NCBI GenBank assembly: GCA_947641735.1
Contig: CANRQR010000003.1
Coordinates: 8,392-72,391, forward strand
Length of the DNA stretch: 64,000 nt
From: an uncultured Lactobacillus sp.
GTDB taxonomy: Bacteria > Bacillota > Bacilli > Lactobacillales > Lactobacillaceae
Reading direction: 5' to 3'
The translations under genes and the position numbers were made by a program. How positions within the stretch are numbered: the stretch's first letter is position 1; every line of letters begins with the position of its first letter. The notes below the pieces were generated by a model. The model was not told the DNA's origin, searched no databases, and saw only the letters and a program-made list of their open reading frames with translations. Below are positions 1-64,000 of the stretch, piece by piece.

Positions 1-46
1 TCTATGTTTTAAAGCTGCAAGTTGCATATTTTATTCCTCAATCTTT

Positions 47-1702
47 TTAATTTTCTAATACTACTCCGGCATATGGTTCTAATCGTAATTTTCCTGCCGT
101 TAAATCATATTCGCCAGCCGCTAACCTTTCACTACTAAATTCTTTTCCTACTTCAAGCTCAATTGGTTCTTGACTCAAAGAAACAGCAATAAGTGCTTTT
201 TTGTCTTTTAAATTACGCTCATAGACATAACTCCCATTTGACGTTGGCCATAAATAATAATTACCTTCTTGAAATAGTTGTTCTTTCTTCAAGCTAATAA
301 GCTTTTTGTAAAAGTTAAACATACTACTATCATCCGCTATTTCATCAGCTACATTTACCTTATCAAGCTTTCTGCCTTTAATCCAAGGCTCTTTCTCTGT
401 AAAGCCATTATTTCTTTCGTTATCCCATGGCATTGGACCTCGAGCAGGAAGCTTATGGGTTTTGCTTGCCATTAACAATGCTTCTTTTGAAGTCTTACCT
501 GCTTTTTCTGCGCTCGTCACAAACTCTTTTACAGTATCATCTTTAAAATCATTTATATCTTCAAACTGTAAATTTTTCATCCCCAGCTCTTCACCATAAT
601 AAATGATTGGAATACCGCACTGTAAGTACATCAGCATTGCTAAACTTCTTGCTTGAATATCATTTTTAGCAATCCTAGTTGCCAGCCTTGCCATATCATG
701 ATTATTCCAATAAAGAGTAGGTTTAGAAATTCCACTTAAGGTCTGTTGCCAAATAGTCTGATTTTGTTTAAATTTAACCCAATCTAATGGCTTAGGTTGA
801 TAATTACTCAAAAAACTAGGATCGATCTTACTTTGATCTTCAGTAAAATATCTAAAAGTAATTACGCTATCCATTAAATGATTGTCCTGATTTGTATAAT
901 CCACAGCCAAATTCACATTTGCACTTGCTGCTTCTCCTAAAAGTAATGCATCAGGATAATCTTGCTTTATTTCCTCACAAAACAGTCGCATCCATTTTTG
1001 AACTTGTGGTAAATTAGCAAAAAATGGTTCTGCAATTACTGGCTCTTCATCTTTACTATTAACCGGAAAATTCTGTCTTAGATCGGCTTTTGCAATATGA
1101 ATAAAGGCATCCAGTCTTAATCCATCAATACCCTTTTCCAACCAATATTTTGCAATCTCGGTCATTGCATGTCTAACTTCGGGATTCTTCCAATTCAAAT
1201 CAGGCATTCTTTTATCAAAAAGATGGAAATAAAATTGTCCCGTTCCTGCAGGATCCTTTTCCCAAACACTTCCTCCGAAAAAACTTCCCCAATTATTTGG
1301 ACGCTGATTGTTTTCTCCAGCAAAAATATAATAGTCACGATATATACTTTCTGGATTTTTTATAGCATCTTGAAACCAGGGATGCTGATCAGAAGTATGG
1401 TTCAATACAAAGTCCATAATTACATGAATACCAGCCTCATGCATCTCTTTAATTAAGTTGTCCATATCCTCCATTGTTCCCATCTTTGGATCAATAGCAA
1501 AATAATTTGATACATCATAGCCATTATCCACTTGTGGAGAAACAAAAATCGGATTTAGCCAAACAGCATTGATTCCTAACTCCTTTAAATATGGTATTCT
1601 CTTTCTTATTCCATTTAAGTCACCAATACCGTCATTATTAGAATCTTGAAAAGACTTAGGATATATTTGATAAATAATTGCTTGATCATACCAATGTCTC
1701 AT
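47..1702 (-). CDS. GH13 alpha-glucosidase / oligo-1,6-glucosidase
   Basis: YQIYPKSFQDSNNDGIGDL, DNGYD, RLDA (nucleophile), GEA, NNHD motifs; GGAGG RBS supports ATG at 1702. Confidence 0.9.
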   Translation of the reverse strand: MRHWYDQAIIYQIYPKSFQDSNNDGIGDLNGIRKRIPYLKELGINAVWLNPIFVSPQVDNGYDVSNYFAIDPKMGTMEDMDNLIKEMHEAGIHVIMDFVLNHTSDQHPWFQDAIKNPESIYRDYYIFAGENNQRPNNWGSFFGGSVWEKDPAGTGQFYFHLFDKRMPDLNWKNPEVRHAMTEIAKYWLEKGIDGLRLDAFIHIAKADLRQNFPVNSKDEEPVIAEPFFANLPQVQKWMRLFCEEIKQDYPDALLLGEAASANVNLAVDYTNQDNHLMDSVITFRYFTEDQSKIDPSFLSNYQPKPLDWVKFKQNQTIWQQTLSGISKPTLYWNNHDMARLATRIAKNDIQARSLAMLMYLQCGIPIIYYGEELGMKNLQFEDINDFKDDTVKEFVTSAEKAGKTSKEALLMASKTHKLPARGPMPWDNERNNGFTEKEPWIKGRKLDKVNVADEIADDSSMFNFYKKLISLKKEQLFQEGNYYLWPTSNGSYVYERNLKDKKALIAVSLSQEPIELEVGKEFSSERLAAGEYDLTAGKLRLEPYAGVVLEN

Positions 1703-1740
1703 AATACACATCCTCCATGAATTTTATTTTAAGCAATTAT

Positions 1741-1754
1741 TATAAGCGCTTACA
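1741..1754 (-). promoter_or_regulatory. cre (CcpA) site
   Basis: TGTAAGCGCTTATA on - strand upstream of the GH13 gene matches TGWAANCGNTNWCA. Confidence 0.7.
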
Positions 1755-1766
1755 ATAATTTTTATC

Positions 1767-1780
1767 TGTTACCGGTATCA
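1767..1780. promoter_or_regulatory. Putative LacI-family operator
   Basis: Near-palindrome TGTTACCGGTATCA with central CG, between the LacI gene and the GH13 gene. Confidence 0.55.
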
Positions 1781-1808
1781 AAAAAAGAAGCTGTTTAGCC
1801 AGCTTCTT
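1780..1808 (-). terminator. Rho-independent terminator of LacI gene
   Basis: aagaagctg/cagcttctt stem; A-run gives U-tract on - strand. Confidence 0.7.
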
Positions 1809-2751
1809 ACTTTCTTGTAGATTCACTTTTTATTAGTTCTGGTTCAATCAAGACTTCACCCTGCTGGGCTCCATCTTGTTTAATTTTTTGCAGAATCATC
1901 TCAGCTAAAAGCTCACCGAGCTTAAATAAATTTTGCTTAACGGTAGTGAGTTTTGGATTTGAGACTTGATCTAAAAAGACTCCGTCAAAACCAATCACAC
2001 CAAAATCCCGAGGAATATTTCCATTCTTTCTTTGTATAGCTCGTACTACTCCGACTGCAATTCGATCACTAGCACAAATAAAGCATGTATTTGGTGCGAA
2101 TTTTCTCCAATTATCAATAATTAATTTTTCAGCCAGACTACTATGGTTTTGAATTCGAAAAATTTTTGGAATCATATTATGTTTCTGAAGTGTATTGATA
2201 TAGCCGGCTTCTCTTGAATATTCAAAAGGCTCTTTTTCATCAATTCCAATGAAAACAATTGATTGATAATTTTTATTAAGTGCATACTGTGTAGCCAGCT
2301 GTTCACCTAATTTGTTATCTGTATCAATAAAATCATAGCCATAACGATTTTCTCCAAATAAAACAAAAGGTTTATCTAATTGATCTAACCATTCTGCATC
2401 CGTTGCTCGTCCCCCAGTTATAATGTAACCGTCTCCTCCGCCAACATCCCTACCTGTGGCTAATTGAATTGCGTAGTGTTTTTTGCTCAGTCCTTTAGCA
2501 ATTCCAAAAAGTAGATTCATATAGTATGGCTCGGTTGTATCAATATCTTCTAAAATTACCAATTTAACCACATTAGTCCGATTATGAGCTAAAGCACTCG
2601 CAATTGAATTGGGATGATAATTCAATTGCTCCATTGCTTTTTCCACAATTTTTCTTAATTCTGGCGTCACCTGTTGCGGATGATTAATAACCCGCGATAC
2701 TGTCATCTTAGATACACTAGCTTTTTTTGCTACATCAGATAAAGTAGTCAT
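1807..2751 (-). CDS. LacI-family transcriptional regulator
   Basis: TLSDVAKKASVSKMTVSRVIN HTH, YHPN hinge, sugar-binding domain with IGFD. Confidence 0.93.
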   Translation of the reverse strand: MTTLSDVAKKASVSKMTVSRVINHPQQVTPELRKIVEKAMEQLNYHPNSIASALAHNRTNVVKLVILEDIDTTEPYYMNLLFGIAKGLSKKHYAIQLATGRDVGGGDGYIITGGRATDAEWLDQLDKPFVLFGENRYGYDFIDTDNKLGEQLATQYALNKNYQSIVFIGIDEKEPFEYSREAGYINTLQKHNMIPKIFRIQNHSSLAEKLIIDNWRKFAPNTCFICASDRIAVGVVRAIQRKNGNIPRDFGVIGFDGVFLDQVSNPKLTTVKQNLFKLGELLAEMILQKIKQDGAQQGEVLIEPELIKSESTRK

Positions 2752-2903
2752 ATTCTCATAGTTCCTTCTTCAAAACTGTATAGTTTAATACTACCTTAAT
2801 TATCCGAGATATGTAAACGCTTTTTATATTTTTAAAATAAAGGTATAGCTTTTATAGGACAAAAAAACCAATACCTAAGTAGATAGATATTGGTTTTTAT
2901 TAC

Positions 2904-3875
2904 TTAATTATGTGATTGAAAACGAGTATTAAATAGTGGACTAACTGGTTTATGCTCTTGAATCAATTTAATTGCTTCACCCATTAATGGTCCAACAGAA
3001 ACAATTTCAGCCTTAGATAAATCTTTTTCTTCAGGTTGGTTAATTGAATCAGTTAAGATCAATTTCTTAATTGGTGAATTATTCAAACGTTCAATTGCGG
3101 GACCTGATAAAACAGCATGGGTAGCTGAAGCATAAACTTCAGTTGCACCAGCATCCATTAAAGCTTGAGATGCTAAAGTAATAGTACCAGCAGTATCGAT
3201 CATATCATCAATAATAATGGCACGCTTGCCTTTTACATCTCCAATAATGTTCATAACTTCAGCAACATTTGCCTTTGGACGGCGCTTATCCACAATTGCA
3301 ATTGGAGTCTTAAGGAATTCTGCTAGCTTTCTTGCTCTAGTTACACCACCATGATCAGGAGAAACTACAACGGCATCTTTTTCTAAATCATGACTCAAGA
3401 AGTAGTCCGCAAGAAGAGGTGCTCCCATTAAATTATCAACAGGAATATCAAAGAAGCCTTGAATTTGTGGGGCATGTAAATCAAGTGAAAGTACTCGATC
3501 AGCACCAGCTTTTTGCAACATATCAGCTACTAACTTAGCTGTAATTGGTTCACGAGCACGAGTTTTTCTATCTTGACGTGCATATCCGTAGTAAGGCATT
3601 ACTAAGTTAACACTTCTAGCTGAAGCACGCTTAACAGCATCAATCATGATCAACAATTCCATTAAATTATCATTTACTGGAGCTGAGGTTGATTGTACTA
3701 AATAAACATCTTTACCACGAACTGACTCATCGATGTTAATTTGAATTTCACCATCGCTGAAACGTTTAACATCAGACTTACCAAGCTTAACTCCCACCTT
3801 ATCAGCAATTTTTTCTGCTAAAGGCTTATTAGAGTTGAGCGCAAAAATTTTAATTTCTTTGTCTAATTGAGACAT
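2904..3875 (-). CDS. prs: Ribose-phosphate pyrophosphokinase
   Basis: [36 protein letters not shown]; follows glmU. Confidence 0.97.
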
Positions 3876-3984
3876 AATTTCCTCCACCGAAAAATTACAA
3901 TTCCATCTTTAATAATAGCAAAAAAATGCTACTTACGCTTGAAAATAGCAAAAAAAGAAGTTGTATTTAACAACTTCTTTTAAT

Positions 3985-5370
3985 TTATTCCCAATCTTTA
4001 TCTTTTGATAGCGGTAACTTGTGCCAGTAATCAGGTTTATTAGTCTGTCTACCTCTAGCAATTGCCATATCGTACTTATCAACATCTTTAGTAATTGTTG
4101 AATCTGCTGCCACAAATGCATGATCAGCAATATTAACTGGGGCAATGATAGTAGCACCTGCTCCAATAAATGAATGATCGCCCACATTAGTATGAAACTT
4201 CTTAACACCATCGTAGTTAGAGAAGATAGTACCACAACCAATATTAATATCTTTACCTAAAGTTGCATCCCCAACATAAGTTAAGTGACCTACTTTACTA
4301 TCTTCACCAATTTCAGCCTTCTTAATCTCAACAAAGTTACCAATATGAGCGCCTTTTCTAATGATAGCTTTAGGACGAAGGTGAGAGTTAGGTCCAATAT
4401 CAGTATTATCATCCATTTGAGCTTCTTGAAGAGTTGAAGAAGTAATAGTTACGTTGTTGCCGATCTTAGAGTCAATGATTCTTGAACTATTAGTAATATA
4501 GCAGTTACTACCAATTTCGGTTTTACCCTTAATAACAACATTTCCTTCGATAACAGTATCGTTGCCAATTTTAACATCGCTATCAACATATGCAGTATCA
4601 GGATCAATAAATGATACACCATTTCTCATGTGTTCTTCATTGATTCTTCTTTGCATAATTTTAGTTGCTTGAGCAAGAGCAATTCGGTCGTTAACCCCTA
4701 GACTTTCGCTAAAGTCTGGCATTTCATATGCACCGACCTTGTGACCAGCCTTGCGCATAATTTCTAAAACATCAGTTAGATAGTATTCACCTTGTGCGTT
4801 GTCGTTACCTACTTGTTTTAGAGCTTTAAATAATTCTTTATTGTCAAAACAAAAAACACCAGTATTAATTTCATCAACAGCTAACTCTTCTGGAGTACCA
4901 TCTTTTTGTTCAACAATTCTCAGAACATTTCCATCTTCGTCACGAATGATACGTCCATAGCCAAATGGATTTGGAGCTTTTGCGGTCAAAACAGTTGCAC
5001 TATTTCCGCTCTCTTCGTGTTTTTTAAATAAGTTATTAAAGGTTTCAGCTGTAAATAATGGAGTATCCCCAGTAGCAACTAAAGTTGATCCATCTAAACT
5101 CTCTAATAGATCATTTGCTGCTAAAACTGCATCTCCAGTTCCTAATTGCTTTTCTTGAAAAGCAAATTCTGACTGACCTGCTAATACATCTTTAACACTC
5201 TCTGCGCCATTACCAACAACAGTGATAATCTTATCTGGATTAGTTCCCTTTGCTGCATCAACGACATGTTCTACCATCGTTTTTCCGCAAACCTTATGTA
5301 ATACCTTGTAAAGTTTTGACTTCATACGGGTGCCTTTCCCAGCAGCTAAGATAACAACATATTTATTCAT
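3985..5370 (-). CDS. glmU: Bifunctional UDP-GlcNAc pyrophosphorylase / GlcN-1-P acetyltransferase
   Basis: [17 protein letters not shown], hexapeptide repeats, HLTYVGDA. Confidence 0.97.
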
Positions 5371-5417
5371 GAATTTAATATCCCCTCAATATTGTATTTA
5401 AGCTATCTATCAGTATA

Positions 5418-6254
5418 TCATTTTGGGAAACGATTGAAATCTGTCTGCTCTAAGAAATTACCTGGTCGTACTTTGATTAGTTTCTTATCCCTGTCAACTT
5501 CAGTGATTTTAATTAAAGATTGGTAGTCATCAACTACTTTTTGAGAGGCATACTTTGTTTCGCAAAGTACACACATACCGGCAACAGTACCTTTAAATTC
5601 TTTAACTAGTTCTTCCATCCCAGTTAAAGTGCCTCCACCTTTCATGAAGTCATCGACAATTAGTACATTACTTCCTTCTGGGAGGAGTCTTTTGGCTAAC
5701 TCCATTTTTTCAACTCGTTCACTTGAAGAAGCAACATAATTAACTGAAATTGTTGATCCTTCAGTAATTTTAGGACGTCTTCTAACCATTACAAATGGCA
5801 CATTTAAGAAACGACTTACTGCTTGTGCAAGAGCAATTCCTTTAGTCTCAATCGTCATTACATAGTCAATATTACTGTAGGCATATTTGGTAGCAATCAG
5901 TTGTCCAATTTGACGTAAATCTTGCGGCGAACCTAAAATATCGGATAAGTAAACAAAATTACCGGGTAAAATACGATCAGGATCTTCAATACGGTCAGCT
6001 AAATCATGAAGATAGTCTGTAGCTTCTTTTTTTCCTACAAAAGGAATGTATCTTACTCCACCTGCTGCTCCTGCTACAGTTTCTAAAATTCCATTTTGAT
6101 CGTTGGCTAAAGTTTGACGTAAAATTGCCAAATCTTCTGAAATTGAAGATTTTGCTGCACCATAGCGATCTGCAAAAAATGGTAATGCAATCAAAGTATG
6201 AGGGCGAGCCAAAAGATACTTAACCATATCAACTAATCTTTCTGAACGTTTCAT
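5418..6254 (-). CDS. purR: Purine operon repressor
   Basis: MKRSERLVDM, AAKSSISED, GAAGGV, VDDFMKGGGT. Confidence 0.95.
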   Translation of the reverse strand: MKRSERLVDMVKYLLARPHTLIALPFFADRYGAAKSSISEDLAILRQTLANDQNGILETVAGAAGGVRYIPFVGKKEATDYLHDLADRIEDPDRILPGNFVYLSDILGSPQDLRQIGQLIATKYAYSNIDYVMTIETKGIALAQAVSRFLNVPFVMVRRRPKITEGSTISVNYVASSSERVEKMELAKRLLPEGSNVLIVDDFMKGGGTLTGMEELVKEFKGTVAGMCVLCETKYASQKVVDDYQSLIKITEVDRDKKLIKVRPGNFLEQTDFNRFPK

Positions 6255-6346
6255 GCTTTTACCTTCCTAAACATTAAATAGATTTCTACGTTTAAATATA
6301 CTCTATATAAAGAAAAATCACTAGCATTTTAAGTGAAATACTAGTG

Positions 6347-6359
6347 ATTGTTCGTAATA
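6347..6359 (-). promoter_or_regulatory. Putative PurBox (purR autoregulation)
   Basis: TATTACGAACAAT on - strand contains the CGAAC core of Firmicute PurBoxes, ~90 bp upstream of purR. Confidence 0.45.
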
Positions 6360-6371
6360 TTCTATTGTCGA

Positions 6372-6611
6372 CTACATTTCATCAAACTCAAGTTCAATGT
6401 TCTTGGTTAATAAATCGGTATAACTATAAGATACTCGTTCAAAATTGTTTTGATCTTGGTCAAGATCTACAACAAATACTGCCCGATAAGTCTTAGTTAA
6501 TCTACCTTTACGACGGGTTACTTTTTTTCTTCCTGCTTGAGCTACTACTACTAAGTTTTCACCCAAATGAGAATCCAAACTTTGTTTAATTGCCATTAGT
6601 GTTGTTGGCAC
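6372..6611 (-). CDS. veg: Veg family protein
   Basis: GRKK...RVSYSYTDLLT; conserved position after rsmA; GTG start. Confidence 0.93.
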   Translation of the reverse strand: MPTTLMAIKQSLDSHLGENLVVVAQAGRKKVTRRKGRLTKTYRAVFVVDLDQDQNNFERVSYSYTDLLTKNIELEFDEM

Positions 6612-6686
6612 TGGACGTCACTCCTTTGCTTGGACTCATTTTATCAAAAAATTAATATTTTTTCAAGTCTGTAATTTGTAACCGTT

Positions 6687-7577
6687 TTATACTTGCCGAT
6701 CTTTTAGAAGATGTGCCAACTGAACAAATTGATTTAGAGTTAATTCTTCCGGACGAACTCTAACATCTAATCCTAGATCATTAATTAATTTCTCGCGTTC
6801 ATCTTTATCTTTAATTAAAGTCTTCAAATTATTAGCTAAAGTTTTACGACGTTGAGCAAAACACATTTTCACTACATGATCGAAGAATGCATAATCATTA
6901 ATGTCAGGCTTTTCAAGAAGTGGCGTTAAGACAACAACCGCGGAATCAACTTTAGGTCTTGGCATGAAAGATGTGCTCTTTACTTCTTCGGCTAAGCGAA
7001 CATTCATCCGGCTTTGCACTGCAATAGACAAGGGACCATATTCCTTTGTTTTAGGCTTAGCAACTAACCGTTCAGCAACTTCTTTTTGCATCATTAAGGT
7101 TAAACTTGAAAAATCTAAATCACTCTTAATCAGATTAAAAATAATTGGAGTTGTAATGTAGTAAGGTAAATTAGCAACAATCTTAACTGATTTACTTAAA
7201 TCAAGAAAGCCATCATTATCCTCTACAAAGTTAGCTTTCAATACATCTTTCATTACTAACTTAAACCGATCTTTCAATTCTTCACCATCAATTTTTTGTG
7301 GCAATTCATTGTTTAAGATTTCTGGTAAATCTTGATCAACCTCATAAGCCAAAACTTTGGCTCCAGCTAAAAGAAGTTGTTCAGTTAATGAACCAATTCC
7401 AGGTCCAATTTCAATAACTTGGTCTCCTGGCTGAATATCTGCTGCTTCAACAATTCCTTTAATTGCTGGTAAATCTACTAAAAAGTTTTGACCTAAATTC
7501 TTTTTCGCATGCATAAAATAGCGATTAACAATTGCTTGAGTTCTAACTGGACTTGCAATCGGCATACTATTTGACAT
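6687..7577 (-). CDS. rsmA: 16S rRNA dimethyladenosine transferase
   Basis: [33 protein letters not shown]. Confidence 0.96.
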
Positions 7578-8130
7578 CTTCAACTGCCCTCTTTAATTCA
7601 TCATAAGTAATTCCAAACATCTTTAAGCGTTTATAAAATTGTTTACTATTTCCATATCCAATTCCTAGCTTAATCCCAACCTTCTCACGTAAAAGACGAG
7701 CGCCCGAGCTCATTCCTAAGCCTAACTCATCGTACTTTTCCTTAGTGATATCACTTTCTATCGGTTTAACTTCATGCAAATCACTTAAAGCACGAATCAA
7801 AGCTTCTTTTGAAGCGTGTTCAACTCCTAAACTATTTCCACGCTTAGTTGGTTCTCCTTCTTTGCGTGTAATAAAAGCTTGCTTAGCCTGAGGAGCTGCT
7901 TGGGTAACTAAACGTCGAATCCTTTCGCCATTATAATCTGGGTCAGTAAAAATAATTATTTCTCTAGTTTGCGAAAGTTTCTTTATTTCAGCTAAAGTTT
8001 GTTCAGATACCTCTGAACCATTGGTTTCAATAGTTTCAATTCCAGGAAAAAATTGTTTTAGACGTTTGGTATCATCTCGACCTTCAACAACTATTACAGC
8101 ATTAAATTGTTTTTTATTTTCTGATTCCAT
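7567..8130 (-). CDS. rnmV: Ribonuclease M5
   Basis: [21 protein letters not shown] Toprim motifs. Confidence 0.95.
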
Positions 8131-8887
8131 ATGCCCTCATCGTATTCTCAAATGTATGCTTGGCTACTTCTTCAACAGAGCTTCCACGCAAATCGGCAAT
8201 TGCTTCAGCTACATAACGCACATATCCTGTTTCATTTTGTTTTCCACGGTATGGCTTCGGTGTTAAATATGGAGCATCAGTTTCAATTAAAAATTTGTCC
8301 CACGGCACAACCTTAGCTGAAGCATGAACATCAACTGTTTTAGTAAAAGAAACCACACCAGAAAATGAAACCATCATCCCTAAGTCAAGAAACTTATTGA
8401 GCCATTCCGGATCACCATTGAAATTATGAATTATCCCACCATATTCACCGACATGACTATCTTTCAAAACTTGATAAGTATCTTCAAAAGCATCTCGAGT
8501 ATGAATATTAACAGGCATTTTCAAACTATGAGCCAAATCAAGTTGTCGCGCAAAAACTTTGCGTTGTACCTCTCTCGGGGATTCATCCCAATAATAATCT
8601 AGTCCAATTTCTCCTAACGCGACAGTTTTAGGTTCTTTTAGTTGCTCAACTAGCTTATCCTCAGCTTTTTGATCATAGTCTTTAGCAACATCCGGGCAAT
8701 AGCCAACAATAGCATATAAGTTATCGAATCTTTGACTCAAGTCAATCGCACGTTCGTTAAATTCAGGATCTTGTCCAGCAACCGCACTTTTCACAACACC
8801 TAATTCTTTAGCTCGTTCAAGATAAATGTCTTCTTTTCCGCGAAAAGGTGCATCATTTAAGTGTGTATGCGAATCAAAAATCTCCAT
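8114..8887 (-). CDS. tatD: TatD family hydrolase
   Basis: DSHTHL, GEIGLDY, IHTRDA, ETDAPYL. Confidence 0.93.
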   Translation of the reverse strand: MEIFDSHTHLNDAPFRGKEDIYLERAKELGVVKSAVAGQDPEFNERAIDLSQRFDNLYAIVGYCPDVAKDYDQKAEDKLVEQLKEPKTVALGEIGLDYYWDESPREVQRKVFARQLDLAHSLKMPVNIHTRDAFEDTYQVLKDSHVGEYGGIIHNFNGDPEWLNKFLDLGMMVSFSGVVSFTKTVDVHASAKVVPWDKFLIETDAPYLTPKPYRGKQNETGYVRYVAEAIADLRGSSVEEVAKHTFENTMRAYGIRK

Positions 8888-10863
8888 TAGCCTAATTCAG
8901 CTCCAACCTCATGTTCATCGCCAACAATAGCTAACTTAACCTTGCCATCCTTTTCACTAGATAAAAGCATACCTTGACTTTCATGTCCTAGCATCTTACG
9001 TGGCTTTAAGTTAGTAACTGCAAGGACCTTTTTATCTAAAAGTTCACTTGCATCTGGATAAAACTTACGAATACCACTTAAAATTTGACGTTCGTTTCCA
9101 TCACCAAAATCAAGTTTAAACATTAATAATTTACTTGATCCCTTTACTGGCTCAACGGATAAAATTTGACCTACTTGAATTTTGACTTTGTCAAAATCAT
9201 CAATTGTAATGTGTTTTTCTTCTTTTTGTTGACTTCTAGTCTTCTTCTTTGGCTTAGCCTTCTTCATTTCTTCCTTAATGTACTTAACTTCAACATCATT
9301 TTTAAGTCGTGGGAAGATTGGAGTCGGCTTTTCTGTTACCTTAATGTTCCAGTCAAAGCCGCCAAAATCAAGTTTCTTTTGATCATCATTCTTCCAGTCA
9401 AGTCCGAGTTGTTCAAACATCTTAACTGGGCTCTGCGTCATAACTGGTGCAATTAAAATTGCAATTAAACGTAAACTTTCAGCCAAGTTAGTCATTACTT
9501 TAGATAGTTCTTCACTCTTGCCCTCTTTATTTAACGTCCAAGGTGTAGTTTCATCAATATATTTATTTGCACGAGAAATGAGCTTCCAAACACTATCTAA
9601 AGCTTGAGAGAAGTGGAGGGCATCCATTTGTTTTTGATATTCAGCAATTGTTTCATTAGCTGTTTTAATTAAATCTTTTGCAAATTCATCTTGTTCTGAA
9701 GCAACTGGAGCAACTTGGCCATCTTGATATTGATTAATCATTGAAACAGTTCTATTTAACAAGTTACCTAAGTCATTAGCCAAATCAAAGTTAACTCTTT
9801 CAACAAAATCTTCCGGAGTAAAAATACCATCTGAACCAAATGGAATTGCACGCATCAAGTAATAACGAAGAGCATCTAAGCCATAACGTTTAACAATCAT
9901 TTCTGGGTAAACGGCATTACCCTTTGATTTAGACATTTTACCGTCTCTCATTAATACCCAGCCATGCCCAAAGATTTGCTTTGGAAGAGGAAGATCAAGT
10001 GCCATTAACATAATTGGCCAATAAATAGTGTGGAAGCGAACAATTTCCTTACCAACTAAATGTACGTCAGCTGGCCAATATTTCTTAAATAATGCATCAT
10101 TATCTGAACCATATCCAAGAGCAGTAATATAGTTAGAAAGAGCATCAATCCAAACATAAACAACATGCTTAGGATCACTAGGTACAGGAATTCCCCAATC
10201 AACAGTCGTACGAGTGACAGATAAGTCTTCTAAGCCTGGCTTAATAAAGTTATTTACCATTTCTTTCTCACGAGAGTGAGGCAAAATAAAGTCTGGGTGA
10301 TCCTTGTAGTATTGAAGTAAGCGATCAGCATATTTACTCATTCTGAAGAAGTATGATGGTTCCTTAACTAAACGTACTTCATGTCCTGATGGAGCCTTTC
10401 CGCCAATTACATTGCCATCATCATCTCTATATACTTCAGCAAGTTGTGATTCAGTGAAGTATTCTTCATCTTCTACAGAATACCAACCAGTGTACTCGCC
10501 TAAGTAAATATCTCCTTGTTTTAATAATCTTTCAAAAATCTTTTGTACAGCTTTAATGTGATCTTCATCAGTTGTTCTAATGAAGCGATCATAGGAAACG
10601 TCTAACATTTTCCATAGGTCCTTATAGGAATCAGCCATTTTATCTACAAATTCTTGTGGTTTAATTCCTTGTGCTTCAGCTTTTTGCTCAATCTTAAGTC
10701 CATGTTCATCAGTTCCAGTTAAGAAGAATGTATCAAAACCGCGAGATTTTTTATAACGAGTCATGGTATCAGCAGCAATAGTAGTGTATGCATTACCGAT
10801 AGTTAATTTTCCAGATGGATAGTAAATAGGTGTAGTAATATAGAAAGTTTTCTTTTCAGCCAT
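8887..10863 (-). CDS. metG: Methionyl-tRNA synthetase
   Basis: FYITTPIYY, GTDEHG, KMSKS, C-terminal tRNA-binding domain; HIGH motif reads TIGN. Confidence 0.97.
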   Translation of the reverse strand: MAEKKTFYITTPIYYPSGKLTIGNAYTTIAADTMTRYKKSRGFDTFFLTGTDEHGLKIEQKAEAQGIKPQEFVDKMADSYKDLWKMLDVSYDRFIRTTDEDHIKAVQKIFERLLKQGDIYLGEYTGWYSVEDEEYFTESQLAEVYRDDDGNVIGGKAPSGHEVRLVKEPSYFFRMSKYADRLLQYYKDHPDFILPHSREKEMVNNFIKPGLEDLSVTRTTVDWGIPVPSDPKHVVYVWIDALSNYITALGYGSDNDALFKKYWPADVHLVGKEIVRFHTIYWPIMLMALDLPLPKQIFGHGWVLMRDGKMSKSKGNAVYPEMIVKRYGLDALRYYLMRAIPFGSDGIFTPEDFVERVNFDLANDLGNLLNRTVSMINQYQDGQVAPVASEQDEFAKDLIKTANETIAEYQKQMDALHFSQALDSVWKLISRANKYIDETTPWTLNKEGKSEELSKVMTNLAESLRLIAILIAPVMTQSPVKMFEQLGLDWKNDDQKKLDFGGFDWNIKVTEKPTPIFPRLKNDVEVKYIKEEMKKAKPKKKTRSQQKEEKHITIDDFDKVKIQVGQILSVEPVKGSSKLLMFKLDFGDGNERQILSGIRKFYPDASELLDKKVLAVTNLKPRKMLGHESQGMLLSSEKDGKVKLAIVGDEHEVGAELG

Positions 10864-10933
10864 CTTTATTCTTCCTCTCATAAGTCTTTTAACTGCTAGT
10901 ATAACATAGCATGCCTACATAAATTTGTGTACC

Positions 10934-10963
10934 AAAAAAGGAATTTCTTTTTTAGAAATTCCT
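10934..10963 (-). terminator. Terminator at the end of the mgtA-like ORF
   Basis: aggaatttct/agaaattcct stem with U-tract on - strand, overlapping the stop codon. Confidence 0.65.
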
Positions 10964-11993
10964 AGTTAGATTGATTTTGTTTTTTCATTACCATGCTATT
11001 ACTCGGATGGTGAATTGAATTTTTTAGTAATTGGCTAGTGATAGAAATAGGAACTGCATCAGAGGTTAATCCGACAACTACTGCAAGAGCAAATACTAAA
11101 GTATTTTCCCAGTTGCCATGCATCATACTACTAATTACTAAAAACAAAGGAACAATAACTGCAGCTAGAATTAAAAATACTCTTGTTAAATTTCTGGTAT
11201 CTAAATTAAACACGTGCTTCTTTAATTCCATCTTGGAAATATTTTGAGATAATTTTCCAAAAATAGTCTCTTTTCCAGTCGCAAATACTACTCCAACTCC
11301 AGAACCAGAGATAATTCTGGTACCTGCGTATAAAATATTGGCATAGTCTACATAACCATGATTGTTTCTCTGACCTAAAGAAGTAATTTCACTCTTATAT
11401 ACTGGATTATCTTCATCCATAAAGAAATCGGCTGAACAAATTATATTATTATTCTTTAAAATTCTTACATCTGCCGGAACCACTTCTCCAGCTTGTAACA
11501 AGATAATATCCCCAGCCACTAACTCTTTAGTTGCCAACTCTTGTGGCATGCAGTCGCGCATAACTTTAGTAGTAGGCGATATTTTATGTAGTAAATTTTG
11601 AATAGCCGCTCTAATTTTGATATTTTGAATGAAACTTAATATTCCAGAAATAGCTAAAACTAAAATAATTAAAACAGGTGTATCTAAATTATGAACTTTT
11701 AATTTATAGTTAAGCATAATAGATACAATTGCTAAGCCTAAAAGAATACTTGTAAAAGGCGTCATAAATGCTTCACATAAAAATTGAAGTCTAGTATTTT
11801 TAGGTTTATTTACAATTTCGTTAGGACCATTTTTTGCTAAGCGTTGCCTCGCATCTTTAGTTTGAAGGCCACTAATTGAGGTTTTTAATCGTTGCAGTGT
11901 TGCAAATTTATCTTCGCATGCAATCCGGCGCACCAGCTTGGTGTCTGTAGTATGTCTTTTGCCGGAAGTGTTGATTTTTAACATCTTCAACAT
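10962..11993 (-). CDS. Truncated, degenerate MgtA-like P-type ATPase (N-terminal, A domain and TM1-4 only)
   Basis: GL..RLAKNGPNEI, LVAGDIILLQAGEVVPADVR, GVVFATGKETIFG; ends before DKTGT; start may be ATG 11984. Confidence 0.75.
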   Translation of the reverse strand: MLKMLKINTSGKRHTTDTKLVRRIACEDKFATLQRLKTSISGLQTKDARQRLAKNGPNEIVNKPKNTRLQFLCEAFMTPFTSILLGLAIVSIMLNYKLKVHNLDTPVLIILVLAISGILSFIQNIKIRAAIQNLLHKISPTTKVMRDCMPQELATKELVAGDIILLQAGEVVPADVRILKNNNIICSADFFMDEDNPVYKSEITSLGQRNNHGYVDYANILYAGTRIISGSGVGVVFATGKETIFGKLSQNISKMELKKHVFNLDTRNLTRVFLILAAVIVPLFLVISSMMHGNWENTLVFALAVVVGLTSDAVPISITSQLLKNSIHHPSNSMVMKKQNQSN

Positions 11994-12019
11994 CCTTTCT
12001 TAAGAACCTAGCAAACAAA

Positions 12020-12050
12020 CAAAAAGCCGATGCAAAAACTGCATCGGCTT
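12020..12050 (-). terminator. Expression-platform terminator of the M-box riboswitch
   Basis: aagccgatgca/tgcatcggctt stem followed by U-run on - strand. Confidence 0.8.
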
Positions 12051-12065
12051 AAATCCAAGCGATTT

Positions 12066-12230
12066 TTATACTCGTCGTTCAGTTTTAACACTACGTGACG
12101 TAAGGTTATTTAACATAACTAGCTGGCTGGGGAGGGCCTTATATCGACGATCCCTGTTTGACCCGTTGGCATCTCTGGATGTTGCTGGGCGACAGCATGT
12201 GTTCACGTAGGAGTCTCACCTAACAGTTTA
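12066..12230 (-). ncRNA. M-box (ykoK) Mg2+ riboswitch
   Basis: - strand GTTAGGTGAGACTCCT...TGCTGTCGCCCA...GATGCCAACGGGTC...ATCGTCGATATAAGG...AGTGTTAAAACT..ACGA closely follows the ykoK leader; upstream of an Mg-ATPase homolog. Confidence 0.92.
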
Positions 12231-12290
12231 TTTGCTCTAATATTTAATTTCTATTGATACTTTAACGGCTAACTAGCTTTTAGTCAAGCC

Positions 12291-12878
12291 CTAATGTGGC
12301 TTTCGCGTGCTTTTGAATAAAACTAATCCAAAACTAATTAAAGCTGCAATCACTAATCCCCAAACTAAACTTACACTTTGTGGATGATCAATTTTTTGTA
12401 ACTCTTCTTGCGTCAAAGAATTTTTATCATAAGATAACTTATCTTTTTGGGCAATTAAAGTTGCACAGGCATTAAAAACTAATCGAATTCCTGAGTTGAA
12501 GCTTGATTTTTTCTCACTTCTTAATTTATCGCCTGCATATCGAATAATGTTGCTACACTTATTTTGTGTCAAAACATCTTGGTAATTTTTACCAACAAGA
12601 ATTTGAACATTTTTTCTTTTATTTTGTAATGCAGCTACAATAATTACCTGATTTTTCATCGGCCTAATTTTATTTATATCATTACTATTTTTTAGACTTA
12701 AAAGCCGAATCTCAGGTTTATTTTTTGTTTTTTGATACTCTTTATTTTTTTGAGTTACTAATTCTTTAGTTTGGTTATTAAATAAATTTTGCAGATCACT
12801 AACAAAAGAAGTTGTACTAGCAGTAAATAGTAAAAAAGAAATTAGGAGTATTCCAAAACTGATAAACTTATTTTTCAT
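12291..12878 (-). CDS. Membrane-anchored protein, degenerate TPM-like domain
   Basis: Signal peptide, FVSD...QILVG...FNSGIRLVF pattern, C-terminal TM helix. Confidence 0.5.
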
Positions 12879-13356
12879 TATCCGTCTTCTCTAACCTCTC
12901 AGCTAAGCTTTGAACATATTTATGATCTAGCGTTACTTGTTCAATCGCCACACCCTTTTCACGCAGTAACTTGAGTGCTAACGGATTATCATGATAATCA
13001 TAATAATAGTTAATTTTCTTAATACCAGCCTGAACTAGGCATTTGCTGCAATTAAAGCAAGGAAAATAAGTCACGTAGATTTCAGTACCTTCAGTTGAAA
13101 TACCATTTTTAGCACACTGAATTAAGGCATTCATTTCTGAGTGAATAGTTCTAACACAGTGTCCATCAACCATTAAGTGACCAACGTCATCACAATGAGG
13201 TTGTCCAGAAACACTTCCATTATAACCAGTGGCAATCATCCGGTCGTCCTTGACCAACACACTTCCCACTAGGGCTCGGTCACAAGTTGAGCGCTGTGCA
13301 ATAACTAACGCCTGCATCATAAAATATTGCTTCCACGGAATCCTGTCTCTTGTCAT
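12868..13356 (-). CDS. comEB: dCMP deaminase (ComEB family)
   Basis: RSTC, ATGYNG, HSEMNA, PCFNC Zn motifs. Confidence 0.85.
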
Positions 13357-13375
13357 CAGTCTTACCCTCTTTAAA

Positions 13376-14404
13376 TTATTTATTTAACCTATCAAAATAA
13401 TTTAAACCAATTGCTTCTCTAACTTCTTGTAAAGTTTGGTTAGCAACTTCATTTGCCTTCTTTGATCCCTCTAGTAACATTTCGTATACAGCATCTGGAT
13501 CTTGAGCAAACTTCTCTCTACGCTCTCTAATTGGCCCAAGTTCTTCTTCAAGAACCTTATTCAAGTAGCGTTTAATTTTAACGTCCCCTAAGCCACCTTT
13601 TTGATATTGTTCCTTAAGTTCAGCCACCTTATCTTTATCTGGTGCAAAAACATCAAGATAAGTAAAGACAGTATTACCCTCTACTTGACCAGGATCTTCA
13701 ACATGAATATGGTTTGGATCCGTGTACATTGACATAACTTTCTTTTGTACAGTCTTTGCATCATCGGACAAGTAAATTGCATTTCCAAGTGATTTAGACA
13801 TTTTTGCATTTCCATCTAAACCTGGAAGTCTACCTTGTCCCTTTGGTGGGAAGTAACCCTTTGGTTCAACTAAAATATCAGTGTTATAAACTCTATTAAA
13901 AGTACGAACAATTTCTCTAGTTTGTTCAAGCATTGGTTCTTGATCATCCCCAACTGGAATTACTGTTGCTTTAAAAGCAGTAATGTCTGCTGCCTGAGAA
14001 ACTGGGTAGTTTAAGAAACCAACTGGAATTGAATCTTTAAAGTTCTTTTGCTTAATTTCAGTTTTAACAGTTGGATTTCTTTCTAGACGTGCAACTGTTA
14101 CCAAATCCATGTAATAAGCAGTTAATTCAAAAAGAGCAGGGATTTGTGATTGCACATAGATAGTAGACTTTTCAGGATCTAGTCCAACAGCTAAATAGTC
14201 TAAAGCTACTTGAATTAAGCTATTCTTAATTTTTTCAGGATCTCTAGCATTATCAGTTAGCGCTTGAGTGTCCGCAATCATAATATAAGGCTCATATTTA
14301 CCTTCATTTTGTAATTTTACACGGTTTTTTAAGGAGCCAATATAGTGACCAATATGAAGTTTTCCGGTTGGTCTATCCCCAGTTAATAAAATTTCCTTTG
14401 TCAT
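13376..14404 (-). CDS. trpS: Tryptophanyl-tRNA synthetase
   Basis: [32 protein letters not shown]. Confidence 0.96.
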
Positions 14405-14538
14405 ATTTTTTCTCCAATATATCTGTAATCTTTAGCTTTACCTCCAATTCTAGCAAAAATCCTTATTTGTTTAAACTTACCTAAAAGTTGCTAAAATTAA
14501 ATTGAGAGAAAAATTACATAAAGAAAGGATGAATAGAG

Positions 14539-15150
14539 ATGTGTAGTCATTATGAAATGCCATCGCTTAAAGAAATTAAGACATATCTAAAAACTGATTT
14601 AGAATTACCACTAGTTGTATCAAAAAACATTGAAGACAAATTTGAATCTGTTACTCAAATTTATCCTAAATCTCCATCTTTAGTTATGCTATATAGCGAT
14701 GACGAACTAAAGTTAGTTGAAAAGAAATGGGGCTATCCAAGTCCATTTAAAAAGAATCGAGTAATTTATAATGCTCGGGTAGAGCGTTTTTATGAAGAAA
14801 AACCATCAATGTGGGATGATTCATTTGCTCGCCAGCGGTGCATTATTTTAGCTAATGAATTCTGGGAAAGTAGTAAGCAAACTTACCTTGCATCAAATAA
14901 CAAAACCTATCATGAACACTCATCTTTTACTGCAAAAGATGAACCGATGGCATTAATTGCTGGTATTTATAAAGGGGATGACTTTTCAATGGTCACTACT
15001 GCTTCTAATGATACTGTGCTTCCAGTTCATGAAAGAATGCCCTTAGTGTTAAAGCCATCTGAATTACGTCGTTGGCTCTTTCAAAATTTTACTTCTCTAC
15101 TTGACCGGTCAGAATATAACCTAGACAGACATCAGTTGCCACATCGTTAG
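14539..15150 (+). CDS. SRAP family abasic-site-processing protein (YedK/HMCES-like)
   Basis: N-terminal Met-Cys, WG, YNARVE, RCII..EFWE, PVHERMP. Confidence 0.88.
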   Translation: MCSHYEMPSLKEIKTYLKTDLELPLVVSKNIEDKFESVTQIYPKSPSLVMLYSDDELKLVEKKWGYPSPFKKNRVIYNARVERFYEEKPSMWDDSFARQRCIILANEFWESSKQTYLASNNKTYHEHSSFTAKDEPMALIAGIYKGDDFSMVTTASNDTVLPVHERMPLVLKPSELRRWLFQNFTSLLDRSEYNLDRHQLPHR

Positions 15151-15176
15151 CAAAATGATATAATCATTTTGCTTAT

Positions 15177-15247
15177 GCGGGTATAGTTTAATGGTAAAAT
15201 GTCAGCTTCCCAAGCTGAAGATGCGGGTTCGATTCACGCTATCCGCT
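15177..15247 (+). tRNA. tRNA-Gly(CCC)
   Basis: Acceptor stem GCGGGTA/TATCCGC, anticodon arm TCAGC-TTCCCAA-GCTGA, TTCGATT loop; CCA not encoded; one G.A mismatch in T-stem. Confidence 0.92.
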
Positions 15248-15253
15248 TATATT

Positions 15254-15288
15254 AAAAACGAGGAACTCTACGAAGTTCCTCGTTTTTT
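15254..15288. terminator. Bidirectional terminator
   Basis: aaaaacgaggaact...agttcctcgttttt. Confidence 0.8.
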
Positions 15289-15289
15289 G

Positions 15290-15952
15290 TTAGGCTAAAA
15301 TCACCATAAAAATTCCATTTAGGATTGCTAAATAAATTGGCATCACGATTCTTTGTGAATATAAGTAAGACCAAGCAAATAGCATCCCATAAAGACTATT
15401 AAGAATAAATAAACTAAATGAAGTTTGAAAATTAAGTATTCCATAGAGAAAGCCTGAACACATAATGCTAACTATACCGCTAACCATATTCTGGGCTCTA
15501 AACCCATAATTAAAGAAAAAGCCTGTTGTTAAATATACTTGCATCGCTGGCAGCAAAAGACCAGTAGAAAATATAAGAAACCAAAATAAAAGATTACATT
15601 CAGCTTTTTGATAAATTATTTGAAAAGACATTAAGGGCACGCTTCCCTTAGCTTGAAGATAGGAAACAAAAATACGTCCTAAAATCACGAGAATGGATAC
15701 ACCAACTATAAATCCATAATCTGCCAATAAAGGCATTGTAGGCCTTTCTTCAAAAAATCGTTGTTCTCGATTAAATTGACGAATATAAAAATATAAAGTA
15801 AACAAGGAACAAAGTAAGAAAAAAAAGTACCCTATTTTATTTACATGATCATTTAATAGAGCTAATTTTTTAACTCCAATTACAATTAAATACAAGACTA
15901 AATAAACAATATATCTAGTCAAATTTCCTTGTCTGGATGATGGCGTATTCAT
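15290..15952 (-). CDS. CPBP (CAAX protease/Abi) family membrane protein, degenerate motifs
   Basis: Multi-TM; LLPAMQVYLTTGFF, FLYGILNF and GMLFAWSY..SQRIVMPIYL correspond to CPBP motifs. Confidence 0.6.
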   Translation of the reverse strand: MNTPSSRQGNLTRYIVYLVLYLIVIGVKKLALLNDHVNKIGYFFFLLCSLFTLYFYIRQFNREQRFFEERPTMPLLADYGFIVGVSILVILGRIFVSYLQAKGSVPLMSFQIIYQKAECNLLFWFLIFSTGLLLPAMQVYLTTGFFFNYGFRAQNMVSGIVSIMCSGFLYGILNFQTSFSLFILNSLYGMLFAWSYLYSQRIVMPIYLAILNGIFMVILA

Positions 15953-16094
15953 GTCTTTTCCCCTTTATATCAATTACTTTCAATTATAGCAAAACATTTA
16001 ATATTAGTTGTACTTCATGAAAAATATATACTTATTGACAACGCTTACTTTGGTGATTAACATGAAATATAAGATAAAAAGAGAGGTAATACTA

Positions 16095-16955
16095 ATGAAC
16101 TTAATTGCAATTGATATTGGCGGAACAACTATTAAAATCGCTACTTGGATAAATCAAAAATTAAAAATGATATTTACCATTGATACGCCAGATAATTTAG
16201 ATACTTTTTATGAGGAATTAACTGATGCAGTTAATGAAATAAAAGCTAATCATAAAATTGATGGTGTAGCAATTTCTTCTCTCGGTGCTGTTAATAAAGC
16301 TACCGGAGTAATTGAAGGAGCAAGTGCCCTACCTTATATTCATAACTTTAAAATCGTACCTGAATTAGAAAAAAGATTTGGTCTACCAGTAAGTATCGAA
16401 AATGATGCAAATTGTGCAGCTCTTGCCGAAATCGCTGACGGAGCAGCTAAAGGATGCAAGAGCATGGCATTTTTAGTTATTGGGACCGGTGTTGGCGGAA
16501 GTATCATTATTAACAATCAAATTTGGCATGGTGCTCATCTCTACGGTGGTGAATTTGGCTTTATGATTATTGATGGTAAGCAGTTAAGCGATCTAGCTTC
16601 ACCTGTTACCATGGCTAAGAGCTACAATAAGAAAACTGGAAAAGATTTTGACGGTAAAACTGTTTTTGAACTCGCAGACACTGATGATCCAATTGCTCAA
16701 GAAGAACGCGAAAAGTTCTTACATGCTCTTGCTGTCGCAATTTTTAATATTCAACACAGTTTTGATCCTGAAAAAATTATTATTGGTGGTGGAATTTCAC
16801 AAAATCCGGAATTAGTTCCACTACTTGATGATGAGATTGCTAAATTAAGAAATAAGATCGAAGTTACGACAATTAAACCAATTTTGGATATTTGTACGTT
16901 AAAAAATGAAGCAAATTTGCGTGGAGCGGTTGCAGATTTTGAAAAAGAGCATTAA
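16095..16955 (+). CDS. ROK family sugar kinase
   Basis: IDIGGT, ENDANCAALAE, GTGVGG, GGEFG; GAGG RBS before ATG 16095. Confidence 0.9.
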   Translation: MNLIAIDIGGTTIKIATWINQKLKMIFTIDTPDNLDTFYEELTDAVNEIKANHKIDGVAISSLGAVNKATGVIEGASALPYIHNFKIVPELEKRFGLPVSIENDANCAALAEIADGAAKGCKSMAFLVIGTGVGGSIIINNQIWHGAHLYGGEFGFMIIDGKQLSDLASPVTMAKSYNKKTGKDFDGKTVFELADTDDPIAQEEREKFLHALAVAIFNIQHSFDPEKIIIGGGISQNPELVPLLDDEIAKLRNKIEVTTIKPILDICTLKNEANLRGAVADFEKEH

Positions 16956-17130
16956 ATTTTATATAGACACTTTTTTATTATTAAATAAATGTGTTTGAAA
17001 GCATCATGAAAAAGGACTGAGGAAACTACCTCAGTCCTTTTTTGTTATCTAATTAAGTAAAAGTATATATTTTAAAATGAAAGTGCTTTACTTCTATTTT
17101 AAATAAGCTTATATTTATACATGTAAAATA

Positions 17131-17144
17131 TGTAAGCGATTGCA
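17131..17144 (+). promoter_or_regulatory. cre site
   Basis: TGTAAGCGATTGCA just upstream of the GH1 RBS. Confidence 0.65.
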
Positions 17145-17157
17145 AAGAGGGAATATT

Positions 17158-18537
17158 ATGAATAAGCAAAAAATGCCTAAAGACTTCTTCTGGGGCAATT
17201 CAGTTTCAAGTATGCAAACTGAAGGCGCCTGGGATGAAGACGGTAAAGGCTTATCAGTTTACGATGTACGACCTGCTACAGAAAATACTACAGACTGGCA
17301 CAGCGCGATTGATGAATACCATCGTTATGATGAGGATTTAGACCTAATGAAAGAAATGAATATGAATATGTATCGTATTCAAATTTCATGGTCAAGAGTT
17401 TGTCCCGAGGGAGACGGGGATTTTAATCCTAAGGGAATTGAATTTTACGACAAATTAGTAAATGCTATGCTTGATCGCGGAATCGAGCCAATGATTTGTC
17501 TTTATCACTTTGACATGCCACTACACCTAGCTAAAGAATACAACGGTTTTATGTCACGCCATGTTGTTGATGCTTTTGTTAGATTCGGCAAAAAGATGAT
17601 TGATCATTTTTCAGATCGAGTTAAGTACTGGATTATTTTCAATGAACACAATCTTTATTTCCAAGATGAAGTATTTAACATCTCCGGTTATGAAAAAGGT
17701 GACAAAATTTTAGATGATATGTATACCATCTTTCACCACACCATGATCAGTCATATTCGATTAGCTAATTACATCCATGAAAAATATGATGATGTAAAAA
17801 TCGGTGGAATGCTTGCCTTCCAACAAATTTATCCTGAAACTTCGAAGTCTACTGATGTTTGGGCAGCAAAACAAATTCAAGAATTTTTGAATTTCAATAT
17901 TTATGATGCAGATACTGGTCGCGGTTATTCACCAGAAGTGATGCAATATGCTAAAGAACATAATATTAGTTGGGATATAACCGAAGATGATAAAGAAGAA
18001 ATGAAAAAAGCAAAAGCTGACTTTTTAGCTTTTAGTTACTATTCTTCTTGGACAGTTTCAGCTGATAAAATTCCTGTTGACGTTGCACCTAACTGTTACA
18101 TGAATTATGGCGGTGTAGAAAACAACTATCTCAAGACAAATGCTTGGGGCTGGACAATTGATCCACTTGGTTTTAGAAACGCTATTACCACTATGTACAA
18201 CCATTACAAGATTCCAGTCTTCCCAATTGAAAACGGAATCGGCCTAAAAGAAACTTGGGATGGTGAGCATATGATCGAAGATGATGAACGTATTGCTTAC
18301 CATGAAGAACATATTAAGGCTATGAAAGATGCCATGTTCTTAGATGGAGCTAAAGTTTTAGGTTATCTAGGCTGGGGATTAATCGACATTCCAAGTTCAC
18401 ATGCCGATATGGAAAAGCGTTACGGTGCTGTTTATGTCAACCGTTCAAATCATGACTTAAAAGATTTAAAACGTGTTCCAAAGAAATCATTTTATTGGTT
18501 CCAAAAAGTATTAAAAGATAATGGAGACGAAATATAA
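17158..18537 (+). CDS. GH1 6-phospho-beta-glucosidase
   Basis: FFWG..QTEG, IFNE, IENG, KRYG. Confidence 0.9.
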   Translation: MNKQKMPKDFFWGNSVSSMQTEGAWDEDGKGLSVYDVRPATENTTDWHSAIDEYHRYDEDLDLMKEMNMNMYRIQISWSRVCPEGDGDFNPKGIEFYDKLVNAMLDRGIEPMICLYHFDMPLHLAKEYNGFMSRHVVDAFVRFGKKMIDHFSDRVKYWIIFNEHNLYFQDEVFNISGYEKGDKILDDMYTIFHHTMISHIRLANYIHEKYDDVKIGGMLAFQQIYPETSKSTDVWAAKQIQEFLNFNIYDADTGRGYSPEVMQYAKEHNISWDITEDDKEEMKKAKADFLAFSYYSSWTVSADKIPVDVAPNCYMNYGGVENNYLKTNAWGWTIDPLGFRNAITTMYNHYKIPVFPIENGIGLKETWDGEHMIEDDERIAYHEEHIKAMKDAMFLDGAKVLGYLGWGLIDIPSSHADMEKRYGAVYVNRSNHDLKDLKRVPKKSFYWFQKVLKDNGDEI

Positions 18538-19943
18538 TGAGCGAACAAAAACAATCAGGCTTTAGTGTGTTTGTTAATAAACGCATACTGCCTCCAGTAA
18601 TGAAATTTGTTAATACTAAGGCTATCCAAGCCTTACAAAATGGTATGATTTATACTTTACCATTTATCCTTATTGGATCTATTTTCTTAATTTTAGGAAA
18701 TATTCCTATTCCAGCCGTAGCTAATGCAATTAATGCTTCCGATTGGGGTGCATTCTTCAACCAAGCCTACACTACTACTTTTAGTATCATGGCTATGTGG
18801 GCAGCAGTTGGTATTGCCTATATTTATGTTAAAAATGAAGGCTATGAACCACTAGCACCCGGTCTTACTTCATTAGCTGCATTCTTAATGCTTCAAACTT
18901 TAACTATTGACAGTCCATTAAAGAATGCCATGGCTAAAGGTATTGACGGTGGAATGAGTGCAAAAGCAGTAACTGAAAATATTGATAAGTTACCACACGC
19001 TTTACAAACATTCTTAGAATCTCCAGTTACAGGAGTATTTAACATTACCTGGCTTGGCGGAGACGGTATGATTGCCGCAATTATTGTTGGTTTATTAGTC
19101 GGCTGGATTTACTCAGCTATTATGAAAAAAGGTTGGACTATTAAGTTACCCGAACAAGTTCCAGCTGCTGTTTCTAACCAATTTACTGCTATGATTCCAT
19201 CAGGAATTATCTTAATTGGTACTATGCTTATTTACGCAGGCTTTAAGTTAACTACTGGTTCAGACTTCTTACAATGGACCTACCAGACTCTTCAAATTCC
19301 ACTTCAAGGTATTTCAGATTCACTTGGTGGTGCCATCGCTATTGGATTCTTAGTACCATTCTTCTGGTTCTTTGGTGTTCACGGTGGTTTAATTGTTGGT
19401 TCTCTTGCTGGCCCTATGCTTCAAGCTAACTCTTTTGATAATGCTCAATTGTACAAAGCTGGTAAATTAACCATTGCCAATGGTGCTCACGTTGTTACTA
19501 ACGAATTCTACAACAACTTTATTAACTTGACTGGTTCAGGTATCACTATTGGTTTAATTATCTTTATTTTAATTGCTGCTAAATCAGCACAATTACGTTC
19601 AATCGGTAAAGTTGAATTAGTTCCTGGTATCTTTAACATTAACGAACCATTCCTATTCGGTTTACCTATTGTTATGAACCCATTCTTAGCAATTCCATTC
19701 TTCTTAACACCAGTTGTAGTTGCTATCTCAACTTACTTCGTAATTAGAACTGGTATTGTTCCCCCTCTTAATGGTTTTGCTTGTCCGTGGACAATGCCAG
19801 CTGTTATCTCCGGTTTCCTAATTGGTGGCTGGAAGATGGCAATTTGGCAAGCATGTACATTAGTTATTTCAACTTTGATCTACTGGCCATTTGCTAGAAA
19901 GTACGACAAGATCTTAGTCCAAAGGGAAGCTGAAGGTAAATAA
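18537..19943 (+). CDS. PTS cellobiose/lactose-family EIIC
   Basis: WFFGVHG, PGIFNINEPFLFGLPIVMNP. Confidence 0.92.
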   Translation: MSEQKQSGFSVFVNKRILPPVMKFVNTKAIQALQNGMIYTLPFILIGSIFLILGNIPIPAVANAINASDWGAFFNQAYTTTFSIMAMWAAVGIAYIYVKNEGYEPLAPGLTSLAAFLMLQTLTIDSPLKNAMAKGIDGGMSAKAVTENIDKLPHALQTFLESPVTGVFNITWLGGDGMIAAIIVGLLVGWIYSAIMKKGWTIKLPEQVPAAVSNQFTAMIPSGIILIGTMLIYAGFKLTTGSDFLQWTYQTLQIPLQGISDSLGGAIAIGFLVPFFWFFGVHGGLIVGSLAGPMLQANSFDNAQLYKAGKLTIANGAHVVTNEFYNNFINLTGSGITIGLIIFILIAAKSAQLRSIGKVELVPGIFNINEPFLFGLPIVMNPFLAIPFFLTPVVVAISTYFVIRTGIVPPLNGFACPWTMPAVISGFLIGGWKMAIWQACTLVISTLIYWPFARKYDKILVQREAEGK

Positions 19944-19989
19944 TTTTTTCAGCTATTAACTAACACTTATGATCAAAATCGTGCTATAA

Positions 19990-20021
19990 TGTAAATGCTT
20001 TCAATGATGAAAGTGCATACA
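19990..20021 (+). promoter_or_regulatory. Two cre-like sites after an extended -10 (TGcTATAAT), upstream of EIIB
   Basis: TGTAAATGCTTTCA (19990-20003) and TGAAAGTGCATACA (20008-20021). Confidence 0.5.
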
Positions 20022-20091
20022 TTTAATTTATAGATCAACACTCTAACACTGAAAAACACTTAATTATATTTACAAAAAGGAGATAATTATT

Positions 20092-20415
20092 ATGGCAGAT
20101 AAAACTATTATGTTAGCTTGTTCAGCAGGTATGTCAACTTCACTTTTAGTATCAAAGATGCAAAACGCAGCTAAAGAAAAAGGTAAGGACTACAAGATCT
20201 TTGCTACTGCAGCATCAGGTATTCAAGATGAAATTGATAATGAACACCCAGATGTATTAATGCTTGGACCTCAAGTTCAATACATGGAAGACAGTGTTAA
20301 AAAGATTACTGATGAAGCAGGCATCCCATTAGCAGTTATTAACATGCAAGACTACGGTATGATGAATGGTGAGCATGTTCTTGAAACTGCTCAAGAATTA
20401 ATGGGCGATAAATAG
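20092..20415 (+). CDS. PTS cellobiose-family EIIB
   Basis: LACSAGMSTSLL, LGPQV. Confidence 0.93.
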   Translation: MADKTIMLACSAGMSTSLLVSKMQNAAKEKGKDYKIFATAASGIQDEIDNEHPDVLMLGPQVQYMEDSVKKITDEAGIPLAVINMQDYGMMNGEHVLETAQELMGDK

Positions 20416-20419
20416 TTAA

Positions 20420-20668
20420 ATGAACGACGAAGTAAAAATTGTTAACGAATTTGATCGTAACGGTCATCACTTTAAAATTGGGGTCAGCGCAGATGGACAA
20501 GTTTCTATTTATTTAGATAATGAAACTAAAGCTCATCATGGCTATCATTTTCCAGGTATTATCCAAGTCCCTAAAGGTCTTGAGATAGACGGACAAATGC
20601 TACTGCAATTACCAATTGATTGTGATGCAGCAATTGATCAAGGAATTCAAGAATTAAAACAAAAATAA
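20420..20668 (+). CDS. Small hypothetical protein inside the PTS operon
   Basis: 82-aa soluble ORF tightly packed between EIIB and EIIA. Confidence 0.7.
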   Translation: MNDEVKIVNEFDRNGHHFKIGVSADGQVSIYLDNETKAHHGYHFPGIIQVPKGLEIDGQMLLQLPIDCDAAIDQGIQELKQK

Positions 20669-20757
20669 TTTATGGGAGATGCTTGCTGACATAGTAAAAT
20701 AAATAATTGTCAGGAGCATCTTTTATTTTAAAAATACTATCTAGGAGAATTAAAATT

Positions 20758-21084
20758 ATGGCACAAGAAAATAGCGATAACATGCAAGTTGTAATGGGAA
20801 TTATTATGCAAGCAGGTAATGCAAAAGCTGCTGCTATGCAAGCAATTCAAGCTGCTAAGAAAGGCGATTTTGGAAAGGCTGATGAGTTTATTAAGCAAGC
20901 AAATGAAGGTTTAGTAAATGCTCACAATGTCCAAACCGATATGTTAACCCAAGAAGCACAAGGTAACCACGTAAAAGTTGACCTTTACATGGTTCATGCA
21001 CAAGACCACTTGATGACAGCCATTACTTTTATTGACTTAGCAAAAGAAGTAGTAGCTGTTTACAAAAAAATGGCTGAAAAATAA
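20758..21084 (+). CDS. PTS cellobiose-family EIIA
   Basis: AGNAK, AHNVQT, VHAQDHLM; AGGAG RBS. Confidence 0.93.
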   Translation: MAQENSDNMQVVMGIIMQAGNAKAAAMQAIQAAKKGDFGKADEFIKQANEGLVNAHNVQTDMLTQEAQGNHVKVDLYMVHAQDHLMTAITFIDLAKEVVAVYKKMAEK

Positions 21085-21809
21085 TGACTGCAGAAGCGAA
21101 ATACTTAAAAGTTGCTCGAATTCTACAAAAAAGAATTGAAGATGGAGTCTATAAACCTCAAACTCCCCTTCCTGACCAAAAAACACTTGCAGAAGAATTA
21201 CACGTAAGCCGTTTAACTGTTAAGAAGGCCTTAGATGGTCTACAAAGAAAAGGTCTGGTTTATAAAGAATCTGGTCTCGGCACTTTTGTCTTAGGCCCAA
21301 TTCCAATTCAAGATAAATTTGATTCACCAGCAAATGCTTTTAGTGGTTTAGCTAATCTACTAGGATCTAATGGGGTCACTAGCGATATCATTGAGTTTAA
21401 TGTTGAATTTCCAAATGAAGATGTTCAACATTACTTAAAATTAAAATCTAGCGATCCAGTTTACAATATTCGTCGTCTAAGACGGCTTGAAGGTAAACCT
21501 CTGATTCTGGAACATACATTTATGCCAGTTAACTTAGTTCCAGATTTAAATGAAGATATATTACATAATTCTATCTATAATTATCTTCATCATAATTTGA
21601 AACTTAAATTTGGCGTTGCCTATCGTAAAATTAAAGCTACCAAAGCTGATGATTGGGATCAACAGTATCTTCAAGCCAAAAAAGACGATCCAATCTTAGA
21701 GCTGGAACAAATTGTCTGGTTAAACAATGGTCAACCAGTTGAATATTCAACAAGCCGAAATCGCTACAATGAACGAAATTATGTCGTTTTGGAGACAAAT
21801 AGCTTTTAA
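21084..21809 (+). CDS. GntR/HutC-family regulator
   Basis: LP...LAEELHVSRLTVKKAL, GLGTFV, UTRA domain. Confidence 0.9.
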   Translation: MTAEAKYLKVARILQKRIEDGVYKPQTPLPDQKTLAEELHVSRLTVKKALDGLQRKGLVYKESGLGTFVLGPIPIQDKFDSPANAFSGLANLLGSNGVTSDIIEFNVEFPNEDVQHYLKLKSSDPVYNIRRLRRLEGKPLILEHTFMPVNLVPDLNEDILHNSIYNYLHHNLKLKFGVAYRKIKATKADDWDQQYLQAKKDDPILELEQIVWLNNGQPVEYSTSRNRYNERNYVVLETNSF

Positions 21810-21833
21810 GTAAAAGTTCTAGAGCAATTCTAG

Positions 21834-23369
<1,536 letters not shown>

Positions 23370-23440
23370 AAAACAAGATAGAACCTAGCTTTTTCTAGGC
23401 TCTATTTTTTTGACAAAATAGATAGAGAAAGACAGACAAA

Positions 23441-23854
23441 ATGATTACAATCAAAGAACAAGCAAACTTCGAAGCAAAAGATTTCTTTAATTACCTAGAT
23501 AGGCAACTTACTCAAGCAATTAAAAAATCCCGTGGTAATGACTTACCTGTTAAAATTGCTGCAGGAACAACATATCAACAAAGAAATGTGAAAGCCGAAA
23601 TCACTGAATATGAATTTGGTAAGAAATATGTTTCGGTTTTTAAGTCACCTAAAATAAATGTTAAAATTGGCTACTATTTAACTGATACACCGCAGGGTTG
23701 TCAGATTGTTTTTAAAGAGGATGTTCTTAGCTATGACGAAAAGAAACATTCTAATATCGGTACCTGGTTTTATAGCTGGCAGTTAAAGCAAGGCGCAAAA
23801 AAACAACTAAAGCAAATGAAAAATAATGTCTTAGCCTATACAAAACAAAAATAG
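23441..23854 (+). CDS. DUF3284-like protein
   Basis: 137-aa ORF with the size, pattern and beta-glucoside PTS context typical of DUF3284. Confidence 0.55.
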   Translation: MITIKEQANFEAKDFFNYLDRQLTQAIKKSRGNDLPVKIAAGTTYQQRNVKAEITEYEFGKKYVSVFKSPKINVKIGYYLTDTPQGCQIVFKEDVLSYDEKKHSNIGTWFYSWQLKQGAKKQLKQMKNNVLAYTKQK

Positions 23855-23900
23855 TCCTAGTCTCAAAGAATTTGTATTTTGAGACTAGGACTATTTTTTT
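23847..23900. terminator. Long bidirectional terminator
   Basis: aaaaatagtcctagtctcaaa/tttgagactaggactattttt inverted repeat between convergent genes. Confidence 0.85.
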
Positions 23901-24597
23901 AAATAATATCATCAGAACTTTGATCATAGAATTTAGAGTTTTGATAATTGTATACCAATTTAGAACTATCAAATGGTGTCCCATTGGCTAAATAGAAGGT
24001 ATCATACACTTCTAAACATGGATCCCCTTTTTCTAATTCTAGATATTTGGCTTCATCAGCAGTTAACTTTCTAACACGCATATATTTATCAGAGAAACGA
24101 ATTTCTTTCTTTAAACCATCTTTGATATAGTCAAAAATCGATCCTTCAGCAATTTCCTTACTCATAAACGGAATAATGCTCTTAGGATAATATGATTCTT
24201 CCAAAACAAATGGCTTACCTTCTTGTCTGCGCAATCTTTTTATAAAGTAACATACTTCATCAGAATGCAGATAGTCACATAAAGGTTTAGGAGCCCTTTT
24301 TTCGGCAAACTCAATCACTTCAGTAGTAGGATCTTTTAAGACATGTGCAAAGCCGGCGTTATCAGTAAGTGACATATAGCCATCTCGCCCTGTAGGTCTG
24401 ACAAAAACTCCAGAACCTTGAACTTTATAAACTATTCCTCGTTGAGTCAACAACGTAATCGCTTGTAAGATAGTAGATTTGCCGACCTGATATTCTTTCA
24501 TCAATTCGGTAATTGTTGGTAATTTATCTCCATGATGAAGTTTGTTTTTGGTAATATAAGCTTTTATTTTATCCGCAACTAATTCATATTTTTTCAT
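23899..24597 (-). CDS. GntR/HutC-family regulator
   Basis: KLPT..ELMKEYQVGKSTI, QGSGVFV, UTRA domain. Confidence 0.9.
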   Translation of the reverse strand: MKKYELVADKIKAYITKNKLHHGDKLPTITELMKEYQVGKSTILQAITLLTQRGIVYKVQGSGVFVRPTGRDGYMSLTDNAGFAHVLKDPTTEVIEFAEKRAPKPLCDYLHSDEVCYFIKRLRRQEGKPFVLEESYYPKSIIPFMSKEIAEGSIFDYIKDGLKKEIRFSDKYMRVRKLTADEAKYLELEKGDPCLEVYDTFYLANGTPFDSSKLVYNYQNSKFYDQSSDDII

Positions 24598-24672
24598 TAC
24601 TATGTCCTTAAAATAAAAATCTTCATAGTTATATTTTAAACTACGAAGATTTTAAAAGTCTATACTTTTTAA

Positions 24673-26025
24673 TTATGCTTTAGTAGCATCTGCTTGTTCC
24701 TTCTTAAGCAATTCGTTGTCATAGTGCTTAATAAATGGATACCAAATCAAGAAGGCAATTATAGCATTGACCAAGGCTAAAACAAAACCTTGCCAACTAG
24801 CAGTAGCCATCATACCACCAAGACCTACAGGAATTGGCCATGGTTGTTGAACAATGATCTTAGGAACTAAGTGAGTTGCAATTGCAGCATAAGCAGTCAT
24901 TGAACATACCATTGGAGCAGCTAAGAATGGAATAAACAATTTAATGTTATAAACAATTGGCAAACCAAATAGTAAAGGTTCGTTAATGTTAAATACAGCA
25001 GGAACAGCTTCAAGTTTACCAAGTTCTCGTAATTGCTTTGATCTAGCAGCAAATGCCATCCAAAGAGCCATACCAAGGGTAGCACCAGAACCACCCATAA
25101 TTACAAAGGCGTTTGAGAATTCACCAGCAAACACATAGTGAGCACCAGCAGCATTAGCAGCCATATTTGATAAAACAATGGCTTGATAGAAACTTGAAAT
25201 AATGGTTGCACCATGAATACCAAACCACCATAAGAAGTGGATCAGGAAGAAGATAATTAATACTCCCCACCAGGTATTAGCAATATTTGAAACAAATGAG
25301 AATGGGATAAATAGGAGTTGGAAAATATCTGTACCAAGTACAATTAAAATTACATCAATTACCGCAATAACTACTGCAATGACGAAACCAGGAATTAAGG
25401 CAGTAAATGAGTTAGCAACACCAGATGGAACAGATGCTGGCATCTTAATACGCCAATTATGTTTAATACAGAAGCGATAAATTTGAACAGTTAACCAAGC
25501 AACGATCAAACCAGTAAAAATACCAGTCGCACCAATTCTTGTTAAACCTGATCCAGAGATACCATATCCTCCGGCAACAACATTATCTTTCTTTAAGATA
25601 TTAACAAAAATAGTATTGCCGCCCTTCCAAACTAATTGTGGAACGGTAATGAATAGGCCCATTAAAGTTAAGAAAACAGCGTTTAATGGATCAAGCAATA
25701 AGTTTTCTTCTTTGCGATAAATATCGGCATAGTTATAAGCGAATGATCCAGCAAAGTATATCGCAATAATACCCATTGTGGCGTTGTAAATAACAGTATA
25801 AATATTGTTAAAACGTCCAAATGTATTGTTATAAAAATCTACAAATCCCTTAGCAGTAATAACTTGTGGTAATACTGTTAAGACCAAAAACATAGATCCA
25901 ATGATAGAAAAGGCAATAATAGAATAACCAGCACCCATAATTGCACGTACAAAACGTGAACCTGAGAACTTACCTAAAGCCTTCATCATTTTATTTTTAA
26001 ATGATGGTTGCGCAGTGTCAGACAT
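24673..26025 (-). CDS. PTS cellobiose-family EIIC
   Basis: WWFGIHG, GGSGATL, FNINEPLLFGLPIVYN. Confidence 0.92.
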   Translation of the reverse strand: MSDTAQPSFKNKMMKALGKFSGSRFVRAIMGAGYSIIAFSIIGSMFLVLTVLPQVITAKGFVDFYNNTFGRFNNIYTVIYNATMGIIAIYFAGSFAYNYADIYRKEENLLLDPLNAVFLTLMGLFITVPQLVWKGGNTIFVNILKKDNVVAGGYGISGSGLTRIGATGIFTGLIVAWLTVQIYRFCIKHNWRIKMPASVPSGVANSFTALIPGFVIAVVIAVIDVILIVLGTDIFQLLFIPFSFVSNIANTWWGVLIIFFLIHFLWWFGIHGATIISSFYQAIVLSNMAANAAGAHYVFAGEFSNAFVIMGGSGATLGMALWMAFAARSKQLRELGKLEAVPAVFNINEPLLFGLPIVYNIKLFIPFLAAPMVCSMTAYAAIATHLVPKIIVQQPWPIPVGLGGMMATASWQGFVLALVNAIIAFLIWYPFIKHYDNELLKKEQADATKA

Positions 26026-26047
26026 AGTACATCCCCCTCAATTTGTC

Positions 26048-26545
26048 CTACTGTCTATTACTTTCAAATGTCTTAATTGCTCCTGCATATTTGTCGCGAC
26101 CATTTTGAATGTTGCTAATTCTTCTTAAGATTAAGATGGATCCTAATATTCCAATAATTAAAATCGTAAAGATCACATTTGCGACATCGTTTGTAGCCAT
26201 AAAAGGAAATAGAATCTTTCCAAATGGTAAATAGCAACCCATAGCAAAGATTACATTTGCAGCTAGCTGCAGTTGATAATACAGTTTGGTAAATTTTAAG
26301 TCAGTATTTTTAACATTCCATTTACTTACTTGCTCTACTGAAGCTATTAATAATAAAACAAATAATAATCCTGAAATTATCGAAGCAACAATATCGTGGT
26401 AACAAATTGCAAAAACTAACCAAAATAGATTAGTGAATAAGAACGTCGCAGAAAAATAACGAATCATTAAATAGCGGCTAAAATTTATAGATCTTACACT
26501 CATGTCATGTTTCTTTTGTTCTAAACTCTGATCTTTTTTAGTCAT
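26048..26545 (-). CDS. 4-TM hypothetical membrane protein of beta-glucoside PTS loci
   Basis: FSRYLMIRYFSATFLFTNLFW; AAGGA RBS before ATG 26545. Confidence 0.7.
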   Translation of the reverse strand: MTKKDQSLEQKKHDMSVRSINFSRYLMIRYFSATFLFTNLFWLVFAICYHDIVASIISGLLFVLLLIASVEQVSKWNVKNTDLKFTKLYYQLQLAANVIFAMGCYLPFGKILFPFMATNDVANVIFTILIIGILGSILILRRISNIQNGRDKYAGAIKTFESNRQ

Positions 26546-26611
26546 TATTGTATCTGTCCTTTCAATATTGTTCCTGAACAATTCAGACAACACCTGTATA
26601 ATACTCCACTA

Positions 26612-26625
26612 TGAAACCGCTTGCA
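26612..26625. promoter_or_regulatory. cre site
   Basis: TGAAACCGCTTGCA in the divergent promoter region; another cre-like GAAAACGCTTAC near 26711. Confidence 0.6.
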
Positions 26626-26656
26626 ACAATAATAACTGTTTTCTTATAAAAAATAA

Positions 26657-28192
<1,536 letters not shown>

Positions 28193-28243
28193 CCATCAAA
28201 AATAGGATTTAGAGTGCTTCTAAATCCTATTTTTTTATTTTTA

Positions 28244-28270
28244 TTAGCACCGCTCTAATTAGAGTGCTAA
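28244..28270 (+). promoter_or_regulatory. CIRCE element (HrcA operator)
   Basis: TTAGCACcg-N9-GAGTGCTAA upstream of hsp20; 2 mismatches in left arm. Confidence 0.85.
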
Positions 28271-28339
28271 ATATTTTACTTTCCCTACGGACCTACTACA
28301 ATAGAAATTGTAGAGAGCGTAATGGAAGGAAGTTTTATT

Positions 28340-28771
28340 ATGGCAAACGAAATGATGAAAAATCGTAACAACGATAATATGATGGATCAATTAAGTGATT
28401 GGTTTAGTTTTCCAAAAGACTTTTTTGACGACAGTTCCATCAAGAACATTATGCAATCTGATGTAGCAGAAACTGATAAGGACTATATTGTTAAGGTTGA
28501 CATGCCAGGAATGGATAAGAAAGACATCAAAGTTTCATATAAAGATGGCGTTCTAAACGTTTCAGGTAGTCGGGATTCATTCGATAACTTAGACAATAAC
28601 AATGGCAATGTTCTTCACCGTGAAAGAAGCGTTGGTCACATTCAAAGAAGTTATCGTATTCCTGATGTTGACTCTAAAGACATTTCCGCAAAAGACGTCA
28701 ATGGCGTTTTAACCATTACCTTACCAAAGTTAACTGAAGAAGATAAGGAAAATACAATTAATATTGAATAA
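28340..28771 (+). CDS. Small heat shock protein (Hsp20/alpha-crystallin)
   Basis: DVAETDKDY..VDMPG, RERSVG, NGVLTITLPK. Confidence 0.93.
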   Translation: MANEMMKNRNNDNMMDQLSDWFSFPKDFFDDSSIKNIMQSDVAETDKDYIVKVDMPGMDKKDIKVSYKDGVLNVSGSRDSFDNLDNNNGNVLHRERSVGHIQRSYRIPDVDSKDISAKDVNGVLTITLPKLTEEDKENTINIE

Positions 28772-28815
28772 ATATTTAGATAAGAAAAAGACATCCCGCA
28801 TAAGCGAGATGTCTT

Positions 28816-29277
28816 TTAATTTACAGCGATAATTTTAACATCATAACTTCCAGCTGGCGCTTCAACAGTTACTGTTGCACCAGCTTTTTGCTTCATTAAG
28901 GCTTGCCCTAAAGGCGAATCAAAGGATATCTTTCCCTTAGCTAAATCTGCTTCCATTCTACCAACAATACGATATTTTTCAGCTTCATCATCACCATCAA
29001 AAAGCAAAGTAACATTTGATCCTAAATCAATAGTTCCACTTTCATCTTTTTGAATAATTTCTGAATATCTTAATTGCTTATCTAAATAGCGCAAGCGACT
29101 TTGCAAATGCCCTAATTCCATCTTAGCTGTAGTATATTCAGAGTTTTCTGATAAGTCTCCCATACTACGAGCTTCTTGTAAGATTTTAATTCTTCGTGGC
29201 CGATCTTTTTTTAAGCGGGCTATCTCGTCTTTAATTTCCTGATAGCCTTCAGGCGTCATTTTCTGATAATAAACCAT
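28816..29277 (-). CDS. greA: GreA/GreB family transcription elongation factor (probable second paralog)
   Basis: MTPEG, GDLSENSEY, ISFDSPLGQAL. Confidence 0.88.
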   Translation of the reverse strand: MVYYQKMTPEGYQEIKDEIARLKKDRPRRIKILQEARSMGDLSENSEYTTAKMELGHLQSRLRYLDKQLRYSEIIQKDESGTIDLGSNVTLLFDGDDEAEKYRIVGRMEADLAKGKISFDSPLGQALMKQKAGATVTVEAPAGSYDVKIIAVN

Positions 29278-29906
29278 TATTTAACCTTAACATCATTTCC
29301 AGTAATCACATCTTGCTTGTAAAGATCACCATTCTTTACGGAATAATGACCAACAATTGTTCCAGTTGACTTCTCAGCTAAAGAATATTGTCCATTACCA
29401 CCATCAATTAACGTAAAGTTGTCTGGGCCATAGCTACTTGAGTAGCCATTTTCTTTGATAGTATTAGAAACCATCTTATTAAACATAGCATCTGAAGAGC
29501 TATTAGCTGACGCAGCACTTTGACCGCCATTATTTTGAGTATTAGATGCTGAAGAATTGGATGAGCCATTTGAATTATTTGTATTTTTTGATTCATTTGA
29601 ATTAGAAGAAGCATTCGAGTTTGCTGATTCATTCTGGCTAGCTTTTTCACTAGTACTACTCTTGGAACCTTCGCTGCTATTCTTATCAGTTTTTTTATCT
29701 GAGTTAGTAGTTTCTGAATTATCAGTATCTATATCAGTCTTATCTTTCTTAGTTGTATGTTTTTTAGCTTTGTGGCTCTTTTTATGGCTTGTCTTAGTAC
29801 TTTTAGCTTCATTATTAGTATTTGATTGGGTCGCATTATTACTACAACCTACAGCTAAAAGCATTGTCATTAGGGTAATTCCTGATACAAAAATATTCTT
29901 TTTCAT
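29277..29906 (-). CDS. Lipoprotein with Ser/Asn-rich linker
   Basis: Lipobox LAVGC; low-complexity middle region. Confidence 0.8.
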   Translation of the reverse strand: MKKNIFVSGITLMTMLLAVGCSNNATQSNTNNEAKSTKTSHKKSHKAKKHTTKKDKTDIDTDNSETTNSDKKTDKNSSEGSKSSTSEKASQNESANSNASSNSNESKNTNNSNGSSNSSASNTQNNGGQSAASANSSSDAMFNKMVSNTIKENGYSSSYGPDNFTLIDGGNGQYSLAEKSTGTIVGHYSVKNGDLYKQDVITGNDVKVK

Positions 29907-30067
29907 AGTTCTTCCCTCCGATATTGTTATAAATATTATACTTCATAACGTCTATTGAAATACTTATGAAAGCTACTTTCATTCACAAAATTAGTGTATT
30001 AAATCATTATTTGCTGTATAGTAAATATAATGAAAAACATGATAAAAAAATTAAAGGAGTGTAATCT

Positions 30068-31378
30068 ATGTCTCACGAATTAACCCTACAAGAAATTGAT
30101 CAATTCCGTAGTGACTTTGATAATTCACGTAATCAAGTAGTTTCTCGCGCAGCAATGCGATCTGGTGTGTTAGAAGCTTCATTTAATCCGGCAGTTACTA
30201 ACCGTCTAAACGATGTATTCTCTGTCGAAGTAGAAACTGATAATGTTACTAACCAAATGCAGTCAGGTCGTTGCTGGTTATTTGCAACCTTAAATACTTT
30301 ACGCCATGATTTTGGTAAAAAATATAAGGCTAAAAATTTCACCTTATCTCAAGCATACAACTTCTTCTGGGATAAGATTGAACGTGCTAATATTTTCTAT
30401 GATGCAATTATTGATTCTGCAGATAAGCCCTTAGATGATCGCACAGTTAAGGCATATATGAATTTTGCTGGTGCAGATGGTGGTCAATGGGCAATGGCTG
30501 CTTCCTTAGTGAAAAAATACGGTGTTGTCCCAACCAATGCAATGCCTGAAAGTTTTAATACTAATCATACAGCTGGTTTATCTGATGCGCTAGCTCGTAA
30601 AGAAAGAAAAGATGCTTTAGTTTTACGTAAATTAGTTCAAGAAGGTAAAACTGAAGAAGTTGAAAAGAAACGCAAAGAATTTCTAAGTGAAATCTACCGC
30701 ATGACTGCAATTGCTGTGGGCGAACCTCCTAAAACTTTTGACTTAGAGTACCGCGATGATGAGAAAAAACTTCACTTGGATAAAAATTTGACTCCAGTTG
30801 AATTTTTCAATAAGTACTGGGATATTAATTTCAATGATTATGTTTGCTTAACTAATGCTCCAGATCATGAATACGGCAAACTTTACTCTCTTCCATTTGA
30901 AGACAATGTCAATGGCGGTATTCCTATTACCTTCTTAAATGTTCCAATCGAATACTTAAAAGACGCTGCTATTAAGCAATTAAAAGATGGTGAAAGTGTT
31001 TGGTTTGGTAATGATGTCTTGAAAGAAATGGATCGTAAGACTGGTTACCTAGATACTGAATTATACAAGACCGATGAATTATTTGATGTTGATACTTATA
31101 TGACTAAGGCAGAAAGATTGGCTACTGGTGAAGGCGAAGTTAGCCACGCTATGACTTTAGTTGGTGTTGACTTAGATAAGGGTGAAATTCGTAAGTGGAA
31201 AGTTGAAAACTCATGGAGTGAAAAATCTGGCCGTAAAGGTTACTTCACAATGAGCGATAAGTGGTTTGACGAATTTGTTTATGAAGTGGTTGTTAGAAAA
31301 GAGTTCTTAACTGAAGATCAAAAGAAACTTGCAGAAAGCAAGCCAACTCCACTTCCTGCTTGGGATTCACTAGCTTAA
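30068..31378 (+). CDS. C1B cysteine peptidase (PepC/PepE-like)
   Basis: QMQSGRCWLFA, DGGQW, SHAM, WKVENSW. Confidence 0.92.
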   Translation: MSHELTLQEIDQFRSDFDNSRNQVVSRAAMRSGVLEASFNPAVTNRLNDVFSVEVETDNVTNQMQSGRCWLFATLNTLRHDFGKKYKAKNFTLSQAYNFFWDKIERANIFYDAIIDSADKPLDDRTVKAYMNFAGADGGQWAMAASLVKKYGVVPTNAMPESFNTNHTAGLSDALARKERKDALVLRKLVQEGKTEEVEKKRKEFLSEIYRMTAIAVGEPPKTFDLEYRDDEKKLHLDKNLTPVEFFNKYWDINFNDYVCLTNAPDHEYGKLYSLPFEDNVNGGIPITFLNVPIEYLKDAAIKQLKDGESVWFGNDVLKEMDRKTGYLDTELYKTDELFDVDTYMTKAERLATGEGEVSHAMTLVGVDLDKGEIRKWKVENSWSEKSGRKGYFTMSDKWFDEFVYEVVVRKEFLTEDQKKLAESKPTPLPAWDSLA

Positions 31379-31469
31379 ATACTTATATTTATAAAAATAG
31401 ACTTCTGCAAAACTCTGGCAGAAGTCTATTTTTTTATCCTAAATTTAATAATACAAGTCCTATAAATTT

Positions 31470-31853
31470 TTATAATTCTTCTTTTTTACTATCATCGATA
31501 AATTTCTGCATAACTTTAGGACTACTAATCAAAATTTTTAATAAACGATTATCGCTAACTGATGGTAATCCGCCAGCTTCATATATAGCAACTGTCGCTA
31601 CAGTCCAGCCTAAAACTTCAGCAAGTTTTGCTTGGCTAAAATCCCAATAATGACGCAAATTTTTAATATCTTCTGGTGAAACAATATCAAATTGTTTCCG
31701 ATATTTTTCTAATGCTAATTTTGCTGCATAATCATCAAGTTCCAAATCAGCCATTACTTTACCAGTTTTTTCATCAAAACGTGCGGGTGCAGTAATTACA
31801 ATCTCATGACCACGAATATCATAGCTATTAGTATAATCTGCAATATAAGACAT
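31470..31853 (-). CDS. MqsA-like type II antitoxin (XRE HTH)
   Basis: IRGHEIVITAPARFD N-domain; SPEDIKNLR..SQAKLAEVLGW..TVAIYEAG HTH. Confidence 0.75.
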   Translation of the reverse strand: MSYIADYTNSYDIRGHEIVITAPARFDEKTGKVMADLELDDYAAKLALEKYRKQFDIVSPEDIKNLRHYWDFSQAKLAEVLGWTVATVAIYEAGGLPSVSDNRLLKILISSPKVMQKFIDDSKKEEL

Positions 31854-31868
31854 TTTTTATCTCCTCAC

Positions 31869-32159
31869 TTAGTACAATGCTTCATGAAAGGAAATAAAAA
31901 CAACTATATTTCCTTCATTTTTAAATTTAAACTTTATATAATACTTCGATCCATAAGTAGTTTCATAAATCCACACATATGTATTAGGATACTGTTTATC
32001 CTCTTCTTTAATAAAATCTTTTATAGAAAGATATGAAACAATAATTTTAGCTAGTTCTTTTGAAACTGGTGTAGCGTGTTTTGCTCTTCTCTTAACCAAT
32101 AAAAATTGATTATTCTTTACTAAGTTTTTCATTCTTTTTAGTGCAAAGACTGGCTCCAC
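31869..32159 (-). CDS. MqsR-like type II toxin (RelE-fold RNase)
   Basis: Basic 96-aa ORF ending YYIKFKF...VFISFHE, upstream of the HTH antitoxin. Confidence 0.7.
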   Translation of the reverse strand: MEPVFALKRMKNLVKNNQFLLVKRRAKHATPVSKELAKIIVSYLSIKDFIKEEDKQYPNTYVWIYETTYGSKYYIKFKFKNEGNIVVFISFHEALY

Positions 32160-32265
32160 TTTTATACCTCTATTTTACGTAATTTATTTTTAAACTCATA
32201 TTTAATTACGCAAAAATAGAGATATTTTTTTAAAAAAGCTAACTGAAAAATCAGTTAGCTTCTCT

Positions 32266-32919
32266 CTATACATTCCATTCATCCATAAATTCTTGAACAA
32301 ACTCACGCATATACTCAGTTCTCCGGTGTGCTTCTTTTTTAGCAGCAGGCGTATTCATTAGGTCTTCTAAATCAAATAACTTTTCATAAAAATGATTAAT
32401 TGTGGTTTCTACATGGTTGCGATATTGATCATGACTTATTAGCTTCTCAGGCTTAATTTCTGGGTCATAAATCTTATTTCCGTGTTTTCCACCATAAGTA
32501 AATGCTCTAGCAATTCCAATTGCACCTAAACTTTCAATCCGATCAGCATCTTGCACATATTGTCCACTCAAAGGAAGTTGATAATGATGCTCAATATTAG
32601 CTGAAAAAGACATATGCTGAATAGTAAATAAAACATCTTCTATTTCTAAAGAAGTAAAGCCACCCTTAGGCAATAGTTCTTTGATTTCGTCTATAACTTC
32701 ATCAGGATTGTCACAAATTTTTTCATCGATTGTATCATGTAAATAACTTCCTGTCTGAATAATAGCTACTATTCTGCTGTCTTTATGTGCATCTGGATAA
32801 TCACTTAGATACATTTTTGTGGCTAAATTTGCCACTCTTTGTCCATGGTAGTAATCATGACCTGTTTTTTCACCTTTTAGATGATCTTTAGTAAATTTTT
32901 TAACTAATTCGATGTTCAT
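32266..32919 (-). CDS. HD-domain phosphohydrolase
   Basis: GHD..H..RV, LHDTIDEK, VQDADRIESLGAIGIAR, HFYEKL. Confidence 0.9.
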   Translation of the reverse strand: MNIELVKKFTKDHLKGEKTGHDYYHGQRVANLATKMYLSDYPDAHKDSRIVAIIQTGSYLHDTIDEKICDNPDEVIDEIKELLPKGGFTSLEIEDVLFTIQHMSFSANIEHHYQLPLSGQYVQDADRIESLGAIGIARAFTYGGKHGNKIYDPEIKPEKLISHDQYRNHVETTINHFYEKLFDLEDLMNTPAAKKEAHRRTEYMREFVQEFMDEWNV

Positions 32920-32934
32920 AGTCGATCCCCTAGA

Positions 32935-34248
32935 CTAAGCCATTGAATCCCAGCAAGGAACAGGAGTTGCTTCGCCTTCAGCAATTTTTACTAGTTTCTT
33001 TGGTAAGTATTGCTTCTTAACTACAACTTTAAATAAGTATTCGTCAAACCATTTATCATCCATGACAAAGTAGCCTTTATCGCCGACTTTTGTTCCCCAG
33101 GAATTTTCTACTTTCCACTGACGAGGTTTACCATCAACTACATCCACACCCACAAAGGTCATTGCATGAGTTGAACCACTAGCACCAGTTTGAAGACGTT
33201 CTTTTTTATTTAACTTAGTTTCAATACCAAAAATCGTATCAGTTTCATATAAATTAGCAGCTAGAATTCCCTTTTGACGATCACTTTGCTTGCCTACATC
33301 ACAGCCAAACCAGATTGTCTCTCCATCTTTTAGCTGCTTAATTGCGGCTTCCTTAAGATTTTCAATCTTTGTATTCAAAAATCTAACTGGGCTACCGCCT
33401 TCAACATTATCTTCAAATGGAAAAGCGTAAAGCTTATCATACTCATGATCTGGAGCATTAAAGAGTACTACATAATCATCTAAGTCATCTTCAAAATAAT
33501 TGTGGAAAAAGTCTAATGGGGTAATATTTTGGTCTAACTTGTAATTGCCATCGTCATCTTTAAATTCTAGATCAAACTTTTGCACAGGTTGTCCAAAAGC
33601 AATTACAGCCATACGGTAAATTTCACTTAAATATTCTTGACGTTTTTGTTCAATTTCATCATTTTTACCGGCTTGAGCAAGTTTGCGTAAAACTAATCCA
33701 TCTTCACGTAATTTCATATTCAATGCTTGATTAAAGGCAGCTGTATTATTAGCTGTAAAACTTTCGTCTTGTGCATAAGTTGGAACCAAGCCATATTTTC
33801 TAATTAATGAAATAGCCATGTGCCATTGTCCACCATCGGTATCAGGCGCTTGTAAGTAAAAATGTACAGTACGATCATCCACAGGTTTATCCGCAGTTTC
33901 TAGAATATGATTAAAGAAAATATTTGCTCTTTCAATTCGATCCCAGAAGAAAAGATAGCTTTGTGAAAAAGTAAAGTTCTTTGTATGATATTGCTTGGCA
34001 AACTTATGACGTAAAACATTCAAAGCCGCAAACAACCAACAACGACCTGATTGCTTTTGGTCGGTCACATTATCAGTTGGAATTTCAATTGAGAAAGTTC
34101 GATTTAAATCACGGATACCCTCACCGTTGAAACTTGCTTTTTGCACACCGTTATTCACAACAGCCAATTCAGCAATTTTATTTTGCTTATTTTGTTGATA
34201 ATCTTGTTGAAATTTTGCAATTTCATCTAGCGTAAGTTCATGAGTCAT
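32935..34248 (-). CDS. C1B cysteine peptidase (PepC/PepG-like paralog)
   Basis: QKQSGRCWLFA, DGGQW, THAM, WKVENSWG. Confidence 0.92.
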   Translation of the reverse strand: MTHELTLDEIAKFQQDYQQNKQNKIAELAVVNNGVQKASFNGEGIRDLNRTFSIEIPTDNVTDQKQSGRCWLFAALNVLRHKFAKQYHTKNFTFSQSYLFFWDRIERANIFFNHILETADKPVDDRTVHFYLQAPDTDGGQWHMAISLIRKYGLVPTYAQDESFTANNTAAFNQALNMKLREDGLVLRKLAQAGKNDEIEQKRQEYLSEIYRMAVIAFGQPVQKFDLEFKDDDGNYKLDQNITPLDFFHNYFEDDLDDYVVLFNAPDHEYDKLYAFPFEDNVEGGSPVRFLNTKIENLKEAAIKQLKDGETIWFGCDVGKQSDRQKGILAANLYETDTIFGIETKLNKKERLQTGASGSTHAMTFVGVDVVDGKPRQWKVENSWGTKVGDKGYFVMDDKWFDEYLFKVVVKKQYLPKKLVKIAEGEATPVPCWDSMA

Positions 34249-34353
34249 ATTAATTCTTCTTTCATAAATTATTTATACTATTTATAATAATTATAAAAAG
34301 GGATCGCCTTTTTGACCATCCCTAGAATTTTTTTGTTACTAAATTATTCACTA

Positions 34354-34426
34354 AGCCGTTTCCCAGATTTGAACTGGGGACCTCCTCCTTACCACGGCGG
34401 TGCTCTACCTCCTGAGCTAAAACGGC
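34354..34426 (-). tRNA. tRNA-Thr(GGT)
   Basis: - strand GCCGTTT TA GCTC AGGAGGTA GAGC A CCGCC GTGGTAA GGAGG AGGTC CCCAG TTCAAAT CTGGG AAACGGC T. Confidence 0.9.
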
Positions 34427-34496
34427 AGATATCAATTTAATTATAGCAAAAAGGACTAGGAACGTTTTTACATTCCTAGTCCTTAATTTTTATTTA

Positions 34497-35759
34497 TTAC
34501 TTAATTTTAACTAAAGTATACTTTCTCTTACCCTTACGGATAATTACATATTTTCCATCAAAATCACTATCTGGTTCGATGATAAAGTCAATATCATCCT
34601 GACGTTCGCCGTTTACGTAAATCGCACCATTCTTAACGTCTTCACGTGCTTGGCGCTTAGAAGGTTCAATCTTAGTTTCAACCAAAAATTCTACAATATT
34701 CTTAGCCTCATGAGTTGCTTCAGCACTTGGAGCGTTCTTTAAAGCTTGTTCAATTTGAGGAACTGATAGACTCTTAACATTACCTGAGAACAATGCTTCG
34801 GTAATCATTTGAGCTTCCTTTAAGCCTTCTTCACCGTGAACAAACTTGGTAACTTCTTCTGCTAATCTCTTTTGAGCAGCACGTTTCCAAGGTTCTTTTT
34901 CAGTCTTTTCAGCTAAATCTTCAATTTCTTCACGAGATAAGAAAGTAAAGTACTTAAGATATTTAACTACATCACGGTCATCTTGGTTAATCCAGAATTG
35001 GTAGAATTCATAAGGACTGGTCTTTTCAGGATCAAGCCAAACAGCTCCACCAGCAGACTTACCAAACTTGGTACCATCAGCCTTAAGCATTAATGGAATA
35101 GTTAAACCAAATGCTGGACGATCTGAACTTTCAAGTTTGTGAATCAAGTCAATTCCGGCAGTAATGTTACCCCATTGGTCACTACCACCAATTTGCATTT
35201 GAACGCCATTATCTTTATTCAAATGATAGAAATCAATAGCTTGCAAAATTTGGTAAGAAAATTCAGTAAATGAAATTCCGTTTTCGAGACGACTAGCAAC
35301 AACATCTTTGTTAATCATGTTATTAACTTGGAAGAACTTACCATAGTCACGCAAGAAATCAAGCAAATTCATCTTACCAAGCCATTCCGCATTGTTGCGA
35401 ATTTCAAAGTTTTCAGTTCCAAATAACTTCTTCATTTGAGCAGTTAACTTTTCTTCGTTGTGCTTAACTTGCTCAGCTGTTTGAAGAGTACGTTCAGTCT
35501 TTCGACCGGATGGGTCTCCAATTGCACCAGTTCCCCCACCAATTAAAATTACTGGGTGATAACCTGCCATTTGGAATCTCTTCAAAATCATGAAAGGAAT
35601 AAGGTGACCAATGTGAAGTGAATCTCCAGTTGGATCAGTTCCGCAGTAAAGAGCCAAATCATCATGTTCAGCTAAGTACTTGCGCAAACCTTCTTCATCA
35701 GTTTCTTGATTAATAGCTCCACGCCATTTTAAATCTTCTAAAATATCAAATTTTGCCAT
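34497..35759 (-). CDS. tyrS: Tyrosyl-tRNA synthetase
   Basis: YCGTDPTGDSLHIGH, QIGGSDQWGNI, KFGKS, S4 domain; AGGAG RBS before ATG 35759. Confidence 0.97.
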   Translation of the reverse strand: MAKFDILEDLKWRGAINQETDEEGLRKYLAEHDDLALYCGTDPTGDSLHIGHLIPFMILKRFQMAGYHPVILIGGGTGAIGDPSGRKTERTLQTAEQVKHNEEKLTAQMKKLFGTENFEIRNNAEWLGKMNLLDFLRDYGKFFQVNNMINKDVVASRLENGISFTEFSYQILQAIDFYHLNKDNGVQMQIGGSDQWGNITAGIDLIHKLESSDRPAFGLTIPLMLKADGTKFGKSAGGAVWLDPEKTSPYEFYQFWINQDDRDVVKYLKYFTFLSREEIEDLAEKTEKEPWKRAAQKRLAEEVTKFVHGEEGLKEAQMITEALFSGNVKSLSVPQIEQALKNAPSAEATHEAKNIVEFLVETKIEPSKRQAREDVKNGAIYVNGERQDDIDFIIEPDSDFDGKYVIIRKGKRKYTLVKIK

Positions 35760-35775
35760 AAAATTTTCTCCTAAC

Positions 35776-35985
35776 AAAAACGTCCCTAGACTTCTTTCGA
35801 AATCTAGGGACGACCAAATTACTTTATTAGCCGTGGTACCACCCACGTTTACGCCTAATGCGCCTTAAATATAGTTGATACGGAAACTACCCCACCATGT
35901 ACTTCGCTCACTTAACCTGCCTAGCTCACACCAACCGCTAGTTCTCTGAACACTGAATTAAGTTGCTACTATTATTACCTATGAT
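35776..35985 (-). ncRNA. T-box leader (Tyr specifier UAC)
   Basis: - strand AGTA, AGAGA, GGTGTGA, GAAG-TAC specifier, T-box GGGTGGTACCACGG, terminator cgtccctaga/tctagggacg-U5. Confidence 0.93.
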
Positions 35986-36016
35986 CATAAGGGAGAATGT
36001 CTATTTAGTCAACTGC

Positions 36017-38950
36017 TTATTTATAAAAGCCCTTAAGCTTTAAGCTGTATCCTTTCCCTGCAGACATATCATATTGAATTAATTGATAATCCTTTAGTAA
36101 CTCTTTTTGTTTCTTAGTTAATTTCTTCTCAGAAACTTGCTTACCATTTTGATCGATTAATTCAAAGCCATCATCTCCAGAATAGTTAATAGTGATAGCA
36201 GGTAATTCTTGATAAATCTTAGTAAGCAACGCTTGATAAGCTGTTACTTTTGAATTAGTTTGCTCTAAAGCCATTGGAATAAAGGAAGCTGTTGAGACAT
36301 ATTTATTTGGCTTGATTTTACTCTTAGCACCATGCTCACGGGCATACTTATTTGAATAGATAAAGTAGTTAGTTGCGTGTAATTTTACCGGATACTTGCT
36401 TAATTGTGTCTGATCAATAATTGCTGGGTAGTGGTCACCATAGAATACAAGGGTAATTGGCTTGTTGATTTTATCAATCTGTTTAATAAACTTTTTCACA
36501 GCCTTATCTGTGTATTCAATACCTTTAGTGTAGGCAGCAAAACTATTTTTAATATTTTCATCAGAAATTAGAGATCCACTAACATTTTCTTTATATTCAT
36601 TTGGAGAGTAATAATCACCATATGGAATGTGGTTTTGCATTGAAATTAAATTGATAAACTGACCATCTTTTTGACTATTAATTTGTCGTAAGCCATTTTG
36701 ATAAGCTGTCTCATCAGATAAATATGGATTAGTTCCGATAGTCTTTTTATCATAAATCTTATACTTCGAGCCTAAGTACGCGAATTTATTAAATTTAAAA
36801 CGACGATAATTATCAATTCGGCCGTAGAATGTACCATTGAATGGATGTAAGGCACTGCTGTACTTAAAGTCCATCCCAATTGTTGGATAAAACTTGTAAC
36901 GAGATGTCACTTGCGTGTATGGCGTGATTGCAGTAGAAAATACTCCCATGTTAAATCCAGTTAAGGATTCATATTCCATATTTCCAGTTCCGCCACCATA
37001 ACCAGCACTAAGCATGTGACCAGAAGTAGTGGTTGTCATCAACTTTCGAATATATTTAATTGGATCTCGAACATCATTAGAAATCTTAACACTTGGGAAT
37101 TCTTTTGGATCAACAAAACTTTCGCTAAGATTAAAGACAAGTGTTTGATCACTTAACTTATTCTTTCTCGTCTTATTAATGCTTACTGCTTCATTCTGAT
37201 ATTTTTCAACTACTTTTTTTATGGAACTTTCTGAGTAATTAGCTGGCTTATCCATGATCGGCACTTTAATAAAGTCTAGAAAAGTCAGAATTGAGCCGTT
37301 AGCCCCCGTGCTATCTGGTGGATTTCTAAAGTTAGGACTATTATCAAAACCTTTTGAAATATAATAGATCGGTGAATTTTCATCGTTAAACCACAAAGGT
37401 GTAATTAAAACTAAGAGGCTAATAACCAATTTTACCCAACTTGATTTTTTACGCTTGAGGGTAATTGGAAACTTCTTTTCTAAAAAGACAATTATAGCGA
37501 TTAAGACAGCCAATCCAATTAAAATATAAATCAAATTGTTTGTCCCCATCATTGGAATTAAGGTCTTCCAATTAACAATTTCACCAATTTCGGTTGGATA
37601 AACGGGCTCTTCTCTCAAGCTCATTTTAATGCCGTTAGCAATCGCAATTCCTATCCCTAAAATAGTCGGAATACTTGCTGCTACCCAGAAGCGCTTGGTA
37701 AGTACATAAAAGACTTCAAAACACGCTAGAAGAAAAATACTGGACAAGATGACAGTGCCAAGTCTATTAGTAAAAATATAAGTCAACGTAACGTTAACAT
37801 TACTCTTAAATGTAAAGAAACCAATAATACTTACAACCATAAAATATGCAAAGAGACATATTATTGGCCTATGCTTCTTAAGGAAATTCAAGCCGCTGTT
37901 TAATAGATTAAGAAGATCATTTAAATCTGTACCAGTAAATTTATTCAGGAAGTTTTGTACATGCTTGTTTGAAAGAACAAATCTATTAAAAATAAAGTTA
38001 ATAATAAAACTTGCAATCAATAAGGACAAAATTAAGAGAAAAGTGACTTTTTTACTAACAGGAGCCAGTAATAATTGAAGCTTTTCCTTCCATAAAGTCA
38101 TTCCGTAAGCAGTGGTCCCAAAGATAATTGCAGGAATTAAAAGAGATAATGCACTATGTGATACATCTACCAACCATTTTCTAAAAAGCAATCCACCAGT
38201 TACTACAAATAAGATCATTAATGGTGATGACGGACTCATTAACAAGCTCGTATTCCATGCCATATTCATCTGGGTGAAGACAACGGCTTGTGGAGTTTGA
38301 ATTGGTATTAATTGAATAGTGAAATAATAAACTGCGGGAAGCAAGATTACTGTTGCCACTGTTAAGGCAGCTACTAGCCTCTTAGATACAGTAATTTTTG
38401 AAATAAGCATTCCCCAGGCAAATGGCAATACCAAATAGAGACCAAAAATACTATAGCTAGTTAAAAACGAATTACCTGCACTTAAGGTAAAGATCAAAAT
38501 TGTAATTGTAGTTAATAACAAAACATTTTGCTTAGTACTTAACTTATTTTGCAGCCTAAAAATAAAAGGTTGAAAGAATAAAGAAATGATAATCCCACTA
38601 AATAAGGCTGATGTACTTGTTAAAACGGGAAAGAAGATTCCCCATAAGTTCCAAGCTGAGAAAAATTGCGGTAAAGAAATAACGAAAACAAGATAAAAGA
38701 TGACTAAAGTAATTACTCCTTCAAGCCAACTTTTAACTGATTCCTTAAAACTGTATTCCTTATTGCCGTAGCTCATCCCATGCCAAACTATCACAGCTAG
38801 CTCTACTAAACCAATCATTAAACCAATTTTAGTTCGGCCAGCAACGGTTGGCGGATTATAATTCCAAAAGCCTAAGGTTTGAATTAATATTCCCAGCAGT
38901 AAAACTATAAGTAAAATCCACTGGATTGTCTTTTTCAATACTGATTTCAT
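36017..38950 (-). CDS. LTA synthase-family sulfatase/phosphoglycerol transferase with a long N-terminal membrane extension
   Basis: LSESF, GGGTGNMEYESLTG (catalytic Thr), SMQNHIPY, FYGDH; ~350 extra hydrophobic N-terminal residues. Confidence 0.85.
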   Translation of the reverse strand: MKSVLKKTIQWILLIVLLLGILIQTLGFWNYNPPTVAGRTKIGLMIGLVELAVIVWHGMSYGNKEYSFKESVKSWLEGVITLVIFYLVFVISLPQFFSAWNLWGIFFPVLTSTSALFSGIIISLFFQPFIFRLQNKLSTKQNVLLLTTITILIFTLSAGNSFLTSYSIFGLYLVLPFAWGMLISKITVSKRLVAALTVATVILLPAVYYFTIQLIPIQTPQAVVFTQMNMAWNTSLLMSPSSPLMILFVVTGGLLFRKWLVDVSHSALSLLIPAIIFGTTAYGMTLWKEKLQLLLAPVSKKVTFLLILSLLIASFIINFIFNRFVLSNKHVQNFLNKFTGTDLNDLLNLLNSGLNFLKKHRPIICLFAYFMVVSIIGFFTFKSNVNVTLTYIFTNRLGTVILSSIFLLACFEVFYVLTKRFWVAASIPTILGIGIAIANGIKMSLREEPVYPTEIGEIVNWKTLIPMMGTNNLIYILIGLAVLIAIIVFLEKKFPITLKRKKSSWVKLVISLLVLITPLWFNDENSPIYYISKGFDNSPNFRNPPDSTGANGSILTFLDFIKVPIMDKPANYSESSIKKVVEKYQNEAVSINKTRKNKLSDQTLVFNLSESFVDPKEFPSVKISNDVRDPIKYIRKLMTTTTSGHMLSAGYGGGTGNMEYESLTGFNMGVFSTAITPYTQVTSRYKFYPTIGMDFKYSSALHPFNGTFYGRIDNYRRFKFNKFAYLGSKYKIYDKKTIGTNPYLSDETAYQNGLRQINSQKDGQFINLISMQNHIPYGDYYSPNEYKENVSGSLISDENIKNSFAAYTKGIEYTDKAVKKFIKQIDKINKPITLVFYGDHYPAIIDQTQLSKYPVKLHATNYFIYSNKYAREHGAKSKIKPNKYVSTASFIPMALEQTNSKVTAYQALLTKIYQELPAITINYSGDDGFELIDQNGKQVSEKKLTKKQKELLKDYQLIQYDMSAGKGYSLKLKGFYK

Positions 38951-39567
38951 TTGTATATCCCTAACTTTTTCTTAATTGTGACTAATACATCCACACGCTT
39001 ACCCTTACCAGTAAAGAAATCGACAATATCTTTTCTAAATTGAAAAATCATGATTAAGGTAGCAATTAAAAAGATTAACCCTTGTTCCCGGCCAAAATTA
39101 ATCCAAGTAAAAATGCTGAATCCTAACATATAGACCAACGGTGGTATAGTAAGGTTCTTCATAATAATGACTAAAAATAGGCCAATTAATAAAGCAATTA
39201 AGCCCGCTCTCCAATCAAAAAAGACAATCCACAAAGCAGTGACTGCTACTCCTTTACCACCCTTAAAATGATTCCAAAATGGGAAAGAATGTCCTAAAAC
39301 CACTCCAAGACCTGCAAAAGACAAATCTAGACGATTACCATGATAAATAAAGTAAACAATTAACAAAGCAGCTAAAGTTTTGGCTAAATCACCAATGCAA
39401 GTCAGAATACCCCATTTTTTACCAAAAACTGCTCCGACATTAGCCGTTCCTGGATTACCAGAACCGTATTTAGTCGGATCTTTATGCAAAAATATTTTTG
39501 TAACAATCATAGCAAAAAGGATATTTCCGAGGAAATATCCTATTACTAGTGAAATTAATTCATTCAT
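38947..39567 (-). CDS. PlsY-family acyltransferase, divergent paralog
   Basis: GSGNPGTANV, GHSFP, FKGGKGVA; motif 3 altered. Confidence 0.8.
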   Translation of the reverse strand: MNELISLVIGYFLGNILFAMIVTKIFLHKDPTKYGSGNPGTANVGAVFGKKWGILTCIGDLAKTLAALLIVYFIYHGNRLDLSFAGLGVVLGHSFPFWNHFKGGKGVAVTALWIVFFDWRAGLIALLIGLFLVIIMKNLTIPPLVYMLGFSIFTWINFGREQGLIFLIATLIMIFQFRKDIVDFFTGKGKRVDVLVTIKKKLGIYK

Positions 39568-40676
39568 TAATAAGCACGATCTCCGTTCCATAATTCATCT
39601 GTGTAAGGATCATATATGTAGTATACCTGATTAGAACTACCAGTAGTCCAATCAAATTGAGAATTCATTGAATTTTGATAAGTTTCATTATTATCAATAT
39701 CCATTGAATCTAAGCCAAGATCATTTCGTACAATATTGGAAACTCTTTGCAACTCACGATCAGACATAACCTGATATGAAGCGTCCCCAATCATGGCTCC
39801 TACACCATGCATGTAATCACTAGACATATTCTTTGCTGAACTACGGTAGTTCTTTCCAATTTTAACTAATGAATTAAAGGTTAAATTAGTTCTTAAACTA
39901 GTAGAAAGAGAACTTAAAATTGAATTTAAATTCTTTAGAGTATTAACTGACATTGCATGATCTAAAACAGACATGATAACTTCACGCTGACGCAACTGTC
40001 TACCATAATCTCCTCGAGGATCATCATAACGCATTCTCGAGTAAGCCAATGCTTGACTACCATTTAAATGGACTGTTTTTCCTTTAGTAAAAGTATAGCC
40101 ATCGTAAGTAAAAGTTAATGGCGGAGTAACTGTAACGCCACCTACACCATCAACAATCTTTTTCATTCCGCCCATATTCATTGAAATATAATATTTAATC
40201 GGCACATTAAGAACTTTACTGGTAGTATTCATCGCCATCTTCGCACCACCAATATTATAAGCGGCATTAATTTTATGAACACTAAAGTTTTCAGTTCCAA
40301 TCATACGTGCCATTGTATCACGCGGAATAGACATTAAAGATAATTTCTTCTTGGCTGGATTAACAGTCATTAAGATCATCGTATCAGAATTACCACGAAC
40401 TTCTTTTCTGCCAAAGGCTCCTGTATCAGTTCCTAATAAGAGAATGTTGAATGGCTCTTTACCAGAAAAGCTATCTTGTTTTACAGCTGTTTTGGGATCA
40501 TAAGTTTTATCAAACGCATTTTTAGCCTTAAGATATACTGAACCTGCGTAAACTCCAAATCCTAAAACTATCACTAAAATAACTGTAACAATGATATAGA
40601 TTGGCTTTTTCTTATTATGTTTTTCCTTGTTCATCTCAACTCTTGAGAGAACCGGTTCTTTGGGCTTTTTATCCAT
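39567..40676 (-). CDS. LCP (LytR-CpsA-Psr) family protein
   Basis: Single TM, LLLGTD, SDT, SIPRDT, KINAAY, RMRYDDPRGDYGRQLRQ. Confidence 0.93.
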   Translation of the reverse strand: MDKKPKEPVLSRVEMNKEKHNKKKPIYIIVTVILVIVLGFGVYAGSVYLKAKNAFDKTYDPKTAVKQDSFSGKEPFNILLLGTDTGAFGRKEVRGNSDTMILMTVNPAKKKLSLMSIPRDTMARMIGTENFSVHKINAAYNIGGAKMAMNTTSKVLNVPIKYYISMNMGGMKKIVDGVGGVTVTPPLTFTYDGYTFTKGKTVHLNGSQALAYSRMRYDDPRGDYGRQLRQREVIMSVLDHAMSVNTLKNLNSILSSLSTSLRTNLTFNSLVKIGKNYRSSAKNMSSDYMHGVGAMIGDASYQVMSDRELQRVSNIVRNDLGLDSMDIDNNETYQNSMNSQFDWTTGSSNQVYYIYDPYTDELWNGDRAY

Positions 40677-40804
40677 AATATTCTTTCTCAAACTTTCTTA
40701 AAACAAGGATATTATAGCAAAATTACACTCTTAAAAGTCTATTATGCCAAATCTTAACTAATTAGTAAAAAAGAGGAAAACTTAAATTGCTTTCCTCTTA
40801 ATAT

Positions 40805-41686
40805 TTATTCTAAAGTAATTGTAGTTGAGAAGTGAGAACTTTCATTTGGTGCTAAGAGATTATTCCCCTCTTTTTTCATCCAATCTGTCAATTCATCACT
40901 CTTGATATCAGGTAAACCAGCAAACGGCCCCATGCATAAAAACTTAGCTTCTGGATCACTCATGGTCCATAGCGCTATATATGGAAAATCTTCCAACGTT
41001 AAAGAAATTTTATGTTCTGATTTTGCACTACTTAACTCAACACCAGTTAAACCTGGATTATTAATAATGATCAAACCATTATCAAATTCCGCATACGATA
41101 GTGGCAAAGTTCCCTTTTGTGCATTAGGTACTGGAATAACCTTCCCATTTCTAAATGGAATTGGATCAATTTGAAACTGAGTTAATTCTGTCACTTCTGG
41201 GCTTAAAGTTAACTCATAGTCTGAAAATTCCAATTCATCTCCAGCTATTGGCACATTAAAGCCTGGGTGAAAACCAAGTCCAAATGGCATCGTTTCTTCT
41301 GAATTATTTTTAACTAAAAATTCTATCTTTAATTGATTAGCTTCTAACGTATAGGTAACCATTAAACTAAAATGAAATGGATAAACAGCTAGAGTCTCTT
41401 CATTTTCAGTTAAAGTCAGACTTACTCGATCGTCTCCCTTGTCAACTACTGTCCATGGATAATCACGAGCAAAGCCATGTTGCTTCATTTCATATATTTT
41501 CCCATTTAAAATATACTTATTGTCATTTGATTTTCCGATTGCCGGAAAAAGAATTGGAGCATGTCTTTCCCATTCGCTCCCATTCCAAATATAGTCGGCA
41601 TTAGTAGTCTTATCAACTACATGAGTAAGTTGAGCACCGATCTCATTAATTTCAACCTTTAACTGGTTGTTTTCAATTGCTAGCAT
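40805..41686 (-). CDS. Aldose 1-epimerase family (LacX-like)
   Basis: APILFP.IG, HGFARD, GFHPGF; C-terminal motif reads CMGP. Confidence 0.85.
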   Translation of the reverse strand: MLAIENNQLKVEINEIGAQLTHVVDKTTNADYIWNGSEWERHAPILFPAIGKSNDNKYILNGKIYEMKQHGFARDYPWTVVDKGDDRVSLTLTENEETLAVYPFHFSLMVTYTLEANQLKIEFLVKNNSEETMPFGLGFHPGFNVPIAGDELEFSDYELTLSPEVTELTQFQIDPIPFRNGKVIPVPNAQKGTLPLSYAEFDNGLIIINNPGLTGVELSSAKSEHKISLTLEDFPYIALWTMSDPEAKFLCMGPFAGLPDIKSDELTDWMKKEGNNLLAPNESSHFSTTITLE

Positions 41687-41969
41687 CCATTGTCCTCCTA
41701 AACAATTTCGACCAATCCCATTTTGAAAATATCACGCCATACTCAATATGTCAACTGTAAGCGATAATATATAGTTTATCATTGAATTTATTATTTCTTT
41801 ATTTGTTATATAACTTGAGAAATTCTTTATAGCACACGATTATATTTAACTTGACTTTTAATTTGGTTCTAATACAATTAAAAGTGTTCTAATACTAAAA
41901 ATGATTTAAGAATTAGGACAAGTTGATACAAAAAAAGGCATCCCAGACGTGGGATGCTTTTTTTATTCC

Positions 41970-42833
41970 TTAGAATAATGTAGTTAACATTGCACCGCCA
42001 ATAATTAAAATTAGGCCTGCAATGGTAAAAATCAAGCCGTTGCGAGTTTTCTTTTCGTGTAAGAAAATCAAGCCACCTAAAGTAGAAATCACTACACAAA
42101 GTTGTGAAATAACGAAAGCCATGTTAACTCCGTTATCTTGAACAGAAAGAATATAAGCTAGTGCAGCAATTGCATAAAGAATACCTGCTCCACCACTTTG
42201 AACTGTAGATTTTTCTTTCCAAACATGTAAATTCTTAGTAACTAATGTATAAATAAATACGGCTACTAACATACCAAGGGTTTGACCAAAGAAGATTGAA
42301 ATACTGCTTCCATGTAAAGCCTTTGGAATGGAGCTTGAAGTAATGTATCCAAGCGAAGTAAGTACAAGCAAAATAATAGTACTTACTTGGTTAGACTTGT
42401 TTCCTTCGCTTGTTCCGCGATCAGTCAATGAAGTCAAAACAACTCCAACGATCAAAACAAGAATTCCAATAAAACCATATAGCTTAGCTTGTGGACTGCT
42501 CCATTCACCAAAAGCGAGCACACCGACAAGAGGCACACCAATTAACTGCAAACCGGTTGAAATTGGCATAGTTTCAGAAACACCAATTTTTTCATAAGAA
42601 ATATATTGACCAACTTGACCAATCACCCAGCAAGCTCCTCCTAATGCAGAAAGCAAGAAGAGTGACCAGCTCATTGCTGGATGCATGATTGCCATTACAA
42701 TTGCGCCAAAAACAAATGAAGCAGCAACAGTACCAACGATTTGATTATAAACTGTACTATTCTTTACACTTGCAATAACTAAGGGCATAAGTCCCCAGCC
42801 GATTGCTGGTAAAAACAAATAAACATATTTCAT
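41970..42833 (-). CDS. GRP-family glucose/ribose uptake protein (GlcU-like)
   Basis: PAIGWG, GVSETMPISTGLQL, STLGG..LHEKK; about 10 TM. Confidence 0.85.
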   Translation of the reverse strand: MKYVYLFLPAIGWGLMPLVIASVKNSTVYNQIVGTVAASFVFGAIVMAIMHPAMSWSLFLLSALGGACWVIGQVGQYISYEKIGVSETMPISTGLQLIGVPLVGVLAFGEWSSPQAKLYGFIGILVLIVGVVLTSLTDRGTSEGNKSNQVSTIILLVLTSLGYITSSSIPKALHGSSISIFFGQTLGMLVAVFIYTLVTKNLHVWKEKSTVQSGGAGILYAIAALAYILSVQDNGVNMAFVISQLCVVISTLGGLIFLHEKKTRNGLIFTIAGLILIIGGAMLTTLF

Positions 42834-42904
42834 AATTTTGTATCTCTCCTAAATTTTTAAACAATTAATTCTATCAAGGATCGATACAGTCTGACAAGAG
42901 CTAA

Positions 42905-43618
42905 TTATGAAATCCTTTTCTTTTTCATTAAAATTCTGTTACTCCGCCAAACTAGAATAAGTAAAATAACCTCTCCAATTAAAGGCAAAAAGATAATATT
43001 TAAAGAGGTGGCACTTGCAAATAACATATGCAAAACAACTGCTACTAAAATCATGATCCAAGAAGTCCATCTTCTAAACCATGGTTGCCAAATACTTCCT
43101 GCTAAGACGAGATAATATACACACAGAACAAAACCCAAAATAAGTAGCCAAGTTTGTCCTTGTACTGTAAAGATCTCAGCTCCCATAAGAGCTGCAAAGC
43201 CGCTGATATAGGCTAAATATGCTAAAACCAGCATCATGACAAGTCTAATGATTAAAAGCTCACTATTTTTTTGCTTCATGACTAAATTATTTTTAAAAAT
43301 TACCATTCCAATCCAAGTTAGTAAAAGCAAAGCAATCACTAGACCAATAGTAAAATTCATTGCCATTTGATTAGTCATGAAAAAGACAATAATCAAAATC
43401 AAACCTAATTCATAGTAAAAATTAAGTGCAAAAATACTGCTCTTTAGCTCCATTGGTAGCCAAAGTAAAACTATCGCAATAATAAAAAAGATGGCACATC
43501 TACCTTTGAGCCCTTGATCAACTAGAGCATAGTTAGGTACATAGACCAAAATAGCAGCCAAAACTCCTAAAAGAGATAAAGCAATCTTTATCCACATATC
43601 TTTTGTTAATTTTTTCAT
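42905..43618 (-). CDS. Hypothetical multi-pass membrane protein
   Basis: 237-aa highly hydrophobic ORF with GGAG RBS. Confidence 0.7.
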   Translation of the reverse strand: MKKLTKDMWIKIALSLLGVLAAILVYVPNYALVDQGLKGRCAIFFIIAIVLLWLPMELKSSIFALNFYYELGLILIIVFFMTNQMAMNFTIGLVIALLLLTWIGMVIFKNNLVMKQKNSELLIIRLVMMLVLAYLAYISGFAALMGAEIFTVQGQTWLLILGFVLCVYYLVLAGSIWQPWFRRWTSWIMILVAVVLHMLFASATSLNIIFLPLIGEVILLILVWRSNRILMKKKRIS

Positions 43619-43852
43619 TCGTAAATTCTCCCTTGTTCAAATTATCGCACTTTTCAAATTTAGAATCTTCAAAAAATTACTTACGAGAAAAAATTTTTTC
43701 TGTTAGTATGATCAGCGACCTTTTTTAGAAATTAAATACAGGAGGAATTTTTTGGAAGAAGTACAATCACAAACAAGTCTAACTTAAAGAATACTAACTT
43801 TTGTTATCAAAAAAGACCGAAGCTCCACGTGAACTTCGGTCTTTTATTACGT

Positions 43853-44785
43853 TTATTTTTTCTCTTTAATAATATAAATTGGTCGATTCTTAACTTGAAT
43901 ATATACCCTACCAATATATTTACCTAAAATACCAATGCAGAGAAGTTGTAAGCCACCCAGTAACAATATAATGCATACCATTGAAGCCCAACCAAAAATG
44001 CTTGAACCTGGGTAAAGCACACGGCGGATAATCACTGCTATCAATCCAATAATTGATAAAATAAATGATCCTGTACCAATCCATACAGCCAAGTTAAGTG
44101 GAGCCTGAGAAAAGTCGGCAATCCCATCCATGGCATATTTGAATAACTTCCAAGTGTTCCAGTCACTTTCACCAGCAACACGTTCAACATTGTGATAGTC
44201 TAAGTATTTGGTCTTAAATCCAACCCAAGAGAAAATTCCCTTTGAAAAACGGTTGTATTCAGGCATATTTAAAACTGCGTCTACCATTTGACGAGTCATC
44301 ATTCGATAGTCACGAGCCCCTGGTACGATTTCAGTATCAGATATCTTATTAACTACCTTATAAAACATATCGCTTAAGAAGGACTTAAATTTAGCTTCTC
44401 CGGTACGATCCACTCTACGGGTTCCAATACAGTCGTATTCTCCGGTTTTAATTAGATCATACATTTGTGGTAAGAACTTAGGAGGATCTTGTAAGTCAAC
44501 ATCCATTACAACCACATAATCTCCAGTTGCCGCTTGAAGTCCAGCGTAAAGAGCAGATTCCTTACCAAAGTTTCTTGAAAATGAAACAAAGTGTACATGC
44601 TCTGGATCCTTCTTGCGTAGTTCTCTAATTTCTTTTAGGGTATTATCCTTCGATCCATCGTTAATAAACCAATATTCTGGTTCTAGATCAGGAATAGTGT
44701 CCATTACTTTATTCACTGCGGGATAAAAAAGTGGTACAGATTCCTCTTCATTATAACAAGGAACTATAATTGATAATTTTTTCAT
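43853..44785 (-). CDS. GT2 undecaprenyl-phosphate glycosyltransferase (GtrB/CsbB-like)
   Basis: IVPCYNEEE, NDGSKD, SRNFGKE, DVDLQDPP, two C-terminal TMs, RPIYII. Confidence 0.92.
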   Translation of the reverse strand: MKKLSIIVPCYNEEESVPLFYPAVNKVMDTIPDLEPEYWFINDGSKDNTLKEIRELRKKDPEHVHFVSFSRNFGKESALYAGLQAATGDYVVVMDVDLQDPPKFLPQMYDLIKTGEYDCIGTRRVDRTGEAKFKSFLSDMFYKVVNKISDTEIVPGARDYRMMTRQMVDAVLNMPEYNRFSKGIFSWVGFKTKYLDYHNVERVAGESDWNTWKLFKYAMDGIADFSQAPLNLAVWIGTGSFILSIIGLIAVIIRRVLYPGSSIFGWASMVCIILLLGGLQLLCIGILGKYIGRVYIQVKNRPIYIIKEKK

Positions 44786-44804
44786 ACTTTAACAGTCTTT
44801 CTTA

Positions 44805-45242
44805 TTACTTTCTAACGTCTACTTTTGGTTTAGTAGTTTTAATTTTTCTAAAGGTAAGTAACTTATTAATTACAAATTGGATCAAGGTAGCGATAAATGT
44901 AGAAACAGCCTTTACAATCAATTGATTATAGCCAAGTTGAGTTACAAAAATAAATAGGCAGACAGTTGTAAACAAAGTTGTAATTTGTCCTACTAAATAA
45001 TAGGAAATAAATCTTACTAATAATTTATCGTGAACCTTAAAGTTAAGAAAACTATTCCAGAAAAAGTTGTTGATCAACCCACAAGATGATGAAATAAAAT
45101 TAGCTACTTCGACTTGCATCTTAAAATGAGTTAGAATGGCAAAAATTCCAAAGTCAACACCTAATCCTAACACACCAATTAATACATAAATTATTAACTG
45201 TCGCAAGTCTTCATTATGAAGTATTCTTTTAAAAATACCCAC
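44805..45242 (-). CDS. GtrA family flippase
   Basis: 4-TM, YVLIGVLGLGVDF, NFFWN, FVINKLLTF; adjacent to the GT2 gene. Confidence 0.88.
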   Translation of the reverse strand: MGIFKRILHNEDLRQLIIYVLIGVLGLGVDFGIFAILTHFKMQVEVANFISSSCGLINNFFWNSFLNFKVHDKLLVRFISYYLVGQITTLFTTVCLFIFVTQLGYNQLIVKAVSTFIATLIQFVINKLLTFRKIKTTKPKVDVRK

Positions 45243-45425
45243 GGCTTATTTTCCCTTCTTTAATCAATCATTACTTATTTTAAACTAATTCTTTTTAAAA
45301 TACTTTCTTTTTGACAAATTATTAATAATTTAATACAATATACTTACTTTAAGTTAGCTCAAATTAGTCATTTTTTATTCTTAATTAAACTATTTTTTAT
45401 ACTCTATATTCGAAAGGAAAGATAT

Positions 45426-45683
45426 ATGGCAAAAAAATCCAAAATCGTTAAGGCTGCTAAGCAGCGTGAATTAATCAAGAAATACTATGAATTAAAAGAA
45501 GCTGGTGACGTAGAAGCATTAGCAAAATTACCGCTTGATGCTCACCCAACTCACTACCATAACCGTGATTTACATGATGGTAGACCACATGGTTATATGC
45601 GTAAGTTTGGTATGTCACGTTTACGCTTTAAAGAATTAGCACACAAGGGACAACTTCCTGGTGTGCGCAAAGCTAGTTGGTAA
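45426..45683 (+). CDS. rpsN: 30S ribosomal protein S14, Zn-independent (C-) form
   Basis: MAKKSK..., [25 protein letters not shown]; no CxxC. Confidence 0.95.
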
Positions 45684-45737
45684 AATTATAAAACTAGTTC
45701 TTAGTTAAATCAAAATTTAAACATATAGTCACACTTT

Positions 45738-45764
45738 AGACATTCCTGATGGAATGTCTTTTTT
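45738..45764 (+). terminator. Terminator of rpsN
   Basis: agacattcc-tgat-ggaatgtct-tttt. Confidence 0.8.
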
Positions 45765-45903
45765 GTGTTTAATACTACAAATTCTCAATTTATATTTTGA
45801 TATAATTTTTATTAGGCTTTTATAGATAGCTGATATAAGGGCTTAGTAACTTTTCATGGCTCTACACCCCTCACATATATTTTAGGTTACGGAGGTGGAA
45901 GCC

Positions 45904-46048
45904 ATGATAATTTGGATAGGCTGGAGTGTTGGTGTGCCTTGATAATAGCTGCTATTGCTATCGGCATGTCTTAAACGCATTGGGTATTTTCCTAATCCGT
46001 GCAGCAATTGCTTATGCAATAACAAAAAAGGCTAATCACAAGGATTAG
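45904..46048 (+). pseudogene. Putative type I toxin (small hydrophobic peptide) broken by two -1 frameshifts
   Basis: GGAGGT RBS + ATG 45904; three consecutive frames give MIIWIGWSVGV / LIIAAIAIGM / LNALGIFLIRAAIAYAITKKANHKD*. Confidence 0.65.
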
Positions 46049-46113
46049 CCACACAATCAGTCATCTTAAGTTACGATTGGAGGTAGAGACTCGCACTCTC
46101 TATCTCCTTTTCT
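46024..46113 (-). ncRNA. Putative antisense antitoxin sRNA (~90 nt)
   Basis: - strand promoter ATGACA (46148-46143) -17 bp- TATAAT (46125-46120); - strand terminator ggctaatc-cttgt-gattagcc-U6 (46050-46025). Confidence 0.65.
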
Positions 46114-46116
46114 TTT
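46079..46116 (+). terminator. Terminator of putative toxin mRNA
   Basis: ggaggtagaga...tctctatctcc-ttttctttt. Confidence 0.7.
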
Positions 46117-46177
46117 ACAATTATATAAGATTTTTAAGGAGATGTCATCATTAATATATTTCAGCTTTGTCTGGTAA

Positions 46178-46570
46178 TTATTGATAATTCAATTTTTCCC
46201 TAAGTGCTTCTGTTAATACTTTGGAAAAATTAATTTTCTTTTTCTCAGCTTGGAGAGCTAGCTTAGCAGGTACAGTTACATTTTTTCTAACAGTTTTTTC
46301 AAAGTTAGCTGCTGATTTTGTTAGATCAGTCGATACTAATGCGACAAAAGCGCCAGGATCCTCTATTTTAATCTCAGCGGGATCAGTCATTTTTGGCAAT
46401 TTCTTTTCATCAAACAAAATTGTTCCCCAAGCATCTGCTGCCATTTCAAAAGCATCTTTTAGTCCATGCCCTTCAGTAATGGCTCCCTTAACATCGGGAA
46501 AACTAATAAAGTAAACATTATCTTCAATTGGTTTAAAGATTACTGGATATGTTACAATTCTTTCTTTCAT
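46178..46570 (-). CDS. HicB-family antitoxin (solo)
   Basis: YPVIF, ISFPDVKGAITEG..AFEMAADA, C-terminal RHH (KNVTVP...INFSKVLTEAL). Confidence 0.85.
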   Translation of the reverse strand: MKERIVTYPVIFKPIEDNVYFISFPDVKGAITEGHGLKDAFEMAADAWGTILFDEKKLPKMTDPAEIKIEDPGAFVALVSTDLTKSAANFEKTVRKNVTVPAKLALQAEKKKINFSKVLTEALREKLNYQ

Positions 46571-46585
46571 GATTATCCCTCTCAA

Positions 46586-46619
46586 CAAAAAAGCTCCGAC
46601 TTTCGTCGGAGCTTCTTTT
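46586..46619 (-). terminator. Terminator of gpmA
   Basis: agctccgac-tttc-gtcggagct with flanking A/T runs. Confidence 0.85.
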
Positions 46620-46635
46620 ACTCAAGAACTAAAAA

Positions 46636-47328
46636 TTAGTCGTCAAGCTTTTCTTTGTTAACAACATCTAACTTGTCGTCAAATGTGTAAACAACTGGTT
46701 CACCAGTCTTCATTTCTAAGTCCATGATGTCATCATCAGAGATGTTTTCAATGTACTTAGTTAAAGCACGTAGTGAATTACCGTGAGCAGCAATAATAAC
46801 GTTCTTGCCGTCAAGTAAATCTGGAGCAATGTGATCTTCCCAGAATGGCATTACACGATCTAAAGTAACGTGTAAGTTTTCTGCCTTAGGAACGATATGT
46901 GGATCAAGATTTGCGTAACGACGGTCATGTGCTTGACTGTATTCGTTATCGTCATCAATAGCTGGTGGCAAAACATCGTATGAACGACGCCAAATGTGAA
47001 CTTGTTCGTCACCGTACTTTTCAGCAGTATCCTTCTTGTTTAAACCTTGAAGAGCACCGTAATGACGTTCGTTTAATCTCCAAGTTTTAGTTTCTGGAAT
47101 CCAAAGTTGGTCACTTTCTTCAAGTGCGTAGTGCAAAGTCTTGATAGCACGAGTTAATAATGAAGTGTAAGCTTGATCAAATTCAAGACCGTGTTCCTTG
47201 ATTAAACGACCAGCTTTTTTAGCTTCTTCAACACCTTTTTCTGAAAGGTTTACATCAACCCAACCAGTAAATTGGTTGGAAAGGTTCCATTCACTTTGAC
47301 CGTGACGAATTAAAACTAATTTCGACAT
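46636..47328 (-). CDS. gpmA: 2,3-BPG-dependent phosphoglycerate mutase
   Basis: [26 protein letters not shown]. Confidence 0.97.
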
Positions 47329-47489
47329 GAACTGTATCTCCTTTAAAATTCAATGTTTCACTAACTATTTTACACGCTTATTCAAAATTTTCATAGGAAT
47401 TACGAAAAAAAGCTTGATTAATTCACAAAATATTTAATGTTAAAATAACGATAGATATATTAATTTTGATGAATTGGAAGTATTTAATT

Positions 47490-47912
47490 ATGGAAAATAT
47501 CAAGTTAGATGGTGGGCATCTCTCACTTGAACAGCTAAATGCAATTTTTAGAACAATTCCACAAGAAATGGACGTTTTAGATGAAAACGACCGTGTTGTC
47601 TGGTCCTCTATGAATGAGAATCGCCTATTTAAGCGTACTGAAAAAGACATAGGTAAGACTGTTTTTGAAGTGCATCCCGGCCACAGTCAAAAGCATGTTA
47701 AGGAAGTTCTAGATCAAATGCACGCCGGCAAGCGTAAAAACATTTCAATTATGATTACCAAAAATAAACAACCAATTAACATTTCCTTCTATAGTCTTCA
47801 TAATGAATATGGTAAATATATTGGCTGCATTGAAGTAACCCAAGCAGTAAGCAACTTACAAGTTAAAGGCAGTAAATTGCGCAATATTTTAAATGTCCTT
47901 AAAAAGCACTAA
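47490..47912 (+). CDS. Stand-alone PAS-domain protein
   Basis: LNAIFRTIPQEMDVLDENDRV...IGKTVFEVHP...GKYIGCIEVTQ. Confidence 0.75.
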   Translation: MENIKLDGGHLSLEQLNAIFRTIPQEMDVLDENDRVVWSSMNENRLFKRTEKDIGKTVFEVHPGHSQKHVKEVLDQMHAGKRKNISIMITKNKQPINISFYSLHNEYGKYIGCIEVTQAVSNLQVKGSKLRNILNVLKKH

Positions 47913-47997
47913 AGTTAAGCTCTTAGAATGCTTTTTTCAGCCAAAAATAGAGTAAAATAAAATAAGATAGATACATTTATTGGGGGAATATATTTTT

Positions 47998-48825
47998 ATG
48001 AAGAAAAAATTCAGCTTCCTAATTTTATTGGGAGTAATTTTAGTTTCTTTAACTACAGCTTGTTCAAATAAAAACAGTAAACAAACAAAGAGTACTGAAC
48101 CTTCTGCAAGCTCATTAATCAATGCGAAATTTAATTCTAGCTTTGCTAACGGTCACTTCACTCAAACTACTAATTCTGATGAAATGAACCAAAAGTCAAA
48201 ATCAGAAGGTTTATTCAAAGACAAAGGTGATGTAACTAACCTTACTTATACCTTAACTCAAAAGAAAAAATCTCAAACTGAACAAATGTGGCTTACCACG
48301 AGGGACATGTACTTACTTTTAGAGCAAAACAAGGGTCATTGGATTAAAAACTCAATTGATGCAGACACTTTTGATCCTGATCAAGTAAAGGAAAGATTCG
48401 ATCCTGCAACTTTTAAGAAAATTAACAAAGCTTTAGCTCAAAAAGCCACTGTTCAAAGAAAAAATGGAACTTATGAAATTAGTTTTGATGGTACCGACGC
48501 TAATCTATGGAATGCAGTCAATCCTTTAATTATCGATGCCATGAACACTCCTGGTTCTCAAAATATGCAGGTAGCCCGCTTAGTAAAATCAGCTCAAGTT
48601 CAAAATCTTAAGATCACTTATTTAATTGATCCAACTACCAAAAATGTCGAATCAATGACCTTTAAGGCCCAATATACTGCTGGCGGAAAATATAACTTCA
48701 CTTGGAACCTAACTTACGACCAATTAGGTCAACACAGTGATTTAGCCGTTCCTTCTGACATTCAAAAGAATGCAATTAGTGCTGAAGACATCAAGAAAGC
48801 ACAAGAAGAACAAAATAATCAATAA
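47998..48825 (+). CDS. Lipoprotein (DUF6612/LppX-like pattern)
   Basis: Lipobox LTTAC; beta-rich; C-terminal YDQLG..LAVPSDIQKNA. Confidence 0.7.
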   Translation: MKKKFSFLILLGVILVSLTTACSNKNSKQTKSTEPSASSLINAKFNSSFANGHFTQTTNSDEMNQKSKSEGLFKDKGDVTNLTYTLTQKKKSQTEQMWLTTRDMYLLLEQNKGHWIKNSIDADTFDPDQVKERFDPATFKKINKALAQKATVQRKNGTYEISFDGTDANLWNAVNPLIIDAMNTPGSQNMQVARLVKSAQVQNLKITYLIDPTTKNVESMTFKAQYTAGGKYNFTWNLTYDQLGQHSDLAVPSDIQKNAISAEDIKKAQEEQNNQ

Positions 48826-48845
48826 TCATTTAGAAAGATACACTG

Positions 48846-49628
48846 ATGGAAAAAAATAAAATCAAAGATAAAAAGATTATTTTTTCTAACAATCAAGGCG
48901 GCAAAATTGCCGCTTTAATTTTAGGTATTATTATCCTAATCGTAGTAGTTTGGGGCGCAATTATTGCATTTAATAAGCCAAGCGTTAAAGATGCATTAAC
49001 TACGGCCGCCAATACCCAAATTGCTACTGCACGCGTTAATGTCAAAACTACCAATGCAAAGTCAAAAATGTATTCAAATTATGTCGTCGGTCCAGATAAT
49101 GCCATCCATATTACCATGAAAAGCATCCCTAAGTCTGATACTAATTCTGAGTTATGGGGTAACAAAGACTATGTTTACCACCGTGATGGCACGAAACAAT
49201 GGAATTACATTAAACAAAATGCCATCTTTAGTGAAGTTTATTCAGGCTATAAAAAGCTTTATACCGCACATGATTTCACCCAATTTTCTGACGATGCCTT
49301 TAAACATATGACCATTAAATCTAACGGATTCAATGGCTATATTATTTCTTATAAGGGTGATAATAGCGATGTAATTAAAAGCATGCAAAAAGCAACTACT
49401 GTCGCTCCCACTAGCGATCCACAGTCAACTAATGTTAAAAATATTGATTTAAGAATTTCTACTAATCGAAAAGAACAACTAACTGATATGTACTATAAAA
49501 TTACTTATAATACTAAGAAAGAAGGTACGCTCACCTTACATCTTTATGACATTAATAAAGTTAAAAAGTTAACCATACCTTCCTCAGTTACTAAAAATGC
49601 TAAAAAATTAAATTTTAAACTTAATTAA
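48846..49628 (+). CDS. Membrane-anchored protein, probable distant paralog of the upstream lipoprotein
   Basis: N-terminal TM; C-terminal YDINKVKKLTIPSSVTKNA. Confidence 0.65.
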   Translation: MEKNKIKDKKIIFSNNQGGKIAALILGIIILIVVVWGAIIAFNKPSVKDALTTAANTQIATARVNVKTTNAKSKMYSNYVVGPDNAIHITMKSIPKSDTNSELWGNKDYVYHRDGTKQWNYIKQNAIFSEVYSGYKKLYTAHDFTQFSDDAFKHMTIKSNGFNGYIISYKGDNSDVIKSMQKATTVAPTSDPQSTNVKNIDLRISTNRKEQLTDMYYKITYNTKKEGTLTLHLYDINKVKKLTIPSSVTKNAKKLNFKLN

Positions 49629-49641
49629 AGGAGATTACCTT

Positions 49642-50604
49642 ATGAAATTAGGTATTATTGGCTCAGGAAAAATTGTTCATGATTTTCTATCAATTGCTGA
49701 TCAAATCCCAGATCTTGAACTTGCGGCTCTTTCAACTACTAAAAAAAGCCATCAAATTGGTCTTGAATTGCAAGAAAAGTATAATATTTCAAAATTATAC
49801 GATAACAATACTGACCTATTTAATGATGCTAATGTCGATACTGTCTATGTAGCTGTTCCAAATAGTTTGCATTTTAGTATTGCCAAGGCCGCATTAGAAG
49901 CAGGAAAAAACGTCATTTGTGAAAAACCATTTGTTGCTACAACTGATGAAGCACGTGAATTAAAAGAAATTGCTGATAAAAACCAAGTAATTATTGTTGA
50001 GGCGATCACTAACATTTATTTAGAAAACTTTAAATTCATTGAAGATAACTTAGCTAAAATTGCCCCAATTCATGTTGTTAATCTTAATTACACTCAATAT
50101 TCAAGTCGCTATGATGCTTTCTTAGAAGGGGACATTCAACCAGCTTTCGATCCTAAAAAAGATGGTGGGGCTCTAATGGATTTAGGCATCTACAACTTAC
50201 ACATTATTATTAAATTATTTGGTAAGCCAGATTCTGTTAAATATTTCCCAACTATTCAAAAAAATATTGATACTTCTGGCATCCTTCACTTGGGCTATTC
50301 TGACAAACAAGCCAGTTCAATTGCAGCTAAAGATAGCTTTTCACCTAATGTCAGTACCATTGAAGGTGAAAAAGGTGCACTCATTATTTACGGCCATCCT
50401 AATGAAATGCCAAAAGTTGGCATCCAATTACGAGGAGAAGAGCCAAAAGTTGTTAACCACAACAAGTATTCTCATCGAATGATTGCTGAATTTATCGAAT
50501 TCACTAAGATTATTGATCAACATGATTTTACAGCTGCTGATCAAGCTTTTACCCATAGTCTAAATACCCTAGCTGTTTTACAAGAAGCGAAAAATCAACG
50601 TTAA
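49642..50604 (+). CDS. Gfo/Idh/MocA oxidoreductase
   Basis: GIIGSG, PNSLH, CEKP, GGALMDLGIY. Confidence 0.9.
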   Translation: MKLGIIGSGKIVHDFLSIADQIPDLELAALSTTKKSHQIGLELQEKYNISKLYDNNTDLFNDANVDTVYVAVPNSLHFSIAKAALEAGKNVICEKPFVATTDEARELKEIADKNQVIIVEAITNIYLENFKFIEDNLAKIAPIHVVNLNYTQYSSRYDAFLEGDIQPAFDPKKDGGALMDLGIYNLHIIIKLFGKPDSVKYFPTIQKNIDTSGILHLGYSDKQASSIAAKDSFSPNVSTIEGEKGALIIYGHPNEMPKVGIQLRGEEPKVVNHNKYSHRMIAEFIEFTKIIDQHDFTAADQAFTHSLNTLAVLQEAKNQR

Positions 50605-50645
50605 CAAAAAATGACAGGACTAAAAATCCTGTCATTTTTTTATAT

Positions 50646-52472
50646 TTAATTTCTTCTACCTAGTTCTTCTCTAATTCTTTCTGCATCTTCACCTTTAGCT
50701 GTAAAAATTAGATGATCTCCTACTTCAATGATTGTATTTCCATGTGGCACTAGCCATTTACCATTTCGCCAGATTCGACTAACAGTCATTTGTTCAATAA
50801 AGTCTAGATTCATCAATTTCTGACCAGCATACTTATGATTTCTAACCGTTACTTCAAACAAGCCATTCTTAGTATCTGTTAAAATTCTCAAAATTGAAGG
50901 TGATTCAATTAGAGCTCTTAAGACAGAAGTTTGAACATTGAAAATATTGTAAATTTCAATTTTTTCATTGATTAGTTTCTTAATTGTTTCAGGCTTTGGC
51001 CTCTCTTGACTAGCAATAACTCGTTGAACACCATGCTCTTTTGCTAAACGAGCAATTTTACGGTTTAAGTCATCTTCAATAAATCCAGCTACTAAAATAT
51101 CACAGTCAAAGACACCGGCCTTTTCTAAACATGCCTCTTCTAAGCTGTTAATTAACTTCAAATTAGCAACTTTACTCTTATAAGTATCATAGTTTTCTTT
51201 TTTATGGGTTACTAATAATACATCATACCAATTATCATGAAGCTCCTGAGCAACAGGCACCGTCATTACATTGGTTCCCATCATGACAACTCGTTGCTTA
51301 ATTTTATCTTCTTTAGTTAATTTAAAGAGAGAATTAAATAGAATTGGACCTAAGATACATACGACTACGGCTGCCAAAATAAAAGCATCTGATTGAGTTT
51401 CAGTAATTGCATTTAACTTACGAGCAACCTCTAATGTTGGAAGTACAATCGTAATTGTAGTCATAATTAAAAATGTACCCGCAAGACTGTTACGTTTATT
51501 GAAATTTCGTGTATAAACCAAAAATATAGGTAATTTGGCTAAAAGTAAGAACAATACTAAAACTGGGATTAACATTAAAGCATTTGGATTAGCCAGAAGT
51601 GACTTCAAATCCAGCTTAACCCCCGTAGTAATAAAGAAAATTGGAATAAAGAATCCATAACCAATAGAAGTTAGCTTATCCATTGTGGCTTCACTTGGTT
51701 CAAGTAACTTCATAACCATCCCAGCTAAAAAGGCACCTAAAATATTTTCTGCTCCTACACGTTCTGCGACTGTTACTAGGGTAAATATTAAGAAGAAGGC
51801 CAATCGAATATCTAGTTGAGTAGTTGCTTTAGAGATCTTATTAAACCATTGATACGGCTGTTTGAATCGTCTCAATAAGATAATTGCTACTAGGAAAAGC
51901 AGAACAATAAGCCATAATCTTCCAGCATTCCCACCGTTAATTGAAGCATAGATAGTCAACAGCAATAAGGGAATTACTTCTCCTAGAACGGCTGTTAATA
52001 ATATGGTCTGCCCAATCGGTCGAGATAAGATTTCTTTTTCTTTTAAAGTTGCAATTACCACTCCTAAGGCTACAGTCATAAAAATAATCATAGCCAGCAT
52101 AACGTCATTAAATAAGCCTATTAATTTTAGAATATAAGCTAAAGCAAATGCCGTTATTGTAATAGCAGTAAAAGCAATAATTGCTATTCGTGCTGGATTA
52201 ATTTCACTCTGTTTAGACTCAGGTAAATCCTTCTTTTTAAAAAGATCAAAATTAATTTCCATACCTGATAGAAACATCAGCAAAATCACACCTAAATTTG
52301 ATAGAAGCGATACGCTGCTTGTGATTTTTATGGTATCTAATAAGCTTTTTCCTAGAATTATTCCAGTCACAATCTCAGCAACTGCCGTTGGTACAGCATT
52401 AATCCTAAATCGCGCCATAACGATTGGAATTACTAAAGCTGCTAAACTAACAATAAATATAGATAGATCCAC
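50646..52472 (-). CDS. CPA2 monovalent cation:proton antiporter with TrkA (RCK) domains
   Basis: MFLSGMEI, ILGAFLAG, GYGFFIPIFF; C-terminal RCK-N/RCK-C; GTG start. Confidence 0.88.
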   Translation of the reverse strand: MDLSIFIVSLAALVIPIVMARFRINAVPTAVAEIVTGIILGKSLLDTIKITSSVSLLSNLGVILLMFLSGMEINFDLFKKKDLPESKQSEINPARIAIIAFTAITITAFALAYILKLIGLFNDVMLAMIIFMTVALGVVIATLKEKEILSRPIGQTILLTAVLGEVIPLLLLTIYASINGGNAGRLWLIVLLFLVAIILLRRFKQPYQWFNKISKATTQLDIRLAFFLIFTLVTVAERVGAENILGAFLAGMVMKLLEPSEATMDKLTSIGYGFFIPIFFITTGVKLDLKSLLANPNALMLIPVLVLFLLLAKLPIFLVYTRNFNKRNSLAGTFLIMTTITIVLPTLEVARKLNAITETQSDAFILAAVVVCILGPILFNSLFKLTKEDKIKQRVVMMGTNVMTVPVAQELHDNWYDVLLVTHKKENYDTYKSKVANLKLINSLEEACLEKAGVFDCDILVAGFIEDDLNRKIARLAKEHGVQRVIASQERPKPETIKKLINEKIEIYNIFNVQTSVLRALIESPSILRILTDTKNGLFEVTVRNHKYAGQKLMNLDFIEQMTVSRIWRNGKWLVPHGNTIIEVGDHLIFTAKGEDAERIREELGRRN

Positions 52473-52558
52473 TTTTCTTCCCCTTATAGTAAATTTAGTA
52501 CCATTATACTAAAAAACAACAAAAAATAAGTCGGCTTTTATAAGCCAACTTATTCTAT

Positions 52559-53371
52559 TTATTCTGCTTCTTCAAAGGTAATTCTTCTAGCAATAACCTG
52601 CTTTTGAAGTGCGGGGGTTGTTCTGAAATCAGTAAGCCATTTACTTTGAGCCGTATCACTCCCTGCAGCAATTGCATCAGCTAAATTTCTAACAGGAGTG
52701 TATCCTTTAAGCATCCCAGCTAAGAACGTTCCAAGTAAGGCATCTCCACTACCACTACTATCAACTTCTTCAATTTCAGGCGCATGTGCCATTAAAGCAT
52801 CCATCATATTAACAATTGCAGCACCATTTGCACCTAAGGACAACAGAACATGTTGTGCTCCTTTGACTACTAAGCGATGAGCCATATCAATTAATTCTTT
52901 TGTAGTTACTTCCTTGTCATCTTTTTCGAACCAATGCTTCAATTCAGTTTCATTTGGCTTAATTAATAATGGATTCATTGGCAAGATATCAAGTACGTTT
53001 TCATAAGGAACATCTACTACTAATGCAGCTGCTCTTTGATCAGCAACTTTAGCCAAATCAGTTAGATAAACTGGATCTATTCCCTTAGCAAAGCTTCCGG
53101 CAATTACTAAAATGTCACCAGCTTTTAAGACTTTCAAATAATCCAATAATTTTTGTTGGTTTTTAGCAGTAATTTTAATTCCACGAGTTTGCTCAATAAA
53201 TTGATTCTCAATCTCTGCTCTATCAAGCTCTTCTGCTACTTGCTCTACATTTTTGTGATTTACAATTCCAGTCGCAATTGAATCAATGCCTAATTTTTTC
53301 AAAATAAGTGAAATATTAATTCCTTTACCTACTACACTTTCACTAGGATCTAAGGTTACTGTATAAATCAA
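52559..53371 (-). CDS. PfkB/FruK-like kinase lacking lid segments
   Basis: IYTVTL, GKGINIS, AGS, KPNETE, LSLGANGA, DSSGSGD; TTG start after GGAGGA. Confidence 0.8.
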   Translation of the reverse strand: MIYTVTLDPSESVVGKGINISLILKKLGIDSIATGIVNHKNVEQVAEELDRAEIENQFIEQTRGIKITAKNQQKLLDYLKVLKAGDILVIAGSFAKGIDPVYLTDLAKVADQRAAALVVDVPYENVLDILPMNPLLIKPNETELKHWFEKDDKEVTTKELIDMAHRLVVKGAQHVLLSLGANGAAIVNMMDALMAHAPEIEEVDSSGSGDALLGTFLAGMLKGYTPVRNLADAIAAGSDTAQSKWLTDFRTTPALQKQVIARRITFEEAE

Positions 53372-53481
53372 AATTATATCCTCCATGCTTTTTTCATAGT
53401 TTATTATAAGACAAAAAAGACATGATTCCCATTAGGATCATGTCTTTCATGTATTTAGTCTATTTGAAAATTGTTATCAAA

Positions 53482-56007
53482 TTATCTGTAAGTTCCCCAT
53501 GCTTGGTTATTCAAACGACCAACTAAATAACCGTATTGACCATTTGCACGTGGTTGTCTTAACCATACATAGTTACCAGAACGATAGTATGCATCGTATT
53601 TAATTACAGTATTAATTGGTAAAGTTTCAATAATTGGGCTAGTAGTACTTGCACCTGTTCTTAAGTTAATTGCTCCGCCAGTAATGAAAGTACCATTTTG
53701 CTTAGTCCAACTAGCATTGTTATTAGTAGTTACTTGCTTAGGAGTAGTTTGTTGAACAGGCTTATTAGCTACTGTATTAGTAGCTTTAGCAGAACCTTCT
53801 TTGAATGTTCCCCATGCTTGACCATTATTACGTCCTACTAAGTAACCGTATTCGTTATTTGCACGTGGTTGTCTTAACCATGTGTATTGACCTTCAGTAC
53901 GGTAAGCATCGTACTTAACTTCAGTGTTTGTTGGAAGCATTGCAATTACTTTACTGTTAGTGCTTGCTCCAGTTCTCAAGTTAATTGCTCCACCGGTTAC
54001 AAAGACACCGTTTTGCTTAGTCCAATCACTGTTTACGTTAGTGTTTGTACTTGGCTTGTTAGCTGGCTGTGCTGGTTTATTAGCAGGCTTAGTTTCTGCT
54101 GGCTTACTTGCTGTTGAAGAACCTTCCTTGAATGTTCCCCATGCTTGACCATTATTACGTCCTACTAAGTAACCGTATTCGTTATTTGCACGTGGTTGTC
54201 TTAACCATGTGTATTGACCAATTGTGCGGTAAGCATCGTATTTAACTTCTGAGTTTGCTGGTAATTGGGCAATTACTTTGCTATCAGTGCTTGCACCAGT
54301 TCTCAAGTTAATTGCTCCGCCAGTTACAAAGACGCCGTTTTGCTTAGTCCAGTCGCTGTTTGCATTAGTGTTTGTACTTGGCTTTTCTACTGGCTTAGTT
54401 TCAGTTGGTTGTGCTGGTTTATTAGCAGGTTTAGTTTCGGCTGGCTTAGCAGTGGTTGCTGAACCTTCTTTGAATGTTCCCCATGCTTGACCATTATTAC
54501 GTCCTACTAAGTAGCCGTATTCGTTGTTTGCACGTGGTTGTCTTAACCATGTGTATTGACCAATGGTACGGTAAGCATCGTATTTAACTTCTGAGTTTGC
54601 TGGTAATTGAGTAATGACTTTGCTATCAGTGCTTGCACCAGTTCTTAAGTTAATTGCTCCGCCAGTTACAAAGACACCGTTTTGCTTAGTCCAGTCACTG
54701 TTTACGTTAGTGGTTGTACTTGGCTTTTCTGCTGGCTTAGTTTCAGTTGGTTGTGCTGGTTTATTAGCAGGTTTAGTTTCGGCTGGCTTAGCAGTGGTTG
54801 CTGAACCTTCTTTGAATGTTCCCCATGCTTGACCATTATTACGTCCTACTAAGTAGCCGTATTCGTTGTTTGCACGTGGTTGTCTTAACCATGTGTATTG
54901 ACCAATGGTACGGTAAGCATCGTATTTAACTTCTGAGTTTGCTGGTAATTGAGTAATGACTTTGCTATCAGTGCTTGCACCAGTTCTTAAGTTAATTGCT
55001 CCGCCAGTTACAAAGACACCGTTTTGCTTAGTCCAGTCACTGTTTACGTTAGTGGTTGTACTTGGCTTTTCTGCTGGCTTAGTTTCAGTTGGTTGTGCTG
55101 GTTGTGTACTGTTATTATTATTTGGCTTAGCAGTAGCATTACTATTGTTAATAATTGGATTTGCAGGTGCTTGACTACTGCTTTGACCGTTATTAGCATT
55201 GGAATTATTGGTATTAGCAGCGTTAGTTGAGGTGTCGTTATTATCAGCAGTAGTCTTATTTGAAAGAGGAACTACATTAACATTTCCGTCAACATTTTGG
55301 CCACGCCAATTTTGCGTATATTGCCAAATAGCTACATTATCCATTGATGGGAAGTAATTGTAGTCAGGATTATCTTCACGACCATTAGTTTTGTACTTAG
55401 CTACCCATAATGAATTTGGATATTTTTCAGTGATCTTATTAGTATCTACCTTATTCTTTAATAGCGACTCACTAGAATATAGCATTGGATTATATCCACC
55501 ATTGTGAACAGTATCCATAAAACTAGTAATTGCATTAGTATTATCTTCGATACTACCAGTAGTCTTGTTATTAGGATCTTGTTCCCAATCAGCTGCTAAA
55601 TACGATCCCTGTTGTAATCCAGCAGATTTTGCAGAATTAACTGCATAATTTCCTTCTTGAACGGCTTGATTACTGTTATCACCAAAGTGAGTATAGTGAT
55701 AGCCCATTGGCATCATATTATTTTGTTCAGCACTGTTAACTTGACTTTGAGCTCTAGGGTTTTGATAATTTGTACCTTCAGATACCTTCACTACAGCAAA
55801 TTGAGCCCCTGACTTAGCTTGTTGAGTTAAGTCCTTGCCTTGCCAACTCGAAACATCTACACCAGCAGATTTTGCAGGTACAGTATCAGTTGCGGCTTGT
55901 GCTACTTGATGAGTTTTAGTAACTCCCACAGGATCAATAATTGCTAAAGCTGTCATAGCACTAGCACAAGCTAATGCACTAATAAATTTCTTATTTGTTG
56001 AACGCAT
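53482..56007 (-). CDS. GH25 muramidase with five SH3b cell-wall-binding repeats
   Basis: Signal peptide, GVDVSSWQG, KVSEG, ADWE, WQYT; repeats GGAINLRTGAST...YLVGR. Confidence 0.92.
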   Translation of the reverse strand: MRSTNKKFISALACASAMTALAIIDPVGVTKTHQVAQAATDTVPAKSAGVDVSSWQGKDLTQQAKSGAQFAVVKVSEGTNYQNPRAQSQVNSAEQNNMMPMGYHYTHFGDNSNQAVQEGNYAVNSAKSAGLQQGSYLAADWEQDPNNKTTGSIEDNTNAITSFMDTVHNGGYNPMLYSSESLLKNKVDTNKITEKYPNSLWVAKYKTNGREDNPDYNYFPSMDNVAIWQYTQNWRGQNVDGNVNVVPLSNKTTADNNDTSTNAANTNNSNANNGQSSSQAPANPIINNSNATAKPNNNNSTQPAQPTETKPAEKPSTTTNVNSDWTKQNGVFVTGGAINLRTGASTDSKVITQLPANSEVKYDAYRTIGQYTWLRQPRANNEYGYLVGRNNGQAWGTFKEGSATTAKPAETKPANKPAQPTETKPAEKPSTTTNVNSDWTKQNGVFVTGGAINLRTGASTDSKVITQLPANSEVKYDAYRTIGQYTWLRQPRANNEYGYLVGRNNGQAWGTFKEGSATTAKPAETKPANKPAQPTETKPVEKPSTNTNANSDWTKQNGVFVTGGAINLRTGASTDSKVIAQLPANSEVKYDAYRTIGQYTWLRQPRANNEYGYLVGRNNGQAWGTFKEGSSTASKPAETKPANKPAQPANKPSTNTNVNSDWTKQNGVFVTGGAINLRTGASTNSKVIAMLPTNTEVKYDAYRTEGQYTWLRQPRANNEYGYLVGRNNGQAWGTFKEGSAKATNTVANKPVQQTTPKQVTTNNNASWTKQNGTFITGGAINLRTGASTTSPIIETLPINTVIKYDAYYRSGNYVWLRQPRANGQYGYLVGRLNNQAWGTYR
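53800..55100. repeat. ~342-bp tandem repeats (SH3b + linker)
   Basis: Near-identical blocks; opposite-strand ORFs end at 54148, 54490, 54832 and 55174 (342-bp period). Confidence 0.9.
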
Positions 56008-56061
56008 TAAAAAACTTTCTCCTCCAAAAAATTTTAATGAAACAATCTAATCTTTTATAAA

Positions 56062-58149
56062 TTAACGAACTAGTACTGACTTGGCAGATATCCATTGATT
56101 TCCACCAAGGTCGTACCAAGTTTGTCCGTTAACATTAGCTACACGGAAATATCTCCAACTTGAACCATCTTTCAAGAACTTACCTGAAATTTGATCTTGG
56201 CCTGGAACACGCCATACTGCTACACCGTAGTCTGGTTTAGAATTAATAGTTAATACACCAGATTTTGCAGTGATTTGTGCTTCTTGAGTAGTATATTTTG
56301 CCATAATCCATTTACCATTACTAATTTCATAATATAAGTTTCCGTTAGCATATTTTGAAGCTATAACTACAAATGCACTACCAGCTTCAACTTGTTGGTT
56401 TAATTTTTGACCATTTGGAGCTGATAAAACTTGGGTAGTCTTAGTTACTTTAACCAAAACAGTAGAAGCAGCCTTTGGAGCAGTATTAGTACTAATCCAT
56501 TGAGTACCATAGCTATTATTTGCAGCTGCAGTAGATACAGCACTTTGGTAACTTTGTACTGGTGCAACATTTTCAACTGAAGCAGTTGGCTTTACAACAG
56601 TTTTAGCACTAATAGTTACTGGAGTGGTCTTAACTTCTTTAACTTCAACCTTCTTAGGTTTTACTACTGGAGCTTCAACTACTTTAGCTGATTCTTCTAC
56701 GGGAGTAGTCTTAACAGCTGGAGTAGTTTCTTTCTTTACAGTTTCAACTGGTTTTACTACTGGGGCTTCAGCTTTCTTAACTTCAGCCACCTTAACAACT
56801 GGAGTGGTTTCCTTCTTTACAGTTTTAGCTGGTTTTACTACTGGGGCTTCAGCTTTCTTAACTTCAGCTACCTTAACAACTGGAGTGGTTTCTTTCTTTA
56901 CAGTTTCAGCATTTTTAACTGTATTAGTAGTCTTAACTTCAGGAGTTTTAACTACTGGTGCAGAGTTAGTTTCTTTATTTTCAGCTTTAGGAGCTTCAAC
57001 TTTTACAGGCGTAGTCTTAGCTGGTTCAGCCTTAACAGCCTCTTTTTTAACTTCTTCTTTCTTAACTGAAGCTGCTGCTAATGAAGTAGCTAATTGTTTA
57101 ACTGGCTGAGCTGCCTTAGTTTCAGCTTTAACATTCAAAGTCGTAGTTTGGGCTGGAGTTTTAACTTCTGCAACTTTCTTTGTTTCAACAGTGGCTGCTT
57201 TAACTGGAGCTGCAGGAGCTTGACTCTTAGCTTGTTGAGTTTGCACTACTGTAGTCTTAACTGGTTGGCTAGCTTGGTTGTTAGTAGTTGTAGTTTGCTT
57301 ATTACTATTATTAGTATTAGCAGTGGCATTGTTAGCAGTAGTGTTATTAGTAATTGGGCTAAATGCAAGTGCATTAATCCAGCCATTACCAATAAATGCA
57401 CGTTTTACACCATTGTTATAAGTAATATACTTAGTAACATTTACGTTTTGACCAACTCTTGCAGTATCTACTTGTGTACCAACACTAGGATCAACTGGTG
57501 CACTCGTAATTGGCGTTGTTTGTGCAACTGTACGGTTTTCGTTAACAACTTGGGTAACGGGATCGTATTTGTCAAAACCATTAGTTGCAATCACACTATT
57601 AAGCGTCTTAGCATAATTTGGATCAGTAGCGTATTTACCTTGTAAACCATTTTGAGTTGCTTGAGCATAGTTATTTGAGTTTTCTACCCAAGTACCAGAG
57701 TAATAGTTACCCATTTGGTTACGTAATAAAGCACCATTATCTTCAAATGATTCAGTATACGATGGATACTTTCTGAATCCGGCATTAGTAGTGTAGTAAC
57801 CCCCATTACCGTATTCGCCAGTATTCATGTTTACAGATTGACCATTGTAAGAACCCTTAATACCAAATAAGTTATTATTAGGTTCTTGTGACAGACCTGA
57901 TTGGTCCCAAGCTGATTCAACTGTTGCTTGAGCAAGCATAACTGAAGTATAAGTACCATACTTAGATGATGCAGTCGTAGCAGCTGGAATAGCTTTATTT
58001 AAAAATTCTTGTTTATAGGTTGCAGCTTGAACAGTACCTTCACCAGTTTTTAAAGGATTATCTGGTTTAAGGTTGTTGGTAACTGATATACCGGCAGTGG
58101 TTATAAGTGCCGCGGTAGCAATACCAGTGAATGTTCGTTTTTTCATCAC
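56062..58149 (-). CDS. GH73 N-acetylglucosaminidase/autolysin with Val/Lys/Pro-rich linker and C-terminal SLAP-like domain
   Basis: AQATVES, NNLFGIKG, FRKYPSY, YATDPNY; C-terminal WYDLGGNQWI. Confidence 0.88.
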   Translation of the reverse strand: MMKKRTFTGIATAALITTAGISVTNNLKPDNPLKTGEGTVQAATYKQEFLNKAIPAATTASSKYGTYTSVMLAQATVESAWDQSGLSQEPNNNLFGIKGSYNGQSVNMNTGEYGNGGYYTTNAGFRKYPSYTESFEDNGALLRNQMGNYYSGTWVENSNNYAQATQNGLQGKYATDPNYAKTLNSVIATNGFDKYDPVTQVVNENRTVAQTTPITSAPVDPSVGTQVDTARVGQNVNVTKYITYNNGVKRAFIGNGWINALAFSPITNNTTANNATANTNNSNKQTTTTNNQASQPVKTTVVQTQQAKSQAPAAPVKAATVETKKVAEVKTPAQTTTLNVKAETKAAQPVKQLATSLAAASVKKEEVKKEAVKAEPAKTTPVKVEAPKAENKETNSAPVVKTPEVKTTNTVKNAETVKKETTPVVKVAEVKKAEAPVVKPAKTVKKETTPVVKVAEVKKAEAPVVKPVETVKKETTPAVKTTPVEESAKVVEAPVVKPKKVEVKEVKTTPVTISAKTVVKPTASVENVAPVQSYQSAVSTAAANNSYGTQWISTNTAPKAASTVLVKVTKTTQVLSAPNGQKLNQQVEAGSAFVVIASKYANGNLYYEISNGKWIMAKYTTQEAQITAKSGVLTINSKPDYGVAVWRVPGQDQISGKFLKDGSSWRYFRVANVNGQTWYDLGGNQWISAKSVLVR
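56715..56910. repeat. ~81-bp tandem repeat (TVKKETTPVVKVAEVKKAEAPVVKP x~2.5)
   Basis: Visible in both DNA and protein. Confidence 0.8.
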
Positions 58150-58349
58150 TTAAACTCCCTCCAATTTACATACACCCTTTATTGTAGTTTGGCAAGTTGC
58201 CAGATACAACCGAACAAACATTCTGAAATAAAAAAGTAACATAAATTACATACTTTCATCTCAAAATAAAAAGAGTAATGCCGAAACATTACCCTTTTAA
58301 GAGTTTATTTAATAACTTAATCAAGTTTCTTATCTCAAAAAACATCGTC

Positions 58350-58589
58350 CTAATTCTTTTCACTATCATCAAACACAGAAGTAACTGTACGTTCAACATA
58401 TTGAGCAGATAAAGGAGCCTGATATTGATCAACTTCTTCCTTTACAAATAAGTTAGCTTCACACATTTCGTTCATAGCATCCTTAACTTCATTTTCAGTC
58501 AAGTTTTCTGCTGCATCCGGTAAAGATAGATTTACTTTCTTATTTTTAGCGTTTTTAAATGTAAGTCTTAATGTTTTAGTAGTAGTCAT
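58350..58589 (-). CDS. DUF2922 family protein
   Basis: KTLRLTFKNA..KKVNLSLPDA...AQYVERTVT. Confidence 0.8.
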   Translation of the reverse strand: MTTTKTLRLTFKNAKNKKVNLSLPDAAENLTENEVKDAMNEMCEANLFVKEEVDQYQAPLSAQYVERTVTSVFDDSEKN

Positions 58590-58629
58590 TTTTTATTCTC
58601 CTAAATTTTTCTTTATTTATGTGTTTTTC

Positions 58630-58839
58630 TTAAGCTTGAATATCTGAATATGAAATTAGTCTAGCAGTTTTAATACCATCATCTTTCTGCAACTTAGATA
58701 AGGCATTTCCTACTTTCATTACTTCTTCAGCACTAGCTTGCTTCTTAACATTTTTTAAAATTCTACTTTTCTTACCATTGCTATATTTTTCACCTGCAAA
58801 AGTAAATTGAACTGATTAATCCTTTAAAATAAATTCCAT
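58630..58839 (-). pseudogene. DUF1659-like gene with premature stop at codon 8
   Basis: GAGG RBS; MEFILKD*SVQFTFAGEKYSNGKKSRILKNVKKQASAEEVMKVGNALSKLQ...; upstream of DUF2922. Confidence 0.7.
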
Positions 58840-59017
58840 TTTTATACCTCTAAATAGTCAAACTGATAATTAATTTTTGTAAGTCAGCACCGGTGAATTG
58901 CCTTACACTATTACTAACGATTTATCTCAAAAAATTGTGCCACTTTTTCAACAAATTTTTCATACGTGAATTTGGTATAATTTAAGTAAGATAAATTCAT
59001 TTTTATAGGAGGAAAAA

Positions 59018-60082
59018 ATGATGAAACGATCAAAACTCGGAGTTGCCATTACGGCATTCTTCATTACCTTTTTAGCAGTTGGATGTTCAAACACATCATC
59101 AAATAATTCATCTAATAGTGGTTCCGACAAGTACACCACCTATATGAATCAAGGAAAAGATGCTGCTTCTAGTCAAAAATATGAAACAGCTGAAGAAAAA
59201 TTTGAAGATGCACATGATGTAAAATCCACTTCTGAATCAAAAGCTTATGCAGATCAAGCTGGCGACATGAAGGATGCTCAAGAAGAAATTAGAGAATATG
59301 AATTTAAAGATGCCTTAGGTGAATTAGATAAAGCAGCCAACAAGACCAATGGCTACTCAGTAATGACTAAGCAAGCTTCTAAACTCTACAAGACAATCGA
59401 CAAGGTTCAAGATCATATCACTAATGATATTAATCCTTTGTACAAGAAGGCTAAACTAAGCTACAGAGACGGGGACTACCAAGCAGCAGTCGAATCTTGT
59501 GATCAAATTTTAGACTTACCTTACATTAATAGTAAGTATTATAAGAAGGTAAAGAAGAACGTTAAACATTTACGTAAAGTTGCTAATGCAAAATTAAACA
59601 GCGAAAATGTTAACGATGACATTGACACTGAAAACCTAGATGCTAATGATGACGATGAAGCTACTACTTCAAACAAGCAAAGTTCTAACTCAAAATCTAG
59701 CTCATCAAACAGTAGTAATACTAACAACACTAGTTCTAACTCTAACAAGAGTTCAAGTAATTCAAATAGCTCAAACTCTCAAGACAACAATGCTGCAAGT
59801 CAAAAATCTAGCGCAACAAGCTCAAGCAGCAACACTACAGCTAATAATAACAATTCAAATACTAATTCTTCATCAACTTCAAGTAATGATAGTATGATGA
59901 TTAACGGTCAAACAGTTACTGGTAGAGTAATTTCTCAAACCCGTAATCAACTAAGTTCAATTGGCGTTGATACTAGTTCATGGTCTGATCAAAAAGTAGT
60001 TAACTTCATGAGATCAGCTGCTAATAGTGGTCATACTACAATTGATTCTTACACCAAACAAGATGTAGAAAACTTTAAATAA
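59018..60082 (+). CDS. Lipoprotein with helical (TPR-like) region and Ser/Asn-rich linker
   Basis: Lipobox LAVGC; AGGAGG RBS. Confidence 0.8.
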   Translation: MMKRSKLGVAITAFFITFLAVGCSNTSSNNSSNSGSDKYTTYMNQGKDAASSQKYETAEEKFEDAHDVKSTSESKAYADQAGDMKDAQEEIREYEFKDALGELDKAANKTNGYSVMTKQASKLYKTIDKVQDHITNDINPLYKKAKLSYRDGDYQAAVESCDQILDLPYINSKYYKKVKKNVKHLRKVANAKLNSENVNDDIDTENLDANDDDEATTSNKQSSNSKSSSSNSSNTNNTSSNSNKSSSNSNSSNSQDNNAASQKSSATSSSSNTTANNNNSNTNSSSTSSNDSMMINGQTVTGRVISQTRNQLSSIGVDTSSWSDQKVVNFMRSAANSGHTTIDSYTKQDVENFK

Positions 60083-60168
60083 GCCCTATAAAATTTGCTT
60101 TTGATTGTAATTCAATGTAAGATTATATTGAATTTTTGTACAGCTAGACAGTAAAGGAGCTCTTAACT

Positions 60169-60588
60169 TTGACTGAAGACAAGAAGAACACCGAAGAAAC
60201 TCAAGAAAAAGAAGAATTTGAAGTAGTTATGCCAGAGGCAAATCGTGTAGAAATGCCAGCTACTGAATTTAAAGAACAACCAGATTACTTAAAGACATTT
60301 GCTAACTTCTATATTTCAAAATTTGACGAAAGCGATCTTGAAATTATGGATGTTTATGATGGTAATCATGATGTTATCGAAATTAATACATACTTAACTA
60401 ACAATATGGCTTTCAGCCGTCGCAACTTGGTTAAACATGTTTTAAATATTCATGGAGACCGTTTTATGGATATGCTTAACAACATCCAAAAACAAACTGG
60501 CGTAGATCCACAAAACATGAAGACTTACGAAGATTGGGAAAAATGGTACACTGATCGTCGTAACGAGATTAAACAAACTCTTTCATAA
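60169..60588 (+). CDS. Hypothetical acidic protein
   Basis: 139 aa, TTG start after AAGGAG RBS. Confidence 0.75.
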   Translation: MTEDKKNTEETQEKEEFEVVMPEANRVEMPATEFKEQPDYLKTFANFYISKFDESDLEIMDVYDGNHDVIEINTYLTNNMAFSRRNLVKHVLNIHGDRFMDMLNNIQKQTGVDPQNMKTYEDWEKWYTDRRNEIKQTLS

Positions 60589-60727
60589 AAAAATCACAAA
60601 TTATTAGTTGCATATTGAATCCTAAAGGAACAAAATAGTGCTAGTAAAAAAGAATGTATTGTTTTAATACATTCTTTTTTATTTATCTAAAATGTCATTA
60701 CGTTTTATTTTATTAGGAAATTTTAAT

Positions 60728-62725
60728 ATGAATAATGGTGTACGAAAAAAGGTCACTCTAGCTGGCCTTTTAGTTTCAATTGGAATCGTCTATGGCGATA
60801 TTGGTACAAGTCCTCTCTATGTTATGAAGGCAATTGTGAATGAAAATGGAGGAATTGCTAGTGTTAACAGAGAATATATAGTCGGATCTATCTCTCTTAT
60901 TCTTTGGACAATAACTCTTTTAACAACAGTTAAGTATGTTCTAATTGCTCTTAAAGCGACTAACCATGGTGAGGGTGGTATTTTTTCACTTTATGCTTTG
61001 GTTAGAAAAAAGGCCAAATGGTTAGTTCTTCCTGCTTTAATTGGTGGAGCTGCCTTGCTTGCAGACGGCACACTGACACCTGCAGTTACTGTCACGACAG
61101 CAATTGAAGGTCTTAAAAACATGAGATTTGGCAATGATATTCCCGTTCCTAATCAAAACAGTGTTCTTATTATTACCATCATCATTCTTTTATTTTTATT
61201 TTCCATCCAAAGAATGGGAACTAGTATAATTGGAAAAACTTTTGGGCCAATTATGCTTATCTGGTTTACTTTTTTAGGTTTAACTGGTGCTATGAACCTA
61301 AGTCATGACTTGTCGCTCCTTGAGGCTCTCAACCCTGTGTTAGCAGTCAAAATTTTGTTTAGCCCAGCAAATAAGGTTGGTGGCTTAATCCTAGGAGCTG
61401 TCTTTTTAGCAACTACAGGGGCAGAAGCACTTTATTCAGACGTAGGCCACGTAGGAAAAGGCAATATCATGACTTCTTGGCCTTACGTCTTTATTTGTCT
61501 AGCCTTGAACTATCTTGGTCAAGGAGTATGGATTTTAGAAAATCCTAACTACCATGCTGGTAATACCGACTTTAATCCTTTCTTTGAAGCTCTTCCAAGT
61601 CAGTGGAAATTTTTTGCCATCATTTTAGCTACCTTAGCAGCCATTATCGCTTCTCAGGCTTTAATTACTGGATCTTTTACATTAGTTTCAGAAGCAAGTG
61701 GCTTAAAATTTTTACCAAGGATGAAGATTATTTATCCCTCAACTGAACAAGGCCAGATCTTCATCCCTTCTATTAATAAAATGCTTTGCGCTGCTACAAT
61801 CGGAATTGTCTTTTTATTTAAGACATCAGAACACATGGAGGCAGCTTACGGGTTAGCAATTACTGTTACCATGCTAATGACGACAATATTACTTTTTGAG
61901 TACCTATCTCTAAAAAAAGTTAACATCTTGTTACGCTTAGTTTTTCTGTTTTTGTTCGGTGCAATTGAAAGTATGTTTTTAATTTCCAGTTTAGCTAAGT
62001 TTTTACATGGCGGTTATGTAACAGTAATTATTGCTGCCTTTATCGGTGCAATTATGTATATTTGGTATTTTGGTAACAAAGTTCGTGATAGACGCGAAGC
62101 TAAAAATGCTTACGTGCGTTTAGACGAATACACTTCCATGCTAAGTAATTTAAGTCATGATGATAGTGTGCCTTTATACGCGACAAATTTAGTTTATATG
62201 GCTAAGGTTAAGTACAATAAGTTTATCAAGCGCGATATACTCTACTCAATTTTAGACAAACGTCCAAAACGGGCCCATGCATATTGGTTTGTCACTGTTA
62301 ATGTAACTAACGAACCCTTTACCGCCGAATATGCAATTAATACTTACGGCACAAAAAACGTGATTAACGTTCAACTATATTTAGGTTTTAAACAACAGCA
62401 AAAAGTTAATGTTTATCTACGACAAATAGTTCACGAGCTAATTAAAGATGGTACAATCGAATCTCAGCCACAAGAATACACCACGACTCCCGGTCGTGAC
62501 GTTGGAGATTTTAAATTTGTAATTGTAAATGATGTGATTAGTCCACAAACTCAATTAAATACTTATGAAAAGTGGTTAGTTGAAAGTCGTGTCTGGCTTC
62601 AAAATTTATCTTCTAATCCTGCTGTTTGGTTTGGATTAGAATATGCTGATACAGTAGTTGAACGAGTTCCATTAATCCTAGGCTCACAAAATATTAAATC
62701 AATTCAAAGAACTAAATTGAAATAA
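60728..62725 (+). CDS. kup: KUP/HAK/KT potassium uptake protein
   Basis: [29 protein letters not shown]. Confidence 0.95.
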   Translation: MNNGVRKKVTLAGLLVSIGIVYGDIGTSPLYVMKAIVNENGGIASVNREYIVGSISLILWTITLLTTVKYVLIALKATNHGEGGIFSLYALVRKKAKWLVLPALIGGAALLADGTLTPAVTVTTAIEGLKNMRFGNDIPVPNQNSVLIITIIILLFLFSIQRMGTSIIGKTFGPIMLIWFTFLGLTGAMNLSHDLSLLEALNPVLAVKILFSPANKVGGLILGAVFLATTGAEALYSDVGHVGKGNIMTSWPYVFICLALNYLGQGVWILENPNYHAGNTDFNPFFEALPSQWKFFAIILATLAAIIASQALITGSFTLVSEASGLKFLPRMKIIYPSTEQGQIFIPSINKMLCAATIGIVFLFKTSEHMEAAYGLAITVTMLMTTILLFEYLSLKKVNILLRLVFLFLFGAIESMFLISSLAKFLHGGYVTVIIAAFIGAIMYIWYFGNKVRDRREAKNAYVRLDEYTSMLSNLSHDDSVPLYATNLVYMAKVKYNKFIKRDILYSILDKRPKRAHAYWFVTVNVTNEPFTAEYAINTYGTKNVINVQLYLGFKQQQKVNVYLRQIVHELIKDGTIESQPQEYTTTPGRDVGDFKFVIVNDVISPQTQLNTYEKWLVESRVWLQNLSSNPAVWFGLEYADTVVERVPLILGSQNIKSIQRTKLK

Positions 62726-62873
62726 ATATTTTTAATTAATCGCCTGCAGATACTTGCAACTCTTGCGCAAATAGATGAAAATAGATATGTTTAAAAAAAG
62801 AATGTCTTTTCGGCATTCTTTTTTACGTTATTGAATATTTAGCTATTTGGCTATTTATTGGGAGAATATAATA

Positions 62874-64000
62874 ATGAATGAAAAAACACGGAAAAATATA
62901 TCAGCCGCAGGCTTACTGATTGCTATTGGTATTGTCTACGGAGATATCGGAACAAGTCCGCTATATGTTATGAAATCAATTGTTGCCGGAAACGGCGGAA
63001 TTGCGAACGTAAATCGCGACTTTATTGTAGGTTCTATTTCCTTAGTACTTTGGACAGTTACCCTGTTAACAACTTTGCAAACTGTCTTTATTGCCTTAAA
63101 AGCTACTAACCATGGTGAAGGTGGTATTTTTGCCCTCTATACTTTGGTCCGGAAACGAGCAAAATGGCTTGTCCTTCCTGCTTTGATTGGTGGTGCAGCA
63201 ATTTTAGCTGATGGTACTTTAACTCCCGCAGTTACTGTTACAACTGCGATTGAAGGATTAAAAGGAATTGAATTTGGTCATGGTAACGTTCCAGTTTCTA
63301 CTCAAGGAACTGTTATTGCGATTACAGTAGTAATTCTTTTACTTTTGTTCTCAATTCAAAGAATGGGGACAAGTATTATCGGTAAGGCTTTTGGTCCAAT
63401 CATGTTTATCTGGTTCACCTTCTTAGGTGTAATTGGATTAATGAATATGATGGGGGATCTTTCAATTTTACAAGCTCTTAATCCATACTACGCAATTAAA
63501 CTTTTATTCAGTCCTTACAACAAAGCTGGAATCTTTATTTTAGGTTCTATCTTCCTTGCTACTACTGGTGCTGAAGCTTTGTATTCAGACGTTGGTCACG
63601 TTGGTAAAGGAAACATTATTGGTTCCTGGCCATATGTCTTTGTTTGTTTGTCACTTAACTACTTTGGTCAAGGTGTTTGGATTTTAAACAATCCTAACTA
63701 CAATGCGGGAAATGGTGATTTCAACCCATTCTTTGAAATTATTCCACAAAACATTCGTTTAGCTGCGATTGTTTTAGCAACTATTGCAGCTGTTATTGCT
63801 TCACAAGCTTTGATTACTGGTTCATTTACTTTAGTAGCTGAAGCCAGTGGTTTGAAATTTTTACCAAGAATGAATATTATGTATCCTTCCACTAAAAAGG
63901 GACAGATTTATATTCCTTCAGTTAATAAAATGATTTGTGCAGCGACTATTGCAATTGTTCTTTGCTTCCAAACCTCAGCTCACATGGAAGCAGCTTATGG
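62874..64000 (+). CDS. kup: Second KUP potassium uptake protein (partial, runs off window)
   Basis: ATG 62874 after GGAG; [34 protein letters not shown]; paralogous to the upstream kup; not in the ORF track. Confidence 0.93.

Follow-up and report, generated by a model that had tools for sequence, protein, structure and literature searches.

Within the window, the 64,000-nt stretch of Lactobacillus DNA that we analyzed, an unannotated cassette of ~350 bases lies between rpsN and an orphan hicB-like gene. A sequence-only reading of this DNA had proposed that the interval carries a type I toxin-antitoxin (TA) layout, with converging promoters, two terminators, and a single hydrophobic peptide of ~48 aa. 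The convergent arrangement of two promoters and two terminators is real in the sequence, and the cassette probably represents an undescribed family of type I TA modules in the Lactobacillaceae, as judged from its sequence and that of its relatives. The features of the locus are given below in order of position.

45426..45683, + strand: rpsN, 85-aa S14 protein (PF00253); left flank, outside the cassette, with the rpsN terminator at 45738-45759
45798..45806, + strand: extended -10 promoter of the leader/peptide mRNA, conserved in position; start site predicted near 45813
45813..45845, + strand: 5' hairpin of the mRNA, predicted by folding
45846..45852, + strand: element a (GTAACTT), complementary to the repeat copies at 46068-46074 and 45884-45890
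45855..45872, + strand: anti-AUG/anti-SD arm, pairing with 45892-45906 and hiding the leader SD and AUG (helices 2 and 3)
45880..45891, + strand: 5' direct-repeat copy, in a loop immediately 5' of SD1; the antisense RNA is predicted to target it in trans
45891..45897, + strand: SD1 (GGAGGTG), the strong ribosome binding site of the leader
45904..45942, + strand: leader ORF of 12 codons (MIIWIGWSVGVP, then a stop), not in the peptide frame; the leader TGA and the peptide TTG overlap
45923..45927, + strand: SD2 (GGAG), located inside the leader with 12 nt between it and the TTG; a helix of 45915-45933 with 46048-46065 is predicted
45939..46048, + strand: hydrophobic peptide ORF, putative toxin, with a TTG start and weak SD; intact relatives have 36 aa and end in KKANHKD; broken in the window
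46024..46050, - strand: intrinsic terminator at which the predicted antisense RNA would end, sharing sequence with the last peptide codons; helix 5 covaries
46024..46113, - strand: predicted ~90-nt antisense RNA, putative antitoxin (z -2.85); median predicted length 93 nt across copies
46058..46075, + strand: 3' direct-repeat block (CAGTCATC..AAGTTACG), pairing with the SD2 region (helix 4) and element a
46079..46116, + strand: intrinsic terminator of the mRNA, whose complement is the 5' hairpin of the antisense RNA; helix 6 has two-sided changes in 10 of 11 pairs
46120..46148, - strand: antisense RNA promoter, ATGACA-17-TATAAT, conserved in position
46178..46570, - strand: orphan hicB-like antitoxin gene (PF15919), right flank

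The rpsN product contains zero cysteines, which we take to be consistent with a zinc-independent S14 paralog. No hicA partner of the hicB-like gene is present in this genome, which is 72% complete. An L. gasseri plasmid (L255, 2908-3714) has a cassette tail-to-tail with a hicAB pair that is complete; the HicB of this pair is 40% identical to that of the window. The window also holds an M-box riboswitch and two tRNA genes (12063-12234, -; 15177-15247, +; 34354-34426, -).

Transcription signals and RNA structure

The extended -10 element TGATATAAT at 45798-45806, the GGAGGT at 45891, and the ATG at 45904 were all found where they had been read, as were the stems of the plus-strand (46079-46107) and minus-strand (46050-46030) terminators; the minus-strand promoter at 46148-46120 has 11 of 12 matches. 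Terminator-like sites number 6 against 0.7 in shuffles, and promoter-like sites in the 2-kb region show no excess over chance (9 versus 8.9). Since these latter counts match chance, the case for the promoters rests on positional conservation in the homologs. A strict minus-strand -10 lies 12 to 17 nt past the plus-strand terminator stem 88 times in 100 copies, compared with at most 6 per position elsewhere. On the sense strand, 88 of 120 copies have a -10 located 92 to 121 nt ahead of the AUG (23 in the next interval upstream and 63 on the opposite strand), a placement that lends moderate support to the position of this promoter. With respect to transcripts, RNA run X5 gave one contig of 277 nt (45806-46082), which is not joined to those of rpsN, and X7 gave two shorter contigs at the cassette; as both runs come from one study and are unstranded, these contigs are a weak hint of a discrete transcript. 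Runs X17 and X18 yielded long contigs over all genes and are uninformative on cassette transcription.

The predicted mRNA fold is more stable than its shuffles (MFE z -4.9). Across 32 aligned copies, two-sided changes occur in 26 of 44 pairs, and 94% of cells are paired versus 33 to 42% in slid controls, in a comparison that favors the tested structure somewhat, since it was derived from the window's own fold. Element a shows two-sided changes in 3 of 5 pairs to the 3' repeat copy and in 4 of 5 to the 5' copy, and the 5' arm covaries with the 3' AGTCAT in the +1 register. The complement of the 3' repeat block (46058-46075) constitutes the single-stranded core of the predicted antisense RNA. 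In 104 of 121 copies, the two direct repeats match better within than between copies (7.8 versus 5.8 nt). The antisense RNA of the window is predicted to pair at SD1 in trans with -28 kcal/mol (z -5.7); over the 32 copies, the mean is -22.8 kcal/mol for cognate and -18.8 kcal/mol for noncognate partners, a modest effect with the cognate partner best in 9 of 32 and z at or below -2 in 16 of 32.

Folding did not reveal how SD1 would become accessible. Whether folded at full length or as any of ten 3' truncations (11 forms in all), it has an unpaired probability of 0.24, and the free, forced-alternative, and antisense-bound models average 0.18, 0.21, and 0.20 and contain no freeing switch. Upon in silico 3' truncation, a counterpart of the 3'-end processing by which hok/Sok is activated, SD2 opens in some forms and SD1 in none. 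That no folded form opens SD1 counts against the activation step of the model proposed below, and we offer as conjecture that SD1 is opened via loop entry or via a pseudoknot that element a forms with the loop repeat.

Two features that define the type I class are recognizable here. The first, a hydrophobic protein of 20 to 60 aa on an mRNA of 150 to 400 nt, corresponds to the 36-aa peptide on a ~300-nt unit, the window copy being broken; the second, a complementary antisense gene with its own promoter and terminator, is present at the sequence level.

Leader and peptide reading frames

The single ~48-aa peptide of the earlier proposal did not hold up: the AUG frame comprises 12 codons and a stop, and the hydrophobic ORF with the basic tail is read in a different frame. 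A "repaired" ~48-aa product is not supported either; the normal locus has two frames encoding a leader and a peptide of ~30 to 38 aa. Our analysis of the frame relation started from 169 profile matches. A start candidate was available for 163 (in frame for 21), and the SD score was at least 6 for 127. Six of these were removed, namely, two frameshifted copies (including that of the window), three for which the peptide's own start had been picked, and one truncated copy. In the remaining 121 copies, the AUG behind SD1 is at -1 relative to the peptide in 68 and at +1 in 46, whereas it shares the peptide frame in 7. After clustering at 80%, the in-frame share is 5 of 77 (p 2e-8 versus one third, with kin that are not independent). 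The tree of copies requires 26 frame changes, 6 of which are accounted for by the seven in-frame copies. The offset between leader and peptide frames is the family norm rather than damage, and the overlap of the leader TGA with the peptide TTG is a feature of the window's lineage.

The leader itself appears to be conserved as a translated stretch rather than as a product. Within its first 27 nt, 4 of 114 copies have a stop, compared with 55 and 67 in the other two frames; the leader is open across SD2 in 110 of 114 copies (leaders of at least 9 codons), and an SD2 motif lies inside it in 97 of 114, versus 59 in shuffles. Amino acid identity is 14% for the leader versus 41% for the peptide. From the frame, stop, identity, and SD2 data taken together, we infer that selection keeps the leader translated over SD2 while ignoring its product, length, and frame and that it avoids fusion. 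Natural in-frame fusions of leader and peptide exist in the seven copies, and protein catalogues hold further forms of 41 to 48 aa known from protein sequence only. A lone 41-aa in-frame form (P0014, at L012 1289-1414, -) is without the usual 5' leader structure or plus-strand terminator and sits directly behind a normal copy.

The peptide ORF appears, from its substitution pattern, to be under purifying selection. In 37 disjoint pairs, dN/dS is 0.21 in the peptide frame, a value that can also reflect RNA-structure constraint, and 1.1 and 1.6 in the other frames, with differences by codon position of 122/78/264. AlphaFold models the peptide as one helix (pLDDT 90), and its hydropathy reaches 2.8. 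The best start candidates in 114 copies are TTG in 39, ATG in 20, GTG in 15, ACG in 11, ATC in 6, ATT in 4, and CTG in 4; under the selection rule applied, 15 of 114 copies have none. In related copies, ACG and ATG swap at one position. Searches of Pfam, NCBIfam, and PHROGs with 15 and 36 peptides returned scattered single-member matches and no family, the PDB sequence search and Foldseek returned nothing relevant, and the best ESM Atlas score was 0.77, again with no family. Catalogue homologs (29 representatives; 98 proteins) have no Pfam domain, and the named ones are nearly all hypothetical.

Distribution and decay of the cassette

The search for intact copies proposed by the sequence-only reading found them in abundance in the Lactobacillaceae, by both BLAST and a peptide profile built from 36 natural copies. 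By BLAST, 18 of 36 genomes from the same genus contain the cassette, and 0 of 24 from other families do. The profile detected it in 92 of 400 Lactobacillaceae genomes (about 23%), spanning 20 of 40 genera with up to 6 copies per genome, and in 0 of 257 genomes of other Lactobacillales families. Matches were found in 14 plasmid records, none with an annotated feature under the match; the phage records searched gave no match, and viral contigs gave two pattern matches, one of which is real. A terminator pattern scan returned 94 stretches, many of them chance matches outside lactobacilli, and was filtered with the peptide profile. Given abundant homologs, covarying helices, purifying selection, and the lack of any family match, the earlier suggestion of an undescribed type I TA-like family in Lactobacillus stands, and the cassette is apparently a real, conserved family that has not previously been described. 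We attribute the fact that gene callers mostly miss it to its obvious AUG being out of frame.

Three L. johnsonii records (L058, L092, and L113) contain a near-identical intact cassette, which makes this species group the most likely origin of the window. Since the rpsN-gpm junction is filled with a cassette in 8 of the 19 genomes that have this rpsN and empty in 11, insertion at this site is lineage specific. The flanks of copies at other sites vary widely and occasionally include type II TA, Mrr, AbiEii-like, and lysin genes (92 of 97 listed flanking ORFs), and there is no conserved partner gene among those 92. Tandem arrays (2 to 4 or more copies) and convergent pairs occur at L043, L172, L178, L106, L039, and L034; the copy-specific terminator loops and spacers in arrays suggest insulation between paralogs.

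Several other copies lie in settings of their own. On the L. amylovorus plasmid NC_017472.1 (L134), an intact copy has a tyrosine recombinase gene and genes for copper transport as neighbors, and tet(W) is ~3.2 kb away. An L. johnsonii plasmid (L256, 3028-3285) has an Fst-annotated ORF, seemingly over-extended at its N terminus, ~220 nt downstream of the cassette. Beside a family member at L081, the region 780-1115 has weak matches to RatA (E 0.13) and rli28 (E 0.025), both below gathering scores, possibly representing a neighboring TxpA/RatA-like module. The copy in a record titled as a Bacteroides MAG (L104) is of the Lactobacillus type and clusters with those of Lactobacillus in the tree; it is likely binning contamination.

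The window copy has a sole lesion, a 1-nt deletion near 45966 relative to its relatives, which results in a stop at 45972-45974 and ends the peptide after 11 codons. An assembly error was considered and rejected, as runs X19, X20, and X21 (three studies, one of which may be the source) match the window exactly; the deletion allele is also present in RNA runs X5 and X7, and the intact allele is found in runs X1, X17, and X18. The eight copies at the rpsN site comprise five intact ones, one with this deletion, one with a leader stop, and one with a leader stop and an IS200/IS605 insertion. More generally, by our reading, 12 of 104 3' halves are without any peptide ORF, and 0 of 80 5' halves are truly without a 3' half; as part of the searches used the 3' motif as their key, the count of orphan 3' halves is biased. 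One of the 12 is a second locus in the window's own genome, an antisense-only remnant that has neither a leader nor a peptide ORF (L002, G000:C9:39412-39538).

Known systems and a leader-gated model

Our comparison with published systems draws on excerpts of the papers cited. The cassette shares with par/Fst-RNA II, including Lpt/RNAII of Lacticaseibacillus and SprA1/SprA1AS, its convergent promoters, an SD-hiding 5' stem-loop, a 5'-3' long-range helix, a hydrophobic helix with a charged tail, and an occurrence on both plasmids and chromosomes (PMC7472228, PMC5608710, PMC8003834, PMC8309996), as well as direct repeats that let an antisense RNA encoded at the 3' end pair near the translation start (PMC7472228, PMC5608710). 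However, par/Fst has one shared bidirectional terminator and an antisense RNA clear of the ORF, whereas the cassette has two terminators ~30 nt apart, the antisense one within the last peptide codons, so that the antisense RNA overlaps the ORF end. Moreover, the strong-SD AUG of the cassette opens an out-of-frame leader and not the toxin. That the peptide does not resemble Fst had already been recognized, and we concur, finding neither an Fst signature nor a family match. The Fst/Ldr motif P/D/S/TxxxG and the conserved Trp between helix and charged tail are not shared by the family: PxxxG occurs in 0 of 36 cassette peptides, [PDST]xxxG in 7 of 36, and Trp in the last 14 residues in 1 of 36. 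An Fst-annotated ORF does not align with the cassette profile (hhalign probability, 0.2%), and the cassette peptides have no Fst match in Pfam or NCBIfam.

A second set of similarities connects the cassette to hok/Sok with mok and to ldr/Rdl with ldrX. These systems likewise have an overlapping leader in which translation up to the toxin SD, and not the product, is apparently selected, an anti-SD over the leader SD, a 5'-3' fold-back of the mRNA, and an antisense RNA aimed at the leader initiation region (PMC9841398, PMC4147584, PMC8167048). For mok, the excerpted genetics state that translation is needed up to the hok SD, that the product is irrelevant, and that later stops are harmless (PMC9841398), and the leader behavior deduced from cassette sequences matches this. 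In contrast to the cassette, whose antisense RNA is convergent at the 3' end and whose hosts are Gram positive, hok/Sok has its antisense RNA within the 5' UTR; there is no Hok-family sequence similarity, and the frame and length of the cassette leader vary freely. TxpA/RatA, BsrG/SR4, and SprG1/SprF1 also have a 3' convergent antisense RNA covering the ORF end and a short hydrophobic, basic-tailed peptide (PMC4147584, PMC8309996, PMC8594479). According to the same excerpts, SprG1 has two starts on one mRNA, but these are in frame, and RatA lacks the complementarity to the translation start region that the cassette possesses via its direct repeat (PMC4147584, PMC8309996, PMC8594479). In its predicted workings, the cassette is a hybrid-like form of par/Fst and hok/mok and a member of neither.

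Rfam has no match on the window (at the gathering threshold and at E of at most 10) or on the cassette in 20 homologous loci. The named type I systems of lactobacilli in the excerpted literature are Fst/Lpt-like and TxpA-like (PMC8003834, PMC10832526, PMC8167048, PMC8309996, PMC10730256, PMC2887945). A full-text search of openly accessible papers returned no description of the cassette and 0 matches to the peptide motifs. The available supplements of Fozo 2010 have no motif match, and as the candidate table there is organized by accession, a listing in it is possible; those of T1TAdb have no motif match either, and T1TAdb itself could list a member.

We propose a model in which a ~300-nt transcription unit, with two ribosome binding sites and with leader and peptide ORFs in different frames at the sequence level, works as a gated switch. 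In the full-length mRNA, the 5' stem is predicted to hide SD1 and the AUG, and the 3' end to fold onto SD2 and element a, as supported by covariation; with SD1, AUG, and SD2 all folded away, this form would be translationally silent. Following 3' trimming or refolding, ribosomes would load at SD1 and travel through SD2, and their passage, rather than the leader peptide, would open the poor peptide start (TTG, GTG, ACG, or long spacing), as mok does for hok. The antisense RNA would pair fully with the 3' end and, via the direct repeat, with the SD1-adjacent loop; by blocking leader translation, this pairing would shut off the peptide. In cells losing the antisense RNA, the single-helix, basic-tailed peptide would insert into the membrane and arrest or kill them, which in turn would stabilize carrier plasmids and chromosomal spots. 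Toxicity, the antisense transcript, and leader-peptide coupling are putative in this scheme. Based on sequence comparison, we assign a probability of roughly 0.6 to the reading that combines an undescribed type I TA family, an activating out-of-frame leader that licenses the membrane peptide, and silencing by a convergent antisense RNA; the type I TA identity taken by itself is clearly more probable.

An unlikely alternative is that the leader represses or dampens, with ribosomes at SD1 occluding SD2 and the toxin starting independently when leader translation drops. This would fit the +1-class leaders, which often run 24 to 44 codons over the peptide ORF with no stop/start overlap, and the conservation of SD2, which is more open in some 3'-truncated folds. 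Extensive overlap is, however, also found for mok, which nevertheless activates hok (PMC9841398, in excerpt). The strongest sequestering stem and the antisense repeat target both fall on SD1, as befits the block of an activator. Moreover, three relatives at the site have leader nonsense (L040, L072/L263, and L265, the last also with an IS), with the peptide ORF open in two, and a repressing leader predicts that such copies are harmful.

Equally unlikely is the proposal that the peptide is a nontoxic small membrane regulator under antisense and leader control and no addiction toxin. Layered silencing, poor starts, a patchy multicopy and plasmid spread, frequent inactivation of the peptide, and antisense-only remnants are TA traits and speak against such a role, despite the lack of any toxin family, solved-structure, fold, or language-model match and of a conserved partner among the 92 flanking ORFs.

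A programmed ribosomal frameshift that fuses leader and peptide into a toxin of 41 to 50 aa, close to the ~48-aa product once claimed, is distinctly improbable. Natural in-frame fusions (7 of 121; P0002 has 48 aa) and a usable shift window in most copies (median, 33 nt) would accommodate it, but -1 and +1 offsets are both found and change into one another along the tree, 3 of 68 -1 copies contain a classical slippery heptamer, some copies have a peptide-frame stop immediately before the TTG, and ATG, GTG, TTG, and ACG interchange at the position behind SD2. That the out-of-frame state is decay, with in-frame fusions functional and all others pseudogenes, is hardly credible: broken copies are common and in-frame copies exist, but 114 of 121 copies are out of frame with a peptide dN/dS of 0.21, the leader is kept open, and the in-frame copies form no deep clade.

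Returning to the leader-gated reading, we see an even chance that the cassette represents a Gram-positive type I toxin family combining an independently evolved, mok-like obligatory leader gate with par-like repeat targeting and near-cognate toxin starts (ACG, ATT, CTG), and thereby a natural two-cistron switch that is unannotated in about one quarter of Lactobacillaceae species. If true, this would constitute convergent evolution of leader-coupled toxin control in Gram-positive bacteria and a case of near-cognate initiation. The cassette resides on large Lactobacillus plasmids and might serve as an antibiotic-free part for retaining plasmids in food and probiotic strains. It also calls for caution, since a small ORF that seems frameshifted may be an intact two-frame switch.
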